Assembly (NCBI GenBank): GCA_948473335.1
Contig: CAOKXF010000007.1
Coordinates: 36,338 to 100,337 of the forward strand
DNA: 64,000 bases
Direction: 5' to 3'
Source of the DNA: an uncultured Clostridium sp.
GTDB lineage: Bacteria > Bacillota > Clostridia > TANB77 > CAG-508
Shown: positions 1-64,000 of the stretch, piece after piece
Layout: every line of letters starts with the position of its first letter
Position numbering within the stretch: the stretch's first letter is position 1
Made by a program: the position numbers and the translations under genes
The notes under the pieces: model-generated
Database searches by the model: none
What the model was told of the DNA's origin: nothing
Seen by the model: the letters and a program-made list of their open reading frames with translations, nothing else

Positions 1-2109
1 AATAAAGAATTAAAAGAATTATACGAAAATGATGAGCAAATAAAAAAGTTATTAGATATAGCAATGAGCTTAGAAGGAATGCCAAGACAGGCATCAACAC
101 ACGCATGTGGAGTAATAATAGCAAGGGAACCAGTAGATACATATGTACCATTATATGTAAAAGATGATCAAATATCAACACAATACATAATGACAACATT
201 GGAAGAATTAGGATTACTAAAAATGGACTTCTTAGGACTAAGAACATTAACTGTAATAAAAGACACAGTTGAACTTGTGAAACAAACTAGAGGAATAGAA
301 GTAGAATTTGATGAAGAAATGAATGACCCTAAAGTATTTAAACTATGGCAAGAGGGAAGCACAATGGGATTATTTCAGTTTGAAAGCCAAGGAATGACAA
401 ACTTTATGAAAGAACTCAAACCAGACTGCTTAGAAGATTTGATAGCTGGAGTTTCATTATATAGACCAGGACCAATGGACCAAATACCAAGATATATAAA
501 AGGAAAATTAAATCCAGGACATAATGAATATACACATCCAAGTTTAGAGCCAATATTAAATGTAACATATGGATGTATGGTATATCAAGAACAAGTAATG
601 CAAATAGTAAGAGAGCTTGCGGGGTATTCTTTAGGAAGAGCAGATTTAGTACGTAGAGCGATGGGAAAGAAAAAACTTGATGTAATGGAAAAAGAAAGAG
701 AGATATTTATCAATGGGCAATTAGATGAAAAAGGAAATATAGTTGTACCAGGATGTGTAAGAAATGGAATAGATGCAGAATCTGCAAATAAAATATTTGA
801 TGAGATGTCAGAATTTGCAAAATATGCATTTAATAAATCACATGCAGCATGTTATGCAGTAGTAGCATATAGAACAGGATATTTGAAAGCATATTATCCA
901 GCTGAATTTATGGCATCAATGTTAAATAGTTTTTTAGGCAATTTAGATAAGATACCACAATATATAGACGAATGTAAAAAATTAGGAATAGAGATTTTAA
1001 GACCAGATATAAATAAAAGTTATACTAGATTTACAGTAGAAAGCGATTCAAATGATAATGAGGATAAAAATAAAATACATATTGGAAAAATAAGATTTGG
1101 ATTGGGAAGTATAAAGAATGTAGGAATAATACCTGTAAATAATATTGTTAAAGAAAGACAAGAGAATGGAGAATTTAAGGATTTCACAGACTTTTGTGAA
1201 AGAATGGTAGGGGAAGCAGTTAATAAAAAGTGTATAGAAAGTTTAATTAAAGCAGGAGTGTTTGATAAATTTAATCAAACAAGAAGTACATTATTAGCAT
1301 CATTTGAGAACATACTAGATATAATACAAGTTTCTAATAAAAAAGGAATAGATGGACAGGTATCAATGTTTGATTTAGGTGGAGAAAGTGAGGAAAAGAC
1401 AAAACAGATAAAATATATATTTTATGAGAAACCTGAAATGGGAGAAAAAGAATTGTTATCAACAGAAAAGGAAATGCTAGGCATATATATATCAGGACAT
1501 CCATTAGAAAAGATAAAAGAACAAATATTGTCTCAGACAAGTATTAATTCATTACAAATGAGGGAAATTGACGAAATAAATTCACAGGAAAGTGTGGAGA
1601 TGATTTCAAAAGAAGAAGTAAAGTTTCAAGATGGACAAATTGTTAAAATAGCTGGTATTATTACATCAATAAAGAAAAAGTATACTAAGAATAATAAAAT
1701 AATGGCATTTATGACAATTGAAGATTTGTATGGTCAAGTTGAAATAATAATATTTGAAAATGCATATATGTCTGCCCAGAATAGTCTGATAGAAGAAAAT
1801 ATTATTCTAATAGAAGGACGATTAAGTATTAGAGAAGATGATGAGACTAAAATAGTTGCAAATAAAATTACAGACTTTGGAATAAAAGAACAAAAGGCAA
1901 TGTATATAGATATTACAACTGCTAGTGAAGAAGAAAAATCAAAACTAAGAGGAGCAATAAAATTTTTTAATGGAGATAGAAATAATATGCCTGTATTTAT
2001 AAAAATTGGCGAAGATGTTAAATCTTGTGGACAAATTTATTATACTGATGAAGTTAAAAAGATATTTGAAGATATTGTGACTAATCAAAATGTTTTAATA
2101 AAGGGTTAA
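1..2109 (+). CDS. dnaE: DNA polymerase III alpha subunit (DnaE-type), C-terminal ~700 aa; the 5' end lies outside the window
   Basis: Frame is open from nt 1 with no stop before the Met at 64. Motifs GLLKMDFLGLRTLT, YRPGPMD and FNKSHAACYAVVAYRTGYLKAYYP, plus a C-terminal OB-like segment, are typical of PolIII alpha. Confidence 0.9.
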   Translation, partial: NKELKELYENDEQIKKLLDIAMSLEGMPRQASTHACGVIIAREPVDTYVPLYVKDDQISTQYIMTTLEELGLLKMDFLGLRTLTVIKDTVELVKQTRGIEVEFDEEMNDPKVFKLWQEGSTMGLFQFESQGMTNFMKELKPDCLEDLIAGVSLYRPGPMDQIPRYIKGKLNPGHNEYTHPSLEPILNVTYGCMVYQEQVMQIVRELAGYSLGRADLVRRAMGKKKLDVMEKEREIFINGQLDEKGNIVVPGCVRNGIDAESANKIFDEMSEFAKYAFNKSHAACYAVVAYRTGYLKAYYPAEFMASMLNSFLGNLDKIPQYIDECKKLGIEILRPDINKSYTRFTVESDSNDNEDKNKIHIGKIRFGLGSIKNVGIIPVNNIVKERQENGEFKDFTDFCERMVGEAVNKKCIESLIKAGVFDKFNQTRSTLLASFENILDIIQVSNKKGIDGQVSMFDLGGESEEKTKQIKYIFYEKPEMGEKELLSTEKEMLGIYISGHPLEKIKEQILSQTSINSLQMREIDEINSQESVEMISKEEVKFQDGQIVKIAGIITSIKKKYTKNNKIMAFMTIEDLYGQVEIIIFENAYMSAQNSLIEENIILIEGRLSIREDDETKIVANKITDFGIKEQKAMYIDITTASEEEKSKLRGAIKFFNGDRNNMPVFIKIGEDVKSCGQIYYTDEVKKIFEDIVTNQNVLIKG

Positions 2110-2179
2110 AAAACTAGCGAAGAGTATGACTAGAGAAGATGAGAATATTTTAGTATTTTGGTAAAAGGCTCAAAAACTA

Positions 2180-2208
2180 TTGACATAAAATCATAAAAAG
2201 AATATAAT
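2180..2208 (+). promoter_or_regulatory. sigma-A type promoter (TTGACA-17 nt-TATAAT)
   Basis: Exact consensus hexamers at 2180-2185 and 2203-2208 with a 17-nt spacer, about 30 nt upstream of the 2240 CDS. Confidence 0.6.
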
Positions 2209-2239
2209 TACAAAGACAAAAAGAAAAAAGGAGAATTAG

Positions 2240-2497
2240 ATGGATGATATATTTTTGAGACCAGAAGAAATACTAATTGTAGATTTACATGATAAAACAG
2301 TATTAGAGGCAGAATATATTTTGAGCAAAGAATTAGATACTTTACCATATAATATAAAAGTAGTAGAAGTAGTTCATGGATATAGGAAAGGACAAGCAAT
2401 TTTAAAAATGATAAGACAGGAATTTAAGCATCCAAAGATAAAAAGAAAATATCAAACATTTAATAGAGGAGTGACTAGATTAGAAATAAACCAATAA
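2240..2497 (+). CDS. small Smr-domain-like protein
   Basis: 85 aa with an RBS (aaaggag) upstream. The pattern DLHD...VVEVVHGYRKGQAILKMIRQEF resembles the Smr DLHG...xxHGxG...L core. Confidence 0.5.
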   Translation: MDDIFLRPEEILIVDLHDKTVLEAEYILSKELDTLPYNIKVVEVVHGYRKGQAILKMIRQEFKHPKIKRKYQTFNRGVTRLEINQ

Positions 2498-2513
2498 TAC
2501 GAAAGGAAGAAAA

Positions 2514-2675
2514 ATGATGGAAACAGAAAAAACAGAGAAAAAAGTTAAGAAAGAAAAAAAGGTGAAAATAGATACTGGAAAATTAATAGCAAGAATAATA
2601 GCAATTGTAATGCTAGTAGTATTATTAGCAGGGTCATTTTATAGTTTAATATATATATTAATAAATAATAAATAA
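2514..2675 (+). CDS. small Lys-rich single-pass membrane protein (53 aa), hypothetical
   Basis: Below the ORF-track cutoff. ATG at 2514 follows gaaaggaag. Product MMETEKTEKKVKKEKKVKIDTGKLIARIIAIVMLVVLLAGSFYSLIYILINNK has a charged N-terminus plus one TM helix. Confidence 0.35.
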   Translation: MMETEKTEKKVKKEKKVKIDTGKLIARIIAIVMLVVLLAGSFYSLIYILINNK

Positions 2676-2762
2676 AAGATGAATTATCAAAATTAAGAAT
2701 TTATAAATTTAATAGAAATACCTTTGAAATATAACATAAAAACTAATTGAGAGGAAAAAAGA

Positions 2763-3722
2763 ATGAGTAATTTTGTAGAAATATTAGAAAATTTTTATGA
2801 ACAGAATATATTAACATATATACGAACATTTCAAATGTATCCAATAAAATTAATAAGTGTAATATTAGATTTAATAATAGTAGTATTTTTAATATATCAA
2901 CTAATAAAAATAGTAAAAGATTCAAGAGCTTGGCAGTTAATAAAAGGAATAACACTTTTAATAATTGCTAGATGGTTAAGTGATATACTAAACTTAACAA
3001 TATTAAATTATTTATTATCAGAAGTAATGAATTGGGGAGTAATATTGTTAATAATAATATTCCAACCAGAAATAAGAAGAGCATTAGAACAACTAGGGAC
3101 AAATAAATTTACTAAGTTTTTTGGAATAGATAATAAAGATATAGTAACAAGAACAAAAGAAGACATATATAAAATAGTAATTGCAGTAAGTGAGCTTTCA
3201 AGGGCAAGTACAGGAGCACTTATAGTTATAGAAAGAGATATTAAAATCAGAGATATAGTGTCAACAGGAATAGTAATAGATTCAGAAATATCACCACAAT
3301 TATTAGTAAATATATTCGTTCCAAATACACCATTGCATGATGGGGCAGTAGTAATAAGTAATAATAAAATCGCAGCTGCAGCTTGTATGTTGCCATTAGC
3401 ATCAGATATGGATATTGCAAAAGAATTAGGAACAAGACATAGAGCGGCAATAGGAATATCAAAAGAGTCAGATGGTATAGCAATTGTTGTGTCAGAGGAA
3501 ACTGGAAAGATTTCAGTTGCAAAAGATGGAACTTTAATCGCAGATGTCAAAGAAGATGCATTGAAAAAAATATTGATAAATAATGTTATAACAAAAAGAT
3601 TTCCAGATGTAAAAAATGATAAAACAAGTGGATTTGAAAAAATAAAAAGTAAAATTATAACAAAAAAATCAAAAGATAAAAAAAATAATCAAAAAGAGGA
3701 CAAAAATAAGATTGAAAAATAA
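2763..3722 (+). CDS. cdaA: diadenylate cyclase CdaA (membrane-anchored DAC domain)
   Basis: Three N-terminal TM helices followed by DAC motifs GALIVIERD, PLHDGAVVI and RHRAAIGISKESDGIAIVVSEETGKISVA. Confidence 0.85.
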   Translation: MSNFVEILENFYEQNILTYIRTFQMYPIKLISVILDLIIVVFLIYQLIKIVKDSRAWQLIKGITLLIIARWLSDILNLTILNYLLSEVMNWGVILLIIIFQPEIRRALEQLGTNKFTKFFGIDNKDIVTRTKEDIYKIVIAVSELSRASTGALIVIERDIKIRDIVSTGIVIDSEISPQLLVNIFVPNTPLHDGAVVISNNKIAAAACMLPLASDMDIAKELGTRHRAAIGISKESDGIAIVVSEETGKISVAKDGTLIADVKEDALKKILINNVITKRFPDVKNDKTSGFEKIKSKIITKKSKDKKNNQKEDKNKIEK

Positions 3723-3735
3723 ATTAAAGGAGAGG

Positions 3736-3766
3736 TTAGCATTATATATAAAATATATAATGCTAA
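3736..3766 (+). terminator. 13-bp perfect hairpin between cdaA and truA (weak or absent U-tract)
   Basis: TTAGCATTATATA (3736-3748) pairs with TATATAATGCTAA (3754-3766). Confidence 0.35.
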
Positions 3767-3778
3767 TATAGTTATAAA

Positions 3779-4516
3779 ATGAGAAACATAAAATTAACTA
3801 TTGAATATGATGGGAAAGATTTTAATGGTTGGCAAAAGCAACCTAATAAATTAAATATACAAGGAACTATTGAAAGAGCTATTGAAGAAATAACAGGTGA
3901 GCAAGTGGAGCTAAATGCATCTGGAAGAACTGATGCAGGTGTGCATGCACTTGCTCAAGTTGCTAATTTTAAGACAAATTCTAAGTTACCAATAGAAAAA
4001 ATTACATTAGCTATAAACTCGAGATTGAAGAAATCTATTATAATTAAAGATGCTGAAGAAGTAGATGAAAAATTTCATAGTAGATTAGCTTGTAAGCAAA
4101 AAACTTATAGATATGTAATAAATAATACATATAACGGAACAGCAATATATAGAAATTTAGAATGTCATATACCAATAAAGTTAGATATTAAAAAGATGCA
4201 ACAAGCGATACAATATTTTATAGGAGAACATGATTTCAAAGCTTTTAAAGCAAGTGGTACAAGTAGTAAAAGTAGTGTTAGAACCATTTATGATGCAACA
4301 GTTTATACTGAAAATGATAGAGTTTTTATAGAACTGACAGGAAATGGATTTTTGTATAATATGGTTAGAATAATTTCAGGAACATTAGTTGATGTAGGAT
4401 TAGGAAAGATAAAACCAGAGGATATTATAGAAATTATTAAAATGGGAAAAAGAGAAAAAGCAGGAAAAACTATGCCTGCTCATGGATTATATTTAGTAAA
4501 AGTAGATTATACATAG
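3779..4516 (+). CDS. truA: tRNA pseudouridine(38-40) synthase TruA
   Basis: IEYDGKDFNGWQKQPN, the GRTDAGVHA catalytic Asp motif, and FLYNMVRIISGTL. Confidence 0.9.
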   Translation: MRNIKLTIEYDGKDFNGWQKQPNKLNIQGTIERAIEEITGEQVELNASGRTDAGVHALAQVANFKTNSKLPIEKITLAINSRLKKSIIIKDAEEVDEKFHSRLACKQKTYRYVINNTYNGTAIYRNLECHIPIKLDIKKMQQAIQYFIGEHDFKAFKASGTSSKSSVRTIYDATVYTENDRVFIELTGNGFLYNMVRIISGTLVDVGLGKIKPEDIIEIIKMGKREKAGKTMPAHGLYLVKVDYT

Positions 4517-4614
4517 GTACATAAAATAAAAAGGGTTCATATTATATAGTAGACATAGATTTAAAAGTGTTTTTCACTTGATATACAATAGAAAATTTAT
4601 AGGAGGAAAATAAT

Positions 4615-5223
4615 ATGAGCAATATACTTATATTTTTCGTATTACCAGTTGTTACAATTATCTTAGCAATTGTATTACAAAGAATTCTTCAATGTCCAAT
4701 ACTAGTTGCTGCAACATTTTTTGCCGTTTTTTTAATATTAGCTTTTACGGTGTTTGATACATCATTTATAATATATGGTATAATTTATTCAATATTAGCA
4801 TATATAGTTGCATATATAGCACAATTAATTTGTAGAATAAGAAGTAGAATAAGAGAATGCTGTGGAAATGATGATAATTGTAATAATGGATTATGTAGAA
4901 TAATAGAAAAAATAGGAAATAACTGCGGATGTGACAATGAAAGAAGCGGAGGTAATTGTGGATGTAGAAATCGAAATAGAAACAATAACTGCAATTGTAG
5001 CAATTCGAATGTTATATCTTTGAATGAGGTTACTACTGCCAATGATAATATTAATAATAATTCTAATTTTATGTTAGCATCTGATAATAATTTTAATTGT
5101 AGTTGTACTTCTAGATGTAATAATTCTTCACAGAACGTGGTTTTAAATGCTGAGTTTACACCTAATAGTAATAATAATGGTACAACTGGAAGTTTTAGAG
5201 GTTGCTATAGAAGAAGATGCTAA
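4615..5223 (+). CDS. membrane protein with a Cys/Asn-rich C-terminal tail, hypothetical
   Basis: Strong RBS (taggaggaaaataat ATG). About 3 N-terminal TM helices, then a low-complexity tail with repeated NCGC / CxC / CC motifs (CCGNDDNCNNGLC...NNCGCDNERSGGNCGCRNRNRNNNCNCSNSN...GCYRRRC). Confidence 0.6.
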   Translation: MSNILIFFVLPVVTIILAIVLQRILQCPILVAATFFAVFLILAFTVFDTSFIIYGIIYSILAYIVAYIAQLICRIRSRIRECCGNDDNCNNGLCRIIEKIGNNCGCDNERSGGNCGCRNRNRNNNCNCSNSNVISLNEVTTANDNINNNSNFMLASDNNFNCSCTSRCNNSSQNVVLNAEFTPNSNNNGTTGSFRGCYRRRC

Positions 5224-5390
5224 TTATATGAAAATTAATTCTTAAGAAAGATAATGATGAGAAAGATAGAATTTGTACCAGTTATGTTATATACAGAGAA
5301 GTTATGCATTAGTAGATATTAATACAGTTTTTTTATAAAAAAAGTTTTATTGAATGAGGGGGAGATTTTTTAAAAAATCTTCTTTTTCTA

Positions 5391-5419
5391 TTGACAAATA
5401 TGTATTTTCAACTTATAAT
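5391..5419 (+). promoter_or_regulatory. sigma-A type promoter for tRNA-Met (TTGACA-17-TATAAT)
   Basis: Exact consensus hexamers at 5391-5396 and 5414-5419, about 44 nt upstream of the tRNA. Confidence 0.65.
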
Positions 5420-5462
5420 GGATAATGTTCTTGTTAGAGGGAATAATAATATATGTTTATAT

Positions 5463-5539
5463 GGCGAAGTAGCTCAGTTGGCTAGAGCATTCGGTTCATA
5501 CCCGACAGGTCGGCGGTTCGAATCCACCCTTCGCTACCA
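5463..5539 (+). tRNA. tRNA-Met (anticodon CAT), elongator-like, CCA encoded
   Basis: Cloverleaf readable by eye: acceptor GGCGAAG/CTTCGCT, D-arm GCTC..GAGC, anticodon loop TTCATAC, T-arm GGCGG TTCGAAT CCACC, 3' ACCA. The lysidine-Ile2 alternative cannot be excluded from the anticodon alone. Confidence 0.85.
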
Positions 5540-5571
5540 AACAGAAAATTGCTCAGAAAATGGGCAATTTT

Positions 5572-5789
5572 TTATTGTATAGGAAAAATCGAAGATTTTT
5601 ACGTATACAAAAAGGTTAAGTTTCCTTAATTTGTGCATATTTGCAAAGCAAAATGCACATGTGACGAAGTCACTTTTCTTATTGTATAGGAAAAATCGAA
5701 GATTTTTACGTATACAAAAAGGTTAAGTTTCCTTAATTTGTGCATATTTGCAAAGCAAAATGCACATGTGACGAAGTCACTTTTCTTAT
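5572..5789. repeat. tandem direct duplication (2 x 107 bp) of a multi-hairpin intergenic element
   Basis: The unit starting at 5572 repeats at 5679 with apparently perfect identity. Each unit has four hairpins: AAAAATC-GAA-GATTTTT nested in TGTATA/TATACA, TTAAG-TTTC-CTTAA, TGTGCAT..TTTGC-AAA-GCAAA..ATGCACA, and GTGAC-GAA-GTCAC followed by TTTTC. Confidence 0.9.
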
Positions 5790-5972
5790 ATTCTAATAAT
5801 TAGTTTTTTATGAATGTGTGCAATTAGATCTTAAATATAGTAAAACTTTTTCAGAATTTCATATAGAATAATATCAGCAGACTTGAAAACAATATAGAAT
5901 TATAGTAATATATTGAAAGAAAACATAAAGAGGTATTTAATTTTATTATTTGAAAAAAGAAAGGGGATTAAT

Positions 5973-6782
5973 ATGTCAAAGAAATTAACGAATTCACGGT
6001 TAACAGAAGAGCAAGCTCAGATGGTGAATAACAATATAGGATTAGTTAGATATATTGCAAACAAATTGCATAGTCATCGTATAGTGAATGATGATTTTGA
6101 AGACAAAGTATCTATTGAGACTATTGGGCTTATAAAAGCAGTATTAAACTATGATAAATCAAAAGGTATAAAATTTACTACATTTGCAGTTAGATGCATA
6201 GAAAATGAAATTAAAATGTATTTTAGAGCAGAGAAAAAAGACAGAATAGATGTATATCTTGAGGAAGAAATTGAATTGAATGATTCAACGGTTAAGTTAG
6301 TAGATATAATAGAAGATAAAAAAGCTAATTTTATTAAAACAACGACACTAGAGAAAGAAGCAATTGATATCATTAATATTATATTAAATTGTTTTAACTA
6401 TAGAAACCAAATAGTATTGCTGTATTGGATTTCTGGATTAAAGCAAACAGAAATTGAAGAAATTTTAGGAATAAGCCAGGGCTATTTATCGAAAGTGTTG
6501 AAAAAAGCAACAAAAAAAATCAAAGATATTCTCGAACAAAATTTAACATACACAAAAGATGTAGAGATTTTGAAAATAGGTGATATGTATCATTTAGAAT
6601 TACCATTAGCAGAAACAGATAATATAAATGCGATTTTGGATGATATACATATAGAAGCAAAAAATAAAGACATGAGATATTTTAAAGTAATTGCTAATGA
6701 AGAGAAAATAATCATAGAAGTGCTAGCAGATCCAGAATATTTCTTTATAATTGCTAGGATTTTTAGTATGATTTATAAATAG
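5973..6782 (+). CDS. sigma-70 family factor, SigE/SigK-like region 2, with a ~85-aa C-terminal extension
   Basis: ATG at 5973 follows aaaggggattaat and is preferred over the TTG at 5913. Region 2 reads IGLIKAVLNYD...FTTFAVRCIENEIKMYFR (compare [19 protein letters not shown] in sigE of this window). Region 4 HTH is LKQTEIEEILGISQGYLSKVLKKA, followed by an extra domain. Confidence 0.75.
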   Translation: MSKKLTNSRLTEEQAQMVNNNIGLVRYIANKLHSHRIVNDDFEDKVSIETIGLIKAVLNYDKSKGIKFTTFAVRCIENEIKMYFRAEKKDRIDVYLEEEIELNDSTVKLVDIIEDKKANFIKTTTLEKEAIDIINIILNCFNYRNQIVLLYWISGLKQTEIEEILGISQGYLSKVLKKATKKIKDILEQNLTYTKDVEILKIGDMYHLELPLAETDNINAILDDIHIEAKNKDMRYFKVIANEEKIIIEVLADPEYFFIIARIFSMIYK

Positions 6783-6828
6783 TATAGTGGTAACTGTAGT
6801 AAGATAAAATAGAACTAAGGGGGATACT

Positions 6829-7650
6829 ATGAAAGATTTATCATACATTAATATGGAATTGCAAAAGCTTATATTAGAAAATAAAGGATTAGTGCATCAT
6901 ATTGTTCAAAAAACCTTCAAAATTCCTATGAATGCAACAGAATATGATGACATAGCATCTATAGGAATGATGGGATTAATCAAAGCGGCATTGAAATATG
7001 ATGAATCAAGAGGTACAAAGTTTTCATCATTTGCTGGAACATGCATAATGAATGAAATAAGAATGTTCTTTAGAAAAAGTAACAAATACGCATTTGATAA
7101 ATCTTTAGAAGAAAACGTTTATAGCTATGAAAATAACACTAACAAAATAAATAGAGATACTAGTTATGAAGAAATAATAGAAGATACAAGATATAATACA
7201 GAAAGAGATGTAATAATCAATGAAGCAGCAGTTGAAGTACTCAACATTATCTTTAATTGTTTTAAATCAAGAGATTTAATAATTTTACTCTATGAAATTG
7301 CAGGTGCAAAACACGAATGCAGCGCAAAAATATTTAACATTAGTAGATCATATGTGTCACGTATTAAAAATAAATCTTTAAAGAAAGTTCGGAGGATTAT
7401 GCTATGTGGTGAAAAATATGAAAAGATATTTTTTATTAGTAAAGAAGATGACACTTATTACATCAAGTTTTCATCAAAAGACATTGAAAATTGGGATATA
7501 GTATGGAAAGAAATACAAATAAAAATAGAAAGAGAAAAATTGCACAATTTATATATTAAAGATAAAGAAGGAGAGATAACTGTAAAAGCATATCTATACG
7601 ATTTTTTAATTATTGTTGAAATATTTAGAATAATTTTACAAACTCCTTAA
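6829..7650 (+). CDS. second, paralogous sigma-70 family factor with a C-terminal extension
   Basis: RBS is taagggggatact ATG. Region 2 reads MGLIKAALKYDESRGTKFSSFAGTCIMNEIRMFFRK. Region 4 reads ECSAKIFNISRSYVSRIKNKSLKK. The ~85-aa tail looks alignable to that of the upstream paralogue. Confidence 0.75.
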   Translation: MKDLSYINMELQKLILENKGLVHHIVQKTFKIPMNATEYDDIASIGMMGLIKAALKYDESRGTKFSSFAGTCIMNEIRMFFRKSNKYAFDKSLEENVYSYENNTNKINRDTSYEEIIEDTRYNTERDVIINEAAVEVLNIIFNCFKSRDLIILLYEIAGAKHECSAKIFNISRSYVSRIKNKSLKKVRRIMLCGEKYEKIFFISKEDDTYYIKFSSKDIENWDIVWKEIQIKIEREKLHNLYIKDKEGEITVKAYLYDFLIIVEIFRIILQTP

Positions 7651-7717
7651 AATAATCTTTTTACAAATAATAAAATAAAACATATTAGCTAAAATATGCA
7701 AAAAACATAATACCAAA

Positions 7718-7740
7718 CGCCCTGTTGTAATAACAGGGCG
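7718..7740 (+). terminator. GC-rich hairpin downstream of the sigma-factor pair
   Basis: CGCCCTGTT-GTAAT-AACAGGGCG, a 9-bp perfect stem with a poor U-tract. Confidence 0.5.
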
Positions 7741-7853
7741 CTAATACTGTTTATAAAAGAGGAATATTAAAAAATTAGAAGAATAACCTTGCAAACATAA
7801 AGATAAAATGATAAAATTCAAAAAAGATAAATAAAGAAAGGAAGAAATGAAAA

Positions 7854-8315
7854 ATGAGCAGAGAGAGAGGATTTGAAATAGCAAAAGGATTTGAAGATAA
7901 AGAAATAAATTTACCAGTTAGAAAAACAAAATATTCAGCGGGATATGATATAGAAGCAGCAGAAGATACAGTAATACCAAGTTTTAAAAAAGGGCAAAAT
8001 CCAACATTAATCAAAACAGGACTAAAAGCATATATGAAAGAAGATGAATATTTAATGTTATGCAATAGAAGTTCAAACCCAAAGAAAAAGGGATTAGTAA
8101 TGGCAAATAGTATAGGAATAATAGACAAAGATTACTATGGAAATCCTGATAATGATGGACACTTTATGTTTTCATTTTACAATGTAAAAGAAGAAGATAT
8201 AGTGATAAAAAAGGGTGAAGCAATAGGACAAGCAATATTTCAAAAATATTTGATAATAGATAATGATGAAGCAGAAGGAGAAAGAATAGGTGGATTTGGT
8301 TCGACTAGTAAGTAG
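7854..8315 (+). CDS. dut: dUTP diphosphatase
   Basis: YSAGYDI, the GIIDKDYYG region and the C-terminal GERIGGFGSTSK motif of trimeric dUTPases. Confidence 0.85.
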   Translation: MSRERGFEIAKGFEDKEINLPVRKTKYSAGYDIEAAEDTVIPSFKKGQNPTLIKTGLKAYMKEDEYLMLCNRSSNPKKKGLVMANSIGIIDKDYYGNPDNDGHFMFSFYNVKEEDIVIKKGEAIGQAIFQKYLIIDNDEAEGERIGGFGSTSK

Positions 8316-8382
8316 AAAAAATTTTGTCGCTAGGAAATACTGGAATAAGAGGAAAAATAATCAAAAAAAATTGGTAATGGCT

Positions 8383-8411
8383 TTGACTTTTACCAATTTT
8401 TGTAGTATAAT
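8383..8411 (+). promoter_or_regulatory. sigma-A type promoter (TTGACT-17-TATAAT) embedded in the dut terminator hairpin
   Basis: Hexamers at 8383-8388 and 8406-8411. It overlaps the hairpin AAATTGGTAA...TTACCAATTT (about 8369-8400). Confidence 0.55.
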
Positions 8412-8529
8412 AGAAGAGGTTAAAAGAGATACAAAAGTTATCAAATTAAAGAAAACAAGAAAATAAAATTGATAGCTTTTAAATTTTTTCTTTTGGTCAA
8501 GATGAAAAATGCTGAAAGGAGTGACTTAC

Positions 8530-9099
8530 ATGTTCAATGTAGGCGATAAAATTGTATATCCAATGTATGGAGCAGGGATAATAGATTCGATAGAAGAAAA
8601 AAATATATTAGGTGAAAAACAATCTTACTATATACTAAAGATGCCAGGAGAAGTAAAAGTAATGATACCAACACAAAAGGCAGAAGAGGTAGGAGTAAGA
8701 AATATAATAGATGAAGAATCAGCTCAAAAAGTATTTACAGTATTAGAACAAAATGAAACAGATATGGAGAAAAACTGGAATAAAAGATATAGAGACAATA
8801 TGGAAAAAATGAAAAGTGGAGATATATATGAAGTAGCTGATGTAGTAAGAAACTTAAGTTTCAAACAAAAAGAAAAAGGACTATCAACAGGTGAAAAGAA
8901 GATGCTAAATAATGCAAAGCAAATATTAGTAAGCGAATTAGTCCTAACAGGACATGCAAGTCAAAATGAAGTAGAAGAATTAGTGGAAAACAAAATAAAT
9001 ACATCATTTAACTTATTCAAGACAGAAGATGTAATAAAACCAAGTATAGTAAAAAAATTTATACCATTTGATGAAACAGGAACATCAGAAAATTTATAA
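8530..9099 (+). CDS. CarD/CdnL-family RNA-polymerase-binding transcription regulator
   Basis: ATG at 8530 follows gaaaggagtgacttac. N-terminus FNVGDKIVYPMYGAGIIDSIEEKNILGEKQSYYILKMP matches the CarD_CdnL_TRCF Tudor-like domain. Confidence 0.8.
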   Translation: MFNVGDKIVYPMYGAGIIDSIEEKNILGEKQSYYILKMPGEVKVMIPTQKAEEVGVRNIIDEESAQKVFTVLEQNETDMEKNWNKRYRDNMEKMKSGDIYEVADVVRNLSFKQKEKGLSTGEKKMLNNAKQILVSELVLTGHASQNEVEELVENKINTSFNLFKTEDVIKPSIVKKFIPFDETGTSENL

Positions 9100-9327
9100 A
9101 AAAATTATAATAACTATATTAGAAGTAATAGCAAAAATATTTCTAATATAGTTTTTTATAGTCTGGGAAAGAGGGTTTCTATTTTAAGACACCTCTATGA
9201 TTATGTTTTTTATATATTTTGATTCTCAGAAGATTATTATACAAAATAAAAAAGATAAAAATATAGATTGACAAAGAAACTAATGTTTGATAACATAAGC
9301 AAGAAAGAAAAGAAAGGAAAAATAAAG

Positions 9328-10431
9328 ATGAAAATAATACATTGTGCAGACATACATTTAGACTCACCAATGGAAAGTAAACTAACAAAAGAAAAATCAA
9401 AAAAGAGAAAAATAGAATTAATAGAAAATTTTAAAGAAATGGTAGAATATGCTAAAAAAGAAAATGTAAAAATAATAATAATTGCAGGAGACTTATTTGA
9501 CGATACAAAAAAAACAATGTTAAAAACAACTAAAAAATATATAATAAATATAATAAAAGAAAATTCAGAAATAGACTTTATATATCTAAGAGGAAATCAT
9601 GATATAAATAATTTCTTAGAAGGTGAAGAAAAACCACAAAATATAAAAACATTTGAAGAAGAATGGAAACAATATAGGTATGGAGATATAGTAATATCAG
9701 GAGCTGAACTAAATAAAAACACAGAAAATATATATGATAAATTAATACTAAAGTATGAAGATTATAATATAGTAACATTACATGGACAAATTGATAAAAG
9801 TGTAAATCCAAGAGATAAAGCAGAAACAATATATTTAAGTAAATTAAGAAATAGGAACATTGATTACTTAGCTTTAGGTCATATACATAAAAGAGAAGAA
9901 GGAAAATTAGATAATAGAGGAGAATATAGTTATAGTGGATGTCTAGAGGGAAGAAGTTTCGACGAATGTGGAGAAAAAGGATTTATAGTCTTAGAAATAG
10001 AAAAAAATAAATTAATAAAAAAAGAATTTATAAAACATTCAAAAAGAACAATATACAATATAGAAATAGATATAACGCAAATAGAAACACAAAATCAATT
10101 TGAAGAAGAAATATTAAAAAAAATATGTAATATAGAACAAAAAGATTTAGTAAGAGTAACACTGACAGGAGCATATGAAGTAAAAAAAATAGGAGAAGAA
10201 GTAGAAGACTATTTAGATATAGAAAAAATAGAAAATAAATATAAAGATGAATATTTTTACTTTGAAGTAAAAAACAATGTAAAGATCATAATAAATTACA
10301 AGGAATTTAAAAATGATATATCGTTGAAAGGAGAATTTATAAGAACAGTAGAGCAAGAAGAACTTTCAGAAGATGAAAAAAGTGAAATATGTTTAACAGG
10401 AATAAGAGCAATATTGGGAGGTGAAATATAG
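9328..10431 (+). CDS. metallophosphoesterase, SbcD/YhaO-like DNA repair exonuclease
   Basis: MKIIHCADIHLDSP, GDLFD, LRGNHD and LGHIH motifs. The ATG at 9328 is preferred over the upstream start in the ORF track. Confidence 0.8.
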   Translation: MKIIHCADIHLDSPMESKLTKEKSKKRKIELIENFKEMVEYAKKENVKIIIIAGDLFDDTKKTMLKTTKKYIINIIKENSEIDFIYLRGNHDINNFLEGEEKPQNIKTFEEEWKQYRYGDIVISGAELNKNTENIYDKLILKYEDYNIVTLHGQIDKSVNPRDKAETIYLSKLRNRNIDYLALGHIHKREEGKLDNRGEYSYSGCLEGRSFDECGEKGFIVLEIEKNKLIKKEFIKHSKRTIYNIEIDITQIETQNQFEEEILKKICNIEQKDLVRVTLTGAYEVKKIGEEVEDYLDIEKIENKYKDEYFYFEVKNNVKIIINYKEFKNDISLKGEFIRTVEQEELSEDEKSEICLTGIRAILGGEI

Positions 10432-10432
10432 A

Positions 10433-12646
10433 ATGAAATTATTAAAATGCTATGTAGAAAACTTTGGCAAAATAAGTAAAAAAGAAATTAAATTTCATGA
10501 TAACCTAACAATATTTAAAGAAGAAAATGGATGGGGAAAAACAACATTATCAGTATTTATAAAGTCTATGCTATATGGATTTGATAAAACTACAAAAGAA
10601 AAATTAGAAAGACAAAAATATACGCCATGGAATAATGGAAAGTATGGAGGAAATTTAGATTTAGAAATAAAAGGGATACCATATAGGATAGAAAGGTTTT
10701 TTGGAGAAACTCCAAAAGGAGATAAATTTTCACTCACCAATTTAGAAACGAATAAAGAAGAAAACATATATACAGAAAAAATAGGAGAGGAAATATTCAA
10801 ATTGGATAAAGAATCTTTTGAAAAAAGTATATATATACCACAACAAAGAATAGAAGTAGAAATAAGTAATGATTTAACTACGAAATTAACTAACTTAGAT
10901 ACTATACAAGACGATATGAATAAATATGAGGAAGCACAAAATAAATTAAAAAAGAAAAATGATGAATTAAAAAAGAAAATAAAAAATATAGAAATTGAAA
11001 AAAAAGAAATAGAAGAAAAATTCAATAAATGTAATGAAGCAGAAAAAAACTTAAGAATATATGAACGAGAATATGAAAATTTAAAAAAAGAGCAAGAAGA
11101 AAAGACAATAGAAATAAATAAAATAGAAGAAAAAATAAAAATAGAAAATGAAAAAAATTTAAAAAAAGAAATTATAAAGCAGTATAACACAATTAAAGAA
11201 ATTGAAGAAAAGAATAAAAGGGAAGTAGAAAAAATACAAGAATTTTTTAAAAATGGAATTCCAACAAAAGAAGGAATGCAAGAGATAGAAAAACAAATAA
11301 TTTCAGTAGAAAAATCAAGACAAGAAATGCAAGAAAATAGAATATATCAATTTCTCACAGAAGAAGAAATACAAGAAAAACAAAATATATATAATGATTA
11401 TAAAGAAAAAAATAATATAATAAAAGAAATAGAAACAGAAAAAAAACATCAGGAAAATGAATTAGAAAATTTAAAACAAAATCAAAATTATAAAATGATA
11501 TTTATAGTTATATCAATATTAATATTATTATTTGGAATAATTAGTATATTTTTCATAAAAGAAAAAATAATAAGTTCAATAATAATATTAGTTGGAATAA
11601 TAGTATGGATTATCCAAAAAATAATATTTTCTAAAAATAAAAAAGAAAATAAAATAATGAGCCAAATAGAAAAATACGAATTACAAATAATAAAAAATAA
11701 AGAAGAAAAAGAGCAAAAAAGAAATATCCTGACTGAGTACATATGTAAATATGAAAAAAAATATATTAATGAAGACATATATGAAATCTTATTAAGAATA
11801 AAATTAAATTACGAAGCATATAAAAAATCAAAATTAAATATTGAAAATAATAAACCACAAATAGAAAAGTTTTTAGAAAAATATTTTACAATAGTAATAA
11901 ATGATTATAGTAAATATTTAGATCAAATAAAAATAAAAATAGAAAATGACAAAAATATAAAAGAAGAATATGAACAGTCAAAATATAATACACAAAAATT
12001 TATAGAAGAGCACAATATGGAAGAATTAAAAAATACAGAACCAATAGAAGAACCAATAGAAAAAATAAAAGATAATTTACAAGCAATAAAAGAAGAAACT
12101 AATATAATAATGCAAAATTTAGTATCAACAGAAAAAAAGATAAATGAATTTTCAACAATTGTTGATGAAAAAGTGGAAATAGAGACAGAATTAGAAAATT
12201 ATGAAGAACAAAAAATACAAATAGAAAAAAGAAAAAATATAATAGAAAAAACGATAGTAATTTTAGAAAAGTCAAAAGAAAAATTATCAACAAAATATTT
12301 GCAAGGAATGAATTTAAAATTAAATAATTATATAAAATTATTAGCAGAAAATAGTAATATAGCTGATAAAACAATGATAAATATAGACCTAAATACAAAT
12401 ATAGAAATTGATGGAGAAAAAAAGAATTTAGAAGCATTTAGTATAGGATATAAAGATTTAATTGGTATATGTACAAGATTGGCATTAATTGATTCAATTT
12501 TTGAAGAAGAAAAACCTTTTTTAGTACTTGATGACCCATTTGTCAATTTAGATGAAGAGAAAATAAAAAATTCCATTTCATTAATTAAAGAAATTTCTAA
12601 CAAATATCAAATTATATATTTTTCATGCCATGAATCTAGAATTTAG
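10433..12646 (+). CDS. SbcC/YhaN-like AAA ATPase with long coiled coil and two central TM helices
   Basis: Start abuts the upstream stop (TAG 10429-10431, ATG 10433). N-terminal Walker A reads EENGWGKTT. It has an extensive E/K coiled coil and a C-terminal Walker B-like FLVLDDPFVNLD. Confidence 0.75.
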   Translation: MKLLKCYVENFGKISKKEIKFHDNLTIFKEENGWGKTTLSVFIKSMLYGFDKTTKEKLERQKYTPWNNGKYGGNLDLEIKGIPYRIERFFGETPKGDKFSLTNLETNKEENIYTEKIGEEIFKLDKESFEKSIYIPQQRIEVEISNDLTTKLTNLDTIQDDMNKYEEAQNKLKKKNDELKKKIKNIEIEKKEIEEKFNKCNEAEKNLRIYEREYENLKKEQEEKTIEINKIEEKIKIENEKNLKKEIIKQYNTIKEIEEKNKREVEKIQEFFKNGIPTKEGMQEIEKQIISVEKSRQEMQENRIYQFLTEEEIQEKQNIYNDYKEKNNIIKEIETEKKHQENELENLKQNQNYKMIFIVISILILLFGIISIFFIKEKIISSIIILVGIIVWIIQKIIFSKNKKENKIMSQIEKYELQIIKNKEEKEQKRNILTEYICKYEKKYINEDIYEILLRIKLNYEAYKKSKLNIENNKPQIEKFLEKYFTIVINDYSKYLDQIKIKIENDKNIKEEYEQSKYNTQKFIEEHNMEELKNTEPIEEPIEKIKDNLQAIKEETNIIMQNLVSTEKKINEFSTIVDEKVEIETELENYEEQKIQIEKRKNIIEKTIVILEKSKEKLSTKYLQGMNLKLNNYIKLLAENSNIADKTMINIDLNTNIEIDGEKKNLEAFSIGYKDLIGICTRLALIDSIFEEEKPFLVLDDPFVNLDEEKIKNSISLIKEISNKYQIIYFSCHESRI

Positions 12647-12850
12647 AAAAAATAGTTGACAGAATGTATATAAATTTATTCTAATAATAGAATATTCAAG
12701 CAATATAAAATTTAGCTTATTTTTTATCTAGTTAAAAGAAAGAAGAAAGTAAAAATCACATTTGTGAGATTTATTTTCTCCTTTTTTTATTATCAATAAA
12801 AACCTAAAAACATAGTAGTCCGTAAATGTAGGACAAATTTTGTGTCACAA

Positions 12851-13909
12851 TCAACGTCCCCACTGACCCACAGGAATTCTTAATATTTCACCTGCAAAAA
12901 TTAAATTAGGATTAACAATTCCATTTAAGTCAACAATACTCTGAAGTGAAACGCCAAATAATTTACTAATCATATTTAAAGTATTTCCACATTTTATAAC
13001 ATATAGAGTGTGACTAGTATCATTAAGACTAGAATCATCTAAATTAGGAACATAAATTTTTTGGCATGGATAAATTAAATTTGGATTAGGAATATTATTT
13101 ATTTTTGCTAAATATAAATATGAAGTATTATAAATTTCGGCAATTGCACTTAAAGTGTCACCTCTTTGTACTATTATATAATCTTCGTTAGTAGATGGTT
13201 TTGGAAGATTATCAACATTTATTGATGATGAATCAGATAAAAATATTTCATTAGTAAAATAATCCCTATCTACAAATCCATTTATACCATGTATTTCACC
13301 TTTGTTCGTGTATTGAAATCCTATCCATGATGACCAATTCCCATTGGCAGGTTCAGAAACATAGTAATCTGCTACCCATATAGGATATTTTGCCGCTAAT
13401 TCTGGGCCGAATATATTTCTTGCGTTAGATGCATCACTATAGATTACTACTTCTTTGTTTGTTAATGATGTTACAGTCTCTAAAAATGCTACAGAGATAT
13501 TATTTATTTCCTCAACATTTAAATTACCAAATACTTCAAAATCCATAGCTAATCTGCAGTCAGCAGCATAATTGTTAATTACGGAAACAAAGAAACGAGC
13601 TTGCTCAATAGCTTCTTCTTCAGTAGAAGCTGTTAAAAAATGATAAAATCCAATATTTAATCCATTTGCTTTTGCATTTTCATAGTGTTCTTTAAAATAT
13701 GGATCAACATATTTTGAACCTTGACTTGATTTAATATAAACAACATCTATTCCTGCTTCTTTTACTTCAGCAAAATTTATGTTTCCTTGCCATTCACTAA
13801 CGTCTATACCATTATGTAATTCAGGTGATGCTGGTTCAAATGCTAAAACGCAACTTCCAGTAAAGAAAACTATAATAGCAAATAATAGTATTAATAATTT
13901 TTTATTCAT
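12851..13909 (-). CDS. secreted GH25 lysozyme (muramidase) with two C-terminal LysM domains
   Basis: Signal peptide MNKKLLILLFAIIVFFTGSCVLA. GH25 core GIDVSEWQGNINFAEVKEAGIDVVYIKSSQG. Two LysM repeats (YIIVQRGDTLSAIAEIY..., YVIKCGNTLNMISKLF...). Confidence 0.85.
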   Translation of the reverse strand: MNKKLLILLFAIIVFFTGSCVLAFEPASPELHNGIDVSEWQGNINFAEVKEAGIDVVYIKSSQGSKYVDPYFKEHYENAKANGLNIGFYHFLTASTEEEAIEQARFFVSVINNYAADCRLAMDFEVFGNLNVEEINNISVAFLETVTSLTNKEVVIYSDASNARNIFGPELAAKYPIWVADYYVSEPANGNWSSWIGFQYTNKGEIHGINGFVDRDYFTNEIFLSDSSSINVDNLPKPSTNEDYIIVQRGDTLSAIAEIYNTSYLYLAKINNIPNPNLIYPCQKIYVPNLDDSSLNDTSHTLYVIKCGNTLNMISKLFGVSLQSIVDLNGIVNPNLIFAGEILRIPVGQWGR

Positions 13910-14000
13910 ATATAACCTCCTATTTTAAAATATGTGCTATATACAAATATGTGAATAAAAAATTTAAAAATGGAAATATTATTGAAAAGGGAGGAATTTT

Positions 14001-14435
14001 ATGGAAGAAGTTAATAAAAATTTAAATCAACTATTAGCAGACCTGAATGTTTTTTTTCGAAAATTACAAAATTATCATTGGAATATTGAAGGAAAAGATT
14101 TTTTTGTTTTTCATAAGATATTAGAAGAGTTTTATGATTGTATATTTGAAGAGATTGACGAAGTTGCTGAACATATTTTAATTAATGGAGCTCAACCTTT
14201 AGGAACTTTAAAAGATTATCTACAAATCACAAAAATACAAGAGGCAGAAAATAAAAAGGTATCTAGTGATATTATATTTAATAATTTAATTTCAGATTAT
14301 GAGAATTTATTAGATACTATTATAAAAATTAAAAAAAGTGCAGATAATGTTAATGATTATGCTACATCTGGTTTAATGGATGAATATATTTTAAAATATA
14401 ATAAGAAATTATGGATGTTGAAACAAGGGAAATAA
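14001..14435 (+). CDS. dps: Dps-family ferritin-like DNA-protection protein
   Basis: LNQLLADLNVFFRKLQNYHWNIEGKDFFVFHKILEEFYD...DEVAEHI is the typical Dps ferroxidase-site pattern. Confidence 0.8.
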   Translation: MEEVNKNLNQLLADLNVFFRKLQNYHWNIEGKDFFVFHKILEEFYDCIFEEIDEVAEHILINGAQPLGTLKDYLQITKIQEAENKKVSSDIIFNNLISDYENLLDTIIKIKKSADNVNDYATSGLMDEYILKYNKKLWMLKQGK

Positions 14436-14582
14436 TATGTTACTATTTGAACTTGCTGTTTATTAATAGGTGTATACCTGAGTTAGTAAGCAACAAGTTT
14501 TTGAATCTTTATTCGAGTAAATTTGTTATAGTGGACAATTTTGGACAAATATGATAAAATTACAAAATAATAAGGAGGAAAA

Positions 14583-15293
14583 ATGTTAGAGTTAAAAGAT
14601 ATAAGTTTTACAAGAAATAATAAAAAGATATTAGATAAAATAAATCTAAAAATAGATGAAAATCAATTAATAGTAATAACAGGTCCCAATGGTTCTGGAA
14701 AATCTACACTGTCAAAAATAATTATGGGTATAGAAAATCCAGATGAAGGACAAATACTATTTAATGGAGAAAATATAACAAATTTAAAAATAAATGAAAG
14801 AGCGAGAAAGGGAATATCATTTGCATTTCAACAACCCGTAAAGTTTAAGGGAATAACTGTATATGATTTAATAAAATTATCAGCGGAAAAAGAAATGAAA
14901 AAAATGGAAGCATGTAACATATTATCGAAAGTAGGACTATGTGCAAAAGAATACATAGATAGAGAAGTAAATAGTTCATTATCAGGAGGAGAACTAAAAA
15001 GAATAGAGATAGCATTAACCGCAGTAAGAAATTCAAAATTGACTATATTTGATGAGCCAGAAGCAGGAATAGATTTATGGAGTTTTAATAACTTAATAAG
15101 TGTATTTGAAGAACTAAGAAAAAAAGAGGGAGCGATTTTAATAATTTCACATCAAGAAAGAATATTAAATATAGCAGATAAAATAATATTAATAAAAAAT
15201 GGAAAAATAGAACAAATTGCAAAAAATAAGGATGATATAATAGGAAATAAAGGACAAGCAATATGTTGTAAACTAAAAAAGGAGGATGCATAA
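14583..15293 (+). CDS. sufC: Fe-S cluster assembly ATPase SufC
   Basis: Walker A GPNGSGKST, ABC signature LSGGELKR, Walker B LTIFDEPEAGID. Its stop overlaps the start of the SufB/D gene. Confidence 0.8.
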   Translation: MLELKDISFTRNNKKILDKINLKIDENQLIVITGPNGSGKSTLSKIIMGIENPDEGQILFNGENITNLKINERARKGISFAFQQPVKFKGITVYDLIKLSAEKEMKKMEACNILSKVGLCAKEYIDREVNSSLSGGELKRIEIALTAVRNSKLTIFDEPEAGIDLWSFNNLISVFEELRKKEGAILIISHQERILNIADKIILIKNGKIEQIAKNKDDIIGNKGQAICCKLKKEDA

Positions 15294-16219
15294 TGGAAGA
15301 GCTAAATGAAATAGATAATAGTTTACTAAGCGAGATTTCAGATATAGAAAAAATAACAGAAGGGGCATATAATATACGCAAAAATGGAAAGGGAGTTCAA
15401 CGAAAGTCAAGTGAGAATATAGAAATAATACCAAAAAAAGATGGAACAGGAATAGATATAAAAGTAAAAGAAAATACAAAATTTGAATTTGTGCATATAC
15501 CAGTTATAATAACAGAAAGTGGAGTAAAAGATATTGTGTATAATGATTTTTATATAGGAAAAAATTCAAAGGTAGTAATAGTCGCAGGTTGTGGAATACA
15601 TAATGATTATCATAAAAATTCTGAACATAATGGTATACATAGATTTTATTTAGAAGAAGGAGCAAATGTTAAATATATAGAAAAACATTATGGAGAAGGC
15701 AATGGAGATGGAAAAAGGATACTAAATCCAGTGACAGAAGTATATTTAAAACATGGAAGCTCATTAGAAATGGAAACAGCACAAATTAAAGGTGTGGACT
15801 CTACTATAAGAACAACAAAAGGAGAATTACAAGATAATACAAATTTAGTAATAACAGAAAAAATTATGACACATGGTAATCAAACGGCAAAAACTTTATT
15901 TGAAGTATATCTAAATGGAGAGAATGCAAGCACACATGTTAAATCAAGATCAGTAGCAACAGAAAATTCAATGCAAGAATTTGCATCAAAAGTATATGGA
16001 AATTCAAAATGTTTTGGGCATGTAGAATGCGATGCAATAATAAAAGATAAGGCAAAAGTGTTAGCAATACCAGAGATATCAGCTAATAATATTGAGGCAA
16101 ATCTAATACATGAAGCAGCGATAGGGAAAATTGCTGGAGAGCAACTTATAAAATTAATGACATTAGGGTTAAATGAAAAAGAAGCAGAAGAGCAAATTAT
16201 ACAAGGTTTTTTAAAATAG
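15293..16219 (+). CDS. SufB/SufD-family Fe-S assembly protein
   Basis: Coupled to sufC by an ATAATG overlap. The C-terminal LIHEAAIGKIAGEQLIKLMTLGLNEKEAEEQIIQGF is typical of the SufBD beta-helix family. Confidence 0.7.
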   Translation: MEELNEIDNSLLSEISDIEKITEGAYNIRKNGKGVQRKSSENIEIIPKKDGTGIDIKVKENTKFEFVHIPVIITESGVKDIVYNDFYIGKNSKVVIVAGCGIHNDYHKNSEHNGIHRFYLEEGANVKYIEKHYGEGNGDGKRILNPVTEVYLKHGSSLEMETAQIKGVDSTIRTTKGELQDNTNLVITEKIMTHGNQTAKTLFEVYLNGENASTHVKSRSVATENSMQEFASKVYGNSKCFGHVECDAIIKDKAKVLAIPEISANNIEANLIHEAAIGKIAGEQLIKLMTLGLNEKEAEEQIIQGFLK

Positions 16220-16292
16220 TGAGAATGCTTTCAAATATAATAAACAGGATTAAATTGACAAAAGTAATAAATAATAGCTTAGATAAATAAAT

Positions 16293-16348
16293 AAGAATAA
16301 AATTTTTTAGGTGCAAAGACACATAAGAGAATTTTATTCTTGTTTTTT
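16293..16348 (+). terminator. hairpin + U-tract after the suf operon
   Basis: AAGAATAAAATT (16293-16304) pairs with AATTTTATTCTT (16330-16341), followed by GTTTTTT. Confidence 0.5.
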
Positions 16349-16405
16349 GTTCTAAGAAGATAAAAAGTGAATAAAATCAATAAAAAACGGAGGTAAAAAG
16401 AGAAT

Positions 16406-16783
16406 ATGAAAAACAATAGTATAATAAATATATTAAACATTCTAAAAGGAGTAGTTATAGCAATATTGCTAACATTAGTGTTTTTACTAATCTTTGCAAT
16501 AATATTAACATATACAAATGTAAAGGAAGACACAATATCACCAGTCATAATCGTAATAACAGCATTAAGTATAATAATTGGCAGTTCTGTAGCAAATATG
16601 AAAATAAGTAAAAATGGAATATTCAATGGAGCAATAATTGCAATTATTTATATGTTAATAATATATTTAATATCTAGCTTGGTAAGTAATCAATTTGAAA
16701 TAACAGGAGCATCTTTAATAATGATATTAACAAGTGTGATATGTGGAATTTTAGGGGGAATAATAGGAGTAAACAAAAAATAA
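16406..16783 (+). CDS. small 4-TM membrane protein (YrzE/TIGR04086-like)
   Basis: RBS is aacggaggtaaaaagagaat ATG. 125 aa, almost entirely hydrophobic helices. The family assignment is from memory only. Confidence 0.45.
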   Translation: MKNNSIINILNILKGVVIAILLTLVFLLIFAIILTYTNVKEDTISPVIIVITALSIIIGSSVANMKISKNGIFNGAIIAIIYMLIIYLISSLVSNQFEITGASLIMILTSVICGILGGIIGVNKK

Positions 16784-16913
16784 TAAAAAAGTAAGAACAA
16801 TACTTGAAACAAATAATACAAAATGCTACAATAATGTAAAAGAAAAATAAAGTTGAACAATTAAAATGTATGAAGAACTAAACAGATGTAATTTGTACTA
16901 AAAAGGAGAATAT

Positions 16914-17888
16914 ATGAAAAAGATAATAATAGCCATAGTAATAATAGGAATAATAATAGGAATAATATTTTTAGTAAAACCAAAAGGGGAAAATATAGAA
17001 GAAATACTATCAAAATATGAAACAGTAGAAAATGATGGATATGAAGAAAATGGAGGATATATAGTATCTAAAAAAACATCAGAAGGATATAGATATGGAT
17101 ATATAAATTATAAAGGAAAACTAGTTTTAGATTTAGAATATAATGTAATACATAGAATACCACAATTAGGAACAAAAGACAAAGTGTATTTAATAGTATC
17201 AAAAGATGGTAGATATGGGATAAATCTAAATGACAAGAAAATTATAAACTATGAATATCAATTTATAGACTATAATAGTAGTAATGAAACATTTGTATTA
17301 AATAAAAATAATAAATATGGAGTAAAGAACTTAAAAGGAGATACAATAGTAAAAATAGAAAAAGATTATATAGAATCTAAAGGATTATATATTTATGTAA
17401 CAGATAATGAAAGAAATTATGTATGCGATAATAGTGGTAATGAAGTAAAAGTAGACTTTAATGATATAATCAATAAAACAGAAAATGGGCAATATTATAT
17501 AAAAAATTCATATAAAGATGAAGACTATAAATACCAAATATCTGATCAATATGGAAATGCATTAGTAGATACAGAATATAATTATTTACAGTATGCATTT
17601 GATGATTATTTTATAGCTGGAGATGAAGAAGGAAAACAAGGATTAATAAATGGAAAAGGAGAGACAAAAATTGACTTTAAATATACATTAGTACAGGTAA
17701 TACGAAACACAAAAGTCATAAGGACATTAGACATAGATACAAGCGAAACAGAAATATATTCTTCAAGATTAGATAAAATATGCAGTATGAAAAATGCAAC
17801 AATAGAGAATAAAGATAATCAAATAATAATTTTCAATCAAGATAATGAAATAAAATTAGATTTAGATGGAAATATAAAAAATAATTAA
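16914..17888 (+). CDS. membrane-anchored WG-repeat (KWG-like) protein
   Basis: N-terminal TM helix, then repeated units YGYINYKGKLVLDLEY, GRYGINLNDKKIINYEY, NKYGVKNLKGDTIVKIE and KQGLINGKGETKIDFKY. Confidence 0.65.
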   Translation: MKKIIIAIVIIGIIIGIIFLVKPKGENIEEILSKYETVENDGYEENGGYIVSKKTSEGYRYGYINYKGKLVLDLEYNVIHRIPQLGTKDKVYLIVSKDGRYGINLNDKKIINYEYQFIDYNSSNETFVLNKNNKYGVKNLKGDTIVKIEKDYIESKGLYIYVTDNERNYVCDNSGNEVKVDFNDIINKTENGQYYIKNSYKDEDYKYQISDQYGNALVDTEYNYLQYAFDDYFIAGDEEGKQGLINGKGETKIDFKYTLVQVIRNTKVIRTLDIDTSETEIYSSRLDKICSMKNATIENKDNQIIIFNQDNEIKLDLDGNIKNN

Positions 17889-17956
17889 AATGTAACCTAA
17901 TCTCGTTTAAATACATAATAATTAGTAAATACTAATTATAAGTGTAGGAGGAAAAG

Positions 17957-18805
17957 ATGAGATTAGGTTTAGTTTTGTCAGGAGGAGGAATCAGAGGAAT
18001 AGCACATGCTGGAGTACTAAAAGCATTAGAAGAATATGATATAAAAGTAGATATAATAGGAGGCACCAGTTCAGGAAGTTTAGTAGCTTCTCTATATGCA
18101 ATGGGGTATTCTCCATATTATATATACACATTATTTGATATGTATTCAAAAGATATAGTAAATATAAATAGTGCACCAATAATAAATGGAATAGGAAATT
18201 TCATGATGAGCAAAAAAGTAAAATTATCAGGATTAAAAACAGGAGATAATATAGAAAAGATTTTTGACGAGATGGCAAATAGAAAAGGCATAAAAAAGAT
18301 AAGTGATATAAAAATGCCAATAGCAATACCTAGTGTAGATGTAGCCGATTCCAAAGAATATATTTTTTCAAATTATAGACCACAAAATACTAATAATTAT
18401 ATAACCAATATAAGTGTTGGAAAAGCTGTCAGGGCGAGTAGTAGCTTTCCAGTAGTATTTTCGCCATGTGAATTTGAAAAACACAAGTTTTTAGATGGAG
18501 GAACATTGAATAATACACCAGTTAATCCAGTAAAAGAGTTAGGTGCTGATAAAATTATAGCAGTAAATTTTTCAGCAGATAAAATAGATGAAAAAAGTGA
18601 TATTATGGATATAGTTATGAAGACATTAGATATCATGGGAAATAAAATTTCAGAAGAAGGTCTGAAAAAAGCAGATTATGTATTGACTGTACCAAGTGAT
18701 AAAACAGGATTATTAGATATTGAAAAAATAAAGAAATGTTATGATTTTGGTTACCAAGCAGTAAAAGATAATATAGAAGAAATATTGACAATGTTAAAAG
18801 AATAG
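17957..18805 (+). CDS. patatin-like phospholipase
   Basis: GLVLSGGGIRGIAHAGVLKALEE (oxyanion GGGxRG), the nucleophile motif GTSSGS, and DGG near the C-terminal half. Confidence 0.85.
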   Translation: MRLGLVLSGGGIRGIAHAGVLKALEEYDIKVDIIGGTSSGSLVASLYAMGYSPYYIYTLFDMYSKDIVNINSAPIINGIGNFMMSKKVKLSGLKTGDNIEKIFDEMANRKGIKKISDIKMPIAIPSVDVADSKEYIFSNYRPQNTNNYITNISVGKAVRASSSFPVVFSPCEFEKHKFLDGGTLNNTPVNPVKELGADKIIAVNFSADKIDEKSDIMDIVMKTLDIMGNKISEEGLKKADYVLTVPSDKTGLLDIEKIKKCYDFGYQAVKDNIEEILTMLKE

Positions 18806-18871
18806 ACTACGTGCAAATACCTTAAAAACGATTTCAATTTATTATAAAATTTTCTCAAAAAGGAGAAAAAA

Positions 18872-19084
18872 ATGGTAATAATAAATGTAGAAGAGTTGTT
18901 AAGAAAGCAAGGTAAATCAAAATATTGGTTATGTCAGAAGATGGATATTACAAATAGAAATTTGAATCAGATAATAAATGGAAAAACTAAATCTATATCA
19001 TTTAGATATATAGAAGAATTTTGTAAATATTTAGAATGTACTCCTGCTGAACTAATTTTAATTGAAAAAGAAGAGAAAAAATAA
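18872..19084 (+). CDS. XRE-family helix-turn-helix transcriptional regulator
   Basis: 70 aa. KSKYWLCQKMDITNRNLNQIINGKTKSISFRYIEEFCKYLECTPAELI is a Cro/C1-type HTH. Confidence 0.7.
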   Translation: MVIINVEELLRKQGKSKYWLCQKMDITNRNLNQIINGKTKSISFRYIEEFCKYLECTPAELILIEKEEKK

Positions 19085-19096
19085 TATTTAAATAAT

Positions 19097-19137
19097 AAAA
19101 CTGCTGTATTTTATATAATTAACTACAACAGTTTTTA
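19097..19137. terminator. bidirectional hairpin between convergent genes
   Basis: AAAACTGCTGTA...TACAACAGTTTT (one mismatch), flanked by A/T runs on both strands. Confidence 0.5.
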
Positions 19138-19158
19138 TTGTTTTCTATATTTTTAAAA

Positions 19159-19434
19159 TTATACTTGCAGTTCAACTTCTAGCTCATCATAAGTAAAAGT
19201 GATTTTAAAATTACTTTTATCAATTTGCACTTTTTTAGCTTTGAATAAATCAATGATAAAATCTTTTTCATTATTACTTCCTAATATTATTCTTCTTGAA
19301 TTGGCAATAATTTTAACTTCATCAATCGAAAAGTTGATAGAGACAATACCAGTAGTGCAAATATAAACTTTTTGATTTTCGAAATTTTTAAAAAGGACAC
19401 TTTTTAATTTGAAAATATTTAGCATAAAGTTCAC
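19159..19434 (-). CDS. hypothetical protein (91 aa)
   Basis: ORF with compatible codon usage, ending at the bidirectional terminator. No recognisable motif. Confidence 0.4.
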   Translation of the reverse strand: MNFMLNIFKLKSVLFKNFENQKVYICTTGIVSINFSIDEVKIIANSRRIILGSNNEKDFIIDLFKAKKVQIDKSNFKITFTYDELEVELQV

Positions 19435-19649
19435 CTCAACTTTCCTAAAAATTGAAAGAAAAAATTATAATTTCCCCAAAAGAATGAATTAAATGTAAAA
19501 TTTGAAAGTAATTTGTAGATATTATATAGTAACCACGATTATAAATCAATAGCAAAAAATAAATATTTAAAAATTTTCTGAATATAATTACAAAAAGAAA
19601 ACAAAATTAAAATAAAAGAATAAATAATAATCTAAAGGAGGAAGTTTTA

Positions 19650-20783
19650 TTGAAAATAAGATATTTTGATAATGCGGCAACTACAAAAGTAAAAGAAGAT
19701 ATTTTAATAGAAATGTTTCCATATTTTATGGAGTCATATGGAAATCCATCATCAATGTATAGTTTAGGTAGAAGAAATAAAAGAGCAATAGAAGATGCAA
19801 GGAGTAAAGTTGCAAGTTTAATAGGATGTAATACGCATGAGATATACTTTACATCTGGAGGTTCAGAAAGTGATAATATGGCGATAAAAGGATTTGCATA
19901 TGCAAATCGAGAAAAGGGAAACCATATAATCACATCAAAAATTGAACATCATGCTGTATTAGAAACGTGTCAAAATTTAGAAAAACAGGGATTTGAAGTA
20001 ACATATCTGAACGTAAATCAAGATGGAAAGATAGACCTAGAGCAATTAATAAATAGTATAACAGATAAAACAATATTAATAAGTATAATGTTTGCAAATA
20101 ATGAAATTGGAACGGTACAAGAAATAGAGCAAATTTCTAAAATTGCTAAAAGCAAAAATATAGTTTTCCATACAGATGCAGTTCAGGCAGTAGGTAATAT
20201 TCCTATAGATGTAAGAAAACTGAACATAGATATGTTATCATTATCATCACATAAAATATATGGACCGAAGGGGATAGGAGCATTATATGTCAAAGAAGGA
20301 ATACAGTTGGATAAATTTATAAACGGTGGACATCAAGAAAGAAATTTTAGAGCTGGTACAGAAAATGTATCTGGAATGGTAGGATTAGGGGAAGCATGCA
20401 GAATTGCTGATAGGGAGTTGATAAATCATATTGATTATTTAAAAAGTCTAAGAGACTATTATATTAGTAGATTAACAGATGAAGTCAGTGATATAAAGAT
20501 TAATGGATCATTAACAGATAGATTACCAGGAAATATTAATGTATCATTTAAAGATATTGATGCATCAATTATGCTGATAAAATTAGATGAATTTGGAATA
20601 TGTGCTTCTGCTGGTTCAGCATGTAATACAGGGTCAGAAGAACCATCACATGTACTTACTGCAATTGGACTAGAACCATGTTATGCTAAAGGAGCTTTAC
20701 GAGTAACTTTTGGAGATGATAATACAAAAGAAGATGTAGATTATTTGATAGATTGCATAAAAAATATTAAAAAAAATTTTTAA
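19650..20783 (+). CDS. cysteine desulfurase (NifS/IscS class V aminotransferase)
   Basis: TTG start follows aaaggaggaagttttat. Motifs YFDNAATT, FTSGGSESDN, SSHKIYGPKG (PLP Lys) and SAGSACN (active-site Cys). Confidence 0.85.
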   Translation: MKIRYFDNAATTKVKEDILIEMFPYFMESYGNPSSMYSLGRRNKRAIEDARSKVASLIGCNTHEIYFTSGGSESDNMAIKGFAYANREKGNHIITSKIEHHAVLETCQNLEKQGFEVTYLNVNQDGKIDLEQLINSITDKTILISIMFANNEIGTVQEIEQISKIAKSKNIVFHTDAVQAVGNIPIDVRKLNIDMLSLSSHKIYGPKGIGALYVKEGIQLDKFINGGHQERNFRAGTENVSGMVGLGEACRIADRELINHIDYLKSLRDYYISRLTDEVSDIKINGSLTDRLPGNINVSFKDIDASIMLIKLDEFGICASAGSACNTGSEEPSHVLTAIGLEPCYAKGALRVTFGDDNTKEDVDYLIDCIKNIKKNF

Positions 20784-20790
20784 AAAAGTA

Positions 20791-20819
20791 TTGACATTTT
20801 TTAAATTAACATTTATAAT
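20791..20819 (+). promoter_or_regulatory. sigma-A type promoter for the tRNA-Gly pair (TTGACA-17-TATAAT)
   Basis: Exact consensus hexamers at 20791-20796 and 20814-20819. Confidence 0.65.
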
Positions 20820-20840
20820 CTATAATTGTCAGGAAGAAAT

Positions 20841-20914
20841 GCAGGTGTAGTTCAATGGTAGAACCCTAGCCTTCCAAGCTAGCTACGTGGGTTCGATTCC
20901 CACTACCTGCTCCA
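20841..20914 (+). tRNA. tRNA-Gly (anticodon TCC), CCA encoded
   Basis: Acceptor GCAGGTG/CACCTGC, anticodon arm CTAGC-CTTCCAA-GCTAG, T-arm GTGGG TTCGATT CCCAC. Confidence 0.9.
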
Positions 20915-20940
20915 GCACTACATACATAACACAATCCTCA

Positions 20941-21045
20941 TAAGATAACTGTATAATACCCAAACTCCAAGCAGTTATCTTATCTACTTAACGAGATAAC
21001 TGCTTAAATACCCAAAACTCCAGGCAGTTATCTTGCCTACTTACT
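20941..21045 (+). repeat. two tandem ~51-nt hairpin units in the spacer between the tRNA-Gly copies
   Basis: AGATAACTG(20943)...CAGTTATCT(20980) and AGATAACTGC(20994)...GCAGTTATCT(21033). Both loops carry ATACCCAAA(A)CTCCA(A/G)G and both units end in CTACTTA. Confidence 0.8.
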
Positions 21046-21065
21046 AAACTTTCTGACAAATATAT

Positions 21066-21139
21066 GCAGGTGTAGTTCAATGGTAGAACCCTAGCCTTCC
21101 AAGCTAGCTACGTGGGTTCGATTCCCACTACCTGCTCCA
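21066..21139 (+). tRNA. tRNA-Gly (anticodon TCC), second copy
   Basis: 74/74 nt identical to 20841-20914. Confidence 0.9.
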
Positions 21140-21175
21140 TTAAGTAAAATCGTCGCACCAGACGAAAACATTGAT

Positions 21176-21203
21176 AAATCAACTGTAAAAGGTTGATTTT
21201 TTT
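21176..21203 (+). terminator. rho-independent terminator of the tRNA-Gly operon
   Basis: AAATCAAC-TGTAAAAG-GTTGATTT followed by TTTT. Confidence 0.7.
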
Positions 21204-21239
21204 AATGCCTTTATCTTGAACAAGGAAGGATGGTGTGGT

Positions 21240-21524
21240 ATGATTAGTATCGTTAAGAAGAAAAACAAGATTAAAAGAGAATTGCTCTCTAAAATTGAAT
21301 GGGCTTGCAGTTTGAATGCTATAAAACTTGAACATGAAATGATATTAGAAGGTTGTTTAAGAATTATAGAACATACAAACTTAGCGTATGTAGAACCACA
21401 TAGAGTAATTATTAAAGATAAGTTATTTTTATTCTTTAATGAATGTGATTACTTTTATGTGGGAGATTTAAGGTATAAATACCCTTTATCTCATTTAAAA
21501 GACTACATAGAAAGGCTACTTTAA
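21240..21524 (+). CDS. hypothetical protein, first gene of island module 1 (paralogue of 26630..26914)
   Basis: An ATG at 21240 or the TTG at 21216 could be the start. Shares the segment TNLAYVEPHRVII with TNLQFIEPTEYLI in the 94-aa ORF upstream of the second recombinase remnant. Confidence 0.5.
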   Translation: MISIVKKKNKIKRELLSKIEWACSLNAIKLEHEMILEGCLRIIEHTNLAYVEPHRVIIKDKLFLFFNECDYFYVGDLRYKYPLSHLKDYIERLL

Positions 21525-21558
21525 TTTTAGAGTTTTTTTGTGCTTAAAATTTATTTAA

Positions 21559-23390
<1,832 letters not shown>

Positions 23391-23619
23391 AAAAGTTAGA
23401 GGAAAAATTCAAGCTAAATATAATTTTTGTACTCCTATATATTTCCTAACAAGCACTGAATTTTTCCTCCCTAGTCAAAATCCGAAATTTGGGACTAAGT
23501 CCCAAGCCCTTTATAAAATAATTTATAACTATTTTGTAAATTTAATGAAAAAATGGAAAAATTATGATATACTTAAATTCGTCAGACGGTGTCTGACGAA
23601 TTTGAAAGGATGATAAATT

Positions 23620-24666
23620 ATGGACAATATGTTAATAAATGGAATTGATGAAAATTTTTACAATAATATAAGAAATACTATATTAAAAGCAAGAATAAAC
23701 ATATATAAAAATATAAATTTTGAAATGGTAAAATCTGCTTGGGATGTTGGCAGACAAATTATAGAAGAAGAACAAAAGGGAAAACACAGAGCAGACTATG
23801 GAAAACAAATTTTGAAGCAATTATCTGAACGATTGACAAAAGAATTTGGAAAAGGTTATTCGCAAACTAATCTTAAAAATATGAAAATTTTTTATACAAT
23901 GTTTCAAAATTGTCAGACACTGTCTGACGAATTAAGTTGGAGTCATTATATTGAATTATCAAAAATAAAAGATGAAACTATGAGAAAATTTTATTATAAT
24001 GAGTGTATCAATTCAAGATGGTCTGTAAGAGAATTAGATAGACAAAAAGCATCTTTACTATTTGAACGATTAACACTTAGTAAAGAAAAAGATGAAGTTT
24101 TAGCAATTGCAAATAAAGGACACGAAATAACAAAACCAGATGATTTAGTAAAAGATCCAACTGTATTAGAATTTTTAGGATTAAAAGAAAATAAAAGATA
24201 TTTGGAAAAAGATTTAGAGAATGCGCTAATAGAACATTTACAGGAATTTCTACTAGAGCTAGGAAAAGGATTTTCTTTTGTAGCAAGACAACAAAGAATA
24301 AATTTAGGTGGAGAAAACTTTTATATAGATTTGGTATTTTATAATAGATTAGCAAAATGTTTTGTATTAATAGATTTGAAAACTGGAAGATTAACTCATC
24401 AAGATGTTGGACAAATGCAGATGTATGTAAATTATTATAAAAGAACTCAAATGGTAGAAGGAGAAAATGAGCCTATTGGAATATTGTTGTGTTCTGAGAA
24501 AAATGATGTTGTAGTAGAATTTACATTACCAGAAGGCAATAAAAATATATTTACATCAAAATATCAATTATACTTACCAACAGTAGAGGAATTGAAACAA
24601 ACAATTGAAGAAGAAAAGAAACAAATTGAAACTAATACAATTATAGACAAAAACGATAATATATGA
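23620..24666 (+). CDS. DUF1016/YhcG-family PDDEXK nuclease-like protein
   Basis: RADYGKQILKQLSERLTKEFGKGYSQTNLKNMKIFY, LSWSHYIEL, and a C-terminal IDLVFYNRLAKCFVLIDLKTG (D..(D/E)xK nuclease core). Confidence 0.75.
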   Translation: MDNMLINGIDENFYNNIRNTILKARINIYKNINFEMVKSAWDVGRQIIEEEQKGKHRADYGKQILKQLSERLTKEFGKGYSQTNLKNMKIFYTMFQNCQTLSDELSWSHYIELSKIKDETMRKFYYNECINSRWSVRELDRQKASLLFERLTLSKEKDEVLAIANKGHEITKPDDLVKDPTVLEFLGLKENKRYLEKDLENALIEHLQEFLLELGKGFSFVARQQRINLGGENFYIDLVFYNRLAKCFVLIDLKTGRLTHQDVGQMQMYVNYYKRTQMVEGENEPIGILLCSEKNDVVVEFTLPEGNKNIFTSKYQLYLPTVEELKQTIEEEKKQIETNTIIDKNDNI

Positions 24667-24836
24667 TAAAATATTTATGTAAATAAAAAAATGACGGATT
24701 GGAGGAATATAATGCTTAAATATCCAAGAACCATGCATGGTGGAGAATTATGGGCAAAAATAGAAGTACTTGAGAATGTTTCTACTCCTTTATTTATAAA
24801 ACAAAAAAATAATTAAATAAAGGAGATATATGTATT

Positions 24837-25265
24837 ATGAATTATGAAGATAAAAAAATTGTAGGAATTATAGCTAGTAATGTTGAGCCATCTGTTGCAC
24901 TTAATGTAATAGGACATCTTGCGATATCAATAGGTAAATATTCAGATAAGGAAATTATGGGAAAACCAATTATCACAGATAAGTCAGGTGTAAATCATTT
25001 AGGAATTAGTCAGTTCCCTTTTATTATAACAAAAGTAAAGGCTGGTAAACTTAAAAATGCAATAGATATAGCCAAAAATAATCCGAATTTATTAGTTGTA
25101 GATTATCCAAAAGATATGTTAGATACTAGAACTGATGATGAATTGGTAACTTCAATTAGTTCAAAAGAAAATGATAAATTGGAATATTTAGGTGCTATTA
25201 TATATGGAGATACTAAAGATGTAAATGAAATTACTGGTAAATTCCAATTATGGAGAATAGATTAG
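24837..25265 (+). CDS. DUF2000-family protein (PTH2-like fold)
   Basis: 142 aa. The pattern KIVGIIASNVEPSVALNVIGHLAISIG...GKPIITDKSG...FPFIITK...LEYLGAIIYG matches my recollection of DUF2000. Confidence 0.5.
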   Translation: MNYEDKKIVGIIASNVEPSVALNVIGHLAISIGKYSDKEIMGKPIITDKSGVNHLGISQFPFIITKVKAGKLKNAIDIAKNNPNLLVVDYPKDMLDTRTDDELVTSISSKENDKLEYLGAIIYGDTKDVNEITGKFQLWRID

Positions 25266-25292
25266 TATAATAACTTAAAAAATACTAATTAA

Positions 25293-25329
25293 AGGCAACT
25301 AGTTAAAAATAAATAGTTGCCTGTTTTTT
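25293..25329 (+). terminator. rho-independent terminator
   Basis: AGGCAACTA-(12 nt)-TAGTTGCCT followed by GTTTTTT. Confidence 0.7.
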
Positions 25330-25411
25330 GTTATATGGAATATGTATTTTATCAATGACTGAATTATTTTTAAATGAAAAATGCTAGTGAAAACTATCTA
25401 TATGCAGTTCT

Positions 25412-26251
25412 CTAATTATTTTTTTCATAAATCTGAATTAGATAATTTAAAAAAGCAGAACAAGACACTAGCATATATTTTGCTTCTTCAAATGTAGTAT
25501 TTTCATCAACACCATTATTGTGTCTAATACCGCTTTTATCAGAAGTATAACCATACAAAGAAATAAAAGCATTTTTCATTGCACTATGTATTTCAAATCC
25601 ATTTTTTTCTAGCCTTTTTAATGCCTCACCTAAAGTAGCATTATTTGTACCTAATATAATGTTGCATATAGCTTCAATTGCAGAAATAGATTCTTTAACT
25701 GAATTTGAATAATCAGGGTTATCTCTATTATAAAGCAAGTTTAATGCCTTATTTATGCTTTCGCTACAAGCAGAATATTTAGTATCTAATGCTTCTTCTA
25801 TTTCTTTTATTTCTTCATCATTAATTATATCAGTTATTTGCATATTAACAAATCTATATCCTACACATTCTATTTCAAATAATTCATTAAATATTCCTGT
25901 TAAATCTTGATAGAAAGATTTATTATACCATATAACAATTTCTTCAATAAAAGATAAAATATCATAATATTGCCAATCCTTCTTGATTCCATCAATTATG
26001 TTTTGCCTTTTATCACTATCATAATAAGGAATTTCATTTTTAGTAACGCAAAAGACTGTTTTGTATATATAATTATAAAATTCATCAAGTTTATATCCCT
26101 TATCGCAATTATCAATAATCACATCAATTATATTAATTATCTTATTCCTTGTTCGTTCATCTAAATTATCTTTTTGAATTATTGTATTGATGGGTTCTTT
26201 TTTAGTTCTATCAGAAAATCCACCTCTAACTCTTGGTTTTAATGATAACAT
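25412..26251 (-). CDS. AbiJ-like abortive-infection protein (AbiJ-NTD4-type N-domain + HEPN-like C-domain)
   Basis: ATG at 26251 (RBS aaggaaag) is preferred over the GTG at 26260. N-terminus GFSDRTKKEPINTIIQKDNLDERTRNKIINII. C-terminus LYGYTSDKSGIRHNNG...AKYMLVSCSAFLNYLI resembles the AbiJ HEPN region. Assignment is from memory of family patterns. Confidence 0.45.
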   Translation of the reverse strand: MLSLKPRVRGGFSDRTKKEPINTIIQKDNLDERTRNKIINIIDVIIDNCDKGYKLDEFYNYIYKTVFCVTKNEIPYYDSDKRQNIIDGIKKDWQYYDILSFIEEIVIWYNKSFYQDLTGIFNELFEIECVGYRFVNMQITDIINDEEIKEIEEALDTKYSACSESINKALNLLYNRDNPDYSNSVKESISAIEAICNIILGTNNATLGEALKRLEKNGFEIHSAMKNAFISLYGYTSDKSGIRHNNGVDENTTFEEAKYMLVSCSAFLNYLIQIYEKNN

Positions 26252-26629
26252 ACTTCTCACTTTCCTTACTTATTTTAATAAAACTAATTTTACTAAAAAT
26301 AATTATACTATAAAACTATCTAATTATAAATATTCTACCAAGAATTTATCTAAAAAATATCATAATTTATAGAATTTTAAGTAAGATAAATTAATAATAA
26401 AATGCTTTATATTTTTTTATTTATATGTTATACTAATTTCAACAGTTGATTAGCCAATTATTTTTTGAGCAAAATGTGGGAGGAACACTATGAGAAATAG
26501 GCATATTTTTCGCAAATAACCTCCTAAAACGCTCCAATTTATAGCAACTTACGAACTATCAAGTTTGTAGGTTGTTTTTTTTCATATCTATAATTAAAAT
26601 GTTCTCTTTCCAGAAAGGAGGGCATTTTT

Positions 26630-26914
26630 ATGTTTGATTTTGAAGTAATACAAGAACTAAAGCCAAATGATGAAATACTGGAAATTATTAAAAACTATTA
26701 TTATACAGTTAGAAATGGCAAAATTAAGCATTTAAAAGCTACTAATTTACAATTCATTGAACCAACTGAATATTTAATTACATATCCTACTACTCTTACT
26801 ATATTTGAATATAAAGTAAATGAAATAGCTAATAAGCCATTCTATATTAAAGAACATAAGCAAAAGTATAATCTTAAAGAAATAAAACAAATTCTTATAA
26901 AATTAAAAATTTAA
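26630..26914 (+). CDS. hypothetical protein, first gene of island module 2
   Basis: RBS is agaaaggagggcattttt ATG. Paralogous to 21240..21524 and in the same position relative to a serine recombinase gene. Confidence 0.5.
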   Translation: MFDFEVIQELKPNDEILEIIKNYYYTVRNGKIKHLKATNLQFIEPTEYLITYPTTLTIFEYKVNEIANKPFYIKEHKQKYNLKEIKQILIKLKI

Positions 26915-27087
26915 CTTTCTATTTTGCAGTTTTATAAAAAAAATTTTAAGTTTTTTCCTAAACTAGAGGTGCGAAAATGCTCTTTTCTGAGCAAACATAT
27001 GAGAGGATAAAAATTTTTAAAGTTTTTTTATAATTTTGGTATACAAGACTTTAGAAAATTCACAGGTAATGTAGGAGGTAATATTTT

Positions 27088-28073
27088 ATGAGATGTGGAG
27101 TTTATGTAAGAGTATCAACAGATGACCAATTATAGATATGGAAACATGGAACGCCACTAGAAAAGTTTTAGAGAAAAATAAACACTCAAATTACGGAGAG
27201 TATATTCATTTATTTAATGGTATTGTGAGATGTTCTACTTGTGGAAAAATATTATCTTCTACAAACTCTTTTAAATATAGTGGAACACTAAAAGAAAAAG
27301 TATATTATCATTTAACTTGCAAAAATTCTAATTGTAAATCAAAAGGGATACATTATAGTTCAGATAAAATTGAGGAAAAATTGTCGAGAGTTTTAAATGA
27401 ATTAACAAGGTATATGTATGATATAGATAATGAAATTATAGTATGTAATTCAACCAAAACAAAGGATATTAAAGATATAGAAAAAGCTATTGACAAGCTA
27501 AAAATGCAAGAGAAAAAATTAGTAGATTTATATTTAGATTCTACCTTAAATGTTGAAACTATTAACAATAAAAATGATAGTATCAAGAAAGAAATAGAAA
27601 ACTTAAATAAAAAAAGAAAGCAAATTGATTCTAATAATGACTTTAAAGAATATACAATAGAACTATTAAAAAAATTAGATTATTCTACTGAAAATGATGA
27701 ATTTATTTTCACAAACAAATTGAGTTTTTCATTTATTTTTGAGAGTTTAAATAGAAAATCAAAGAAAGAATTGATTAAAAGGTTAATAGATTGCATCGAA
27801 ATTAAAAGAGATAAAAACTACAATATTGAAATAACAAATATAAAATTCACAGAAGAATTTATATCAAAAAGTAGTACAGACTACATCAATTATTTATATG
27901 CAATACTGAAAAATAATAATGTTGGATTTCATTATAAAGAAGCAATTAACAAACAAGAATTAGAAAGATTACAAGAAGATTATTTTGTATTTTCTAATAC
28001 AAAAATTGCAAAAGCCTTGATATTAAAGAACAAATGTTTTAGAATATATAGAGTAAGAAAAGGATGTGAAGCT
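27088..28073 (+). pseudogene. large serine recombinase remnant with the catalytic and recombinase domains deleted
   Basis: MRCGVYVRVSTDDQL then a stop (27088-27135). From 27138 the sequence resumes at ETWNATRKVLEKNKHSNYGEYIHLFNGIVRCSTCGKIL. This aligns to [38 protein letters not shown] of the first recombinase, so about 240 codons are missing. The zinc-ribbon/coiled-coil tail then runs without a stop into the next gene. Confidence 0.7.
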
Positions 28074-28985
28074 ATGGAAGAAAATAAATTAACAATTCAA
28101 AATGAATTAACTAATGAAGATATAAAAAATTTAATATATACTATAAGAGGAAAACAAGTTATGTTAGATAGTGATGTAGCTATGTTGTATCATTATGAAA
28201 CTAAAAATGTAAATAAAGCGGTAAAAAGAAATATTGATAGATTTCCAGAAGATTTCTGTTTTCAGCTTACTAAGGATGAAATGGATAAAATGTGGTTCCA
28301 AAATGGAACCACATCAAAGGGAGAAAATAATAAATATAGAAGTGAAAAATATTTGCCTTATGCATTTACAGAGCAAGGAATAGCAATGCTATCAGGAGTA
28401 TTAAAAAACGATATTGCAATAGAAGTAAGTATAAATATTATGCGAGCATTTATAGAAATGAGAAAATTTATAAATACTAATAAAAATTTATTTGAAAAAG
28501 TAATTAACATTGAAAATAAAATGGACAAAAAATTCATTGAACAAGACAAGAAATTCGATATAATATTTGATCAATTGCAACTCGAAGAAAACATTAAACA
28601 AAGAATATTTTTTGATGGTCAAATATATCATGCATATAGCATAATAATAGATATTATTAAAAAAGCAAATAAAAAAATCTTAATTATAGACAATTATATT
28701 GATGATAGTGTTTTAAAAATGTTAGCTAAAAAGAAGAACAATGTAGAAGTTGTTATTTTAACATCTGACAAAAGTAATATTGAAAATTTAGATATAAAAA
28801 AATTCAATAAAGAATATCCTATTCTTAAAGTTGCTAAAACAAACAAATTTCATGATAGATTTATTGTAATAGATAATAAGGAAATGTATCATTTAGGTGC
28901 TTCAATAAAGGATTTGGACAAAAAGTGTTTTGCAATTAACAAAATAGAGGATGTGGAAATTATAAAAAAGATTATTAATTTGTAA
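28074..28985 (+). CDS. ORF6N-domain (KilA-N-related DNA-binding) protein
   Basis: The internal ATG at 28074 follows aaaaggatg. ORF6N signature: IYTIRGKQVMLDSDVAMLYHYETKNVNKAVKRNIDRFPEDFCFQLTKDE...YLPYAFTEQGIAMLSGVLKNDIAIEVSINIMRAF. The C-terminal HDRFIVID...YHLGASIKDL region is typical of this family. Confidence 0.7.
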   Translation: MEENKLTIQNELTNEDIKNLIYTIRGKQVMLDSDVAMLYHYETKNVNKAVKRNIDRFPEDFCFQLTKDEMDKMWFQNGTTSKGENNKYRSEKYLPYAFTEQGIAMLSGVLKNDIAIEVSINIMRAFIEMRKFINTNKNLFEKVINIENKMDKKFIEQDKKFDIIFDQLQLEENIKQRIFFDGQIYHAYSIIIDIIKKANKKILIIDNYIDDSVLKMLAKKKNNVEVVILTSDKSNIENLDIKKFNKEYPILKVAKTNKFHDRFIVIDNKEMYHLGASIKDLDKKCFAINKIEDVEIIKKIINL

Positions 28986-29007
28986 TAACAAAGAGACAAT
29001 ACTATAT

Positions 29008-30111
29008 TTAAAAGTATTGTCTTAAATCTATAATATCACAATTTCTTTCACCAGTACCAATCATTGTAACAGGTGTATTAGTTGTTTCTTCTATCTTTTT
29101 AATAAAGTCTTTAACTTTGATAGGTAATTCATCATAACTGTTACACCTATATGCTTTCCAATCTATGTACTGAGCAAAATTTAAAACAATTTTAGTTGAC
29201 TGATTTATCATCACATTATATTTTAGCCTATCCCAATTCATTTCAAAAACACGCCTTATTTTCTTTGTTACAGTTGTATACTCCTCTAAAGCAATATTAC
29301 ATCCACATCTATCTTTTACTTCATTCCAAGTAATTTCAGCACTACCTGCATAATTACCACTATAAATGTCTTCTCCAATGTTAGTTTTATTACTTATTCT
29401 AATAGGATATGGTCTTATAATCATATAAATATCTTTTACTTTAAAAGGACTTAATCCAGCATTTGCAATTAGTTGACTGCTACTGCACATTCTACTTGTA
29501 ACATTGGGATAATCAAGTCCATAGTTAATATCTAAATCTTGTCCTTGTGCTCCCTCTATTAAAATGCTATCATTACATTCGTTTAGCAATTTTGCAGTAT
29601 CTGTTATTTCAACACAATTTTTAAAATCATTTGTTAAATTTTTAAAATAATCTTTTGCTAAAATAACACTAGGATTTCTTATGATTTTTTCAGCTTGAGC
29701 TGAACCACAACCTTTAAATGTTGATTCACTCCTAATTATTCTTTTTTCTTCGTCACGATGTTTTTCTAAAATAATCATTGCTCTTGGATGAATATATATT
29801 TTTCTAGCTCCAATCAATTCTTTGTACTTTTTTATTTCCTCAAATAATATTTCTGGAGTTATAATACAACCTGCATTTAAAACTAATTTACAATTTGGAT
29901 TTAACATTGCAATAGGTAAATGACTAGCTACTATTTTTTCTCCATTATCTTCTACATAAGTATGTCCTGCATTACTAGACCAATTATTGGTAGATAAAGA
30001 AAAGTTGTCATTTTTAGATAAGTAACCACAAATTTTACCTTTTCCACAACTTCCTGCTTGACCATCTATTACTATAGTAACATTTTTATTGTTCAAAAAA
30101 ATCATCTCCAT
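29008..30111 (-). CDS. divergent adenylosuccinate-synthetase-like protein (PurA/PurZ superfamily)
   Basis: 367 aa. P-loop DGQAGSCGKGK, NAGHT, IEGAQGQDLDINYGLDYPNVTS, TTVTKKIRR and IGTGE are colinear with PurA signatures. The Asp of GDEGKGK is replaced. The gene is translationally coupled to the upstream Nudix gene. Confidence 0.7.
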   Translation of the reverse strand: MEMIFLNNKNVTIVIDGQAGSCGKGKICGYLSKNDNFSLSTNNWSSNAGHTYVEDNGEKIVASHLPIAMLNPNCKLVLNAGCIITPEILFEEIKKYKELIGARKIYIHPRAMIILEKHRDEEKRIIRSESTFKGCGSAQAEKIIRNPSVILAKDYFKNLTNDFKNCVEITDTAKLLNECNDSILIEGAQGQDLDINYGLDYPNVTSRMCSSSQLIANAGLSPFKVKDIYMIIRPYPIRISNKTNIGEDIYSGNYAGSAEITWNEVKDRCGCNIALEEYTTVTKKIRRVFEMNWDRLKYNVMINQSTKIVLNFAQYIDWKAYRCNSYDELPIKVKDFIKKIEETTNTPVTMIGTGERNCDIIDLRQYF

Positions 30112-30545
30112 TATTCATAAAATTTTTTAATATTTTCTAAATCAAAAATTTCTTTAACAAATTGATTTAAATTGGATAATCCTGCAATTTCTTGATTATA
30201 AGTGTCCATAACGAAATTAATATCTTTCCACTCATAATGTCCTTCATAATTGTCTTTAACTGCTACTTCTTGAACAAAGTCATATATAACATTTAAATTT
30301 GTATTACTATTCATTATATTTGATTCGGGATATACATATGTTACTAGAAGTTTAGGATTTTCTAAAGCAATATTTGTTTCTTCAATACATTCTCTTTTAG
30401 CAGCTTCAAGAGGAGTTTCATTTTCTTCAATTTTTCCACCAATTCCATTCCAACAATCTTTATAAGGTTTTTTGTTTCTTTTTACTAATAACAATTTATC
30501 CTTATTTTTATTAAACAACATTATTACCACATAATTTTTATTCAT
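30111..30545 (-). CDS. Nudix hydrolase
   Basis: Nudix box GKIEENETPLEAAKRECIEETNI (Gx5Ex7REUxEExGU with the last G changed to N). Its stop overlaps the downstream start (TAATG at 30111). Confidence 0.8.
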   Translation of the reverse strand: MNKNYVVIMLFNKNKDKLLLVKRNKKPYKDCWNGIGGKIEENETPLEAAKRECIEETNIALENPKLLVTYVYPESNIMNSNTNLNVIYDFVQEVAVKDNYEGHYEWKDINFVMDTYNQEIAGLSNLNQFVKEIFDLENIKKFYE

Positions 30546-30623
30546 ATCAAGACCTCCAAAAAGAACTAAAACTTATTTTTATCATAATTTTACTACATTT
30601 ATATGTTTTTTTCTATACTTCTA

Positions 30624-30652
30624 TTGAAATTTCATGATTACACATATATAAT
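30624..30652 (+). promoter_or_regulatory. sigma-A type promoter (TTGAAA-17-TATAAT) facing the JAB gene
   Basis: Hexamers at 30624-30629 and 30647-30652. The predicted transcript would include the 30702-30756 palindrome as 5' UTR. Confidence 0.5.
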
Positions 30653-30701
30653 ACTTTTAGAAAGAGAACAAGAAAGTTTGTAACTTGTAAGAATATCGCT
30701 C

Positions 30702-30756
30702 CAATTAATAAGTCATTGTATTAGAAAGAGGTCTAATATAATGGCTTATTAATTTG
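30702..30756. repeat. 55-nt near-perfect palindrome (about 24-bp arms, loop AAGAGG)
   Basis: CAATTAATAAGTCATTGTATTAGA-AAGAGG-TCTAATATAATGGCTTATTAATTTG, with 22 of 24 arm positions complementary. Confidence 0.85.
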
Positions 30757-30847
30757 TGTTCCTAACAAAAACTTGAAAACTTTATGTAAATATGATACTA
30801 TATTATTATAGAAGCTATATTGTGAATTCAAAAAGAGAAAGGGGAAC

Positions 30848-31321
30848 ATGAATATGTCCAAGTTTCAAGTTTATATTAATTCGAAGCATTTTGGATTATT
30901 AGCAGGTCTAGTACACCAATATGACCATGAACGGTTTGTTTGCTTAATGGGAAATGTGGAAAAAGTTGGTGAATTTCAAGCGATAGTTATCAAAGAAATG
31001 CAAGTTTTGGACGACGATGACTACGAAGGGTTGTATACGGCACTCTGCAGACCCAAAAAATCTGTTATTCAGCAAATGCTACAGAGAGTGGAACAGAAAA
31101 GATATTCAGTTTATATCGAATATCATACGCATCCACTAGATTTTCCACATTTTTCTGAAACAGATAAAGCAGATGAAAAGGGAATGTGGGAATATTTCCA
31201 TGAGATATTTCCCAATAAGTATTATGGAAATATGGTATTGGATATCAATGGATGTGGTCAAGCTGTTATTAGAGATTGGCATGATGGAAAATTAAAAAAG
31301 TTTGACACTATTCCATATTGA
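30848..31321 (+). CDS. JAB/MPN+ (JAMM) metalloprotease-domain protein
   Basis: Exact JAMM motif HTHPLDFPHFSETD (HxHx7Sx2D) with an upstream Glu (DHERF). RBS is agaaaggggaac ATG. Visibly higher GC than the surrounding sequence. Confidence 0.7.
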   Translation: MNMSKFQVYINSKHFGLLAGLVHQYDHERFVCLMGNVEKVGEFQAIVIKEMQVLDDDDYEGLYTALCRPKKSVIQQMLQRVEQKRYSVYIEYHTHPLDFPHFSETDKADEKGMWEYFHEIFPNKYYGNMVLDINGCGQAVIRDWHDGKLKKFDTIPY

Positions 31322-31355
31322 ACACTAGTGAAATGCCAAAGAGAGACGTAGTAAC

Positions 31356-31380
31356 TGTACTGAACCAAAAAAATTGGACA
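31356..31380 (+). mobile_element. possible IS3-family (IS150-group) terminal inverted-repeat remnant
   Basis: TGTACTGAACCAAAAAAATTGGACA resembles the IS150-type end as I recall it (TGTACTG.ACC......TTGGAC). No transposase ORF follows. Confidence 0.3.
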
Positions 31381-31407
31381 TTTTTTGATTAGGTACTAGG
31401 CAACCTG

Positions 31408-31444
31408 GGAATGAACTCTGTATTGTACAGGGCTCATTCCTTTT
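31408..31444 (+). terminator. hairpin + U-tract downstream of the JAB gene
   Basis: GGAATGAACTCTGTA-TTG-TACAGGGCTCATTCC (2 mismatches), followed by TTTT. Confidence 0.5.
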
Positions 31445-31447
31445 AAT

Positions 31448-31476
31448 TTGCAATTTTATGTAAAATATATTATAAT
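31448..31476 (+). promoter_or_regulatory. sigma-A type promoter (TTGCAA-17-TATAAT)
   Basis: Hexamers at 31448-31453 and 31471-31476, upstream of the 44-aa ORF. Confidence 0.5.
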
Positions 31477-31547
31477 AGTATCTTAAGCAAAATAATTGCG
31501 TATTGCAGTATGAGGACTTTCTATCATTTTTTAAAGGAGGCGCAAAA

Positions 31548-31682
31548 ATGAATATTAATTTTTCAGGATTTTTTGCAAGGGGCAACAAATGGAAGGATGA
31601 AAAAACTAATATTGTAAAACAGGTAGACGATATGCAATTAAAAATTGTGTCTGATACAATTAAAGTTTCATTTACTTTTTAG
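31548..31682 (+). CDS. small ORF (44 aa), hypothetical or a gene fragment
   Basis: Strong RBS (aaaggaggcgcaaaa ATG). Product is MNINFSGFFARGNKWKDEKTNIVKQVDDMQLKIVSDTIKVSFTF. Below the ORF-track cutoff. Confidence 0.3.
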   Translation: MNINFSGFFARGNKWKDEKTNIVKQVDDMQLKIVSDTIKVSFTF

Positions 31683-31724
31683 ATTTTATTAAAGATAATA
31701 ATTTCTAATAGCAAAAAATAAGTA

Positions 31725-31753
31725 TTGCAAAAAGAAAGAAAATGTGATAAAAT
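31725..31753 (+). promoter_or_regulatory. sigma-A type promoter of the rpsF-ssb-rpsR operon (TTGCAA-17-TGaTAAAAT)
   Basis: -35 at 31725-31730 and an extended -10 (TG at 31745-31746, TAAAAT at 31748-31753). The ~85-nt leader contains CCTTACTCGCTCCAAAGGCGGG, which could form the S6:S18-binding leader structure reported for rpsF operons. Confidence 0.55.
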
Positions 31754-31837
31754 AGCAATGCTTTAAAAATAAGGAAAAAAGTAAAAATCCTTACTCGCTC
31801 CAAAGGCGGGTTATAAATCCAAAGGGAGGTGAAGATA

Positions 31838-32122
31838 ATGAATAAATACGAAAGTGTTATCATTATTAGTCCAAAAGTTGATGAAGAAGGTCTAAAAACA
31901 TTAGAAACAAAATTTACAGGACTAATAAATGAAAATGGAAAAGTAGAAGAAGTAAAAAATATGGGATTAAAAAAATTAGCATATGAAATAAAGAAAAACA
32001 AAGAAGCACACTACATGTTATTTACTTTTGAAGCAGAACCAAGTTCAATAGCTGAACTAGAAAGAATATATAGAATAACAGATGAAATATTAAAATTCAT
32101 TGTAGTAAGAAAAGAAGACTAA
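31838..32122 (+). CDS. rpsF: 30S ribosomal protein S6
   Basis: ATG at 31838 follows aaagggaggtgaagata. MNKYESVIIISP...GLKKLAYEIKKNKEAHY is typical of S6. Confidence 0.9.
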   Translation: MNKYESVIIISPKVDEEGLKTLETKFTGLINENGKVEEVKNMGLKKLAYEIKKNKEAHYMLFTFEAEPSSIAELERIYRITDEILKFIVVRKED

Positions 32123-32175
32123 GACGAAAAAGAAAAGAGGCCTTAGAATAAAGTAAAAGAAAGGTATGTGAAAAA

Positions 32176-32616
32176 ATGAACAAAGTAATATTAATGGGAA
32201 GATTAACAAGGGATCCAGAAACAAGATATACACAAACAAACAACACAGTAGTATCATCATTCTCACTTGCAGTCAATAGAAGATTTGTAAGACAGGGAGA
32301 AGAAAGACAAGCAGATTTCATAAACATAGTAGCATGGAGCAAACTAGGAGAATTCTGCAGTAAGTACTTTAAAAAAGGCCAACAAGTAGGCGTTATAGGA
32401 AGATTACAAACAAGAACATGGGATGACGAAAAAGGAGTAAAACATTACATAACAGAAGTAATAGCAGAAGAAGCATATTTTGCAGACAGTAAAAGAGATG
32501 GAGAAGCATCAGCAAGTACATTTGAAAATACATTTGGAACATCATTTGCTGGAGGAGCACCAACAACAGGAGAATCTGATTTCGATGTATCTGCAAGTGA
32601 CGACCTACCATTTTAA
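32176..32616 (+). CDS. ssb: single-stranded DNA-binding protein
   Basis: MNKVILMGRLTRDPETRYT, an OB fold, a Gly/Ser-rich linker and an acidic C-terminal DDLPF tip. Confidence 0.9.
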   Translation: MNKVILMGRLTRDPETRYTQTNNTVVSSFSLAVNRRFVRQGEERQADFINIVAWSKLGEFCSKYFKKGQQVGVIGRLQTRTWDDEKGVKHYITEVIAEEAYFADSKRDGEASASTFENTFGTSFAGGAPTTGESDFDVSASDDLPF

Positions 32617-32636
32617 AATAAAGGAGGGAAAATAAC

Positions 32637-32924
32637 ATGGCAGACAAAAAACAAAACAAGAAATTTAACAAAAACAATAATAATTATGATGAAGATTATA
32701 ATCCAAAATTCAGAAAACAAAGAAAAAAGGTATGCGTATTATGCAGTGATAAAGACTTTGAATTAGATTATAAAAATATAGATCAATTAAAAAAATTTGT
32801 AAATGAAAAAGGAAAAATTTTACCAAGAAGAACAACAGGAGCATGTGCAAAACATCAAAGAGACATAACATTAGCAATAAAAAGAGCAAGACATATAGCA
32901 ATATTACCATATGCACAAGATTAA
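32637..32924 (+). CDS. rpsR: 30S ribosomal protein S18 with an Asn/Lys-rich N-terminal extension
   Basis: RKKVCVLC...[49 protein letters not shown]. Confidence 0.9.
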
Positions 32925-32940
32925 TATATAAAAATAAAAA

Positions 32941-32963
32941 ACCGTTGAGATATCAACGGTTTT
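32941..32963 (+). terminator. rho-independent terminator of the rpsF operon
   Basis: ACCGTTGA-GATA-TCAACGGT followed by TTT. Confidence 0.7.
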
Positions 32964-33012
32964 ACTTGAATAAGTAGGTAATAACAACTTTAAAAGAGGA
33001 GAAAAAATAAGA

Positions 33013-34272
33013 ATGAACAAATTAGGAATAAAAGAAGAAATACTAGAATTAGGAAAACAAACAGAAAAAGAATTAAAATCAATATATGAAGAAATAGAAA
33101 AAATATGTGAAAAAAATAGTGAAAAAGTACTAGTAGCATTTCAGGAAACAGGATTAGCAGAAATGCATTTACATAGTTCAAATGGTTATGGAATAGATGA
33201 AGTAGGAAGAAACAAAATAGAAGAAATATATTCAAGAATATTTGAAACAGAAGATGCACTAGTAAGAGTACAGTTAACATCAGGTACACAAGCATTAGCA
33301 ATAACATTATCAGCATTATTAAGACCAGAAGAAACAATGCTAAGTATAACAGGAGCACCATATGATACTTTACAAACAGTAATAGGAATAGGGAAAGAAG
33401 TAAGTAAAAGTTCTCTAAAGTCATATAATGTAAAATATGAACAAATAGAACTAATAAATAATGAATTCGATATAGAAAAAATAAAAAATAGATTACAAAA
33501 CAAAATGGAAAAAGTAAAATTAATAGAAATACAAAGATCAAGAGGATATTCAACAAGAAAAAGTTTAACTATAAAACAAATAGAAAAAGTAATAAAAGCA
33601 ATAAGGGAAGTAGATAAAGATGTAATAATAATGGTAGATAACTGTTATGGAGAATTTGTCGAAGAAAAGGAACCAACACAAGTAGGAGCAGATATAATGG
33701 TAGGTTCTTTAATGAAAAATTTAGGAGCAGGAATAGCAACAGGTGGAGCATATATAGTTGGTAAAGAAAAACTAATAGAAATGTGTGCAGAAAGACTAAC
33801 AGCGCCAGGGATAGGAAAAGAAATAGGTCCATCTTTAAATCAAAATCCATTAATATTAAAAGGATTATTTTTTGCTCCAAGTGTTGTATCAAGTACATTA
33901 AAGACAATGATATTTGCAAGTAGAATGCTAGAAAAATTAGGATATACAGTAGAACCACAATATAATGAAAAAAGAGCAGATATAGTACAAACTATAGAAT
34001 TAAATGACGAACAAAAATTAATAAAGTTTTGTCAAGGAATACAAAGTGGTTCACCAATAGATAGTAATGTAAAACCAGAACCATCAGATATGGGAGGGTA
34101 TGAAGATAAAGTAATAATGGCTGCAGGAACGTTTACACAAGGATCAACAATAGAGCTAAGTTGTGATGGACCAATACGACCACCATATATAGCATATATG
34201 CAAGGAGGACTTACATATGAATATGGAAAATTTGGAATATTAAAAGCAATAACGTACATGGAAGAAAAATAA
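33013..34272 (+). CDS. YnbB-like PLP-dependent (Cys/Met-metabolism, 'aluminium resistance') family protein
   Basis: 419 aa. ALVRVQLTSGTQALAITLSALLRPEETMLSITGAPYDTL and MVGSLMKNLGAG (PLP Lys region). Confidence 0.65.
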   Translation: MNKLGIKEEILELGKQTEKELKSIYEEIEKICEKNSEKVLVAFQETGLAEMHLHSSNGYGIDEVGRNKIEEIYSRIFETEDALVRVQLTSGTQALAITLSALLRPEETMLSITGAPYDTLQTVIGIGKEVSKSSLKSYNVKYEQIELINNEFDIEKIKNRLQNKMEKVKLIEIQRSRGYSTRKSLTIKQIEKVIKAIREVDKDVIIMVDNCYGEFVEEKEPTQVGADIMVGSLMKNLGAGIATGGAYIVGKEKLIEMCAERLTAPGIGKEIGPSLNQNPLILKGLFFAPSVVSSTLKTMIFASRMLEKLGYTVEPQYNEKRADIVQTIELNDEQKLIKFCQGIQSGSPIDSNVKPEPSDMGGYEDKVIMAAGTFTQGSTIELSCDGPIRPPYIAYMQGGLTYEYGKFGILKAITYMEEK

Positions 34273-34314
34273 ATATCAAAATAGATAAATAAGATATTTA
34301 AATGAGGTAAAATA

Positions 34315-35211
34315 ATGATAATAAATGAATTAGAAAAATGCGAAATATGTCCACATAAATGTAAAATAAATAGAAATAAAAGTCAAATAGGAAGGTGTAA
34401 ATCAAAAGATACTGTGAAAGTAGCATTATATTCTATACATAATTTTGAAGAACCTTGTATTAGCGGAAAAAAAGGTTCAGGCACAGTATTCTTTTCAAAT
34501 TGCAATATGAATTGTTTATATTGTCAAAATTATGAAATAAGTCAGCAAGGTAGAGGAAAGGAAATAACTGTAGAAGAGTTAGCAGACATATTTATAAAGC
34601 AACAAGAAAAAGATGTAGAAAATATCAATCTAGTTACACCAACAAGTTATGCTATGCAAATAATTGAAGCTATAAAAATAGCAAGAAAAAAAGGATTAAA
34701 TATACCAATAGTATATAATACTAATGGATATGAAAGTATTGAAACAATTAAAAGATTAGATGGATATATAGATATTTATTTGCCAGATTTAAAATATTAT
34801 TATAACGAACTAGGAGAAAAATACTCAAAAGTAAAAAATTACTTTGAAATAAGTACGCAAGCAATAAAAGAAATGTATAAACAAGTTGGAAAAACAAAAT
34901 TAGACGAAGATGGGATTATGAAAAAAGGAGTTATGATAAGACATTTGGTTTTACCTAATAATATTGATAATAGTAAAAAAGTATTAAAATGGATTCAAAA
35001 AAATTTTGACGGGAATATCTTTGTAAGTGTAATGGCGCAATACTTTCCAACATATATAGCAAAAAATGTGGAAAACTTAAATAGAAAACTAACATTACAG
35101 GAATATGAAGAAATAGAAAAATGCTTATATAGTTTGGATTTAGATAATGGATATATACAAGAACTTGGAGAACATGAAGAAGAATATGTACCAAATTGGG
35201 ATTTTGAATAA
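34315..35211 (+). CDS. radical SAM protein (PflX/YjjW-like activase family)
   Basis: CNMNCLYCQN CX3CX2C cluster motif, plus an N-terminal Cys-rich CEICPHKCKINRNKSQIGRC. Confidence 0.7.
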   Translation: MIINELEKCEICPHKCKINRNKSQIGRCKSKDTVKVALYSIHNFEEPCISGKKGSGTVFFSNCNMNCLYCQNYEISQQGRGKEITVEELADIFIKQQEKDVENINLVTPTSYAMQIIEAIKIARKKGLNIPIVYNTNGYESIETIKRLDGYIDIYLPDLKYYYNELGEKYSKVKNYFEISTQAIKEMYKQVGKTKLDEDGIMKKGVMIRHLVLPNNIDNSKKVLKWIQKNFDGNIFVSVMAQYFPTYIAKNVENLNRKLTLQEYEEIEKCLYSLDLDNGYIQELGEHEEEYVPNWDFE

Positions 35212-35258
35212 TATAATAATAGCTTTTGGATAAACTAAACCTATGATAGGAGGAAAAA

Positions 35259-36257
35259 ATGTTTAGGCCAAAAGCTATTTATTATGAAAAGGATATAGAA
35301 AATTATGAATTAGGAAAGCAATTGCTTGAAAAATATAGTGAAACGCCAAAGATAATAATAGAAAATCACAATAATATAGAAGAAATGAGGAAAAAACAAA
35401 ATTCCGAATTTATGGATATGAAAAGAAATTTAATAATTGGAGTAAGAAAAACACACAAATTTGTAGAAAATCACAAAACATCAGATTATTTAGTACCATA
35501 TACATCATCAGGATGTACAGCAGCTTGTATGTACTGTTATTTAGTATGTAATTATAACAAATGTGCATATTTAAGACTATTCGTAAATAGAGAGAAAATG
35601 TTAGAAAAGATAATAAAAATAGCAGAAAAATCAGAAAAAGAATTAACATTTGAGATAGGAAGTAATAGTGATTTAGTATTAGAAAATACAATTACTAATA
35701 ATCTAGTTTGGACAATAGAGAATTTTGCAAAAACTAAAAAGGGTTATTTAACATTTCCAACGAAATTTGATATGGTGGATGACATATTAAATATAAATCA
35801 CAATGAAAAAGTAATTGTCAGGGTAAGTGTAAATCCAGAAGAGATAATAAATAAAGTAGAGTTTGGAACATCCAGGTTAAATAGAAGATGTGATGCAATA
35901 AATAAATTAGTTGAAGCGGGGTATAAAGTGGGAATACTAATAGCACCAGTAATATTAGTAGAAAATTGGAAACAATTATATAAAGAGTTAATACAAACAT
36001 TGACAGAGAAATTAACAGAAAAAGTAAAACGACAAGTGTTTTTCGAAATAATATTTATGACATATAGTTTTGTTCATACAAAAATTAATCAAGAGGCGTT
36101 TCCAAAAGCAATAGATTTATATAATAAAGAAATAATGACAGGAAGAGGAAAAGGAAAATATATGTATAGAAATGAAATAAGAAAAGAAGGAGAAGAATAT
36201 TTAATAGAAATGATGAAAAAATATTTTCCAGAAAATAAAATAATGTATATAGTGTAA
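35259..36257 (+). CDS. splB: spore photoproduct lyase
   Basis: FRPKAIYYEKDIENYELGKQLLEKY N-terminus, radical SAM motif SSGCTAACMYCYL, and a size of about 330 aa. Confidence 0.75.
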   Translation: MFRPKAIYYEKDIENYELGKQLLEKYSETPKIIIENHNNIEEMRKKQNSEFMDMKRNLIIGVRKTHKFVENHKTSDYLVPYTSSGCTAACMYCYLVCNYNKCAYLRLFVNREKMLEKIIKIAEKSEKELTFEIGSNSDLVLENTITNNLVWTIENFAKTKKGYLTFPTKFDMVDDILNINHNEKVIVRVSVNPEEIINKVEFGTSRLNRRCDAINKLVEAGYKVGILIAPVILVENWKQLYKELIQTLTEKLTEKVKRQVFFEIIFMTYSFVHTKINQEAFPKAIDLYNKEIMTGRGKGKYMYRNEIRKEGEEYLIEMMKKYFPENKIMYIV

Positions 36258-36436
36258 ATTATAAGGAAAGTCATCTTCTTCGTTTTACTATGTATAAGTT
36301 ATATGTAAGTTACTAATGCCAAATAGCTAACTTATCATAATGGGTGACTTTCCTAATAATAAAAAAAATATAAAATAGTAGTTGATATTTTTTTAAAAAT
36401 AGAGTAAAATTCAAAAAGAAACAAAAGGAGGAAATA

Positions 36437-37096
36437 ATGATAACTATAAATGATATAAAAAGTAATCCAGAAGTGCAAGCATTAGTAAAAGCAGCACAAA
36501 ATCAATTAGATGCAATTGGATATACTGAACATTCAGAAAGACATATAACTATAGTATCAAATAGATGTGCAGAAATATTAGAAAAGTTAGGATATGATGA
36601 TAGAATTGTAGAATTAGGAAAAATAGCAGGATATTTGCATGATATAGGAAATGCTGTAAACAGAATAGATCATGCACATAGTGGAGCGATTCTAGCAAAT
36701 CAAATTCTTAAAGAAATAAGGATGCCAGCAGAAGACAGAATGGAGATATTGACAGCAATAGGAAATCATGATGAAGACACAGGAACAGCAGTTAGTGATA
36801 TATCGGCAGCATTAATATTAGCAGATAAATCAGATGTCCATAGAAGTAGAGTACGAAATCAAAATATGTCTACATTTGATATACATGATAGAGTAAACTA
36901 TGCAGTTACAGATGCGGATCTAGAAGTTTATGGAGAAGAAAGAAAGATAAAAGTCAAATTGACAATAGATACAAATATATGTCCTGTTTTAGATTACTTT
37001 CAGATATTTATGGAAAGAACAATGATGAGTAAATATGCAGCAAAGTTTTTAAAAGTTTGGTTTGAGCTAATAATAAATGATACAAAATTATTATAA
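36437..37096 (+). CDS. HD-domain phosphohydrolase
   Basis: HSERH...GYLHDIGNAVNRIDHAHSGA...GNHDE metal-binding pattern. Confidence 0.75.
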   Translation: MITINDIKSNPEVQALVKAAQNQLDAIGYTEHSERHITIVSNRCAEILEKLGYDDRIVELGKIAGYLHDIGNAVNRIDHAHSGAILANQILKEIRMPAEDRMEILTAIGNHDEDTGTAVSDISAALILADKSDVHRSRVRNQNMSTFDIHDRVNYAVTDADLEVYGEERKIKVKLTIDTNICPVLDYFQIFMERTMMSKYAAKFLKVWFELIINDTKLL

Positions 37097-37118
37097 TATA
37101 GGAAGGAAGAAAAGAAAA

Positions 37119-38372
37119 ATGAAAAAAGTAAAAATTGCAATAATAATTTTAACTGTAATACTAATAAGTTTAATATCTTTTGCAGGAGTATATGTACAAA
37201 AGCAAAATAGAATGGAAAATCAAGTAAAAGGATATAAGTTAGGAATGAACTTATCAGGATATAGACAAATAAGAATAGAGCCTGTAAAACAAGAAGGTGA
37301 AGCTGAAATAACAGATGAAGATGTAAATAAAACAAAAGAAATAATACAGACAAGACTAGAAAAATTAGGAGTAGGAGAATACTTAATTAGAACAAGTAAA
37401 GAAAGTATTGTAATAGAATTAAAAGAAGATGATAAAACAAATTATTTAGCAAGTAATACTGTAATGCAAGGTCAATTTGAAATCATAGATAAAAAGACAA
37501 AAGAAGTGCTTATGACAAATGAACATATAAAATTAGCAAATGTACTATATAATAATACACAAAATGGAACAACAGTATATCTAAATATAGAATTTACAAA
37601 AGAAGGAACAACAAAATTTGAAGAAATAACAAAAAGTTATGCAACAACTGAAGAAACAAAACAAAAAAGAGAAGAGAATAACAATTTTGGATTAGATAGT
37701 CTAACAGGAAATTCTACTACTGCTGCTACAGAAGATCTTAATCAACCAAAGATATCAATGCAGATAGATGGAGAAGAAATATTATCACAAAGTTTTGATA
37801 ACCCAATAACAAGTGGAAAAATACAAGTAACATTAAGTAGATCAACAAGAGATAATGAGACATTACAAGAAAATATACAACAAGCATCAGCAGTTGCTGT
37901 TATATTAGATAATGGAAAGTTTCCAATTAAATATGAACTAAAAGAAAATGAATATGTAAATTCAGACATTACAATCAAAATGTTAGTAACATTCAGTATA
38001 ATTATAGCAGTAATTATATTAATAGCATTATCTATATTAGTTGTAAAATATAAGATGAGAGGTTTAATAGCAAGTATATTATATATAGGACTAATAGCAT
38101 TATATTTATTAATAATAAGATATACAAATGTAGAATTAACAATTGAAGGAATTGCAGGAATACTAATTGTATTTATAATAAATTATATTATTACATTAAG
38201 AATAGCACAACAAAAGAAAATTATACAAGAAGATTTAATACCAATAGCTATAGCAACAATAGCATTTTGCTTTATAGGATGGTCACAAATTGCAAGTTTA
38301 GGAATGGTAATGTTCTGGGGAGCAGTAACATTGATATATCACATGATAACAATAAAAGTATTAGATAATTAG
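37119..38372 (+). CDS. SecD-like membrane protein (divergent)
   Basis: ATG at 37119. An N-terminal TM helix, a periplasmic-type domain (LGMNLSGYRQI, IIQTRLEKLGVGEYLIRT, MQGQFEIID) and C-terminal TM helices. The canonical GMAVDANVLIFERI segment is not recognisable. Confidence 0.45.
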   Translation: MKKVKIAIIILTVILISLISFAGVYVQKQNRMENQVKGYKLGMNLSGYRQIRIEPVKQEGEAEITDEDVNKTKEIIQTRLEKLGVGEYLIRTSKESIVIELKEDDKTNYLASNTVMQGQFEIIDKKTKEVLMTNEHIKLANVLYNNTQNGTTVYLNIEFTKEGTTKFEEITKSYATTEETKQKREENNNFGLDSLTGNSTTAATEDLNQPKISMQIDGEEILSQSFDNPITSGKIQVTLSRSTRDNETLQENIQQASAVAVILDNGKFPIKYELKENEYVNSDITIKMLVTFSIIIAVIILIALSILVVKYKMRGLIASILYIGLIALYLLIIRYTNVELTIEGIAGILIVFIINYIITLRIAQQKKIIQEDLIPIAIATIAFCFIGWSQIASLGMVMFWGAVTLIYHMITIKVLDN

Positions 38373-38390
38373 AGAGGAAAGGAAGATAAA

Positions 38391-39065
38391 ATGAAACAGA
38401 TAAGTACTAAAAATAAAATAATAGGGATAGTTTCAATCTTAATAGTAATTATAGCACTAATAGTTGTTATAGTAGGTGGCTTCAATGTTGAAAGAAAATA
38501 TCAAAGCTATAAAAAAATAAGTATATATGTTGGAGAAGAAGTAGATATAGAAAAAATTGAAAAGGTAGTAAACGATACACTTGGAAAGAATAAAGCAACA
38601 GTACAGAAAATCGAAATATATAATGATACTTTTCAAGTAATAGCAAAAGAAATTACAGAAGAACAAAAAAATACAATAGTAGACAAGGTAAATGAACTAT
38701 ATCCAATAACAACAGTAGATAATAATGTGGAAAATACTGAAACTAGTGTAAGAGTTAAAAAAGAAGATATACAAATAGTATCAGCTAGTAATGTAAGACT
38801 AAGAGATGTATTCAAACCATATATAATGCCATTTATTATTGCTACCTTATGTATTATTGTATATGTTGCAATTAGATATCGTAAAATAGGAGTAATAAGA
38901 GTAATATTAGAGACAATTGGGGTTTTACTTGGAGTTCAAATTTTATTATTAAGTGTTTTAGCAATTATTAGATTTCCTATGGGAAGGTTTACTCCAGCTC
39001 TAATTCTTATAGCATATATCATGTCAGTGATTTATATTTCAAACAGATGGAAAAATATGAAATAA
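38391..39065 (+). CDS. SecF-like membrane protein (short, divergent)
   Basis: N-terminal TM helix, an alpha/beta domain similar to SecF P1, and only about 3 C-terminal TM helices. Adjacent to the SecD-like gene. Confidence 0.4.
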   Translation: MKQISTKNKIIGIVSILIVIIALIVVIVGGFNVERKYQSYKKISIYVGEEVDIEKIEKVVNDTLGKNKATVQKIEIYNDTFQVIAKEITEEQKNTIVDKVNELYPITTVDNNVENTETSVRVKKEDIQIVSASNVRLRDVFKPYIMPFIIATLCIIVYVAIRYRKIGVIRVILETIGVLLGVQILLLSVLAIIRFPMGRFTPALILIAYIMSVIYISNRWKNMK

Positions 39066-39079
39066 ATAAAAATTTTAAC

Positions 39080-39104
39080 GGGGTTTCTACAGAAACCCCA
39101 TTTT
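39080..39104. terminator. bidirectional GC-rich terminator
   Basis: GGGGTTTCT-AC-AGAAACCCC flanked by a T-run on the + strand and an A-run upstream. It lies between convergent genes. Confidence 0.7.
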
Positions 39105-39121
39105 AGCTCGAAATGAATAAA

Positions 39122-39334
39122 TTAATTATTTTTATCATCGTCACTTTCCCATCCTTCCTTTTTTCCTAAACCTGACAATATGTATAACAATTTAAACAAT
39201 AATAGACAAGCCAATGTGGAAATAATGAAATCAATGATAGTGTTCACTTGTGTAAAATCTGCACCAATGAAGTCATTAAAAAAAGCCATTAGTGCAGCAA
39301 GAATTACTAAAACGATGGTAAGCAAAATTTTCAT
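39122..39334 (-). CDS. small 2-TM protein with an acidic C-terminus (holin-like architecture), hypothetical
   Basis: 70 aa with two hydrophobic helices and a charged tail GKKEGWESDDDKNN. Confidence 0.45.
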   Translation of the reverse strand: MKILLTIVLVILAALMAFFNDFIGADFTQVNTIIDFIISTLACLLLFKLLYILSGLGKKEGWESDDDKNN

Positions 39335-39514
39335 TGAGCTGTTCCTCCAAATATTTTTATAGAATGAAAATATTATATATTAATTAAAAGAGAAATTCAA
39401 GTACAAAAAATACAAAAGATAGTTTTAAACAAATAATATAATAATTATTTATAAAAAATATTAACTGAAAAATTGAAATATAATAATGAGATATAAGAGA
39501 ATAGTTAAAAATGT

Positions 39515-39543
39515 TTGAATTTTTGATTATAATAGAGTATAAT
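39515..39543 (+). promoter_or_regulatory. sigma-A type promoter (TTGAAT-17-TATAAT)
   Basis: Hexamers at 39515-39520 and 39538-39543. The 5' UTR has an AATAC-TTCG-GTATT hairpin (39550-39563). Confidence 0.5.
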
Positions 39544-39612
39544 TATATTAATACTTCGGTATTGTGGAACTATAAATTGTATACTAAAATAAGTACAAGG
39601 AGGAAAAATGCA

Positions 39613-39993
39613 ATGACACGTGAACAATGGGGGAAGGCAGTTCAGACTCTACCAGATGATGTTTGGGAACAGTTTGAAGCAGAGGCATCAGGAGAAACAG
39701 CGCAGCTAGAAGCACAAAGAAGGAGAAATGACCCAGAGTATCAAAAGCGGATTGACGAAGAGGTAAAAAGCATCCGTGAGATAATAAGGAGACAACGTAA
39801 AGCTGATCGCATTATAGGTATTAGTGGCATTATAACGTTTGCTATCTGGATGGCTTTTTCAGGAATTTTGTGGATTATCTATGTGCTGGGTGGAGGACAA
39901 GAGTGGAGTCTGTATATGTTTTTTGCAGGTCCTGTATTGGGATTGATTGGGATATTATTTTCATATTGTATCTTAATCAGATCAAAAGAATGA
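39613..39993 (+). CDS. hypothetical protein: helical N-domain + 2-3 C-terminal TM helices (higher-GC orphan)
   Basis: ATG at 39613 follows aaggaggaaaaatgca. The 126-aa product starts MTREQWGKAVQTLPDDVWEQFEAE. GC is clearly above that of the flanks. Confidence 0.6.
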   Translation: MTREQWGKAVQTLPDDVWEQFEAEASGETAQLEAQRRRNDPEYQKRIDEEVKSIREIIRRQRKADRIIGISGIITFAIWMAFSGILWIIYVLGGGQEWSLYMFFAGPVLGLIGILFSYCILIRSKE

Positions 39994-40033
39994 GCACAGC
40001 ACAGCATTGCATTGAAAAATGATTTTCTTTTTC

Positions 40034-40056
40034 CCGCTTCGCAAGAAGCGGTTTTT
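40034..40056 (+). terminator. rho-independent terminator
   Basis: CCGCTTC-GCAA-GAAGCGG followed by TTTTT. Confidence 0.75.
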
Positions 40057-40070
40057 CTTATATTTAAAGA

Positions 40071-40110
40071 TACAAAAAACAGCTTATAAACTGTAAAGTT
40101 TATAAGCTGT
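40071..40110 (-). terminator. terminator of the minus-strand P-loop gene
   Basis: 13-bp perfect stem ACAGCTTATAAAC/GTTTATAAGCTGT with a T-run on the minus strand. Confidence 0.65.
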
Positions 40111-40234
40111 TATAATTTCCTTAGCTGTGGTTATTTGCGAAAAAACATACTCTCACACTTGAACTATTCCTGACTATTCACTATATACACATTTTATCAT
40201 ATAATTCTATAAAATGTATACTTTAAAATGAAAT

Positions 40235-40807
40235 TTATTTAAATAAATTTTCTAAGATTTCATTCAATACTTTTTCTCTGTCTTTTGAAGTATCAATATA
40301 TTTTATTTCATATTTAGGGCATTCTATCTTCAACATTTCATTACAACTATACCAATCTTGAGCATGTTCTAATAGATAATCCTTAGATAATCCATAAGTC
40401 CAACTTTCTTTTGTATCATATGTAATGCATTGATTTATCATATCTTCTGGTTCAAAGTTTCCTAATCCTAAACATAACACTATCGTATTATCAAAATCTA
40501 TCATTTCTTTAACAATTTTCGGATGTAATTGACCACTTTCTAATATATATCCATATTCTTTTATATCTTTTTTAATTAGTGAATTATACAATTCTAAAAG
40601 AGTTTTTTGAAAATATTCTCCATGTTCAAATTCTTTTTGTTTATCTACGTTTTTTCTGTAATATTGTTCTTCACCTTTTGCTCTAATCATTGCCCATTTT
40701 AAACTATCGCTATGTATTAAATTGTAACTATTATACTTGTCTTTTATCATCTTACTCAAAGTTGTTTTTCCTGCTCTTCCTATTCCCATAATTAATATAT
40801 TTTTCAT
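40235..40807 (-). CDS. P-loop NTPase/kinase-like protein
   Basis: ATG at 40807. Walker A reads MGIGRAGKTT. About 190 aa, the size of a nucleoside/nucleotide-kinase fold. Confidence 0.55.
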   Translation of the reverse strand: MKNILIMGIGRAGKTTLSKMIKDKYNSYNLIHSDSLKWAMIRAKGEEQYYRKNVDKQKEFEHGEYFQKTLLELYNSLIKKDIKEYGYILESGQLHPKIVKEMIDFDNTIVLCLGLGNFEPEDMINQCITYDTKESWTYGLSKDYLLEHAQDWYSCNEMLKIECPKYEIKYIDTSKDREKVLNEILENLFK

Positions 40808-41014
40808 AATTCGTTTTTTCCTTTCGATTTCATATATTTTCGTAACTAGCATAATGTTTGCTCACAATTCTTATTACTGCGTTTCTCCACTTTTTATTTT
40901 CTTTCCATTTTTCTCTCCAATTATCTTTTTTCTACATAATAATAGCATAAACATTATTTCATTTAAAGTAATATAAATAAAAAAGTTAAATAATTATTAA
41001 AGGTTCTTATAGGC

Positions 41015-41045
41015 ACGAAAAAAATCGACTTTTTATAGTCGATTT
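41015..41045 (-). terminator. terminator of the tRNA Val-Asp-Phe operon
   Basis: On the minus strand: AAATCGACT-ATAAAA-AGTCGATTT followed by TTTTTTT. Confidence 0.7.
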
Positions 41046-41081
41046 AATCGTCTTTTCGTCTGGTGCGACGATAGTATCCTT

Positions 41082-41157
<76 letters not shown>

Positions 41158-41179
41158 ATAAAAGTAAATAAAAAAAAAG

Positions 41180-41256
41180 TGGCGACCTGGAACGGGCTCG
41201 AACCGTCGACCTCTAGCGTGACAGGCTAGCGTTCTAACCAACTGAACTACCAGGCC
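41180..41256 (-). tRNA. tRNA-Asp (anticodon GTC)
   Basis: Reverse complement is GGCCTGGTAGTTCAGTTGGTTAGAACGCTAGCCTGTCACGCTAGAGGTCGACGGTTCGAGCCCGTTCCAGGTCGCCA. Confidence 0.9.
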
Positions 41257-41264
41257 GTAAAATA

Positions 41265-41340
41265 TGGTGGTCGCTATAGGGCTCGAACCTATGACCCCCT
41301 GCTTGTAAGGCAGATGCTCTCCCAGCTGAGCTAAGCGACC
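41265..41340 (-). tRNA. tRNA-Val (anticodon TAC)
   Basis: Reverse complement is GGTCGCTTAGCTCAGCTGGGAGAGCATCTGCCTTACAAGCAGGGGGTCATAGGTTCGAGCCCTATAGCGACCACCA. Confidence 0.9.
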
Positions 41341-41359
41341 ATATCTACTGACGAAATTT

Positions 41360-41388
41360 AGTATACTATTTTTTTGAAATAATGTCAA
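41360..41388 (-). promoter_or_regulatory. sigma-A type promoter of the tRNA cluster (TTGACA-17-TATACT)
   Basis: The minus strand reads TTGACA ttatttcaaaaaaatag TATACT, about 20 nt upstream of tRNA-Val. Confidence 0.6.
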
Positions 41389-41594
41389 TACATTTTATAA
41401 AAAAAATTAAAAATATGAATAAAAGTTAATAAAAATAAGGAAAAGAGAGAAAATACAATAACAAAAATAATATAAAAGAAGAAAAGATTTTACATTTATA
41501 TAAAAAGTATTGACATTTAGTAGTAAAATGATAAACTATAAACATAGGAAAAATGAGAAAACCTAAATATATTAATAAGGAGAAATATATTGTA

Positions 41595-42068
41595 ATGAAA
41601 AATAACCAAGGAATGTCTTTAATCATTCTTTCAATAACAATAATAGTATTAATAATACTAGCAGGAGTATCATTTGCAATGCTAGTAGGAGAAAATGGAA
41701 TATTTATAAGTAAGGAAAAAGCAGAAATCAAAGAAGCAAAAAAGGTAATAAATCAAGCAATAGAAGATATAAAAAAAGAGGCAATAACAAAAATAACAGA
41801 AAATAGTAATATATTAGAATACTATCAAAGTATAGATTTAAGTAAGTATGGATTAGACACCAGTAAAGGATATAAATTAGTAACAGAGGATGGAAATGAG
41901 GCAAAAGGAATATCACAAGATGGAATAATAGCCATAAAATATGAAAACAAGAACTCAGAAATATCAGTAATAGGGAAAATAGATTTCAAAATAGATATCA
42001 ATAATGAAGAAAATAAAGATACATCTGGTTCATTATATGGAACGATAGAAAAGGCACATGAAAAATAG
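41595..42068 (+). CDS. pilin/pseudopilin-like protein (hydrophobic N-terminal helix)
   Basis: ATG at 41595 follows aaggagaaatatattgta. The N-terminus MKNNQGMSLIILSITIIVLIILAGVSFAMLVGENGI resembles Firmicute prepilin-like leaders, but Glu+5 is absent. Confidence 0.45.
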   Translation: MKNNQGMSLIILSITIIVLIILAGVSFAMLVGENGIFISKEKAEIKEAKKVINQAIEDIKKEAITKITENSNILEYYQSIDLSKYGLDTSKGYKLVTEDGNEAKGISQDGIIAIKYENKNSEISVIGKIDFKIDINNEENKDTSGSLYGTIEKAHEK

Positions 42069-42129
42069 AGAAAAAAGACACATTCAAAAATAAAGTAAAT
42101 ATTTAAAATACAAAGGAAAGAGAAAAAAG

Positions 42130-42795
42130 ATGAATATAGTTTTTTATGTAATAATATTTGCAATAGGTATAGTACTTGGAAATTTATATAAGTTAGAAAT
42201 AAAAGAGAAGAACACAGGATTAAAAATATTAACAGGAATACTATTTGTGTTATTTGCAATAGCAATGAAAATTAATGTAGAAAATATTGAAATAAATAAT
42301 ATTATAACATTACTATTTATAATGCTATATATAATATTTATAGTATTAGTAGCAAGTACAGACAAAAATAATAGAAATATAGAAAAGTCAATATTAGCAT
42401 ATGGAATTATAATTGCAGTAATATATATAATATATTTATGTATTATAGAAGAAACAAAAATATATAATAAATATCCAATATATCTGTTATTAATAATAGC
42501 ATTATTAGTAGTAGACAATATTAAAGCAAAAAGGAAAGCAGAAAACAATTATACAGTTAGTATATTAATGATTATATTAATTATGACAATATTTACAAGA
42601 GAATACATAAGCATAGTAACTATAACAGTTACTCTAATTATGGTAGCATTATATGTAATAATAAATAAAATAAAAAATAAGAAAAAAAATGTAAATAAAC
42701 CATATGATAAAAATATAAAAATAGGATTAATACTATCAATAACAAATATGGTAATATTCTTATCAAGTTTGCTGTATGCTAATATAATAAGATAA
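42130..42795 (+). CDS. polytopic membrane protein (possibly prepilin-peptidase-related), hypothetical
   Basis: About 6 TM helices, adjacent to the pilin-like gene. The A24 peptidase Asp motifs are not clearly recognisable. Confidence 0.35.
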   Translation: MNIVFYVIIFAIGIVLGNLYKLEIKEKNTGLKILTGILFVLFAIAMKINVENIEINNIITLLFIMLYIIFIVLVASTDKNNRNIEKSILAYGIIIAVIYIIYLCIIEETKIYNKYPIYLLLIIALLVVDNIKAKRKAENNYTVSILMIILIMTIFTREYISIVTITVTLIMVALYVIINKIKNKKKNVNKPYDKNIKIGLILSITNMVIFLSSLLYANIIR

Positions 42796-42890
42796 GAATG
42801 AGGAAACATAACCTTGTTATATAGAAGGACTATTTTAGCACAACTAAAAGAAAGGAAAAATTATCTATAAAGATAATATAATCTAAAAAT

Positions 42891-43817
42891 ATGAATATAG
42901 GAATAGATTTAGGTGGAAGTCATATAGCAGTAGGAACAGTAAAAAAAGGAAAAATAGAAAAAAAGAGAGAAATTGAAGTAACAGAAGCGGATAAACAAAA
43001 TGCAAGAGAATTTGTAGAAGAAAATATATTAAAATTAATATCAGAAATACAAGAAGAAAAAATAGAAACAATAGGAATAGCAGTACCAGGAACAGTAAGT
43101 GAAAATAAAATAATAAAATGCATTAATTTAGGAATAGAAAATTATAATATAGTTGAAAAAATAAAGGAAAAATTAGAAGAAAGATACAAAATAAAAAATG
43201 TAAAAATAAAACTGTCAAATGATGCGAAATGTGCTGCAATAGCAGAACAACGATATGGATGCCTAAGAGGGTATAAAGATTCGATATTTTTAACATTAGG
43301 AACAGGAATAGGAGGAGCTGTAATACTAAACAATGAATTAATTACATCAAAACAAGTACCAGGATATGAATTTGGACATATGACAATTAATGTAAAAAGT
43401 AAAGAAAAATGCAAATGTGGGAAAGTAGGATGCTTTGAGCAATATGCAAGTATGAAAACATTAAAAAACAACTTAAAAAAAGCATTAGAAATTGATGGAA
43501 ATGTATCAGGAGAACAACTATATGAAATATTAAAATATGATAAAATTTTAAATAAAAAAATAAACCAAGTAATAAATGAATTTACAGAATATTTAGCTAT
43601 AGGAATATCAAATTTAGTTAACATATTTGAACCACAAATTATAGGAATAGGTGGAAGTTATGTATATTTTGAAGAATTTATAGGAGAAAAATTAAAAGAT
43701 TTATTATTAAATAGAAATTTATTATTTAATGAAAGAGAAGATATAATAATTAGACCAGCGGAATTAGGAAATGAAGCAGGAATAGTAGGAGCAAGTATAA
43801 TAGCACAGGAGGAATAA
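42891..43817 (+). CDS. glcK: ROK-family glucokinase
   Basis: MNIGIDLGGSHIAVG (ATP-binding DxGG), the ROK zinc motif GHMTINVKSKEKCKCGKVGCFEQYAS, and GIGGS. Confidence 0.8.
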   Translation: MNIGIDLGGSHIAVGTVKKGKIEKKREIEVTEADKQNAREFVEENILKLISEIQEEKIETIGIAVPGTVSENKIIKCINLGIENYNIVEKIKEKLEERYKIKNVKIKLSNDAKCAAIAEQRYGCLRGYKDSIFLTLGTGIGGAVILNNELITSKQVPGYEFGHMTINVKSKEKCKCGKVGCFEQYASMKTLKNNLKKALEIDGNVSGEQLYEILKYDKILNKKINQVINEFTEYLAIGISNLVNIFEPQIIGIGGSYVYFEEFIGEKLKDLLLNRNLLFNEREDIIIRPAELGNEAGIVGASIIAQEE

Positions 43818-43819
43818 AA

Positions 43820-45154
43820 TTGAAACAAGAAAAAGTAGCATTTTTAACATTAGGATGCAAGGTAAATCAATATGAAACAAATGCCATGGCACAGAAATTC
43901 AAAGAACAGGGATATGAAGTAACAGAATATGAAGCCAATGACATAAAAGGAAAGATAGAAACAGATATATATGTAATAAATACTTGTACAGTAACAAATA
44001 TATCAGATAGAAAATCAAGACAAATATTAAGAAAAGTAAAGGAACATAATAAAAAAGCAATTGTAGTTGCAACAGGATGTTATGCACAAGTTGCAAAAGA
44101 AATATTAGAACAAATGGAAGAGATAGACTTAGTATTAGGAAACAATGAAAAAAAAGATATAGTTAAATATATAGAAAAATTCAAAGAAGATTATAACAAG
44201 ATTACAAAAGTAGAGGAGACATTCAAATCAAAAGAGTTTTGTGAATTTGGAACTACCACATATACAGAAAAAACAAGAGCAGCAATAAAAGTGCAAGATG
44301 GATGTGATAGATTTTGCACATATTGTATAATTCCATATGCAAGAGGAAGAGTAAGAAGTAGAGAACCAAAAAGAGTTATAGAAGAAATAAAAGAAATTGC
44401 ACAAAAAGGAATAAAAGAAGTAGTAATAACAGGAATACATATTGCATCATATGGAAAGGATTTTAATGCTAAATATGAATTAATAGATTTATTAGAAAAA
44501 ATAAATGAAATAGAAGGGATAAAAAGAATAAGATTAGGATCAATAGAACCAACATTAATAACAGATGAATTTATAGAGAGGTTAAAAAGACTAAAAAAGG
44601 TTTGCCACCATTTTCATCTATCATTACAAAGTGGATGTAATGAAACATTAGCAAGAATGAACAGAAAATACAGTATAGAAGAATTTGAAAAAGTAGTAGA
44701 GAGACTAAGAAATACATATAATGATGTAATACTAACAACAGATATAATAGTAGGATTTCCAGGAGAAACAGAAGAGGAATTTAGACAAACTAAAAAGTTC
44801 TTAGAAGAAATAAAATTCTATAAAATGCATATATTTCCATATTCACAAAGAAAAGGAACAAAAGCAGCAGAAATGCAAAAACAAGTAGATGGAAATATAA
44901 AAGAAAAAAGAACAAAAGAACTAATAGAGATATCAAATAAAAATCAATTAGAATATAACAAAAAATATTGTGGAAAGCAAGTAGAAGTGCTAATTGAAGA
45001 AAAAGAAAAAGGAATATACAAAGGACATACATCTAATTATATACTAGTAAAGATAAAAGATATAGAAGATAATAATTTAGAAAATAAAATAGAAAAAGTA
45101 CAAATAGAAGAAGCAAATGAAACAAACCTAATAGGAAAATTATTAAAGAATTAA
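43820..45154 (+). CDS. mtaB: tRNA t6A37 methylthiotransferase MtaB (radical SAM MTTase)
   Basis: TTG start follows caggaggaataaaa. VAFLTLGCKVNQYE (UPF0004 domain), radical SAM motif GCDRFCTYCIIP, and a C-terminal TRAM-like domain. Confidence 0.8.
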   Translation: MKQEKVAFLTLGCKVNQYETNAMAQKFKEQGYEVTEYEANDIKGKIETDIYVINTCTVTNISDRKSRQILRKVKEHNKKAIVVATGCYAQVAKEILEQMEEIDLVLGNNEKKDIVKYIEKFKEDYNKITKVEETFKSKEFCEFGTTTYTEKTRAAIKVQDGCDRFCTYCIIPYARGRVRSREPKRVIEEIKEIAQKGIKEVVITGIHIASYGKDFNAKYELIDLLEKINEIEGIKRIRLGSIEPTLITDEFIERLKRLKKVCHHFHLSLQSGCNETLARMNRKYSIEEFEKVVERLRNTYNDVILTTDIIVGFPGETEEEFRQTKKFLEEIKFYKMHIFPYSQRKGTKAAEMQKQVDGNIKEKRTKELIEISNKNQLEYNKKYCGKQVEVLIEEKEKGIYKGHTSNYILVKIKDIEDNNLENKIEKVQIEEANETNLIGKLLKN

Positions 45155-45202
45155 ACATAATAATATCTCTAAAATAAGATAGTAAATAAAAGATAAAAAG
45201 CA

Positions 45203-45231
45203 TTGACAAAACAAAATATTTAAGGGATAAT
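45203..45231 (+). promoter_or_regulatory. sigma-A type promoter (TTGACA-17-GATAAT) for glgP
   Basis: Hexamers at 45203-45208 and 45226-45231. Confidence 0.5.
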
Positions 45232-45285
45232 AACTACAAATATACAATAGAAAAAATAAAAAGAAAAACTTAGGAGGACAAGGAA

Positions 45286-47850
45286 ATGTACATATTTAAT
45301 AGGATAATGGTAAATTCCCAATTACCAAAAAGAATAGGCAGAATGGTAGAAATTGCAAATAATTTATGGTGGTCATGGAATACAGAATACTTAAGACTAT
45401 TTAGAAAAATAGATGTGGATTTATGGGAAGCATCAAACAAAAATCCTGTAAAATTTTTAAAAGCAGTATCGCAAGAAAAATTAGAGGATGCTATAAAAGA
45501 CCAAGAATTTCTAAAAGCATATGATAGTGTAGTAGAAAATTATGAAAGCTACATGAATAGTAAAACTACGTGGTTTTCAAAACAATATTCTGAGTATAAG
45601 AATGATGTAATAGCATATTTTTCAGCAGAATATGGATTAGACCAAATATTACCAATATATTCTGGAGGATTAGGAATATTATCAGGAGATCACTTGAAAT
45701 CAGCAAGTGATTTAGGAATACCATTAATAGCAGTAGGACTATTATATAAAAATGGATATTTTCATCAAAAAATAGATATAAATGGAAACCAACAATCAGA
45801 ATATCATGATTTAGACATATATAATTTACCAATGACAATAGTTAAAGATGAAAATGGAGAAGATTTAGTAATAAATATAAAAATGCCAAAAAGAAGGCTA
45901 TATCTAAAAGTATGGCAAGTAAATGTAGGAAGAGTAAAACTATATTTACTAGATTCAGACCATGACTTAAATCATGAAGAAGATAGAAATGTAACATTAA
46001 GATTATATGGTGGAGATCAGGAGATGAGAATAAGACAAGAAATCGTACTGGGAATGGGAGGAGTAAACCTATTAAAAACATTAGGAATAAACCCAACAAT
46101 CTACCATATGAACGAAGGACATTCAGCATTTTTAACATTAGAAATTATAAAAAATATAATAAAAGAGAAAAAAGTATCATTTGAAATAGCAAGAGATATA
46201 GCAACATCAAAAACGGTATTCACAACACATACACCAGTACCAGCAGGAAATGATATATTTCCAATTTCATTAGTAGAAAAATACTTCAAGGAATTTTGGC
46301 CAAAATTAGGAATACCAAGAGAAGAATTCTTAAAGTTAGGAATGAAACCATGTGATGCATTACAACCAGGATTCAATATGGGAATATTAGCTTTAAAAAT
46401 AGCTGGAAAGAAAAATGGAGTAAGTAAGTTACATGGAGAAGTATCGAGAGAGCTATTTGGAGAAGTATGGCCAGATATAGCAGCAGATGAATCACCAATA
46501 ACATATGTAACAAATGGAATACATACATGTTCATGGTTAGCGCCAACGATAAAAGATATGTACAACAAATATTTAATGCCATATTGGCAAGATAATATGC
46601 ATGAAGATTCAGTATGGGAAAAGGTAAAAAGTATACCAGATGACAAATTATGGAAAGCACATTTAGATAGAAAAGTTAAATTAATGGGAATTGTAAGAGA
46701 TAATGTAACATCAAGATTAAGAAGAAATGGAATGAGATATGAAGACATAAATGAAATATTATCAAAATTAGACCCAAATGCATTAACAATAGGATTTGCA
46801 AGAAGATTTGCAACATATAAAAGAGCAACATTAATATTTAAAGATTTAGAAAGAATAACACAAATATTAAATGATGAAGAACATCCAGTTCAACTGATAT
46901 TTGCAGGAAAGGCACATCCAGCAGACAAAGAAGGACAAGATTTAATAAAATATATACATGAAATATCGCTAATGCCACAATTTAAAGGGAAAATATTCTT
47001 ATTAGAAAATTATAGTATAGAAGTATCAAGATATTTAGTAAGTGGAGTAGATGTATGGTTAAATACACCAAGAAGACCAATGGAAGCATCAGGAACAAGT
47101 GGGCAAAAAGCAGCAGCAAATGGAGTTATAAATTTCAGTGTATTAGATGGATGGTGGGCAGAAGGATATAATGGAAAGAACGGTTGGCCTATAGGTTCAA
47201 ATATAGAATATCCATCTTATGAAATTCAAGATAAGGCAGATAGTGATAGAATCTATGAAATATTAGAAAATAAAATTATACCAATATATTATGACCAAGA
47301 CAGAAGTAAAATGTCAAAAAGATGGTTAGAAATAATGAAAGAAACAATAGCTACGAATGCAGGAAAATATAGCACAGCAAGAATGCTAGTGGAGTATACA
47401 AATAAATTATATATGCCTTTAGCAAAATTAACAAAAGAAAATTATAATGACTTAAATAAAGTAACTGAATATAATAGTTGGAAAAATGAGCTATATGCAA
47501 ATTGGAAAGATATAGAAATAAGTCAAGGTACTAATGCTGATAATATAGTCATAGACGCAGGAAATCAAATAGAGGTAAAGTGTCAAGTAGAATTGCCAAA
47601 TATAGATGTTAATAGTGTTAGTGTAGAAGTATATACAGGAAGAATTTCTCATGTTGGAAGTCTAGAAAAGGTAAAAGTTATACCTATGAAATTAGTAGGA
47701 ACAGATTCAGATAATAAAAGATATACATTTTCAGCTAAGATTGATTTCATAACAGGTGGAAATTATGGATATACATTTAGGGTAATGCCAAAAAGTAATA
47801 TGCTTTTAGATAGTGAAAATCTAAATTTAGTTAAATGGATAGAACAATAA
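45286..47850 (+). CDS. glgP: alpha-glucan (glycogen/maltodextrin) phosphorylase, GlgP_Cterm-type family
   Basis: 854 aa. NLWWSWN, YFSAEYGL, YSGGLGILSGDHLKSASDLG, GFARRFATYKR, EASGTSGQKAAANG (PLP Lys region). Confidence 0.85.
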   Translation: MYIFNRIMVNSQLPKRIGRMVEIANNLWWSWNTEYLRLFRKIDVDLWEASNKNPVKFLKAVSQEKLEDAIKDQEFLKAYDSVVENYESYMNSKTTWFSKQYSEYKNDVIAYFSAEYGLDQILPIYSGGLGILSGDHLKSASDLGIPLIAVGLLYKNGYFHQKIDINGNQQSEYHDLDIYNLPMTIVKDENGEDLVINIKMPKRRLYLKVWQVNVGRVKLYLLDSDHDLNHEEDRNVTLRLYGGDQEMRIRQEIVLGMGGVNLLKTLGINPTIYHMNEGHSAFLTLEIIKNIIKEKKVSFEIARDIATSKTVFTTHTPVPAGNDIFPISLVEKYFKEFWPKLGIPREEFLKLGMKPCDALQPGFNMGILALKIAGKKNGVSKLHGEVSRELFGEVWPDIAADESPITYVTNGIHTCSWLAPTIKDMYNKYLMPYWQDNMHEDSVWEKVKSIPDDKLWKAHLDRKVKLMGIVRDNVTSRLRRNGMRYEDINEILSKLDPNALTIGFARRFATYKRATLIFKDLERITQILNDEEHPVQLIFAGKAHPADKEGQDLIKYIHEISLMPQFKGKIFLLENYSIEVSRYLVSGVDVWLNTPRRPMEASGTSGQKAAANGVINFSVLDGWWAEGYNGKNGWPIGSNIEYPSYEIQDKADSDRIYEILENKIIPIYYDQDRSKMSKRWLEIMKETIATNAGKYSTARMLVEYTNKLYMPLAKLTKENYNDLNKVTEYNSWKNELYANWKDIEISQGTNADNIVIDAGNQIEVKCQVELPNIDVNSVSVEVYTGRISHVGSLEKVKVIPMKLVGTDSDNKRYTFSAKIDFITGGNYGYTFRVMPKSNMLLDSENLNLVKWIEQ

Positions 47851-47853
47851 GTA

Positions 47854-47882
47854 TTGACTTGATGTAAAATATATAGTATACT
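47854..47882 (+). promoter_or_regulatory. sigma-A type promoter (TTGACT-17-TATACT)
   Basis: Hexamers at 47854-47859 and 47877-47882, upstream of the 126-aa orphan gene. Confidence 0.5.
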
Positions 47883-47924
47883 TTTTATGTAACAAATGTA
47901 GTAAACTGATTTTGGAGGTGTTTT

Positions 47925-48305
47925 ATGAAGCAATATGAAATTGTACGAGAAGAACGGAAATACCTTTCTGAAGATGGATGCCCAGTAGATTTAATGGGCG
48001 AAATTTACAGAGCAAAAGCAGAAGATGAAGATGTGATTTTTACTTTATCTTCAGAAGCGTACAGAAGAATGTGTGCTTTCCCAGTCAAAAAAGAAGTAAC
48101 ATACTTTGTGCCATTTGGTGACACACAGAGTGTTGGCGTTGTTTGGCCTTCAGATGACCCAACTGAATATACTACTTCTGACTGGATGGAAATGAGCACA
48201 GGAGACAGATGTAAGACTTATTTTGTAGAGAGAGCCAATACAGAAGAGATAGTCTATAAATGTCCTTCAGAAGGTGCCAGAGTAGTAAATTATATAATTG
48301 AATAA
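47925..48305 (+). CDS. hypothetical soluble protein (126 aa, higher-GC orphan)
   Basis: RBS is tttggaggtgtttt ATG. No recognisable motif. GC content is clearly above the flanks. Followed by the hairpin GTGGAGG...CCTCCAC (about 48328-48360). Confidence 0.6.
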   Translation: MKQYEIVREERKYLSEDGCPVDLMGEIYRAKAEDEDVIFTLSSEAYRRMCAFPVKKEVTYFVPFGDTQSVGVVWPSDDPTEYTTSDWMEMSTGDRCKTYFVERANTEEIVYKCPSEGARVVNYIIE

Positions 48306-48474
48306 GTAAAAAAAGTGCATTAAATGGTGGAGGTTGTTGCAAAGCGCAATAGCCTCCACTCATATATTATATAACGTAAATAGATAAAAAAATTACACAA
48401 AAATAAAAAAATCGACAAATAAGAACACTTGACATAAAAAATACATAATATATAACAGCAAAGGAGTGAAGAAC

Positions 48475-49722
48475 ATGTCAAGTTACATAATACAAGGAGG
48501 AGAAAAACTACAAGGAGAAGTCAAAATCTCAGGTTCAAAAAATGCAGCATTACCAATAATGGCAGCGAGCATATTAAATGGAGGAATAACAAAGTTATAC
48601 AATGTACCAAATATACATGATACACAAAAAATGATAGAAATATTAAAATTATTAGGATGTAAAATAAAGAAGAAAGAAAATAAAATAATAATAGATTCAA
48701 GTAAAGTAGAAAGATATGAAATACCAGAAGATTTAATGAGAGAAATGAGATCATCTGTAATATTAGCAGGAGGAATAGTTGGAAAATATAGAAGAGCAAC
48801 ATTTTCATATCCAGGAGGATGTGATATTGGAGCAAGACCAATAGACTTACATTTAAAGGCATTCGAAAAATTAGGGATAAATATTAGTGAAAACTATGGA
48901 AAAATAGAATGCAAATGTGATAAAATAGTGGGGACAAAAATTGATTTAGATTTTCCAAGTGTAGGAGCAACTGAAAACACAATATTAGCAGCATGCTTAG
49001 CAGAAGGAACAACAACAATAAACAATGCAGCAAGGGAACCAGAAATAATAGATTTACAAAAATTCTTAAACAGAATGGGAGCAAAAGTTAAAGGAGCAGG
49101 AACTAATACAATAGAAATACAAGGTGTAAAAAGACTAAAAGATGTAGATTACAACATAATGCCAGATAGAATAGAAGCAGGAACATTTTTAGTAGCAGGA
49201 GCAATAACAGAGGGAAAAATAAAGTTATTAAATGCAGATGCCACTCAAATACAACCAGTAATAAATAAGTTAGAAGAAGCAAATTGTAAAATAGAAATAG
49301 AAAAAGATTATATAGAATTAATAGCACCAAAAAGATTAAAAGCTGTAGATATAAAAACGATGCCATATCCAGGATTTCCAACAGATATGCAAGCAGTATT
49401 TACAGCAGCAATGGCAAAAGCAAAAGGAACATCGGTAATAGTAGAAAATATATTTGAAAATAGATACAAATATACACAAGAGTTAATAAGAATGGGAGCA
49501 AAAATAACAATAGAAGGAAGAACAGCAGTAGTAAAAGGAGTAAAAAAAGTACAAGGAACAACAGTAAAAGCAACGGATTTAAGAGGAGGAGCAGCAATGG
49601 TAATATTAGGATTATCAGCAAAAGGGATAACAGAAGTAGACAATATACACTATATACTAAGAGGATATGAAAAATTAGAAAAAAAATTAGAAAACTTAGG
49701 AGCAAAAATATATATGAAGTAG
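48475..49722 (+). CDS. murA: UDP-N-acetylglucosamine 1-carboxyvinyltransferase
   Basis: ATG at 48475 follows aaaggagtgaagaac. ISGSKNAALPIMAASIL, PGGCDIGARPIDLHL (active-site Cys), LRGGAAMVILGL. Confidence 0.9.
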   Translation: MSSYIIQGGEKLQGEVKISGSKNAALPIMAASILNGGITKLYNVPNIHDTQKMIEILKLLGCKIKKKENKIIIDSSKVERYEIPEDLMREMRSSVILAGGIVGKYRRATFSYPGGCDIGARPIDLHLKAFEKLGINISENYGKIECKCDKIVGTKIDLDFPSVGATENTILAACLAEGTTTINNAAREPEIIDLQKFLNRMGAKVKGAGTNTIEIQGVKRLKDVDYNIMPDRIEAGTFLVAGAITEGKIKLLNADATQIQPVINKLEEANCKIEIEKDYIELIAPKRLKAVDIKTMPYPGFPTDMQAVFTAAMAKAKGTSVIVENIFENRYKYTQELIRMGAKITIEGRTAVVKGVKKVQGTTVKATDLRGGAAMVILGLSAKGITEVDNIHYILRGYEKLEKKLENLGAKIYMK

Positions 49723-49734
49723 AAAGGAATCCAA

Positions 49735-50658
49735 ATGAGTAACAAAAAGAAAAAGGTGATAGAACAAAATCAAACCATAAAGGATAACAGAGTAAGGCAA
49801 AAAAGAAAATCTACAAAGGGCAAAAAGGTGGTAGTACAGGAAACTACCACCCAACATAAAAATATTGAAGAGCAAAAATCTATTCCCAAAAGAAAAAGAG
49901 TATTGACAAAAGAAGAAATAATAAGAAAGAAGAAGAAAATAAAAAATACGATAAGATTTATAATTTTGCTTATTATAATGTTAGGAATAGGAGCTTTTTT
50001 ATGCACATCAAAAGTATTTAAAATACAAGAAATAAAAATATTTGGAAATGAACAAATAATGAAAGAAGAATTGCAAGTAGAAGATAAAATAGGGCATAAT
50101 ATATTTTTAATAAGTAAAATAAAAATAGAAAAAGATCTTAAGAAAAATCCATATGTTAAAAAAGTGACAACTAAAAAAGTATTACCGAATAAACTGGAGA
50201 TAACAATAGAAGAAAGACAAAAAGATTTTATGATAAAAACAGAAGATGGATATATATACATGGACAAGCAAGGATATTTATTAGAAAAATCAAGTATAAA
50301 CTTAGAGAAAATAATATTAACAGGATATACCACTAAAGAATTGGAACCAGGAAAAAGATTAGAAGATGAAGATTTAGAAAAATTAGAAGATATAAGGAAT
50401 ATTATAAAAAATTGCAAAAAAATAGAAATATATGATATAATAACAACTATCGACATATCTGATGAAGATGAATATATAATATATATTGAAAGTATGAGAA
50501 AATTAATATATATAGGAGATAGTAGTAATCTAGCAAATAAAATGTTGTTCATAGAAGATATGTTAGAAAAAGAACAAGGAAAAGAGGGAAAAATATTTGT
50601 AAATGGAGACTTTAGTGAAGGATTCCAAGCATATTTTAGAGAGGAATCAAATCAATAA
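49735..50658 (+). CDS. ftsQ: cell division protein FtsQ/DivIB
   Basis: Basic N-terminal tail, one TM helix, a POTRA region FKIQEIKIFGNEQIMKEEL, and its position between murA and ftsA. Confidence 0.8.
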   Translation: MSNKKKKVIEQNQTIKDNRVRQKRKSTKGKKVVVQETTTQHKNIEEQKSIPKRKRVLTKEEIIRKKKKIKNTIRFIILLIIMLGIGAFLCTSKVFKIQEIKIFGNEQIMKEELQVEDKIGHNIFLISKIKIEKDLKKNPYVKKVTTKKVLPNKLEITIEERQKDFMIKTEDGYIYMDKQGYLLEKSSINLEKIILTGYTTKELEPGKRLEDEDLEKLEDIRNIIKNCKKIEIYDIITTIDISDEDEYIIYIESMRKLIYIGDSSNLANKMLFIEDMLEKEQGKEGKIFVNGDFSEGFQAYFREESNQ

Positions 50659-50692
50659 AAGGTAAGAATATAAAAATAGAGAGGGAAAAGAA

Positions 50693-51409
50693 ATGAATAA
50701 AAAAGGTATATGTTTAACACTAGGAATAATGTGTGCAGTATTAACATATGGGATATGTATGCAAATGAAAACAGTAAGAGGTTTTGGAGTAATAACAGGA
50801 GGAACATCAAATCAAAATAAATATAAAGAAGATATATTAAAAACAAAAGAAAAGTATGACAATGTATATAGAGATTTAGAACATCTAAATAAGGAGTTAG
50901 AAAAAGAGAGAGCAAATGCAACACAAAATGATACAGAGCTTGCAAAAATAGAGGAAGAAATAAAGCAAATAAATAAGCTATTAGGATTAACAGATGTAAG
51001 TGGTAAAGGAGTAAAAATAGTACTAAAAGATAGTTCTATGTCAGCGTCAAATTACTTTGGAGAATCAAGTGACTTAGTAGTACATGACAAATACATAATG
51101 CACATAGTTAATGAATTATATAATGCAGGAGCAGAAGCAATATCAATAAATGATGTAAGAGTAGTGTCAACATCATCAATACAATGCGATGGAAACGTAA
51201 TAAAAATAGGAGGAGAAAGAATAGGATCGCCATTTGAAATAAAAGCAATAGGGTATCCAGAGTATTTATATAACTTAAATAGACCAGGGGGAAGACTAGA
51301 AAAGATACGAGCAGAAAGTATGATTGACCCAATTATAACTAAAGAGAGTGAAATAAAAATACCCAAATATACTGGAACATTAAAATTTGAGTATATAAAT
51401 AAAAAATGA
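50693..51409 (+). CDS. DUF881 division-associated protein (YlxW/YlxX-like)
   Basis: TM helix, coiled coil, then LLGLTDVSGKGVKIVLKD...VVHDKYIMHIVNELYNAGAEAISINDVRV. Confidence 0.75.
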   Translation: MNKKGICLTLGIMCAVLTYGICMQMKTVRGFGVITGGTSNQNKYKEDILKTKEKYDNVYRDLEHLNKELEKERANATQNDTELAKIEEEIKQINKLLGLTDVSGKGVKIVLKDSSMSASNYFGESSDLVVHDKYIMHIVNELYNAGAEAISINDVRVVSTSSIQCDGNVIKIGGERIGSPFEIKAIGYPEYLYNLNRPGGRLEKIRAESMIDPIITKESEIKIPKYTGTLKFEYINKK

Positions 51410-51456
51410 AATTTATATTAAAAAATATTTGAATCAATCTTGAGAGGAGTTCTTAA

Positions 51457-52155
51457 ATGAATAAAGAGAAGATTATAATAACAATTACAGTAGGAATTGT
51501 ATGTTTATTACTTGTAATGACAATGTTTATGCAATTTAAAGTAGTAAATGAAACAGATATAGCCTCATTAGAAGCAATGACAGAATCAGAATTACGTTCA
51601 GAATTATCAGAAATAAAAGATAAATATGACAAAGTAGCAAAACAATATGCAGAAACATTAGTCAAATTAAAAGATTATAAAGATGAATATAAAACAGAAG
51701 TAGAAACAAGAGATATATTAGAAAAAGAATTATATCAACAAAAAACTTTGTTGGGATTAACAGATGTTGAAGGACCAGGAATAATAATAACAATAACTGA
51801 AGACAATGTTGAAGATGATCGAATAACTTATGAGGACTTATTAGTAATAGTAAATGCATTAAAAGGGGCAGGAGCAGAAGCAATATCAATAAATGGACAC
51901 AGGATACTAACTACAACATATATATTTGATATAGGGGATATTGAATATACAAGAGTTAATGGAGAAAGAGTATTACCACCATATATAATAAAAGCAATAG
52001 GAAATCAAACATATTTGGAGAGTGCATTATTTGGAAAAGGTGGATATGTAGATGAATTGAAAAAATATGGATTTAATGTAACTATAGAAAAATATAATAA
52101 TATATTTATTGAAAAATATAATGATGGAGTAATCAAATCAAAATATATGAATTAA
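51457..52155 (+). CDS. DUF881 division-associated protein, second paralogue
   Basis: LLGLTDVEGPGIIITITED...LLVIVNALKGAGAEAISINGHRI. Confidence 0.75.
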   Translation: MNKEKIIITITVGIVCLLLVMTMFMQFKVVNETDIASLEAMTESELRSELSEIKDKYDKVAKQYAETLVKLKDYKDEYKTEVETRDILEKELYQQKTLLGLTDVEGPGIIITITEDNVEDDRITYEDLLVIVNALKGAGAEAISINGHRILTTTYIFDIGDIEYTRVNGERVLPPYIIKAIGNQTYLESALFGKGGYVDELKKYGFNVTIEKYNNIFIEKYNDGVIKSKYMN

Positions 52156-52185
52156 AAATAAGTATAAAAAGGAAGGAAGAAGAAA

Positions 52186-52584
52186 ATGATTTATTTAGCA
52201 ATAATAATTGGATGTATAATAGGAGCTATAATAGGAACAAATGCACCAATAATACCATATTCATATTCAATATTTTTAGCAATAGGAGTAATAGCAGCAT
52301 TAGATTCAGTATTAGGAGGAGTAACATCAATATTAAAAAAGAACTTTGATTTTATGATATTTATAACAGGATTTTTTTGTAATGCAATATTAGCAATGTT
52401 ATTAACATATTTAGGGCAAAAGTTAAATGTAGATATATACATAGCAGCAATATTTGTATTCATAAACAGAATGTTTATAAATTTGACAATAATAAGAAGA
52501 TATTATGTTGAAAAATGGCTTAAAAATGTAGAAAAGGTAAAAAGTAAATTGCCAATAAAGGGGCAAAGTAAGACAAAAGTGTAG
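52186..52584 (+). CDS. sbp: small basic protein Sbp (DUF1290)
   Basis: 132 aa, 4 TM helices and a basic tail. It occupies the conserved slot between the DUF881 genes and ftsA. Confidence 0.7.
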   Translation: MIYLAIIIGCIIGAIIGTNAPIIPYSYSIFLAIGVIAALDSVLGGVTSILKKNFDFMIFITGFFCNAILAMLLTYLGQKLNVDIYIAAIFVFINRMFINLTIIRRYYVEKWLKNVEKVKSKLPIKGQSKTKV

Positions 52585-52595
52585 AAAAATAAAAC

Positions 52596-52650
52596 ATTAC
52601 AGAAACATTACAAAAATATTACAAAATAATTACAAGAATATTACAAATTC
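52596..52650. repeat. five tandem 11-bp units, each beginning ATTACA
   Basis: ATTACA starts at 52596, 52607, 52618, 52629 and 52640, an exact 11-bp period. The array sits immediately upstream of the ftsA -35 element. Confidence 0.9.
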
Positions 52651-52652
52651 TA

Positions 52653-52681
52653 TTGACAAAAATCGCAAAATGTAATATATA
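52653..52681 (+). promoter_or_regulatory. sigma-A type promoter of ftsA-ftsZ (TTGACA-17-TATATA)
   Basis: -35 at 52653-52658 and -10 at 52676-52681. An inverted TGTAAT (52671-52676) overlaps the spacer/-10 region. Confidence 0.5.
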
Positions 52682-52719
52682 TAAACATAGAAAAAATTAA
52701 ATCAATTGGGGGAATTATC

Positions 52720-53949
52720 TTGGCAATAGGTGATATAATAGTTGGCATTGATATAGGAACTTCTAGAGTCAGCACAGTTGTAGGCGAGGTCAACAATTTC
52801 GGACAAATAGAAACTATATGCAATGTATCACAAAAATGTGGTGGTATAAAAAAGGGAAAAATAATAAATGAAGAAGAAATAAGTATCTGCATATCTAAGA
52901 CCATAAAAAGTGCCGAAGATGAAGCAAATATAAAAATCAACTCAGCATATATTACAGTACCAGGAAAATATGTAACAATAGTACAAAATAGCAGTAGTAA
53001 AGAAATAAAGGATAAGTTTGCAGGAGTAACATTAAAAGATGTACAAAGTGCAATAATGCAAGTAAAAGATATAGAAATACCTGAAAATAAAACATTAGTA
53101 GATATTGTAATAGACAAAATAATATTAGACGATGGAAAAATAGTAGCAGATCCAATAGGAACACTAAGCTCAAGCATAACAATGCATGCAGAAATAATAT
53201 TAGCAGAAAAAGAATATATTAGACAAGTAACAAACATATTTAAAAAGTCTGGACTAGAAATAGGGGGAATAGTACCAACAACATTAGCAGAAAGAAATTT
53301 AATACTAGATACAAATGAATTACATGATAATGTTATGATATTAGATATAGGAGCAGGCAATACAGAAATAGGAGTATTTGATGGAGATACATTTTCATAT
53401 ACAAATACAATACCATTAGGAGGAGACAGTATAACAAGTGATATTTCTTTAGTATTAAATATAGCTGAAGAAGAAGCAAACAAATTAAAAAGACAATATG
53501 GATTAGCATTAAGGTCATTTATAGATAATGATAATGAAATAATGCTAAATACATGTAAAGATGAAACAAGGAATAAGGTAATAAAAAGTTCAGAACTGAT
53601 AGAAATAATAGAAGCAAGAATAGAAGAAATATTTTCATTAGTAAATAGAGACATAACAAATAGAGGACTCAAATCAAAAATAAACAATGTAGTATTAACA
53701 GGACAAGGAATAACAAATATCAGTAAAAGTGATGTAGCAGGGAAAATAATATTAAATATACCAGTAAAAATAGCAACAGGAAGAGCAATAAGTATGGTAA
53801 GACCAGAATATAGGACAAGTTATGCTTTAGTAAGGTACATAGCAAATAGACCATTTGTAAAAACAGTATCAAGCAATATAGATGTAGAATCAAAAGAAAG
53901 TATGCTAAAAACAATAGTAAACAGAGTAAAGGAATTTTTTTACTCATAG
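52720..53949 (+). CDS. ftsA: cell division protein FtsA
   Basis: TTG start follows gggggaattatc. GIDIGTSRVSTVVGE, ILDIGAGNTEIGVF, and an actin-like fold pattern. Confidence 0.9.
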   Translation: MAIGDIIVGIDIGTSRVSTVVGEVNNFGQIETICNVSQKCGGIKKGKIINEEEISICISKTIKSAEDEANIKINSAYITVPGKYVTIVQNSSSKEIKDKFAGVTLKDVQSAIMQVKDIEIPENKTLVDIVIDKIILDDGKIVADPIGTLSSSITMHAEIILAEKEYIRQVTNIFKKSGLEIGGIVPTTLAERNLILDTNELHDNVMILDIGAGNTEIGVFDGDTFSYTNTIPLGGDSITSDISLVLNIAEEEANKLKRQYGLALRSFIDNDNEIMLNTCKDETRNKVIKSSELIEIIEARIEEIFSLVNRDITNRGLKSKINNVVLTGQGITNISKSDVAGKIILNIPVKIATGRAISMVRPEYRTSYALVRYIANRPFVKTVSSNIDVESKESMLKTIVNRVKEFFYS

Positions 53950-54002
53950 AATGAAATAAAGTTTTTAATTTTAATTATATAAAATATAGGGAGGAAGAAA
54001 AC

Positions 54003-55130
54003 ATGATGGTGGAATATAATGACAATAATAATGAAACAATGATGGACGGATCAGCTACAATAAAAGTAATAGGAGTAGGAGGAGCAGGAAATAACGCAGT
54101 AGACAGAATGATAAGATCAGGAATAAGAGGAGTAGAATTTATAGTAGTAAATACAGATAGACAAGTGCTACAAGAATCAAAAGCCTCAACAAAAATACAA
54201 ATAGGAGAAAAAATAACAAGAGGGTTAGGAGCAGGAGCAAACCCAGATATAGGAGCACAATCAGCAGAAGAAAACAAATCAGAAATAACAGAAGTATTAC
54301 GTGGAGCAGACATGGTATTTGTAACAGCTGGAATGGGCGGAGGAACAGGAACAGGAGCAGCACCAATAGTAGCACAAGTAGCAAAAGAGATGGGAATACT
54401 AACAATAGGAGTAGTAACAAAACCATTTACATTTGAAGGAAAAAGACGTCTATCACAAGCAGAAAGAGGAATAGAAAGTCTAAAAGGAAAAGTAGATGCA
54501 TTAGTAGTAATACCAAATGATAAACTATTACAAATAATAGACAGAAAAACAAGTATGGTAGAAGCATTCCAAAAAGCAGATGAAGTATTAATGCAAGGTG
54601 TACAAGGAATATCAGACTTAATAACAGTAACAGGTACAGTAAACTTAGATTTTGCAGATGTAAAAACAATAATGTTAAATACAGGAATGGCACATATGGG
54701 AATAGGAAGAGCATCAGGAGAAAATAGAGCAGAAGATGCAGCAAAAGAAGCAATACAAAGTCCACTATTAGAAACATCAATTGAAGGAGCAAGAGGAGTA
54801 ATAATAAATATAACAGGAGGAGACGATTTAGGGTTACAAGAAGTAAATACAGCAGCAGAATTAATACAAAGAAGTGTAGATCCAGAGGCCAACATAATAT
54901 TTGGTACAGTAGTAAATCCAGAATTAGAAGATGAAATACAAATAACAGTAATAGCAACAGGATTTGATAAAACTCAACCTGCAGGAACAGGATTAGGAGT
55001 AGATAGCATAGTATCAAAAACATGGGAGAAGAAAATAAGTTCAATACCAACAAGTTCTGATTTAGGAAGTTCACAAGGAGATTTAGATATTCCATCATTC
55101 TTACGTAAAAATAAAAGCAAAAATATGTAG
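54003..55130 (+). CDS. ftsZ: cell division GTPase FtsZ
   Basis: [14 protein letters not shown], tubulin signature [19 protein letters not shown], and a C-terminal DIPSFLRK peptide. Confidence 0.95.
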
Positions 55131-55148
55131 ATAAGAGAAATTATGAAA

Positions 55149-55185
55149 AGAAATAATCTATAAATGTAGATTATTTCTTTTTTTC
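55149..55185 (+). terminator. rho-independent terminator after ftsZ
   Basis: 12-bp perfect stem AGAAATAATCTA/TAGATTATTTCT followed by TTTTTTT. Confidence 0.8.
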
Positions 55186-55235
55186 TACAAGAAGAAAAGA
55201 CAGATTTCTTGAAAGACAAGTGCTAGAATATATAC

Positions 55236-56123
55236 ATGACGATTTATTTAGATATAGTTATAATAGAAAACTTAATAATGAATTACATAATATTATATGC
55301 GACATCAATAATAGCAAAGAAAAAAGTAAGACATATAAGAATATTTATATCAAGTATAATAGGAACAATATATGTAATAGTATTATATGTTACGAAATTA
55401 CCAATATATTCAAATATAATATCAAAGCTATTACTATCACTAATAATGGTATATATTATGTTTAAGCCAGAGAATATAAAAACATTAATAAATAATATAT
55501 TACTATTTTATTTAACATCATTTGTATTTGGAGGAGCATCAACAGCATTAATATATTTAATAAAACCAGAACAAATATTAACAAAAAATGGAATATTTTT
55601 AGGAACATATACTCTTAAAATAGTTTTTTTAGGAGGAATTGTTGGATTATTTTTAATAATAGTAACAATAAATATAATAAGAAGTAAATTTTCAAAAAAA
55701 GACATGTTTTACAATATAGAAATACAAATAGAAGAAAAAACAATAGAAACAAAAGCTATGATAGACACAGGAAATTTATTAAAGGAGCCAATAACTAACA
55801 TACCAGTTATAATAGTAGAACACACATTATTATATGATACAGTAGAAAAAGAAATATTAAATAACCTAGAAGAGATGTTGTCTGGAAACTTTGAAAAAAT
55901 ACCAGATGAAATAAAAAACAAATATTTATCTAAACTAAAAGTTATACCGTTTAAGTCATTAGGAAAAGAAAATGGAATGTTATTAGGGATAAAGGTTGAT
56001 AAAGTAAAAATAGAAAATGAAGAAAACAGAAAAGTAATTGATAAAGCTATAATAGGAATATACAACAAATCTTTAACGAGAAGAGGAGAATATAGAGCAT
56101 TATTAGGTATAGATATGATTTAG
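55236..56123 (+). CDS. spoIIGA: sigma-E processing aspartic peptidase SpoIIGA
   Basis: MTIYLDIVIIENLIMNYIIL, 5 TM helices, the catalytic DTGN motif (AMIDTGNLLKEP), and its position upstream of sigE. Confidence 0.85.
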   Translation: MTIYLDIVIIENLIMNYIILYATSIIAKKKVRHIRIFISSIIGTIYVIVLYVTKLPIYSNIISKLLLSLIMVYIMFKPENIKTLINNILLFYLTSFVFGGASTALIYLIKPEQILTKNGIFLGTYTLKIVFLGGIVGLFLIIVTINIIRSKFSKKDMFYNIEIQIEEKTIETKAMIDTGNLLKEPITNIPVIIVEHTLLYDTVEKEILNNLEEMLSGNFEKIPDEIKNKYLSKLKVIPFKSLGKENGMLLGIKVDKVKIENEENRKVIDKAIIGIYNKSLTRRGEYRALLGIDMI

Positions 56124-56180
56124 ACATATATAAAAAGGATACAATAGTGTATTTTATGCACTGCCTTAAGAGCGAAAGGA

Positions 56181-56930
56181 ATGATAGTTATTATGAATTT
56201 AATAGAGTTACTAAAAAATAGCATAAATACAATTTGTGCAAAATACATAGGAGACAATGAGGAAGAAGAAATTTTACCCATTTTCTATGTGGCAGGAAGC
56301 CAAACTTTACCACCACCATTACCAGTTGAAGAAGAAGAAGAATTAATAAAGCAATTATCAAATCCAGATAACTTAGAAGCTAGACAGATATTAGTAGAAA
56401 GAAATTTAAGACTAGTAGTGTATATAGCTAAAAAGTTTGAAAATACAGGGATAGGTATAGAAGATTTAATATCAATAGGAACTATAGGATTAATGAAAAG
56501 TGTAAATACATTTAATTATGATAAAAAAATAAAACTTGCAACATACGCATCTAGATGTATAGAGAATGAAATATTAATGTATCTAAGAAGGTCTAATAAA
56601 ATAAAAGGAGAAATATCAATAGATGAGCCATTAAATAAAGATGGTGATGGAAATGAACTGTTATTATCAGATATATTGGGAACAGATTCAGATATAACAT
56701 CTAGAGACTTAGAAGATGAAGTTGATAAAACATTATTAAGAGCTGCAATTAAAAAGTTAAATAATAGAGAGAAAAATATAATGGAAATGAGATTCGGATT
56801 TAAAACTGGAAGGGAAAAGACGCAAAAGGAAGTTGCAGATGAATTGGGAATTTCACAAAGTTATATTTCTAGACTAGAGAAAAAGATTATTGGAAAGATG
56901 AGAAAAGATATAATGAGTAAGACAGGATAA
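56181..56930 (+). CDS. sigE: sporulation sigma factor SigE (pro-sigma-E)
   Basis: Pro-sequence followed by [49 protein letters not shown] and [21 protein letters not shown]. The true start may be the ATG at 56193. Confidence 0.9.
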
Positions 56931-57065
56931 AGTTATAAATGGGCGCAGAAATGCGTCTATTTATAACTTTATCTTGAAAATAAATAAAATGTATTGAAAA
57001 TAAAATAAAAACATGATATGTTAACAAAGGCAGAAGAAGAAAAACAAAAAGAGAGGAGAATAGAA

Positions 57066-58427
57066 ATGGCAAAAGCAAAAACAATATTTGTATGCAATGA
57101 ATGTGGATATGAAACAGCAAAGTGGATAGGAAAATGTCCAGCATGCAATAGTTGGAACACATTTTTTGAGCAAAAAATAGAAAAATATTCAGAAACAAAC
57201 AAATTAAAAAAAAGAGTAGAAGCAATTCCAAAGCCATTAAATACATATAAAGGACAAGAGACATCAAGAACATCGACAGGATTTACAGAGCTAGATAGAG
57301 TATTAGGAGGAGGACTAGTAAAAGGTTCATTAATATTATTAGGAGGAGAGCCTGGAATAGGAAAATCAACACTAATATTACAATTATGTGATAAAGTAAA
57401 AGGAGAAGGAAAAGTATTATATATATCAGGAGAAGAATCAGCAGAACAAATAAAATTAAGAGCAGACAGATTAAATATAAATAATGAAGAAATATTATTT
57501 TTAGGGGAAACAAATATAGAAGCAGTAAATGAAAATATAATAGAGATAAATCCAAAATTAGTAATAATAGATTCAATACAGACAATGTTTTCAGAAGATT
57601 TAACAGCAGCAGCAGGAAGTGTAAGTCAAGTAAGAGAAATAACAGCGCAAATTATGAGAATATGTAAATCAAGAGGAATAACAACAATTATAATAGGTCA
57701 TGTAACAAAAGACGGAAATATAGCAGGACCAAGAGTATTAGAACATATGGTAGATACAGTATTATATATAGAAGGAGAAAGATATTTTTCATATAGAATA
57801 ATAAGAAGTGTAAAAAATAGGTTTGGGTCAACAAATGAAATAGGCATGTTTGAAATGAGACAAGAAGGAATGTGTGAAATAACAAATCCATCTGAAGTAT
57901 TAATATCAGAAAGAGAAGATAATCCATCTGGATCTTGTATAATAGCAACAATGGAAGGAACAAGACCAGTATTAATAGAGTTGCAAGCATTAACAGCACA
58001 AAGTGTATTTGGGTTACCCAAAAGAACGGCAAATGGTGTGGACTATAATAGATTAGCATTATTAATAGCAGTGCTAGAAAAAAAGGTAGGATTATCATTA
58101 GGAAGTCAAGATGTATATCTAAATGTAGTTGGAGGAATGAAAATAAACGAGCCTTCAATAGATTTAGGAATAATATGTGTATCAGCATCAAGTTATAAAA
58201 ATATATCAATACCAAAAGATACAGTAATAATGGGAGAAGTAGGATTAACAGGAGAAGTAAGAAGAATAAATTTATTAGAAAAAAGATTAAAAGAAGCAGA
58301 AAAGTTAGGATTTAAAACATGTATAATACCAGAAAGTAATAAAAAGGTCTTGAAAGATGAATACAAATTAGATATAATAGGCGTGAAAAACATACAAGAG
58401 GCAATGAAAAAAATAGGACTAAGATAA
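57066..58427 (+). CDS. radA: DNA repair protein RadA/Sms
   Basis: ATG at 57066. Zinc finger FVCNECGYETAKWIGKCPACNSWNTF, Walker A GGEPGIGKST, KNRFG, and a Lon-like C-domain. Confidence 0.9.
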   Translation: MAKAKTIFVCNECGYETAKWIGKCPACNSWNTFFEQKIEKYSETNKLKKRVEAIPKPLNTYKGQETSRTSTGFTELDRVLGGGLVKGSLILLGGEPGIGKSTLILQLCDKVKGEGKVLYISGEESAEQIKLRADRLNINNEEILFLGETNIEAVNENIIEINPKLVIIDSIQTMFSEDLTAAAGSVSQVREITAQIMRICKSRGITTIIIGHVTKDGNIAGPRVLEHMVDTVLYIEGERYFSYRIIRSVKNRFGSTNEIGMFEMRQEGMCEITNPSEVLISEREDNPSGSCIIATMEGTRPVLIELQALTAQSVFGLPKRTANGVDYNRLALLIAVLEKKVGLSLGSQDVYLNVVGGMKINEPSIDLGIICVSASSYKNISIPKDTVIMGEVGLTGEVRRINLLEKRLKEAEKLGFKTCIIPESNKKVLKDEYKLDIIGVKNIQEAMKKIGLR

Positions 58428-58486
58428 ATAAAATATAGAATAAAGCAATAAATAAAGAAAATAATAAAAAGAGAGAAGGTGAAAAA

Positions 58487-59575
58487 TTGCAAAATAAGGG
58501 TGAGCATATAGAAGAAGTATTAAAAAAGATTGCGCCAGGAACACCAATAAGAGATGGACTAGAAAATATTTTACATGCAAAAACAGGAGCATTATTATTA
58601 ATAACAGATAACGAAAATGTAGTAAGCCAAGTAGTAGATGGAGGATTTTATATAAATGAAGACTATACATCAGCAAAATTATATGAATTGGCAAAAATGG
58701 ATGGAGCAATAGTATTAAGTGGAGACTTCAAGAAGATTCTATTTGCAAATGCACAATTAATACCTTCATACAATATACCAACAGTAGAAACAGGAACTAG
58801 GCATAGAACTGCAGAAAGAACAGCAAAACAAACAGGAGAAGTAGTAATAAGTATATCGCAAAGAAGAAATATAATAACAATATTTCAAGGAAATGAAAGA
58901 TATATATTAGAAAATACGGATGTAGTCTTAAATAAAGCAAATCAAGCAATACAAACATTAGAGAGATACAAAAAAGTATTTGACAATAAATTGGGTATAC
59001 TTAATGAATATGAATTTAATGACATTGTAACACTGGACAATGTGCTAACAGTAATACAAAGAGCAGAAATGTTAATGAGGATAGCAGACGAAATAAGAGC
59101 AACGATATATGAATTAGGGGCAGATGGAAGATTAATACAAATGCAATTGCAGGAACTAATTGGAGGAGTAGAAAAGGAAGAACAACTAATAATAAAAGAC
59201 TACATAGTAATAAGCAACAAAAAAAGAAAAGATATAGAAATGGAAAAAATTATAAAAGAATTATCAGAATTAACATATGAAGAATTGACAAACTTACAAA
59301 GTATAGCAAAGATTTTCAAATATGAATTTTTAGAAAGTTATGAAGATGTAGCAGTATATCCAAAAGGATATAGAATTTTAAATAAGGTACCACGAATGCC
59401 AAATAATATTGTAGAAAATTTAGTAAAATCATTCAAGTCATTCCAACACATATTAGCAGCAGAAATCCAAACATTAGATGATGTAGAAGGAATAGGAGAA
59501 GTAAGAGCAAAAAATATAAAACAGTCATTACAAAGAATGCAAGAACAATTTGTATTTGAAAATATAAGTGTATAA
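58487..59575 (+). CDS. disA: DNA integrity scanning protein DisA (diadenylate cyclase)
   Basis: TTG start. PGTPIRDGLENIL, GALLLI, DGAIVLS, TGTRHRTAERTAKQTG (DAC domain), and a C-terminal HhH (GIGEVRAKNIKQSL). Confidence 0.9.
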   Translation: MQNKGEHIEEVLKKIAPGTPIRDGLENILHAKTGALLLITDNENVVSQVVDGGFYINEDYTSAKLYELAKMDGAIVLSGDFKKILFANAQLIPSYNIPTVETGTRHRTAERTAKQTGEVVISISQRRNIITIFQGNERYILENTDVVLNKANQAIQTLERYKKVFDNKLGILNEYEFNDIVTLDNVLTVIQRAEMLMRIADEIRATIYELGADGRLIQMQLQELIGGVEKEEQLIIKDYIVISNKKRKDIEMEKIIKELSELTYEELTNLQSIAKIFKYEFLESYEDVAVYPKGYRILNKVPRMPNNIVENLVKSFKSFQHILAAEIQTLDDVEGIGEVRAKNIKQSLQRMQEQFVFENISV

Positions 59576-59625
59576 TGTTAAAATAAAGAAAAAATTTAAA
59601 AATACAAGAGAAAGGAAGAAAGAAA

Positions 59626-60444
59626 ATGAAAAAAACAAACATAATTCTAATAGTAATACTAGTTGTGCTAGTAATATTAGTATCAACAGTAGGATATGGA
59701 TATTTAAGAAAAGCAACTATGGAGGTAAAAAATCCAATAGTAACAATGGAAGTAGCAAATTATGGAACAATAGAAATAGAATTATACCCAGAAATGGCAC
59801 CAGAAACAGTAGCTAACTTTGTTAATTTAGTAGAAAATGGTTTTTATGATGGGTTAACATTCCATAGAATCATAGAAGGATTTATGATACAAGGTGGAGG
59901 AAATAAAATAGTAGAAAAAGATGTAACAGACGAAACAACAGGAGAAACAAAAAAGGAGACAAAATCAGAAGCTGTGGAGCCTAAATTATCAAATTTAGGA
60001 ATAAAACTTAAAAAGGACCAAAAAGATGAAGAATATTGTATAAAAGGCGAATTCTTAGAAAATGGATATACAAAAAATACATTAAGACATAAAGAAGGAG
60101 TAATATCTATGGCAAGAGCTGATTATACAGAACAATATTCTGAAACATTAGTAGAAGAATCTTATAATTCAGCAACAGCACAATTCTTTATTATGACAGC
60201 AGATAATTTAAGCTTAGATGGAAACTATGCACCATTTGGAAAAGTAAAAAAAGGAATGGAAGTAGTTCATGCAATAGAAAAGGCAGAAGTTAAGAAAGCA
60301 GAAAAAGAAGGAGAAGAAGAAAGTACTCCAGTAGAAAATATAATAATAAATAAAGTAACAGTAGATAAAAAAGGTGTTAAATATGATAAACCACATACAT
60401 TGAAACCTTGGGATTATAGTCAATGGTTGTATAATATGTATTAA
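59626..60444 (+). CDS. membrane-anchored cyclophilin-type peptidyl-prolyl isomerase
   Basis: An N-terminal TM helix, then [46 protein letters not shown], and a charged insertion. Confidence 0.85.
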
Positions 60445-60473
60445 TACTAAGAATATTAAAATTTAATAAAGTA

Positions 60474-60529
60474 AAAAATACTAATTTTCAATAATGAATG
60501 AAAACGTTTTCATGAAAATTAGTATTTTT
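60474..60529. terminator. bidirectional terminator (17-bp perfect arms) between ppi and spoIVA
   Basis: AAAAATACTAATTTTCA...TGAAAATTAGTATTTTT, with an inner palindrome ATGAAAACGTTTTCAT. Confidence 0.75.
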
Positions 60530-60575
60530 ATACTCTATAAAAGACATCAATGATAGATGATAGATTCTTAGTAGG

Positions 60576-62054
60576 TTATAAAATTATACAAATCAGACCA
60601 CCACTACCTTCATTAACAATACGCTCAAGAGTTTCCTGAAGTTTGCATTGAGCTTCCTCAGGCATTTTGCAAAGTTTAGTTTGTAGACCTTCATTAACAA
60701 GATCATGTAAACTTTTTCCAAATATATTAGAACCCCAAATTTTCTTAGGATCACTTTCAAATTCTGAAAGTAGATAATTAACAAGTTCTTCAGACTGCTT
60801 TTCAGAACCAACAATAGGAGAGACCTCGGTTTCAATGTTTGCTTTAATCATGTGAATCGAAGGAGCAGTAGCACGAAGTTTAACACCAAATCTTGAGCCT
60901 TGTTTAATCATTTCAGGTTCATCCAAAATTAGTTCATCCATAGAAGGAGTAACAATACCATATCCTTTAGCATTTACTTCCTCTAGAGCATAAGCTATTT
61001 TATCATATTCTTTTTTAGTTTTAGATAAAGTAGTAATTGTAGAGAATAAATCCCCTTCATTTTCAATAGTAACACCAGTCATTTCTGTTAAAATTTTGTA
61101 GAATAATTCATCTTTCAAAATAATTGAAATATTAACATTACCTGACCCTAGCATGATATTATCAATAGAAACATTAGAAATCAGATTACTTTCACTAATA
61201 GAAGAAGTACAATCAGAAACTTCTTTAAGTACATTAGTATTTTCAAAAGCTTTTCGTATTTCACTGAATAATTCGGATTTTAAAGGATGATTAAAATCTA
61301 AACCATCAACCCATTTAGGAAATTTTATACAAACTTGTTCAATAGGAAATTCATACAAAATTTTTGAAAACATATCTGTAATATCGTCAATAGTAAGTTC
61401 TTCACAATTAGTAGGAATAACTTGAGCATGGTATTTATCAGACAGTTCTCTGGCTAATTCTAAGGTTTCAACAGAAGAAGGATAGGCAGAATTTAATAGA
61501 ATAATGAAAGGTTTATTAATAGCTCGTAATTCAGAAACTACACGTTCTTCAGCAGCAATATAATCACTTCTAGGAATATCAGTAATAGTACCATCTGTTG
61601 TTATTAAGACACCAATAGTAGAATGCTCTTCTATAACCTTTTTAGTTCCGATTTCAGCAGCTTGTTCAAAAGGAATTTCTTCATCAGACCAAGGAGTTTT
61701 TATCATCCTAGGCATATCATCTTCTAAATAGCCAATTGCATTATCAACAAGATAGCCAACACAATCAACTAAACGTGTTTTTAAATGTAAATTTTTATCA
61801 ATTGTAATTTCGACAGCTTCATTAGGAACAAATTTAGGTTCAGTAGTCATAATAGTACGACCGCCAGCACTTTGAGGAAGTTCATCTTTAGCACGCTCTT
61901 TTTTGTATTCATTATCTATATTAGGAATAACAAGCAAATCCATAAACTTCTTAATAAATGTTGATTTACCAGTTCTTACAGGACCAACAACCCCAACATA
62001 AATATCACCATCTGTTCTTTTAGCAATGTCTTGATATAGGTTTAAGTTCTCCAT
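60576..62054 (-). CDS. spoIVA: stage IV sporulation protein A (spore coat morphogenetic ATPase)
   Basis: IYQDIAKRTDGDIYVGVVGPVRTGKSTFIKKFMD (Walker A), 492 aa, colinear with SpoIVA throughout. Confidence 0.9.
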   Translation of the reverse strand: MENLNLYQDIAKRTDGDIYVGVVGPVRTGKSTFIKKFMDLLVIPNIDNEYKKERAKDELPQSAGGRTIMTTEPKFVPNEAVEITIDKNLHLKTRLVDCVGYLVDNAIGYLEDDMPRMIKTPWSDEEIPFEQAAEIGTKKVIEEHSTIGVLITTDGTITDIPRSDYIAAEERVVSELRAINKPFIILLNSAYPSSVETLELARELSDKYHAQVIPTNCEELTIDDITDMFSKILYEFPIEQVCIKFPKWVDGLDFNHPLKSELFSEIRKAFENTNVLKEVSDCTSSISESNLISNVSIDNIMLGSGNVNISIILKDELFYKILTEMTGVTIENEGDLFSTITTLSKTKKEYDKIAYALEEVNAKGYGIVTPSMDELILDEPEMIKQGSRFGVKLRATAPSIHMIKANIETEVSPIVGSEKQSEELVNYLLSEFESDPKKIWGSNIFGKSLHDLVNEGLQTKLCKMPEEAQCKLQETLERIVNEGSGGLICIIL

Positions 62055-62252
62055 TAAAATACCTCCTTATTGGATACACTCATCTAAGCTATAGCTTAAA
62101 GTTTGTACTATAAACTTTTAATTAATTTATATTGCAGAACTATATGGAATATGACAAATTTATTAAAATAATTGATTTAATTCATAACATATGGTAAAAT
62201 TCACAATATAATAGAGAATGAATAATATATATTGAAAGGTATAGGTGGACTT

Positions 62253-63509
62253 ATGAAAGATACGATAGCTATAATAATGGCAGCAGGAAAAGGGACTAGA
62301 ATGAAATCAAAAAGTTCAAAATTACTTCATAAGATATACGGAAAAGAAATTATAACAAGAGCAGTAGAAAATGTAAAGAAGTCAGGAATAGAAGATATAA
62401 TTACGGTGGTAGGATATAAAAGAGAAGAAATACAAAACTTATTAAAAGATACAGTAAAATATGCAATTCAAGAAGAGCAGTTAGGAACGGGTCATGCAGT
62501 TATGCAAGCAGCAAAAATGTTAGAAGGAAAAAAAGGAAAAGTATTAGTACTAAATGGGGACCATCCTATCATGAGACCAGAGACATTAAGAAATTTAGTA
62601 GAAATATCTTATGAAAGAGAAGAAAGTGCTACAATTTTAACAATGGTTCATAGAGATGTAATACCATATGGAAAAGTTATTCATGATGAAGAAGGTAGAG
62701 TAAAAGAAATAATAGAGCATAAAGATTGTAATGAAGAACAAATACAAATTAGAGAAGTAAATCTAGGTATGTATTGTTTTGATATAGATAAATTATTAGA
62801 AGTATTAAAATTATTAAAAAATGATAACGTACAAAAAGAATATTATTTAACAGATGTTATAAAGTTGATGTATAATAAAGGATTAAAAACTGGATCTGTA
62901 GTAGTTTCAGATAATGCAGAAGTTTTGGGTATAAATGATAGATTAGATTTACAAGTTTTAACAAAAGCATTGCAATTACGTATAAATACAGAACATATGA
63001 GAAATGGTGTAACTATAGAAGATATAAATACTACATATATATATGATGATGTTGAAATAGGTATGGATACAATCATACATCCAAATACAATAATAAAATC
63101 AGGAGTAAAAATAGGAGAAGATTGTGAAATAGGACCAAATGCTTATATCCGCGAGGATTGCAAATTGGACAATAATGTTAAGATAGGAAGTTTTGTAGAA
63201 CTCAAAAAAGTAGAAGTAGGTAAGGGTACAAAAATTCCACATTTATCATATATAGGTGATTGTAAAATAGGACAAAATACAAATATAGGTTGTGGTACAA
63301 TAACTTGTAATTATGATGGTACAAATAAAAATGAAACTATTATTGGAAATAATTGTTTTATAGGTTCAAATAGTAATTTAATTGCACCTATAAAATTAGG
63401 AAATAAAAGTTTTATTGCTGCAGGTTCTACAATTACAGATGATGTTCCAGCAGAAAGTTTAGCAATTGCAAGACAAAAGCAAATAAACAAAGAAGGATGG
63501 AATAATTAA
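62253..63509 (+). CDS. glmU: bifunctional GlcNAc-1-P uridyltransferase / GlcN-1-P acetyltransferase GlmU
   Basis: ATG at 62253. AIIMAAGKGTRMKS, QEEQLGTGHAV, and C-terminal left-handed beta-helix hexapeptide repeats. Confidence 0.85.
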   Translation: MKDTIAIIMAAGKGTRMKSKSSKLLHKIYGKEIITRAVENVKKSGIEDIITVVGYKREEIQNLLKDTVKYAIQEEQLGTGHAVMQAAKMLEGKKGKVLVLNGDHPIMRPETLRNLVEISYEREESATILTMVHRDVIPYGKVIHDEEGRVKEIIEHKDCNEEQIQIREVNLGMYCFDIDKLLEVLKLLKNDNVQKEYYLTDVIKLMYNKGLKTGSVVVSDNAEVLGINDRLDLQVLTKALQLRINTEHMRNGVTIEDINTTYIYDDVEIGMDTIIHPNTIIKSGVKIGEDCEIGPNAYIREDCKLDNNVKIGSFVELKKVEVGKGTKIPHLSYIGDCKIGQNTNIGCGTITCNYDGTNKNETIIGNNCFIGSNSNLIAPIKLGNKSFIAAGSTITDDVPAESLAIARQKQINKEGWNN

Positions 63510-63558
63510 ATATATAAATAAGGAGGATAAGTTTACTTTTCCTTCTTATTATATATTA

Positions 63559-63620
63559 TATAGCAAAAAATCGAGAATTTTACGCATACAGAAAGATTAT
63601 GTTTCTTTTATATTCTTAAT
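63559..63620. repeat. diverged, shortened copy of the 5572-5789 hairpin element
   Basis: TATAGCAAAAAATCGAGAATTTTACGCATACAGAAAGATTATGTTTC is about 80% identical to TATAGGAAAAATCGAAGATTTTTACGTATACAAAAAGGTTAAGTTTC. The tail TTTTATATTCTTAAT matches CTTATATTCTAAT at the end of the tandem copies. Confidence 0.65.
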
Positions 63621-63637
63621 TTATTATAATATTTCCA

Positions 63638-63666
63638 TTGATTAAAGATAATAAATATTGTATAAT
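63638..63666 (+). promoter_or_regulatory. sigma-A type promoter of ssrA (TTGATT-17-TATAAT)
   Basis: Hexamers at 63638-63643 and 63661-63666, with 12 nt between the -10 hexamer and the mature 5' end at 63679. Confidence 0.6.
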
Positions 63667-63678
63667 ATAAAAGTATAT

Positions 63679-64000
63679 GGGGGTGTAATGGTTTCGACAT
63701 TATACTAGAAGTATAGATAGCGAGTAGTGGATTCTCGTTGGCCACTTAAAAAACGAGAATTAAAAATAAACGCTGATAATAATGAATTAGCATTTGCTGC
63801 CTAGTTGCGGCATCGTCTAACTAACTATTCCCACATAGTTAGCCAAGGCGTCGATTTAGTGGGAAACAAATCTATTTTTTTCTCGGAAATAGAGGGTATT
63901 TAGAGAATATATTTATATTAAGTATGTTTATTTACGTAGTATAAATGAATAAAAACAATAAACTGCACTCGGAGAAGTTTATATGGATGGTATTATGGAC
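63679..64000 (+). ncRNA. ssrA: tmRNA (SsrA), 3' end outside the window
   Basis: 5' GGGGGTGTAATGGTTTCGAC tRNA-like acceptor/D region. The tag reading frame GCT GAT AAT AAT GAA TTA GCA TTT GCT GCC TAG encodes ADNNELAFAA. Confidence 0.9.

Follow-up and report, generated by a model that had tools for sequence, protein, structure and literature searches.

A Nudix hydrolase gene coupled or fused to a PurZ-type synthetase gene on the chromosomes of uncultured gut Firmicutes

The window analysed here, a stretch of 64,000 nucleotides from the genome of an uncultured Clostridium sp., carries two minus-strand genes that share a single nucleotide. The first (30111..30545) encodes a Nudix hydrolase of 144 aa and the second (29008..30111) a 367-aa protein of the PurZ-type, or Ser-type, group within the adenylosuccinate synthetase superfamily; both were identified as open reading frames and through their translations. 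Stop and start codons overlap as TAATG (30109..30113, minus strand), the final A (30111) of the Nudix stop TAA being the first base of the synthetase ATG. A GGAGG ribosome-binding site (Shine-Dalgarno; 30553..30557, minus strand) lies 7 nt before the Nudix ATG, and inspection of the sequence found no such site ahead of the synthetase ATG. The overlap suggests that the two genes are translationally coupled, and its site corresponds to uninterrupted reading frame in fused homologues of 510–530 aa. A sequence-only reading of this DNA had described two minus-strand frames joined by TAATG and had quoted motifs from them; both frames were found where it had placed them, and every quoted motif is present in the translations. 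Promoter scanning gave, in this AT-rich DNA, a signal no higher than shuffled expectation, and an Rfam scan returned two tRNAs and nothing else.

The same reading had placed the pair inside a decayed mobile island. The neighbours that it listed are indeed there, as Pfam matches: a serine recombinase (21617-23032), an AbiJ_NTD4 protein (25412-26260, minus strand), a 615-aa chimeric ORF running convergently on the plus strand (27138..28985), in which a C-terminal (zinc-ribbon) remnant of a serine recombinase is followed by an ORF6N domain, and a Prok-JAB gene (30848-31321). The pair itself does not belong to the island. The large serine recombinase and the AbiJ-like gene lie, together with a YhcG nuclease and DUF2000 (Pfam), on a separate, strain-variable insertion of 5391 bp (21140..26530) at the 3′ end of the second tRNA-Gly, which is not part of the module and is missing with precise junctions, GCTCCA at both ends, from a strain contig of our set (L107). 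In the window's species the Nudix and synthetase genes are fixed upstream of rpsF, with rpsF-ssb-rpsR downstream of them (translations, Pfam), and no purine-pathway genes were found among the ORFs scanned around the pair, in agreement with the earlier description of it as standing apart from purine biosynthesis. Four other species likewise have an ORF6N gene beside their PurZ-like gene, convergent in three of them and on the same strand in the fourth. We discarded the JAB gene as a partner because it is adjacent in the window's species only.

The 144-aa protein passes Pfam NUDIX (PF00293; E = 3.1e-15, 56.8 bits against a cutoff of 21.1), and its Nudix box, GKIEENETPLEAAKRECIEETNI, has the pattern G-x5-E-x7-REUxEE intact, with N replacing the penultimate G. 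Its orthologues, at 66–100% identity, form a tight family of stand-alone proteins of 143–147 aa, and fusion proteins of about 510 aa are hit by the Nudix HMM as well, over their N-terminal part. The partner has a Nudix fold, not the all-alpha MazG/HisE fold of MazZ / DUF550; with respect to those enzymes it can only be, at most, a functional analogue. Searched against the PDB, it is matched best by generic MutT proteins (E about 1e-6), the sequence not revealing a substrate, and its nearest relatives are housecleaning enzymes of the MutT/MTH1/NudB type. The latter affinity speaks for a sanitising or recycling role, in which the Nudix protein would cleave a non-canonical (d)NTP and the synthetase would re-aminate the 6-oxopurine monophosphate to a usable adenine-type nucleotide. 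Example substrates for the first enzyme in such a scheme are dITP/ITP, XTP, 8-oxo-dGTP or the dZTP brought in by Z-phages. The sequence carries no sign of damaged-base recognition, and for this and further reasons given below we hold such a role to be quite unlikely.

In the 367-aa protein the superfamily-level Pfam model Adenylsucc_synt (PF00709; E = 1.1e-40, 140 bits against a cutoff of 27) was the only PurA-related model passed. The curated PurA equivalogs all failed: the top NCBIfam match, archaeal PurA NF003295, scored 225.5 against a cutoff of 368, TIGR00184 155 against 395.55, and NF002223 122.7 against 402. The NCBIfam PurZ model NF038379, at 207.9 bits, likewise fell below its cutoff of 300, the archaeal PurA model scoring slightly higher; PHROG 1211 was matched at 9e-63. 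The protein is shorter than E. coli PurA (367 aa vs 432 aa for the purA translation), as had been remarked. One might see in it the enzyme by which the organism makes AMP from IMP in a purine-salvage lifestyle, a short and divergent adenylosuccinate synthetase of the archaeal PurA type, the Nudix protein being a housecleaning bystander. Membership of the PurA superfamily by Pfam and NCBIfam, with archaeal PurA as the top NCBIfam match, agrees with this, as does the name 'adenylosuccinate synthetase' given to relatives in the source databases; the wide gap between equivalog scores and cutoffs (225 vs 368; 155 vs 395) tells against it, and so do the residues described next, such that we find it very unlikely.

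The translation contains the motifs DGQAGSCGKGK, NAGHT, IEGAQGQDLDINYGLDYPNVTS, TTVTKKIRR, IGTGE and STFKGCGSAQAEK. In the P-loop, DGQAGSCGKGK, a Ser (S21) stands where PurA has its catalytic Asp13, and this Ser is invariant across 80 aligned relatives; a published survey records Ser at 100% among its 147 phage PurZ-group sequences and Asp13 at 99% within the PurA clade (PMC12884076). The PurA hallmarks Asp13, the TTGxGIGPAY IMP loop, GRRRR and TKLD / STGP are all replaced, and the blocks STFKGCGSAQ, TTVTKKIRRVF and LNFAQYID agree with PurZ, not PurA. Position by position, S21, T279, K284, F312, Y315, W262, Y254 and P236 equal phiVC8 PurZ S14, T262, K267, F295, Y298, W252, Y244 and P233, and phiVC8 P144 is likewise conserved. 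F295 and Y298 contact the adenine of ATP in phiVC8 PurZ (bioRxiv 10.1101/2025.10.22.683976), and LNFAQYID, with F312 and Y315, presents the same ATP-type donor site, N-F-x-x-Y, in place of the guanine-specific T-K/M-L-D of PurA. The published criterion for PurZ is loss of the 2′-OH-contacting Arg (E. coli R303 to Lys/Leu) together with a loop insertion after a conserved Val strand, phiVC8 K267 occupying the R303 position and being associated with deoxy preference (PMC8342488). In our protein K284 aligns with K267 in place of that Arg, and an insertion, SNKTNIGEDIY, follows IRI and resembles the S-2L insertion A242-W250.

Agreement with PurZ is incomplete. Three PurZ-associated positions differ, namely F12 (Ala19 here), T15 (Cys) and S273 (Glu), of which the F12 position varies among Ser-type proteins generally (W/F/Y/A/V), and the C-terminal third of the synthetase is nearer archaeal PurA or PurZ0 than classical PurZ. 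Both features behind the earlier PurZ-like call, the replacement of Asp by Ser and an IMP block described as 'degenerate', are recognised PurZ signatures (PMC12884076; bioRxiv 10.1101/2025.10.22.683976), and the sequence of the 367-aa product is not that of a housekeeping PurA. The protein is predicted to turn (d)GMP, with ATP and aspartate, into N6-succino-2-amino-(deoxy)adenylate. The residues behind this substrate assignment were defined in distant PurZ proteins, at 30–35% identity. The conservation of the PurZ residues for the guanine 2-amino group (the Ser and T279, the equivalent of phiVC8 T262) points to ordinary (d)GMP, which counts against a sanitising pair.

Two checks proposed by the earlier reading, of structure and of phylogeny, fared differently. 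An AF2 model of the synthetase (pLDDT 93.7) searched by Foldseek against the PDB gave TM 0.81-0.83 to Pyrococcus PurA and PurZ structures alike, which sits well with an archaeal-type PurA; with TM about 0.82 to both, fold was dropped as a discriminator between PurA and PurZ. Trees, built by neighbour joining with bootstrap and not by maximum likelihood, did place the protein with the Ser-type group. In these neighbour-joining trees all Ser-type sequences split from Pyrococcus PurA with 99-100% bootstrap, the synthetase falling inside this Ser-type "PurZ group"; the bacterial family forms its own clade (100%), on a branch to which neither classical PurZ nor PurZ0 belongs (91%). Its placement as sister to a viral GSCGKG clade of gut-phage enzymes is weak (52%), and the branching order within the Ser-type group is largely unresolved (supports 0–48%).

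Phage, plasmid and IMG/VR collections yielded no close relatives (at least 68% identity) of the synthetase, top identities being at most 54% in IMG/VR, at most 42% in GenBank phages and at most 32% in PLSDB plasmids. The closest proteins outside the family are those of IMG/VR contigs (L092-L100, 50–54% identity) and the PurA-like protein of Bacillus phage vB_BpsS-140 (41.6%); the IMG/VR gut-phage proteins share with the bacterial family the GSCGKG P-loop and the STFKGCG block. Unlike the bacterial genes, both kinds of viral gene belong to phage modules for replication and nucleotide metabolism, and neither has a Nudix gene beside it. A prophage origin of the window's copy was rejected, as it has no flanking phage genes and the family is absent from IMG/VR and GenBank phages. 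The synthetase family is a chromosomal accessory gene, not a viral one.

We compared 49 loci from GTDB species-representative MAGs of gut Firmicutes, and found the Nudix gene directly upstream of the synthetase gene (abutting or overlapping) in 21, fused to it in 14 and directly downstream in 3; 9 of the 49 had no Nudix nearby, and some genomes retain the Nudix without the synthetase. Nudix fusions account for 31 of the top 120 homologue clusters, and fusions of the synthetase to GNAT domains also occur. The earlier reading had named a lack of conserved Nudix adjacency as something that would undo its proposal; the pairing is in fact kept across species, often as a gene fusion. Such conservation and frequent fusion support a functional Nudix link, and the sequences show the two predicted activities joined physically or translationally, as one polypeptide or as overlapping genes depending on the species. 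In these uncultured low-GC gut Firmicutes the module is both compact and accessory.

Clustering of the four genes on either side across the 49 loci revealed no conserved neighbour besides the Nudix, which as the sole such neighbour again argues against a sanitising pair; sporadic neighbours were serine recombinase, TnpV, ORF6N, GNAT and extra Nudix genes. A sanitising role draws some favour from the genes recurring beside relatives (further Nudix genes, GNATs, NT5C, an HD protein and a nucleoside hydrolase) and from the dispensability of the synthetase gene described at the end. As for an archaeal-type PurA, the family's chromosomal location, its spread through one bacterial lineage (about 50 species-level MAGs) and the purifying selection on it are what one would expect. 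Weighing on the other side are a genomic position that varies by species, differing in nearly every one, the occurrence of two copies in one MAG and of frameshifted or split copies at three loci, the fusions to Nudix or GNAT domains, the catalytic Asp13 changed to Ser in every member, and a deletion allele circulating in the window's species.

The same distribution invites an anti-phage or anti-mobile-element reading, in which infection would cause dGTP to be drained into a dead-end or toxic nucleotide (dSMP/dZTP), much as in dGTPase or dCTP-deaminase defences. A compact unit of one or two genes, the pair is differently flanked in nearly every species and often lies beside large serine recombinases, TnpV or ORF6N, with an AbiJ-like gene in the window; one identical Nudix protein (P0389) is encoded ahead of the synthetase in five settings that differ on their left-hand side; the nearest relatives of the synthetase are phage enzymes; and residues 1-74 of the Nudix protein give a partial, domain-level match (1.3e-11) to the PADLOC candidate PDC-S07. 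Set against this, no PADLOC-DB 2.0 model matches the synthetase, no sensor or regulator is associated with the pair, several loci have the synthetase gene flanked by housekeeping genes, many copies lying between ordinary ones, and the AbiJ block in the window is an independent insertion. We consider a defence role unlikely. As a proposal about biological role, it does not conflict with the chemistry of the Z-pathway explanation to which we now turn.

The reading that we favour, with a probability of about 0.55, is that the pair is a cellular, non-phage counterpart to the opening two steps by which phages make 2-aminoadenine (Z). The Nudix protein would hydrolyse a guanine nucleoside triphosphate, with dGTP the likeliest substrate, to its monophosphate and pyrophosphate, a conversion for which Z-phages use enzymes unrelated to it, MazZ or DUF550. 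The PurZ-type synthetase, to judge from its signature residues, would then use ATP to phosphorylate O6 of (d)GMP, and aspartate would displace the phosphate to yield N6-succino-2-amino-(deoxy)adenylate. Host adenylosuccinate lyase and nucleotide kinases could complete the route to dZTP, as is established for phage PurZ only. Candidate uses of the pair are an antiviral change of dGTP/dZTP pools, partial Z-substitution of the DNA of the cell or of mobile elements, or another function in the purine pool. A bolder proposal, which we regard as doubtful, is that a lineage of these low-GC gut Firmicutes itself makes 2-aminoadenine nucleotides by means of a domesticated PurZ with a fused or coupled Nudix (d)GTP pyrophosphatase, the DNA of the bacterium or of a mobile element being partly Z or the dZTP/dSMP serving an antiviral or regulatory end. 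In the literature consulted, natural Z-DNA has been reported from phages only (PMC13128860), and a cellular Z pathway, if true, would be the first cellular use of it. The fusion of Nudix and synthetase genes amounts to 'Rosetta stone' evidence for coupling, and the fused enzyme is a possible compact tool for making dZ nucleotides.

PurZ-MazZ(-DatZ) clusters of Z-genomes are known from cyanophage S-2L, vibriophage phiVC8 and Acinetobacter phage SH-Ab 15497. With the PurZ proteins of these phages the bacterial synthetase shares the Ser in place of the catalytic Asp, TTVTKKxRRVF, LNFxxY and the loop insertion after the IRV/IRI strand, and its overlap with an NTP pyrophosphohydrolase gene recalls S-2L, where purZ, mazZ and datZ likewise overlap. 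It differs in being only 30–35% identical to them and on a separate branch (91% support), in keeping the C-terminal segment as archaeal PurA does, in having a partner of Nudix fold, upstream or fused, that is not MazG-like, and in lying without DatZ or DpoZ on bacterial chromosomes, not in phage replication modules. PurZ0 (actinophages Wayne, Hiyaa and Archimedes; PDB 7VF6) also combines a Ser-type P-loop with a longer, archaeal-PurA-like C-terminal region, and the dNTP-to-dNMP hydrolases DutZ/DmtZ that accompany it (PMC12884076) may be likened to the Nudix partner here; PurZ0 retains the PurA T-M-[LV]-D (P-loop GSEAKG), where the bacterial protein has N-F-x-x-Y (NFAQY), identity is 25–28% (PDB 7VF6, E = 3e-21), and no Dut-like or NDT-like partner was seen. 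Pyrococcus horikoshii PurA (PDB 2D7U/5K7X) is alike in size class and fold (TM 0.81-0.83; phmmer E = 4e-43) and colinear over its full length, whereas the bacterial family differs at each of its P-loop Asp, TTG.G.GPA, GTVTGRRRRVG and V-T-M-L-D. The dGTPase and dCTP deaminase defences and PDC-S07 resemble the pair as small accessory enzymes acting on dNTP pools, PDC-S07 matching the Nudix at domain level, but the synthetase has no homology to them and no defence phenotype is known for the pair. The sequence-only reading knew of no described defence system with this gene pair, and our PADLOC result for the synthetase bears it out; neither a PurZ paired with Nudix nor a bacterial PurZ was found in the searchable literature, prior mention in subscription papers being possible.

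No DatZ-like dATPase or DpoZ-like polymerase was seen adjoining any family member, and complete A-to-Z replacement is therefore not expected. Two HD proteins were considered as DatZ analogues and rejected: one beside a fusion gene in CAG:440 is HDIG-type, with no PDB sequence match and no meaningful similarity to S-2L DatZ, and one in the window (36437-37096) is 6 kb off, in a conserved housekeeping array, and unrelated to DatZ. The first is the sole HD protein near a relative, and nothing backs the dATPase role implied by the earlier suggestion that Nudix replaces DatZ. As a counterpart to the MazG-like and Dut-like enzymes, the Nudix would be a third, independent solution to supplying the monophosphate substrate. 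PurZ, the phage enzyme with which synthesis of the DNA base 2-aminoadenine begins, serves as a marker of Z-genome viruses (PMC13128860, PMC12884076). The existence of a large, abundant cellular clade bearing its signature residues means that PurZ homology alone cannot identify a Z-phage in gut metagenomes, and it opens to direct test whether any cells produce or employ 2-aminoadenine.

Purifying selection acts on both genes, with dN/dS of 0.14–0.21 for the PurZ-like gene and 0.11–0.28 for the Nudix gene, which, with the presence of the family in so many species, contradicts the earlier suggestion of a relic. The window's species nevertheless harbours a natural in-frame deletion allele of the synthetase, in which 384 bp (29461..29844, minus strand) are lost. 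Residues 90-217 are removed, and with them the STFKGCGSAQ and EGAQGQD blocks, the Nudix gene remaining intact; the breakpoints are identical in four contigs from different samples of this species. The allele marks the synthetase gene as dispensable, and the natural coexistence of intact and deletion alleles in one species provides a built-in control.

The window encodes a Nudix hydrolase of 144 aa with an intact Nudix box (30111..30545, minus strand; Pfam NUDIX, 3.1e-15), followed on the same strand by a 367-aa PurZ-like synthetase (29008..30111; Pfam Adenylsucc_synt, 1.1e-40). Both ORFs lie exactly where a sequence-only reading had placed them, all the motifs it quoted occur in their translations, and they meet at a TAATG, where the A that ends the Nudix stop codon TAA also begins the synthetase ATG. 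A GGAGG ribosome-binding site precedes the Nudix gene only, with none before the synthetase gene, which together with the overlap fits translational coupling of the two. The neighbours, in a window of ~26% G+C, encode a large serine recombinase, a YhcG nuclease, DUF2000, an AbiJ_NTD4 protein, a 615-aa ORF and a Prok-JAB protein, agreeing with those named in the sequence-only reading (recombinase remnants, an ORF6N protein, an AbiJ-like gene and a JAB protease); rpsF-ssb-rpsR comes next. An imperfect inverted repeat with a 20-bp stem (30705-30752), which could be an operator or terminator, lies between the divergently oriented Nudix and JAB genes.

The 367-aa protein might alternatively be a divergent true PurA. 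It passes none of the NCBIfam equivalog models, scoring 225.5 with the archaeal-type PurA model NF003295 (cutoff 368), 207.9 with the PurZ model NF038379 (cutoff 300), and far lower with bacterial PurA models. Among PHROGs it matches the phage family annotated '2-aminooxy adenylosuccinate synthetase' (9e-63), and its best matches by sequence among solved structures are Pyrococcus PurA (4e-43), phiVC8 PurZ (5e-38) and S-2L PurZ (1e-35), with PurZ0 (3e-21) and bacterial PurA (1e-23 and weaker) well behind. The AlphaFold model (pLDDT 93.7) superposes on Pyrococcus PurA and on PurZ alike (TM 0.81-0.83), so the fold is not decisive, and we let the residues decide between PurZ and PurA, on an alignment with PurZ of phiVC8, S-2L and SH-Ab 15497, PurZ0 of Wayne and Hiyaa, and PurA of P. 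horikoshii and E. coli. These point to PurZ. The P-loop reads DGQAGSCGKGK (PurZ D.Q[FY]GSTGKG, PurA GGQWGDEGKG), the IMP/dGMP loop STFKGCGSAQ (PurZ STxxGxxAA, PurA TTGxGxGPA), the aspartate/ribose block TTVTKKIRRVF (PurZ TTVTKKVRRVF, PurA GTVTGRRRRVG) and the donor-base motif LNFAQYID (PurZ LNF..Y, PurA [VL]T[KM]LD). The phiVC8 positions S14, T262, K267, F295, Y298, W252, Y244, P233 and P144 are kept, and F12, T15, I34, G256 and S273 are changed. Asp13 is kept in 99% of the PurA clade, and the catalytic Asp is replaced by Ser in 100% of 147 phage PurZ-group sequences (PMC12884076); the ATP adenine is stabilised by F295 and Y298 (bioRxiv 10.1101/2025.10.22.683976), and deoxynucleotide preference has been explained by Lys/Leu at the E. 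coli R303 position plus a loop insertion (PMC8342488). Given these published roles and the reference alignment, the Asp-to-Ser change and the 'degenerate' IMP block that had been remarked on from the sequence are hallmarks of PurZ. The C-terminal third (WKAYRCNSYDELP...IGTGE) is closer to archaeal PurA and PurZ0 than to classical PurZ.

A search of 1.84 billion cluster representatives returned 401 relatives below E=1e-30, with Ser at the catalytic position in nearly all of the best 150. In neighbour-joining (distance) trees all Ser-type sequences separated from Pyrococcus PurA (bootstrap 99-100%), and the bacterial family that holds the 367-aa protein was recovered at 100%. Within the Ser-type sequences, the group excluding PurZ0 had 95% support and that excluding both PurZ0 and classical PurZ 91%. 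Also on the 91% branch were a protein of Bacillus phage vB_BpsS-140 (41.6% identity) and a clade from IMG/VR contigs of 39-69 kb (50-54% identity, same GSCGKG P-loop); a sister relationship of this viral clade to the bacterial family is only weakly suggested, at 52% support. The viral-contig genes sit in a replication and nucleotide-metabolism module (PD-(D/E)XK nuclease, Holliday-junction resolvase, helicase, thymidylate-synthase-like protein, dNMP kinase, primase-helicase) with no Nudix gene. The 367-aa protein has the Ser, the ATP site, the deoxy-specificity residues and the group-level phylogeny of PurZ, and falls below the NCBIfam cutoff, outside the classical PurZ clade and outside a phage/DatZ/DpoZ context. 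Short PurA-like genes of another family (28-32% identity) occur on Rhizobium, Agrobacterium, Ralstonia and Burkholderia replicons (PLSDB matches H41-H55; e.g., locus L027, 5461-7074); the Rhizobium leguminosarum gene adjoins purB (Rhizobium plasmids are among the matches: H51, H53, H54), and the A. rubi protein, at 537 aa, carries an additional P-loop domain (GPISVGKS) at its N-terminus.

Nudix fusions (PF00293 + PF00709, ~510 aa) account for 31 of the 120 best homologue clusters (70-88% identity) and GNAT fusions for two; in the Nudix fusions the Nudix domain is N-terminal, as in the gene order of the window. When one genome per GTDB species was scanned, 63 loci came up, 49 of them close. All 63 belong to MAGs of uncultured gut Clostridia, Bacilli or 'Tenericutes', Clostridium sp. 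CAG:440 and CAG:575 among them, and a single 2.7-kb MAG contig encodes a protein 100% identical to the 367-aa protein. The Nudix adjacency is conserved in other genomes: in the 49 close loci an orthologous Nudix gene abuts upstream in 21, the Nudix is fused in 14, and a different Nudix lies directly downstream in three; two have a GNAT fusion and nine no Nudix nearby. The partner Nudix family is tight (66-100% identity), and one and the same Nudix protein precedes the synthetase gene with five different left flanks. Apart from the Nudix, no neighbour is conserved across the 49 loci; those that recur are large serine recombinases (nine loci), TnpV, ORF6N proteins, GNATs and further Nudix genes. 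L118-L121 lack a PurZ-like gene; there the partner Nudix (80% identity to that of the window) forms a tandem with another, distinct Nudix and with a 239-aa membrane-type protein.

Several lineages have their own arrangements. Loci L005-L012 (Clostridium sp. CAG:440-like, ~8550-13180) have a species-specific cluster of a Nudix (146 aa), an AP_endonuc_2/sugar-epimerase-like protein (296 aa), the Nudix::PurZ-like fusion (511 aa), an optional GNAT, an IU-type nucleoside hydrolase (298 aa) and an HDIG phosphohydrolase (203 aa), which may form a larger nucleotide-processing pathway; the HDIG protein was considered as a DatZ analogue and rejected, being not DatZ-like. In L019, L040 and L042 (P0026, P0081) a GNAT acetyltransferase domain takes the place of the Nudix at the N-terminus of the PurZ-like enzyme, with more GNAT genes and a Nudix nearby. 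In L113-L117 (also L049, L051, L053 and L054) three conserved genes come after the pair, encoding a 224-aa protein, a 396-aa protein without a Pfam match and a 307-aa Ser/Thr protein kinase; the left flank varies by strain.

The fixed physical association of the two enzymes, the PurZ-type active site, the intact Nudix box and purifying selection are the observed base of a proposed mechanism. The Nudix enzyme would convert (d)GTP to (d)GMP, from which the synthetase, with ATP and aspartate, would make N6-succino-2-amino-(deoxy)adenylate; host PurB and kinases could carry this on to dZTP, as in phage-infected cells. With no dATPase and no Z-selective polymerase, complete replacement of A is unexpected; the plausible outcomes are partial substitution, manipulation of pools or an antiviral nucleotide. 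The same two genes might instead be a sanitising or recycling pair, or a defence system that drains dGTP; the defence reading is about role and is compatible with the proposed (d)GTP-to-succino-aminoadenylate chemistry. Among known systems the phage PurZ-MazZ(-DatZ) cluster comes closest: the overlapping purZ-mazZ-datZ genes of S-2L likewise couple the synthetase to an NTP pyrophosphohydrolase, although the Nudix fold of the window partner is unrelated to that of the phage hydrolase. Natural Z-DNA has been reported exclusively from phages (PMC13128860). The literature searched, which did not extend to three key subscription papers, contained no paper on PurZ paired with Nudix or on a bacterial PurZ. 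The sequence comparisons suggest that the PurZ group has a branch that is cellular and coupled to Nudix, which makes it possible to test directly for 2-aminoadenine in cells.

The family is a cellular accessory gene. At several loci it lies directly between housekeeping genes (between FtsY and a methyltransferase; after RuvX and DUF1292; before PGI and pyruvate kinase), and no relative exceeded 54% identity in IMG/VR, 42% in GenBank phages or 32% in PLSDB plasmids. In the species of the window (identical ribosomal protein S6) the pair is always upstream of rpsF. The suggestion that the genes are a phage relic does not hold for either of them, since pairwise dN/dS against orthologues is low (0.14-0.21 for the synthetase, 0.11-0.28 for the Nudix), indicating purifying selection. 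The PurZ-like gene is dispensable: in four contigs from different samples (L103, L105, L106, L109) one and the same in-frame deletion of 384 bp (window 29461-29844, residues 90-217) removes two catalytic blocks and leaves the Nudix intact, a natural loss-of-function allele that offers a natural comparison for the intact gene. Split synthetase copies are present in other species, and one roe-deer rumen MAG (RGIG4938) has two copies of the Nudix::PurZ-like fusion on different contigs (L057 and L059). Deletion allele, split copies and double copy together argue against a housekeeping purA.

The pair had also been placed inside a decayed mobile island. Strain contig L107 lacks 21140-26530, and comparison with it shows this segment to be a precisely bounded insertion of 5391 bp that sits at the 3' end of the second tRNA-Gly(TCC) and has GCTCCA at each junction; it carries the large serine recombinase, the YhcG PDDEXK nuclease, DUF2000 and the AbiJ_NTD4 (AbiJ-like) gene, and looks like a small defence-type integrative element. 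These precise limits put the pair adjacent to the element, outside it. What remains beside the pair is the JAB gene and the 615-aa chimeric ORF (27138-28985), whose N-terminal part, a zinc-ribbon and coiled-coil remnant of a serine recombinase, continues in frame as an ORF6N protein, and whose C-terminus has a FHDRFIVID...LGASIKDL motif. The ORF6N part is a separate gene of ~316-339 aa in L029, L030 and L055. In four other species an ORF6N gene adjoins the synthetase gene (convergent in L029, L030 and L055, same strand in L059) and in L029 recombinase fragments flank it, which suggests that the window lineage of the module was once carried on a serine-recombinase element. In an arrangement shared with L107, the two tRNA-Gly(TCC) genes (20841-21139) are identical and 225 bp apart, and their spacer holds two ~50-nt repeats (20943-20990 and 20994-21043), each with a hairpin (GATAACTG...CAGTTATC).
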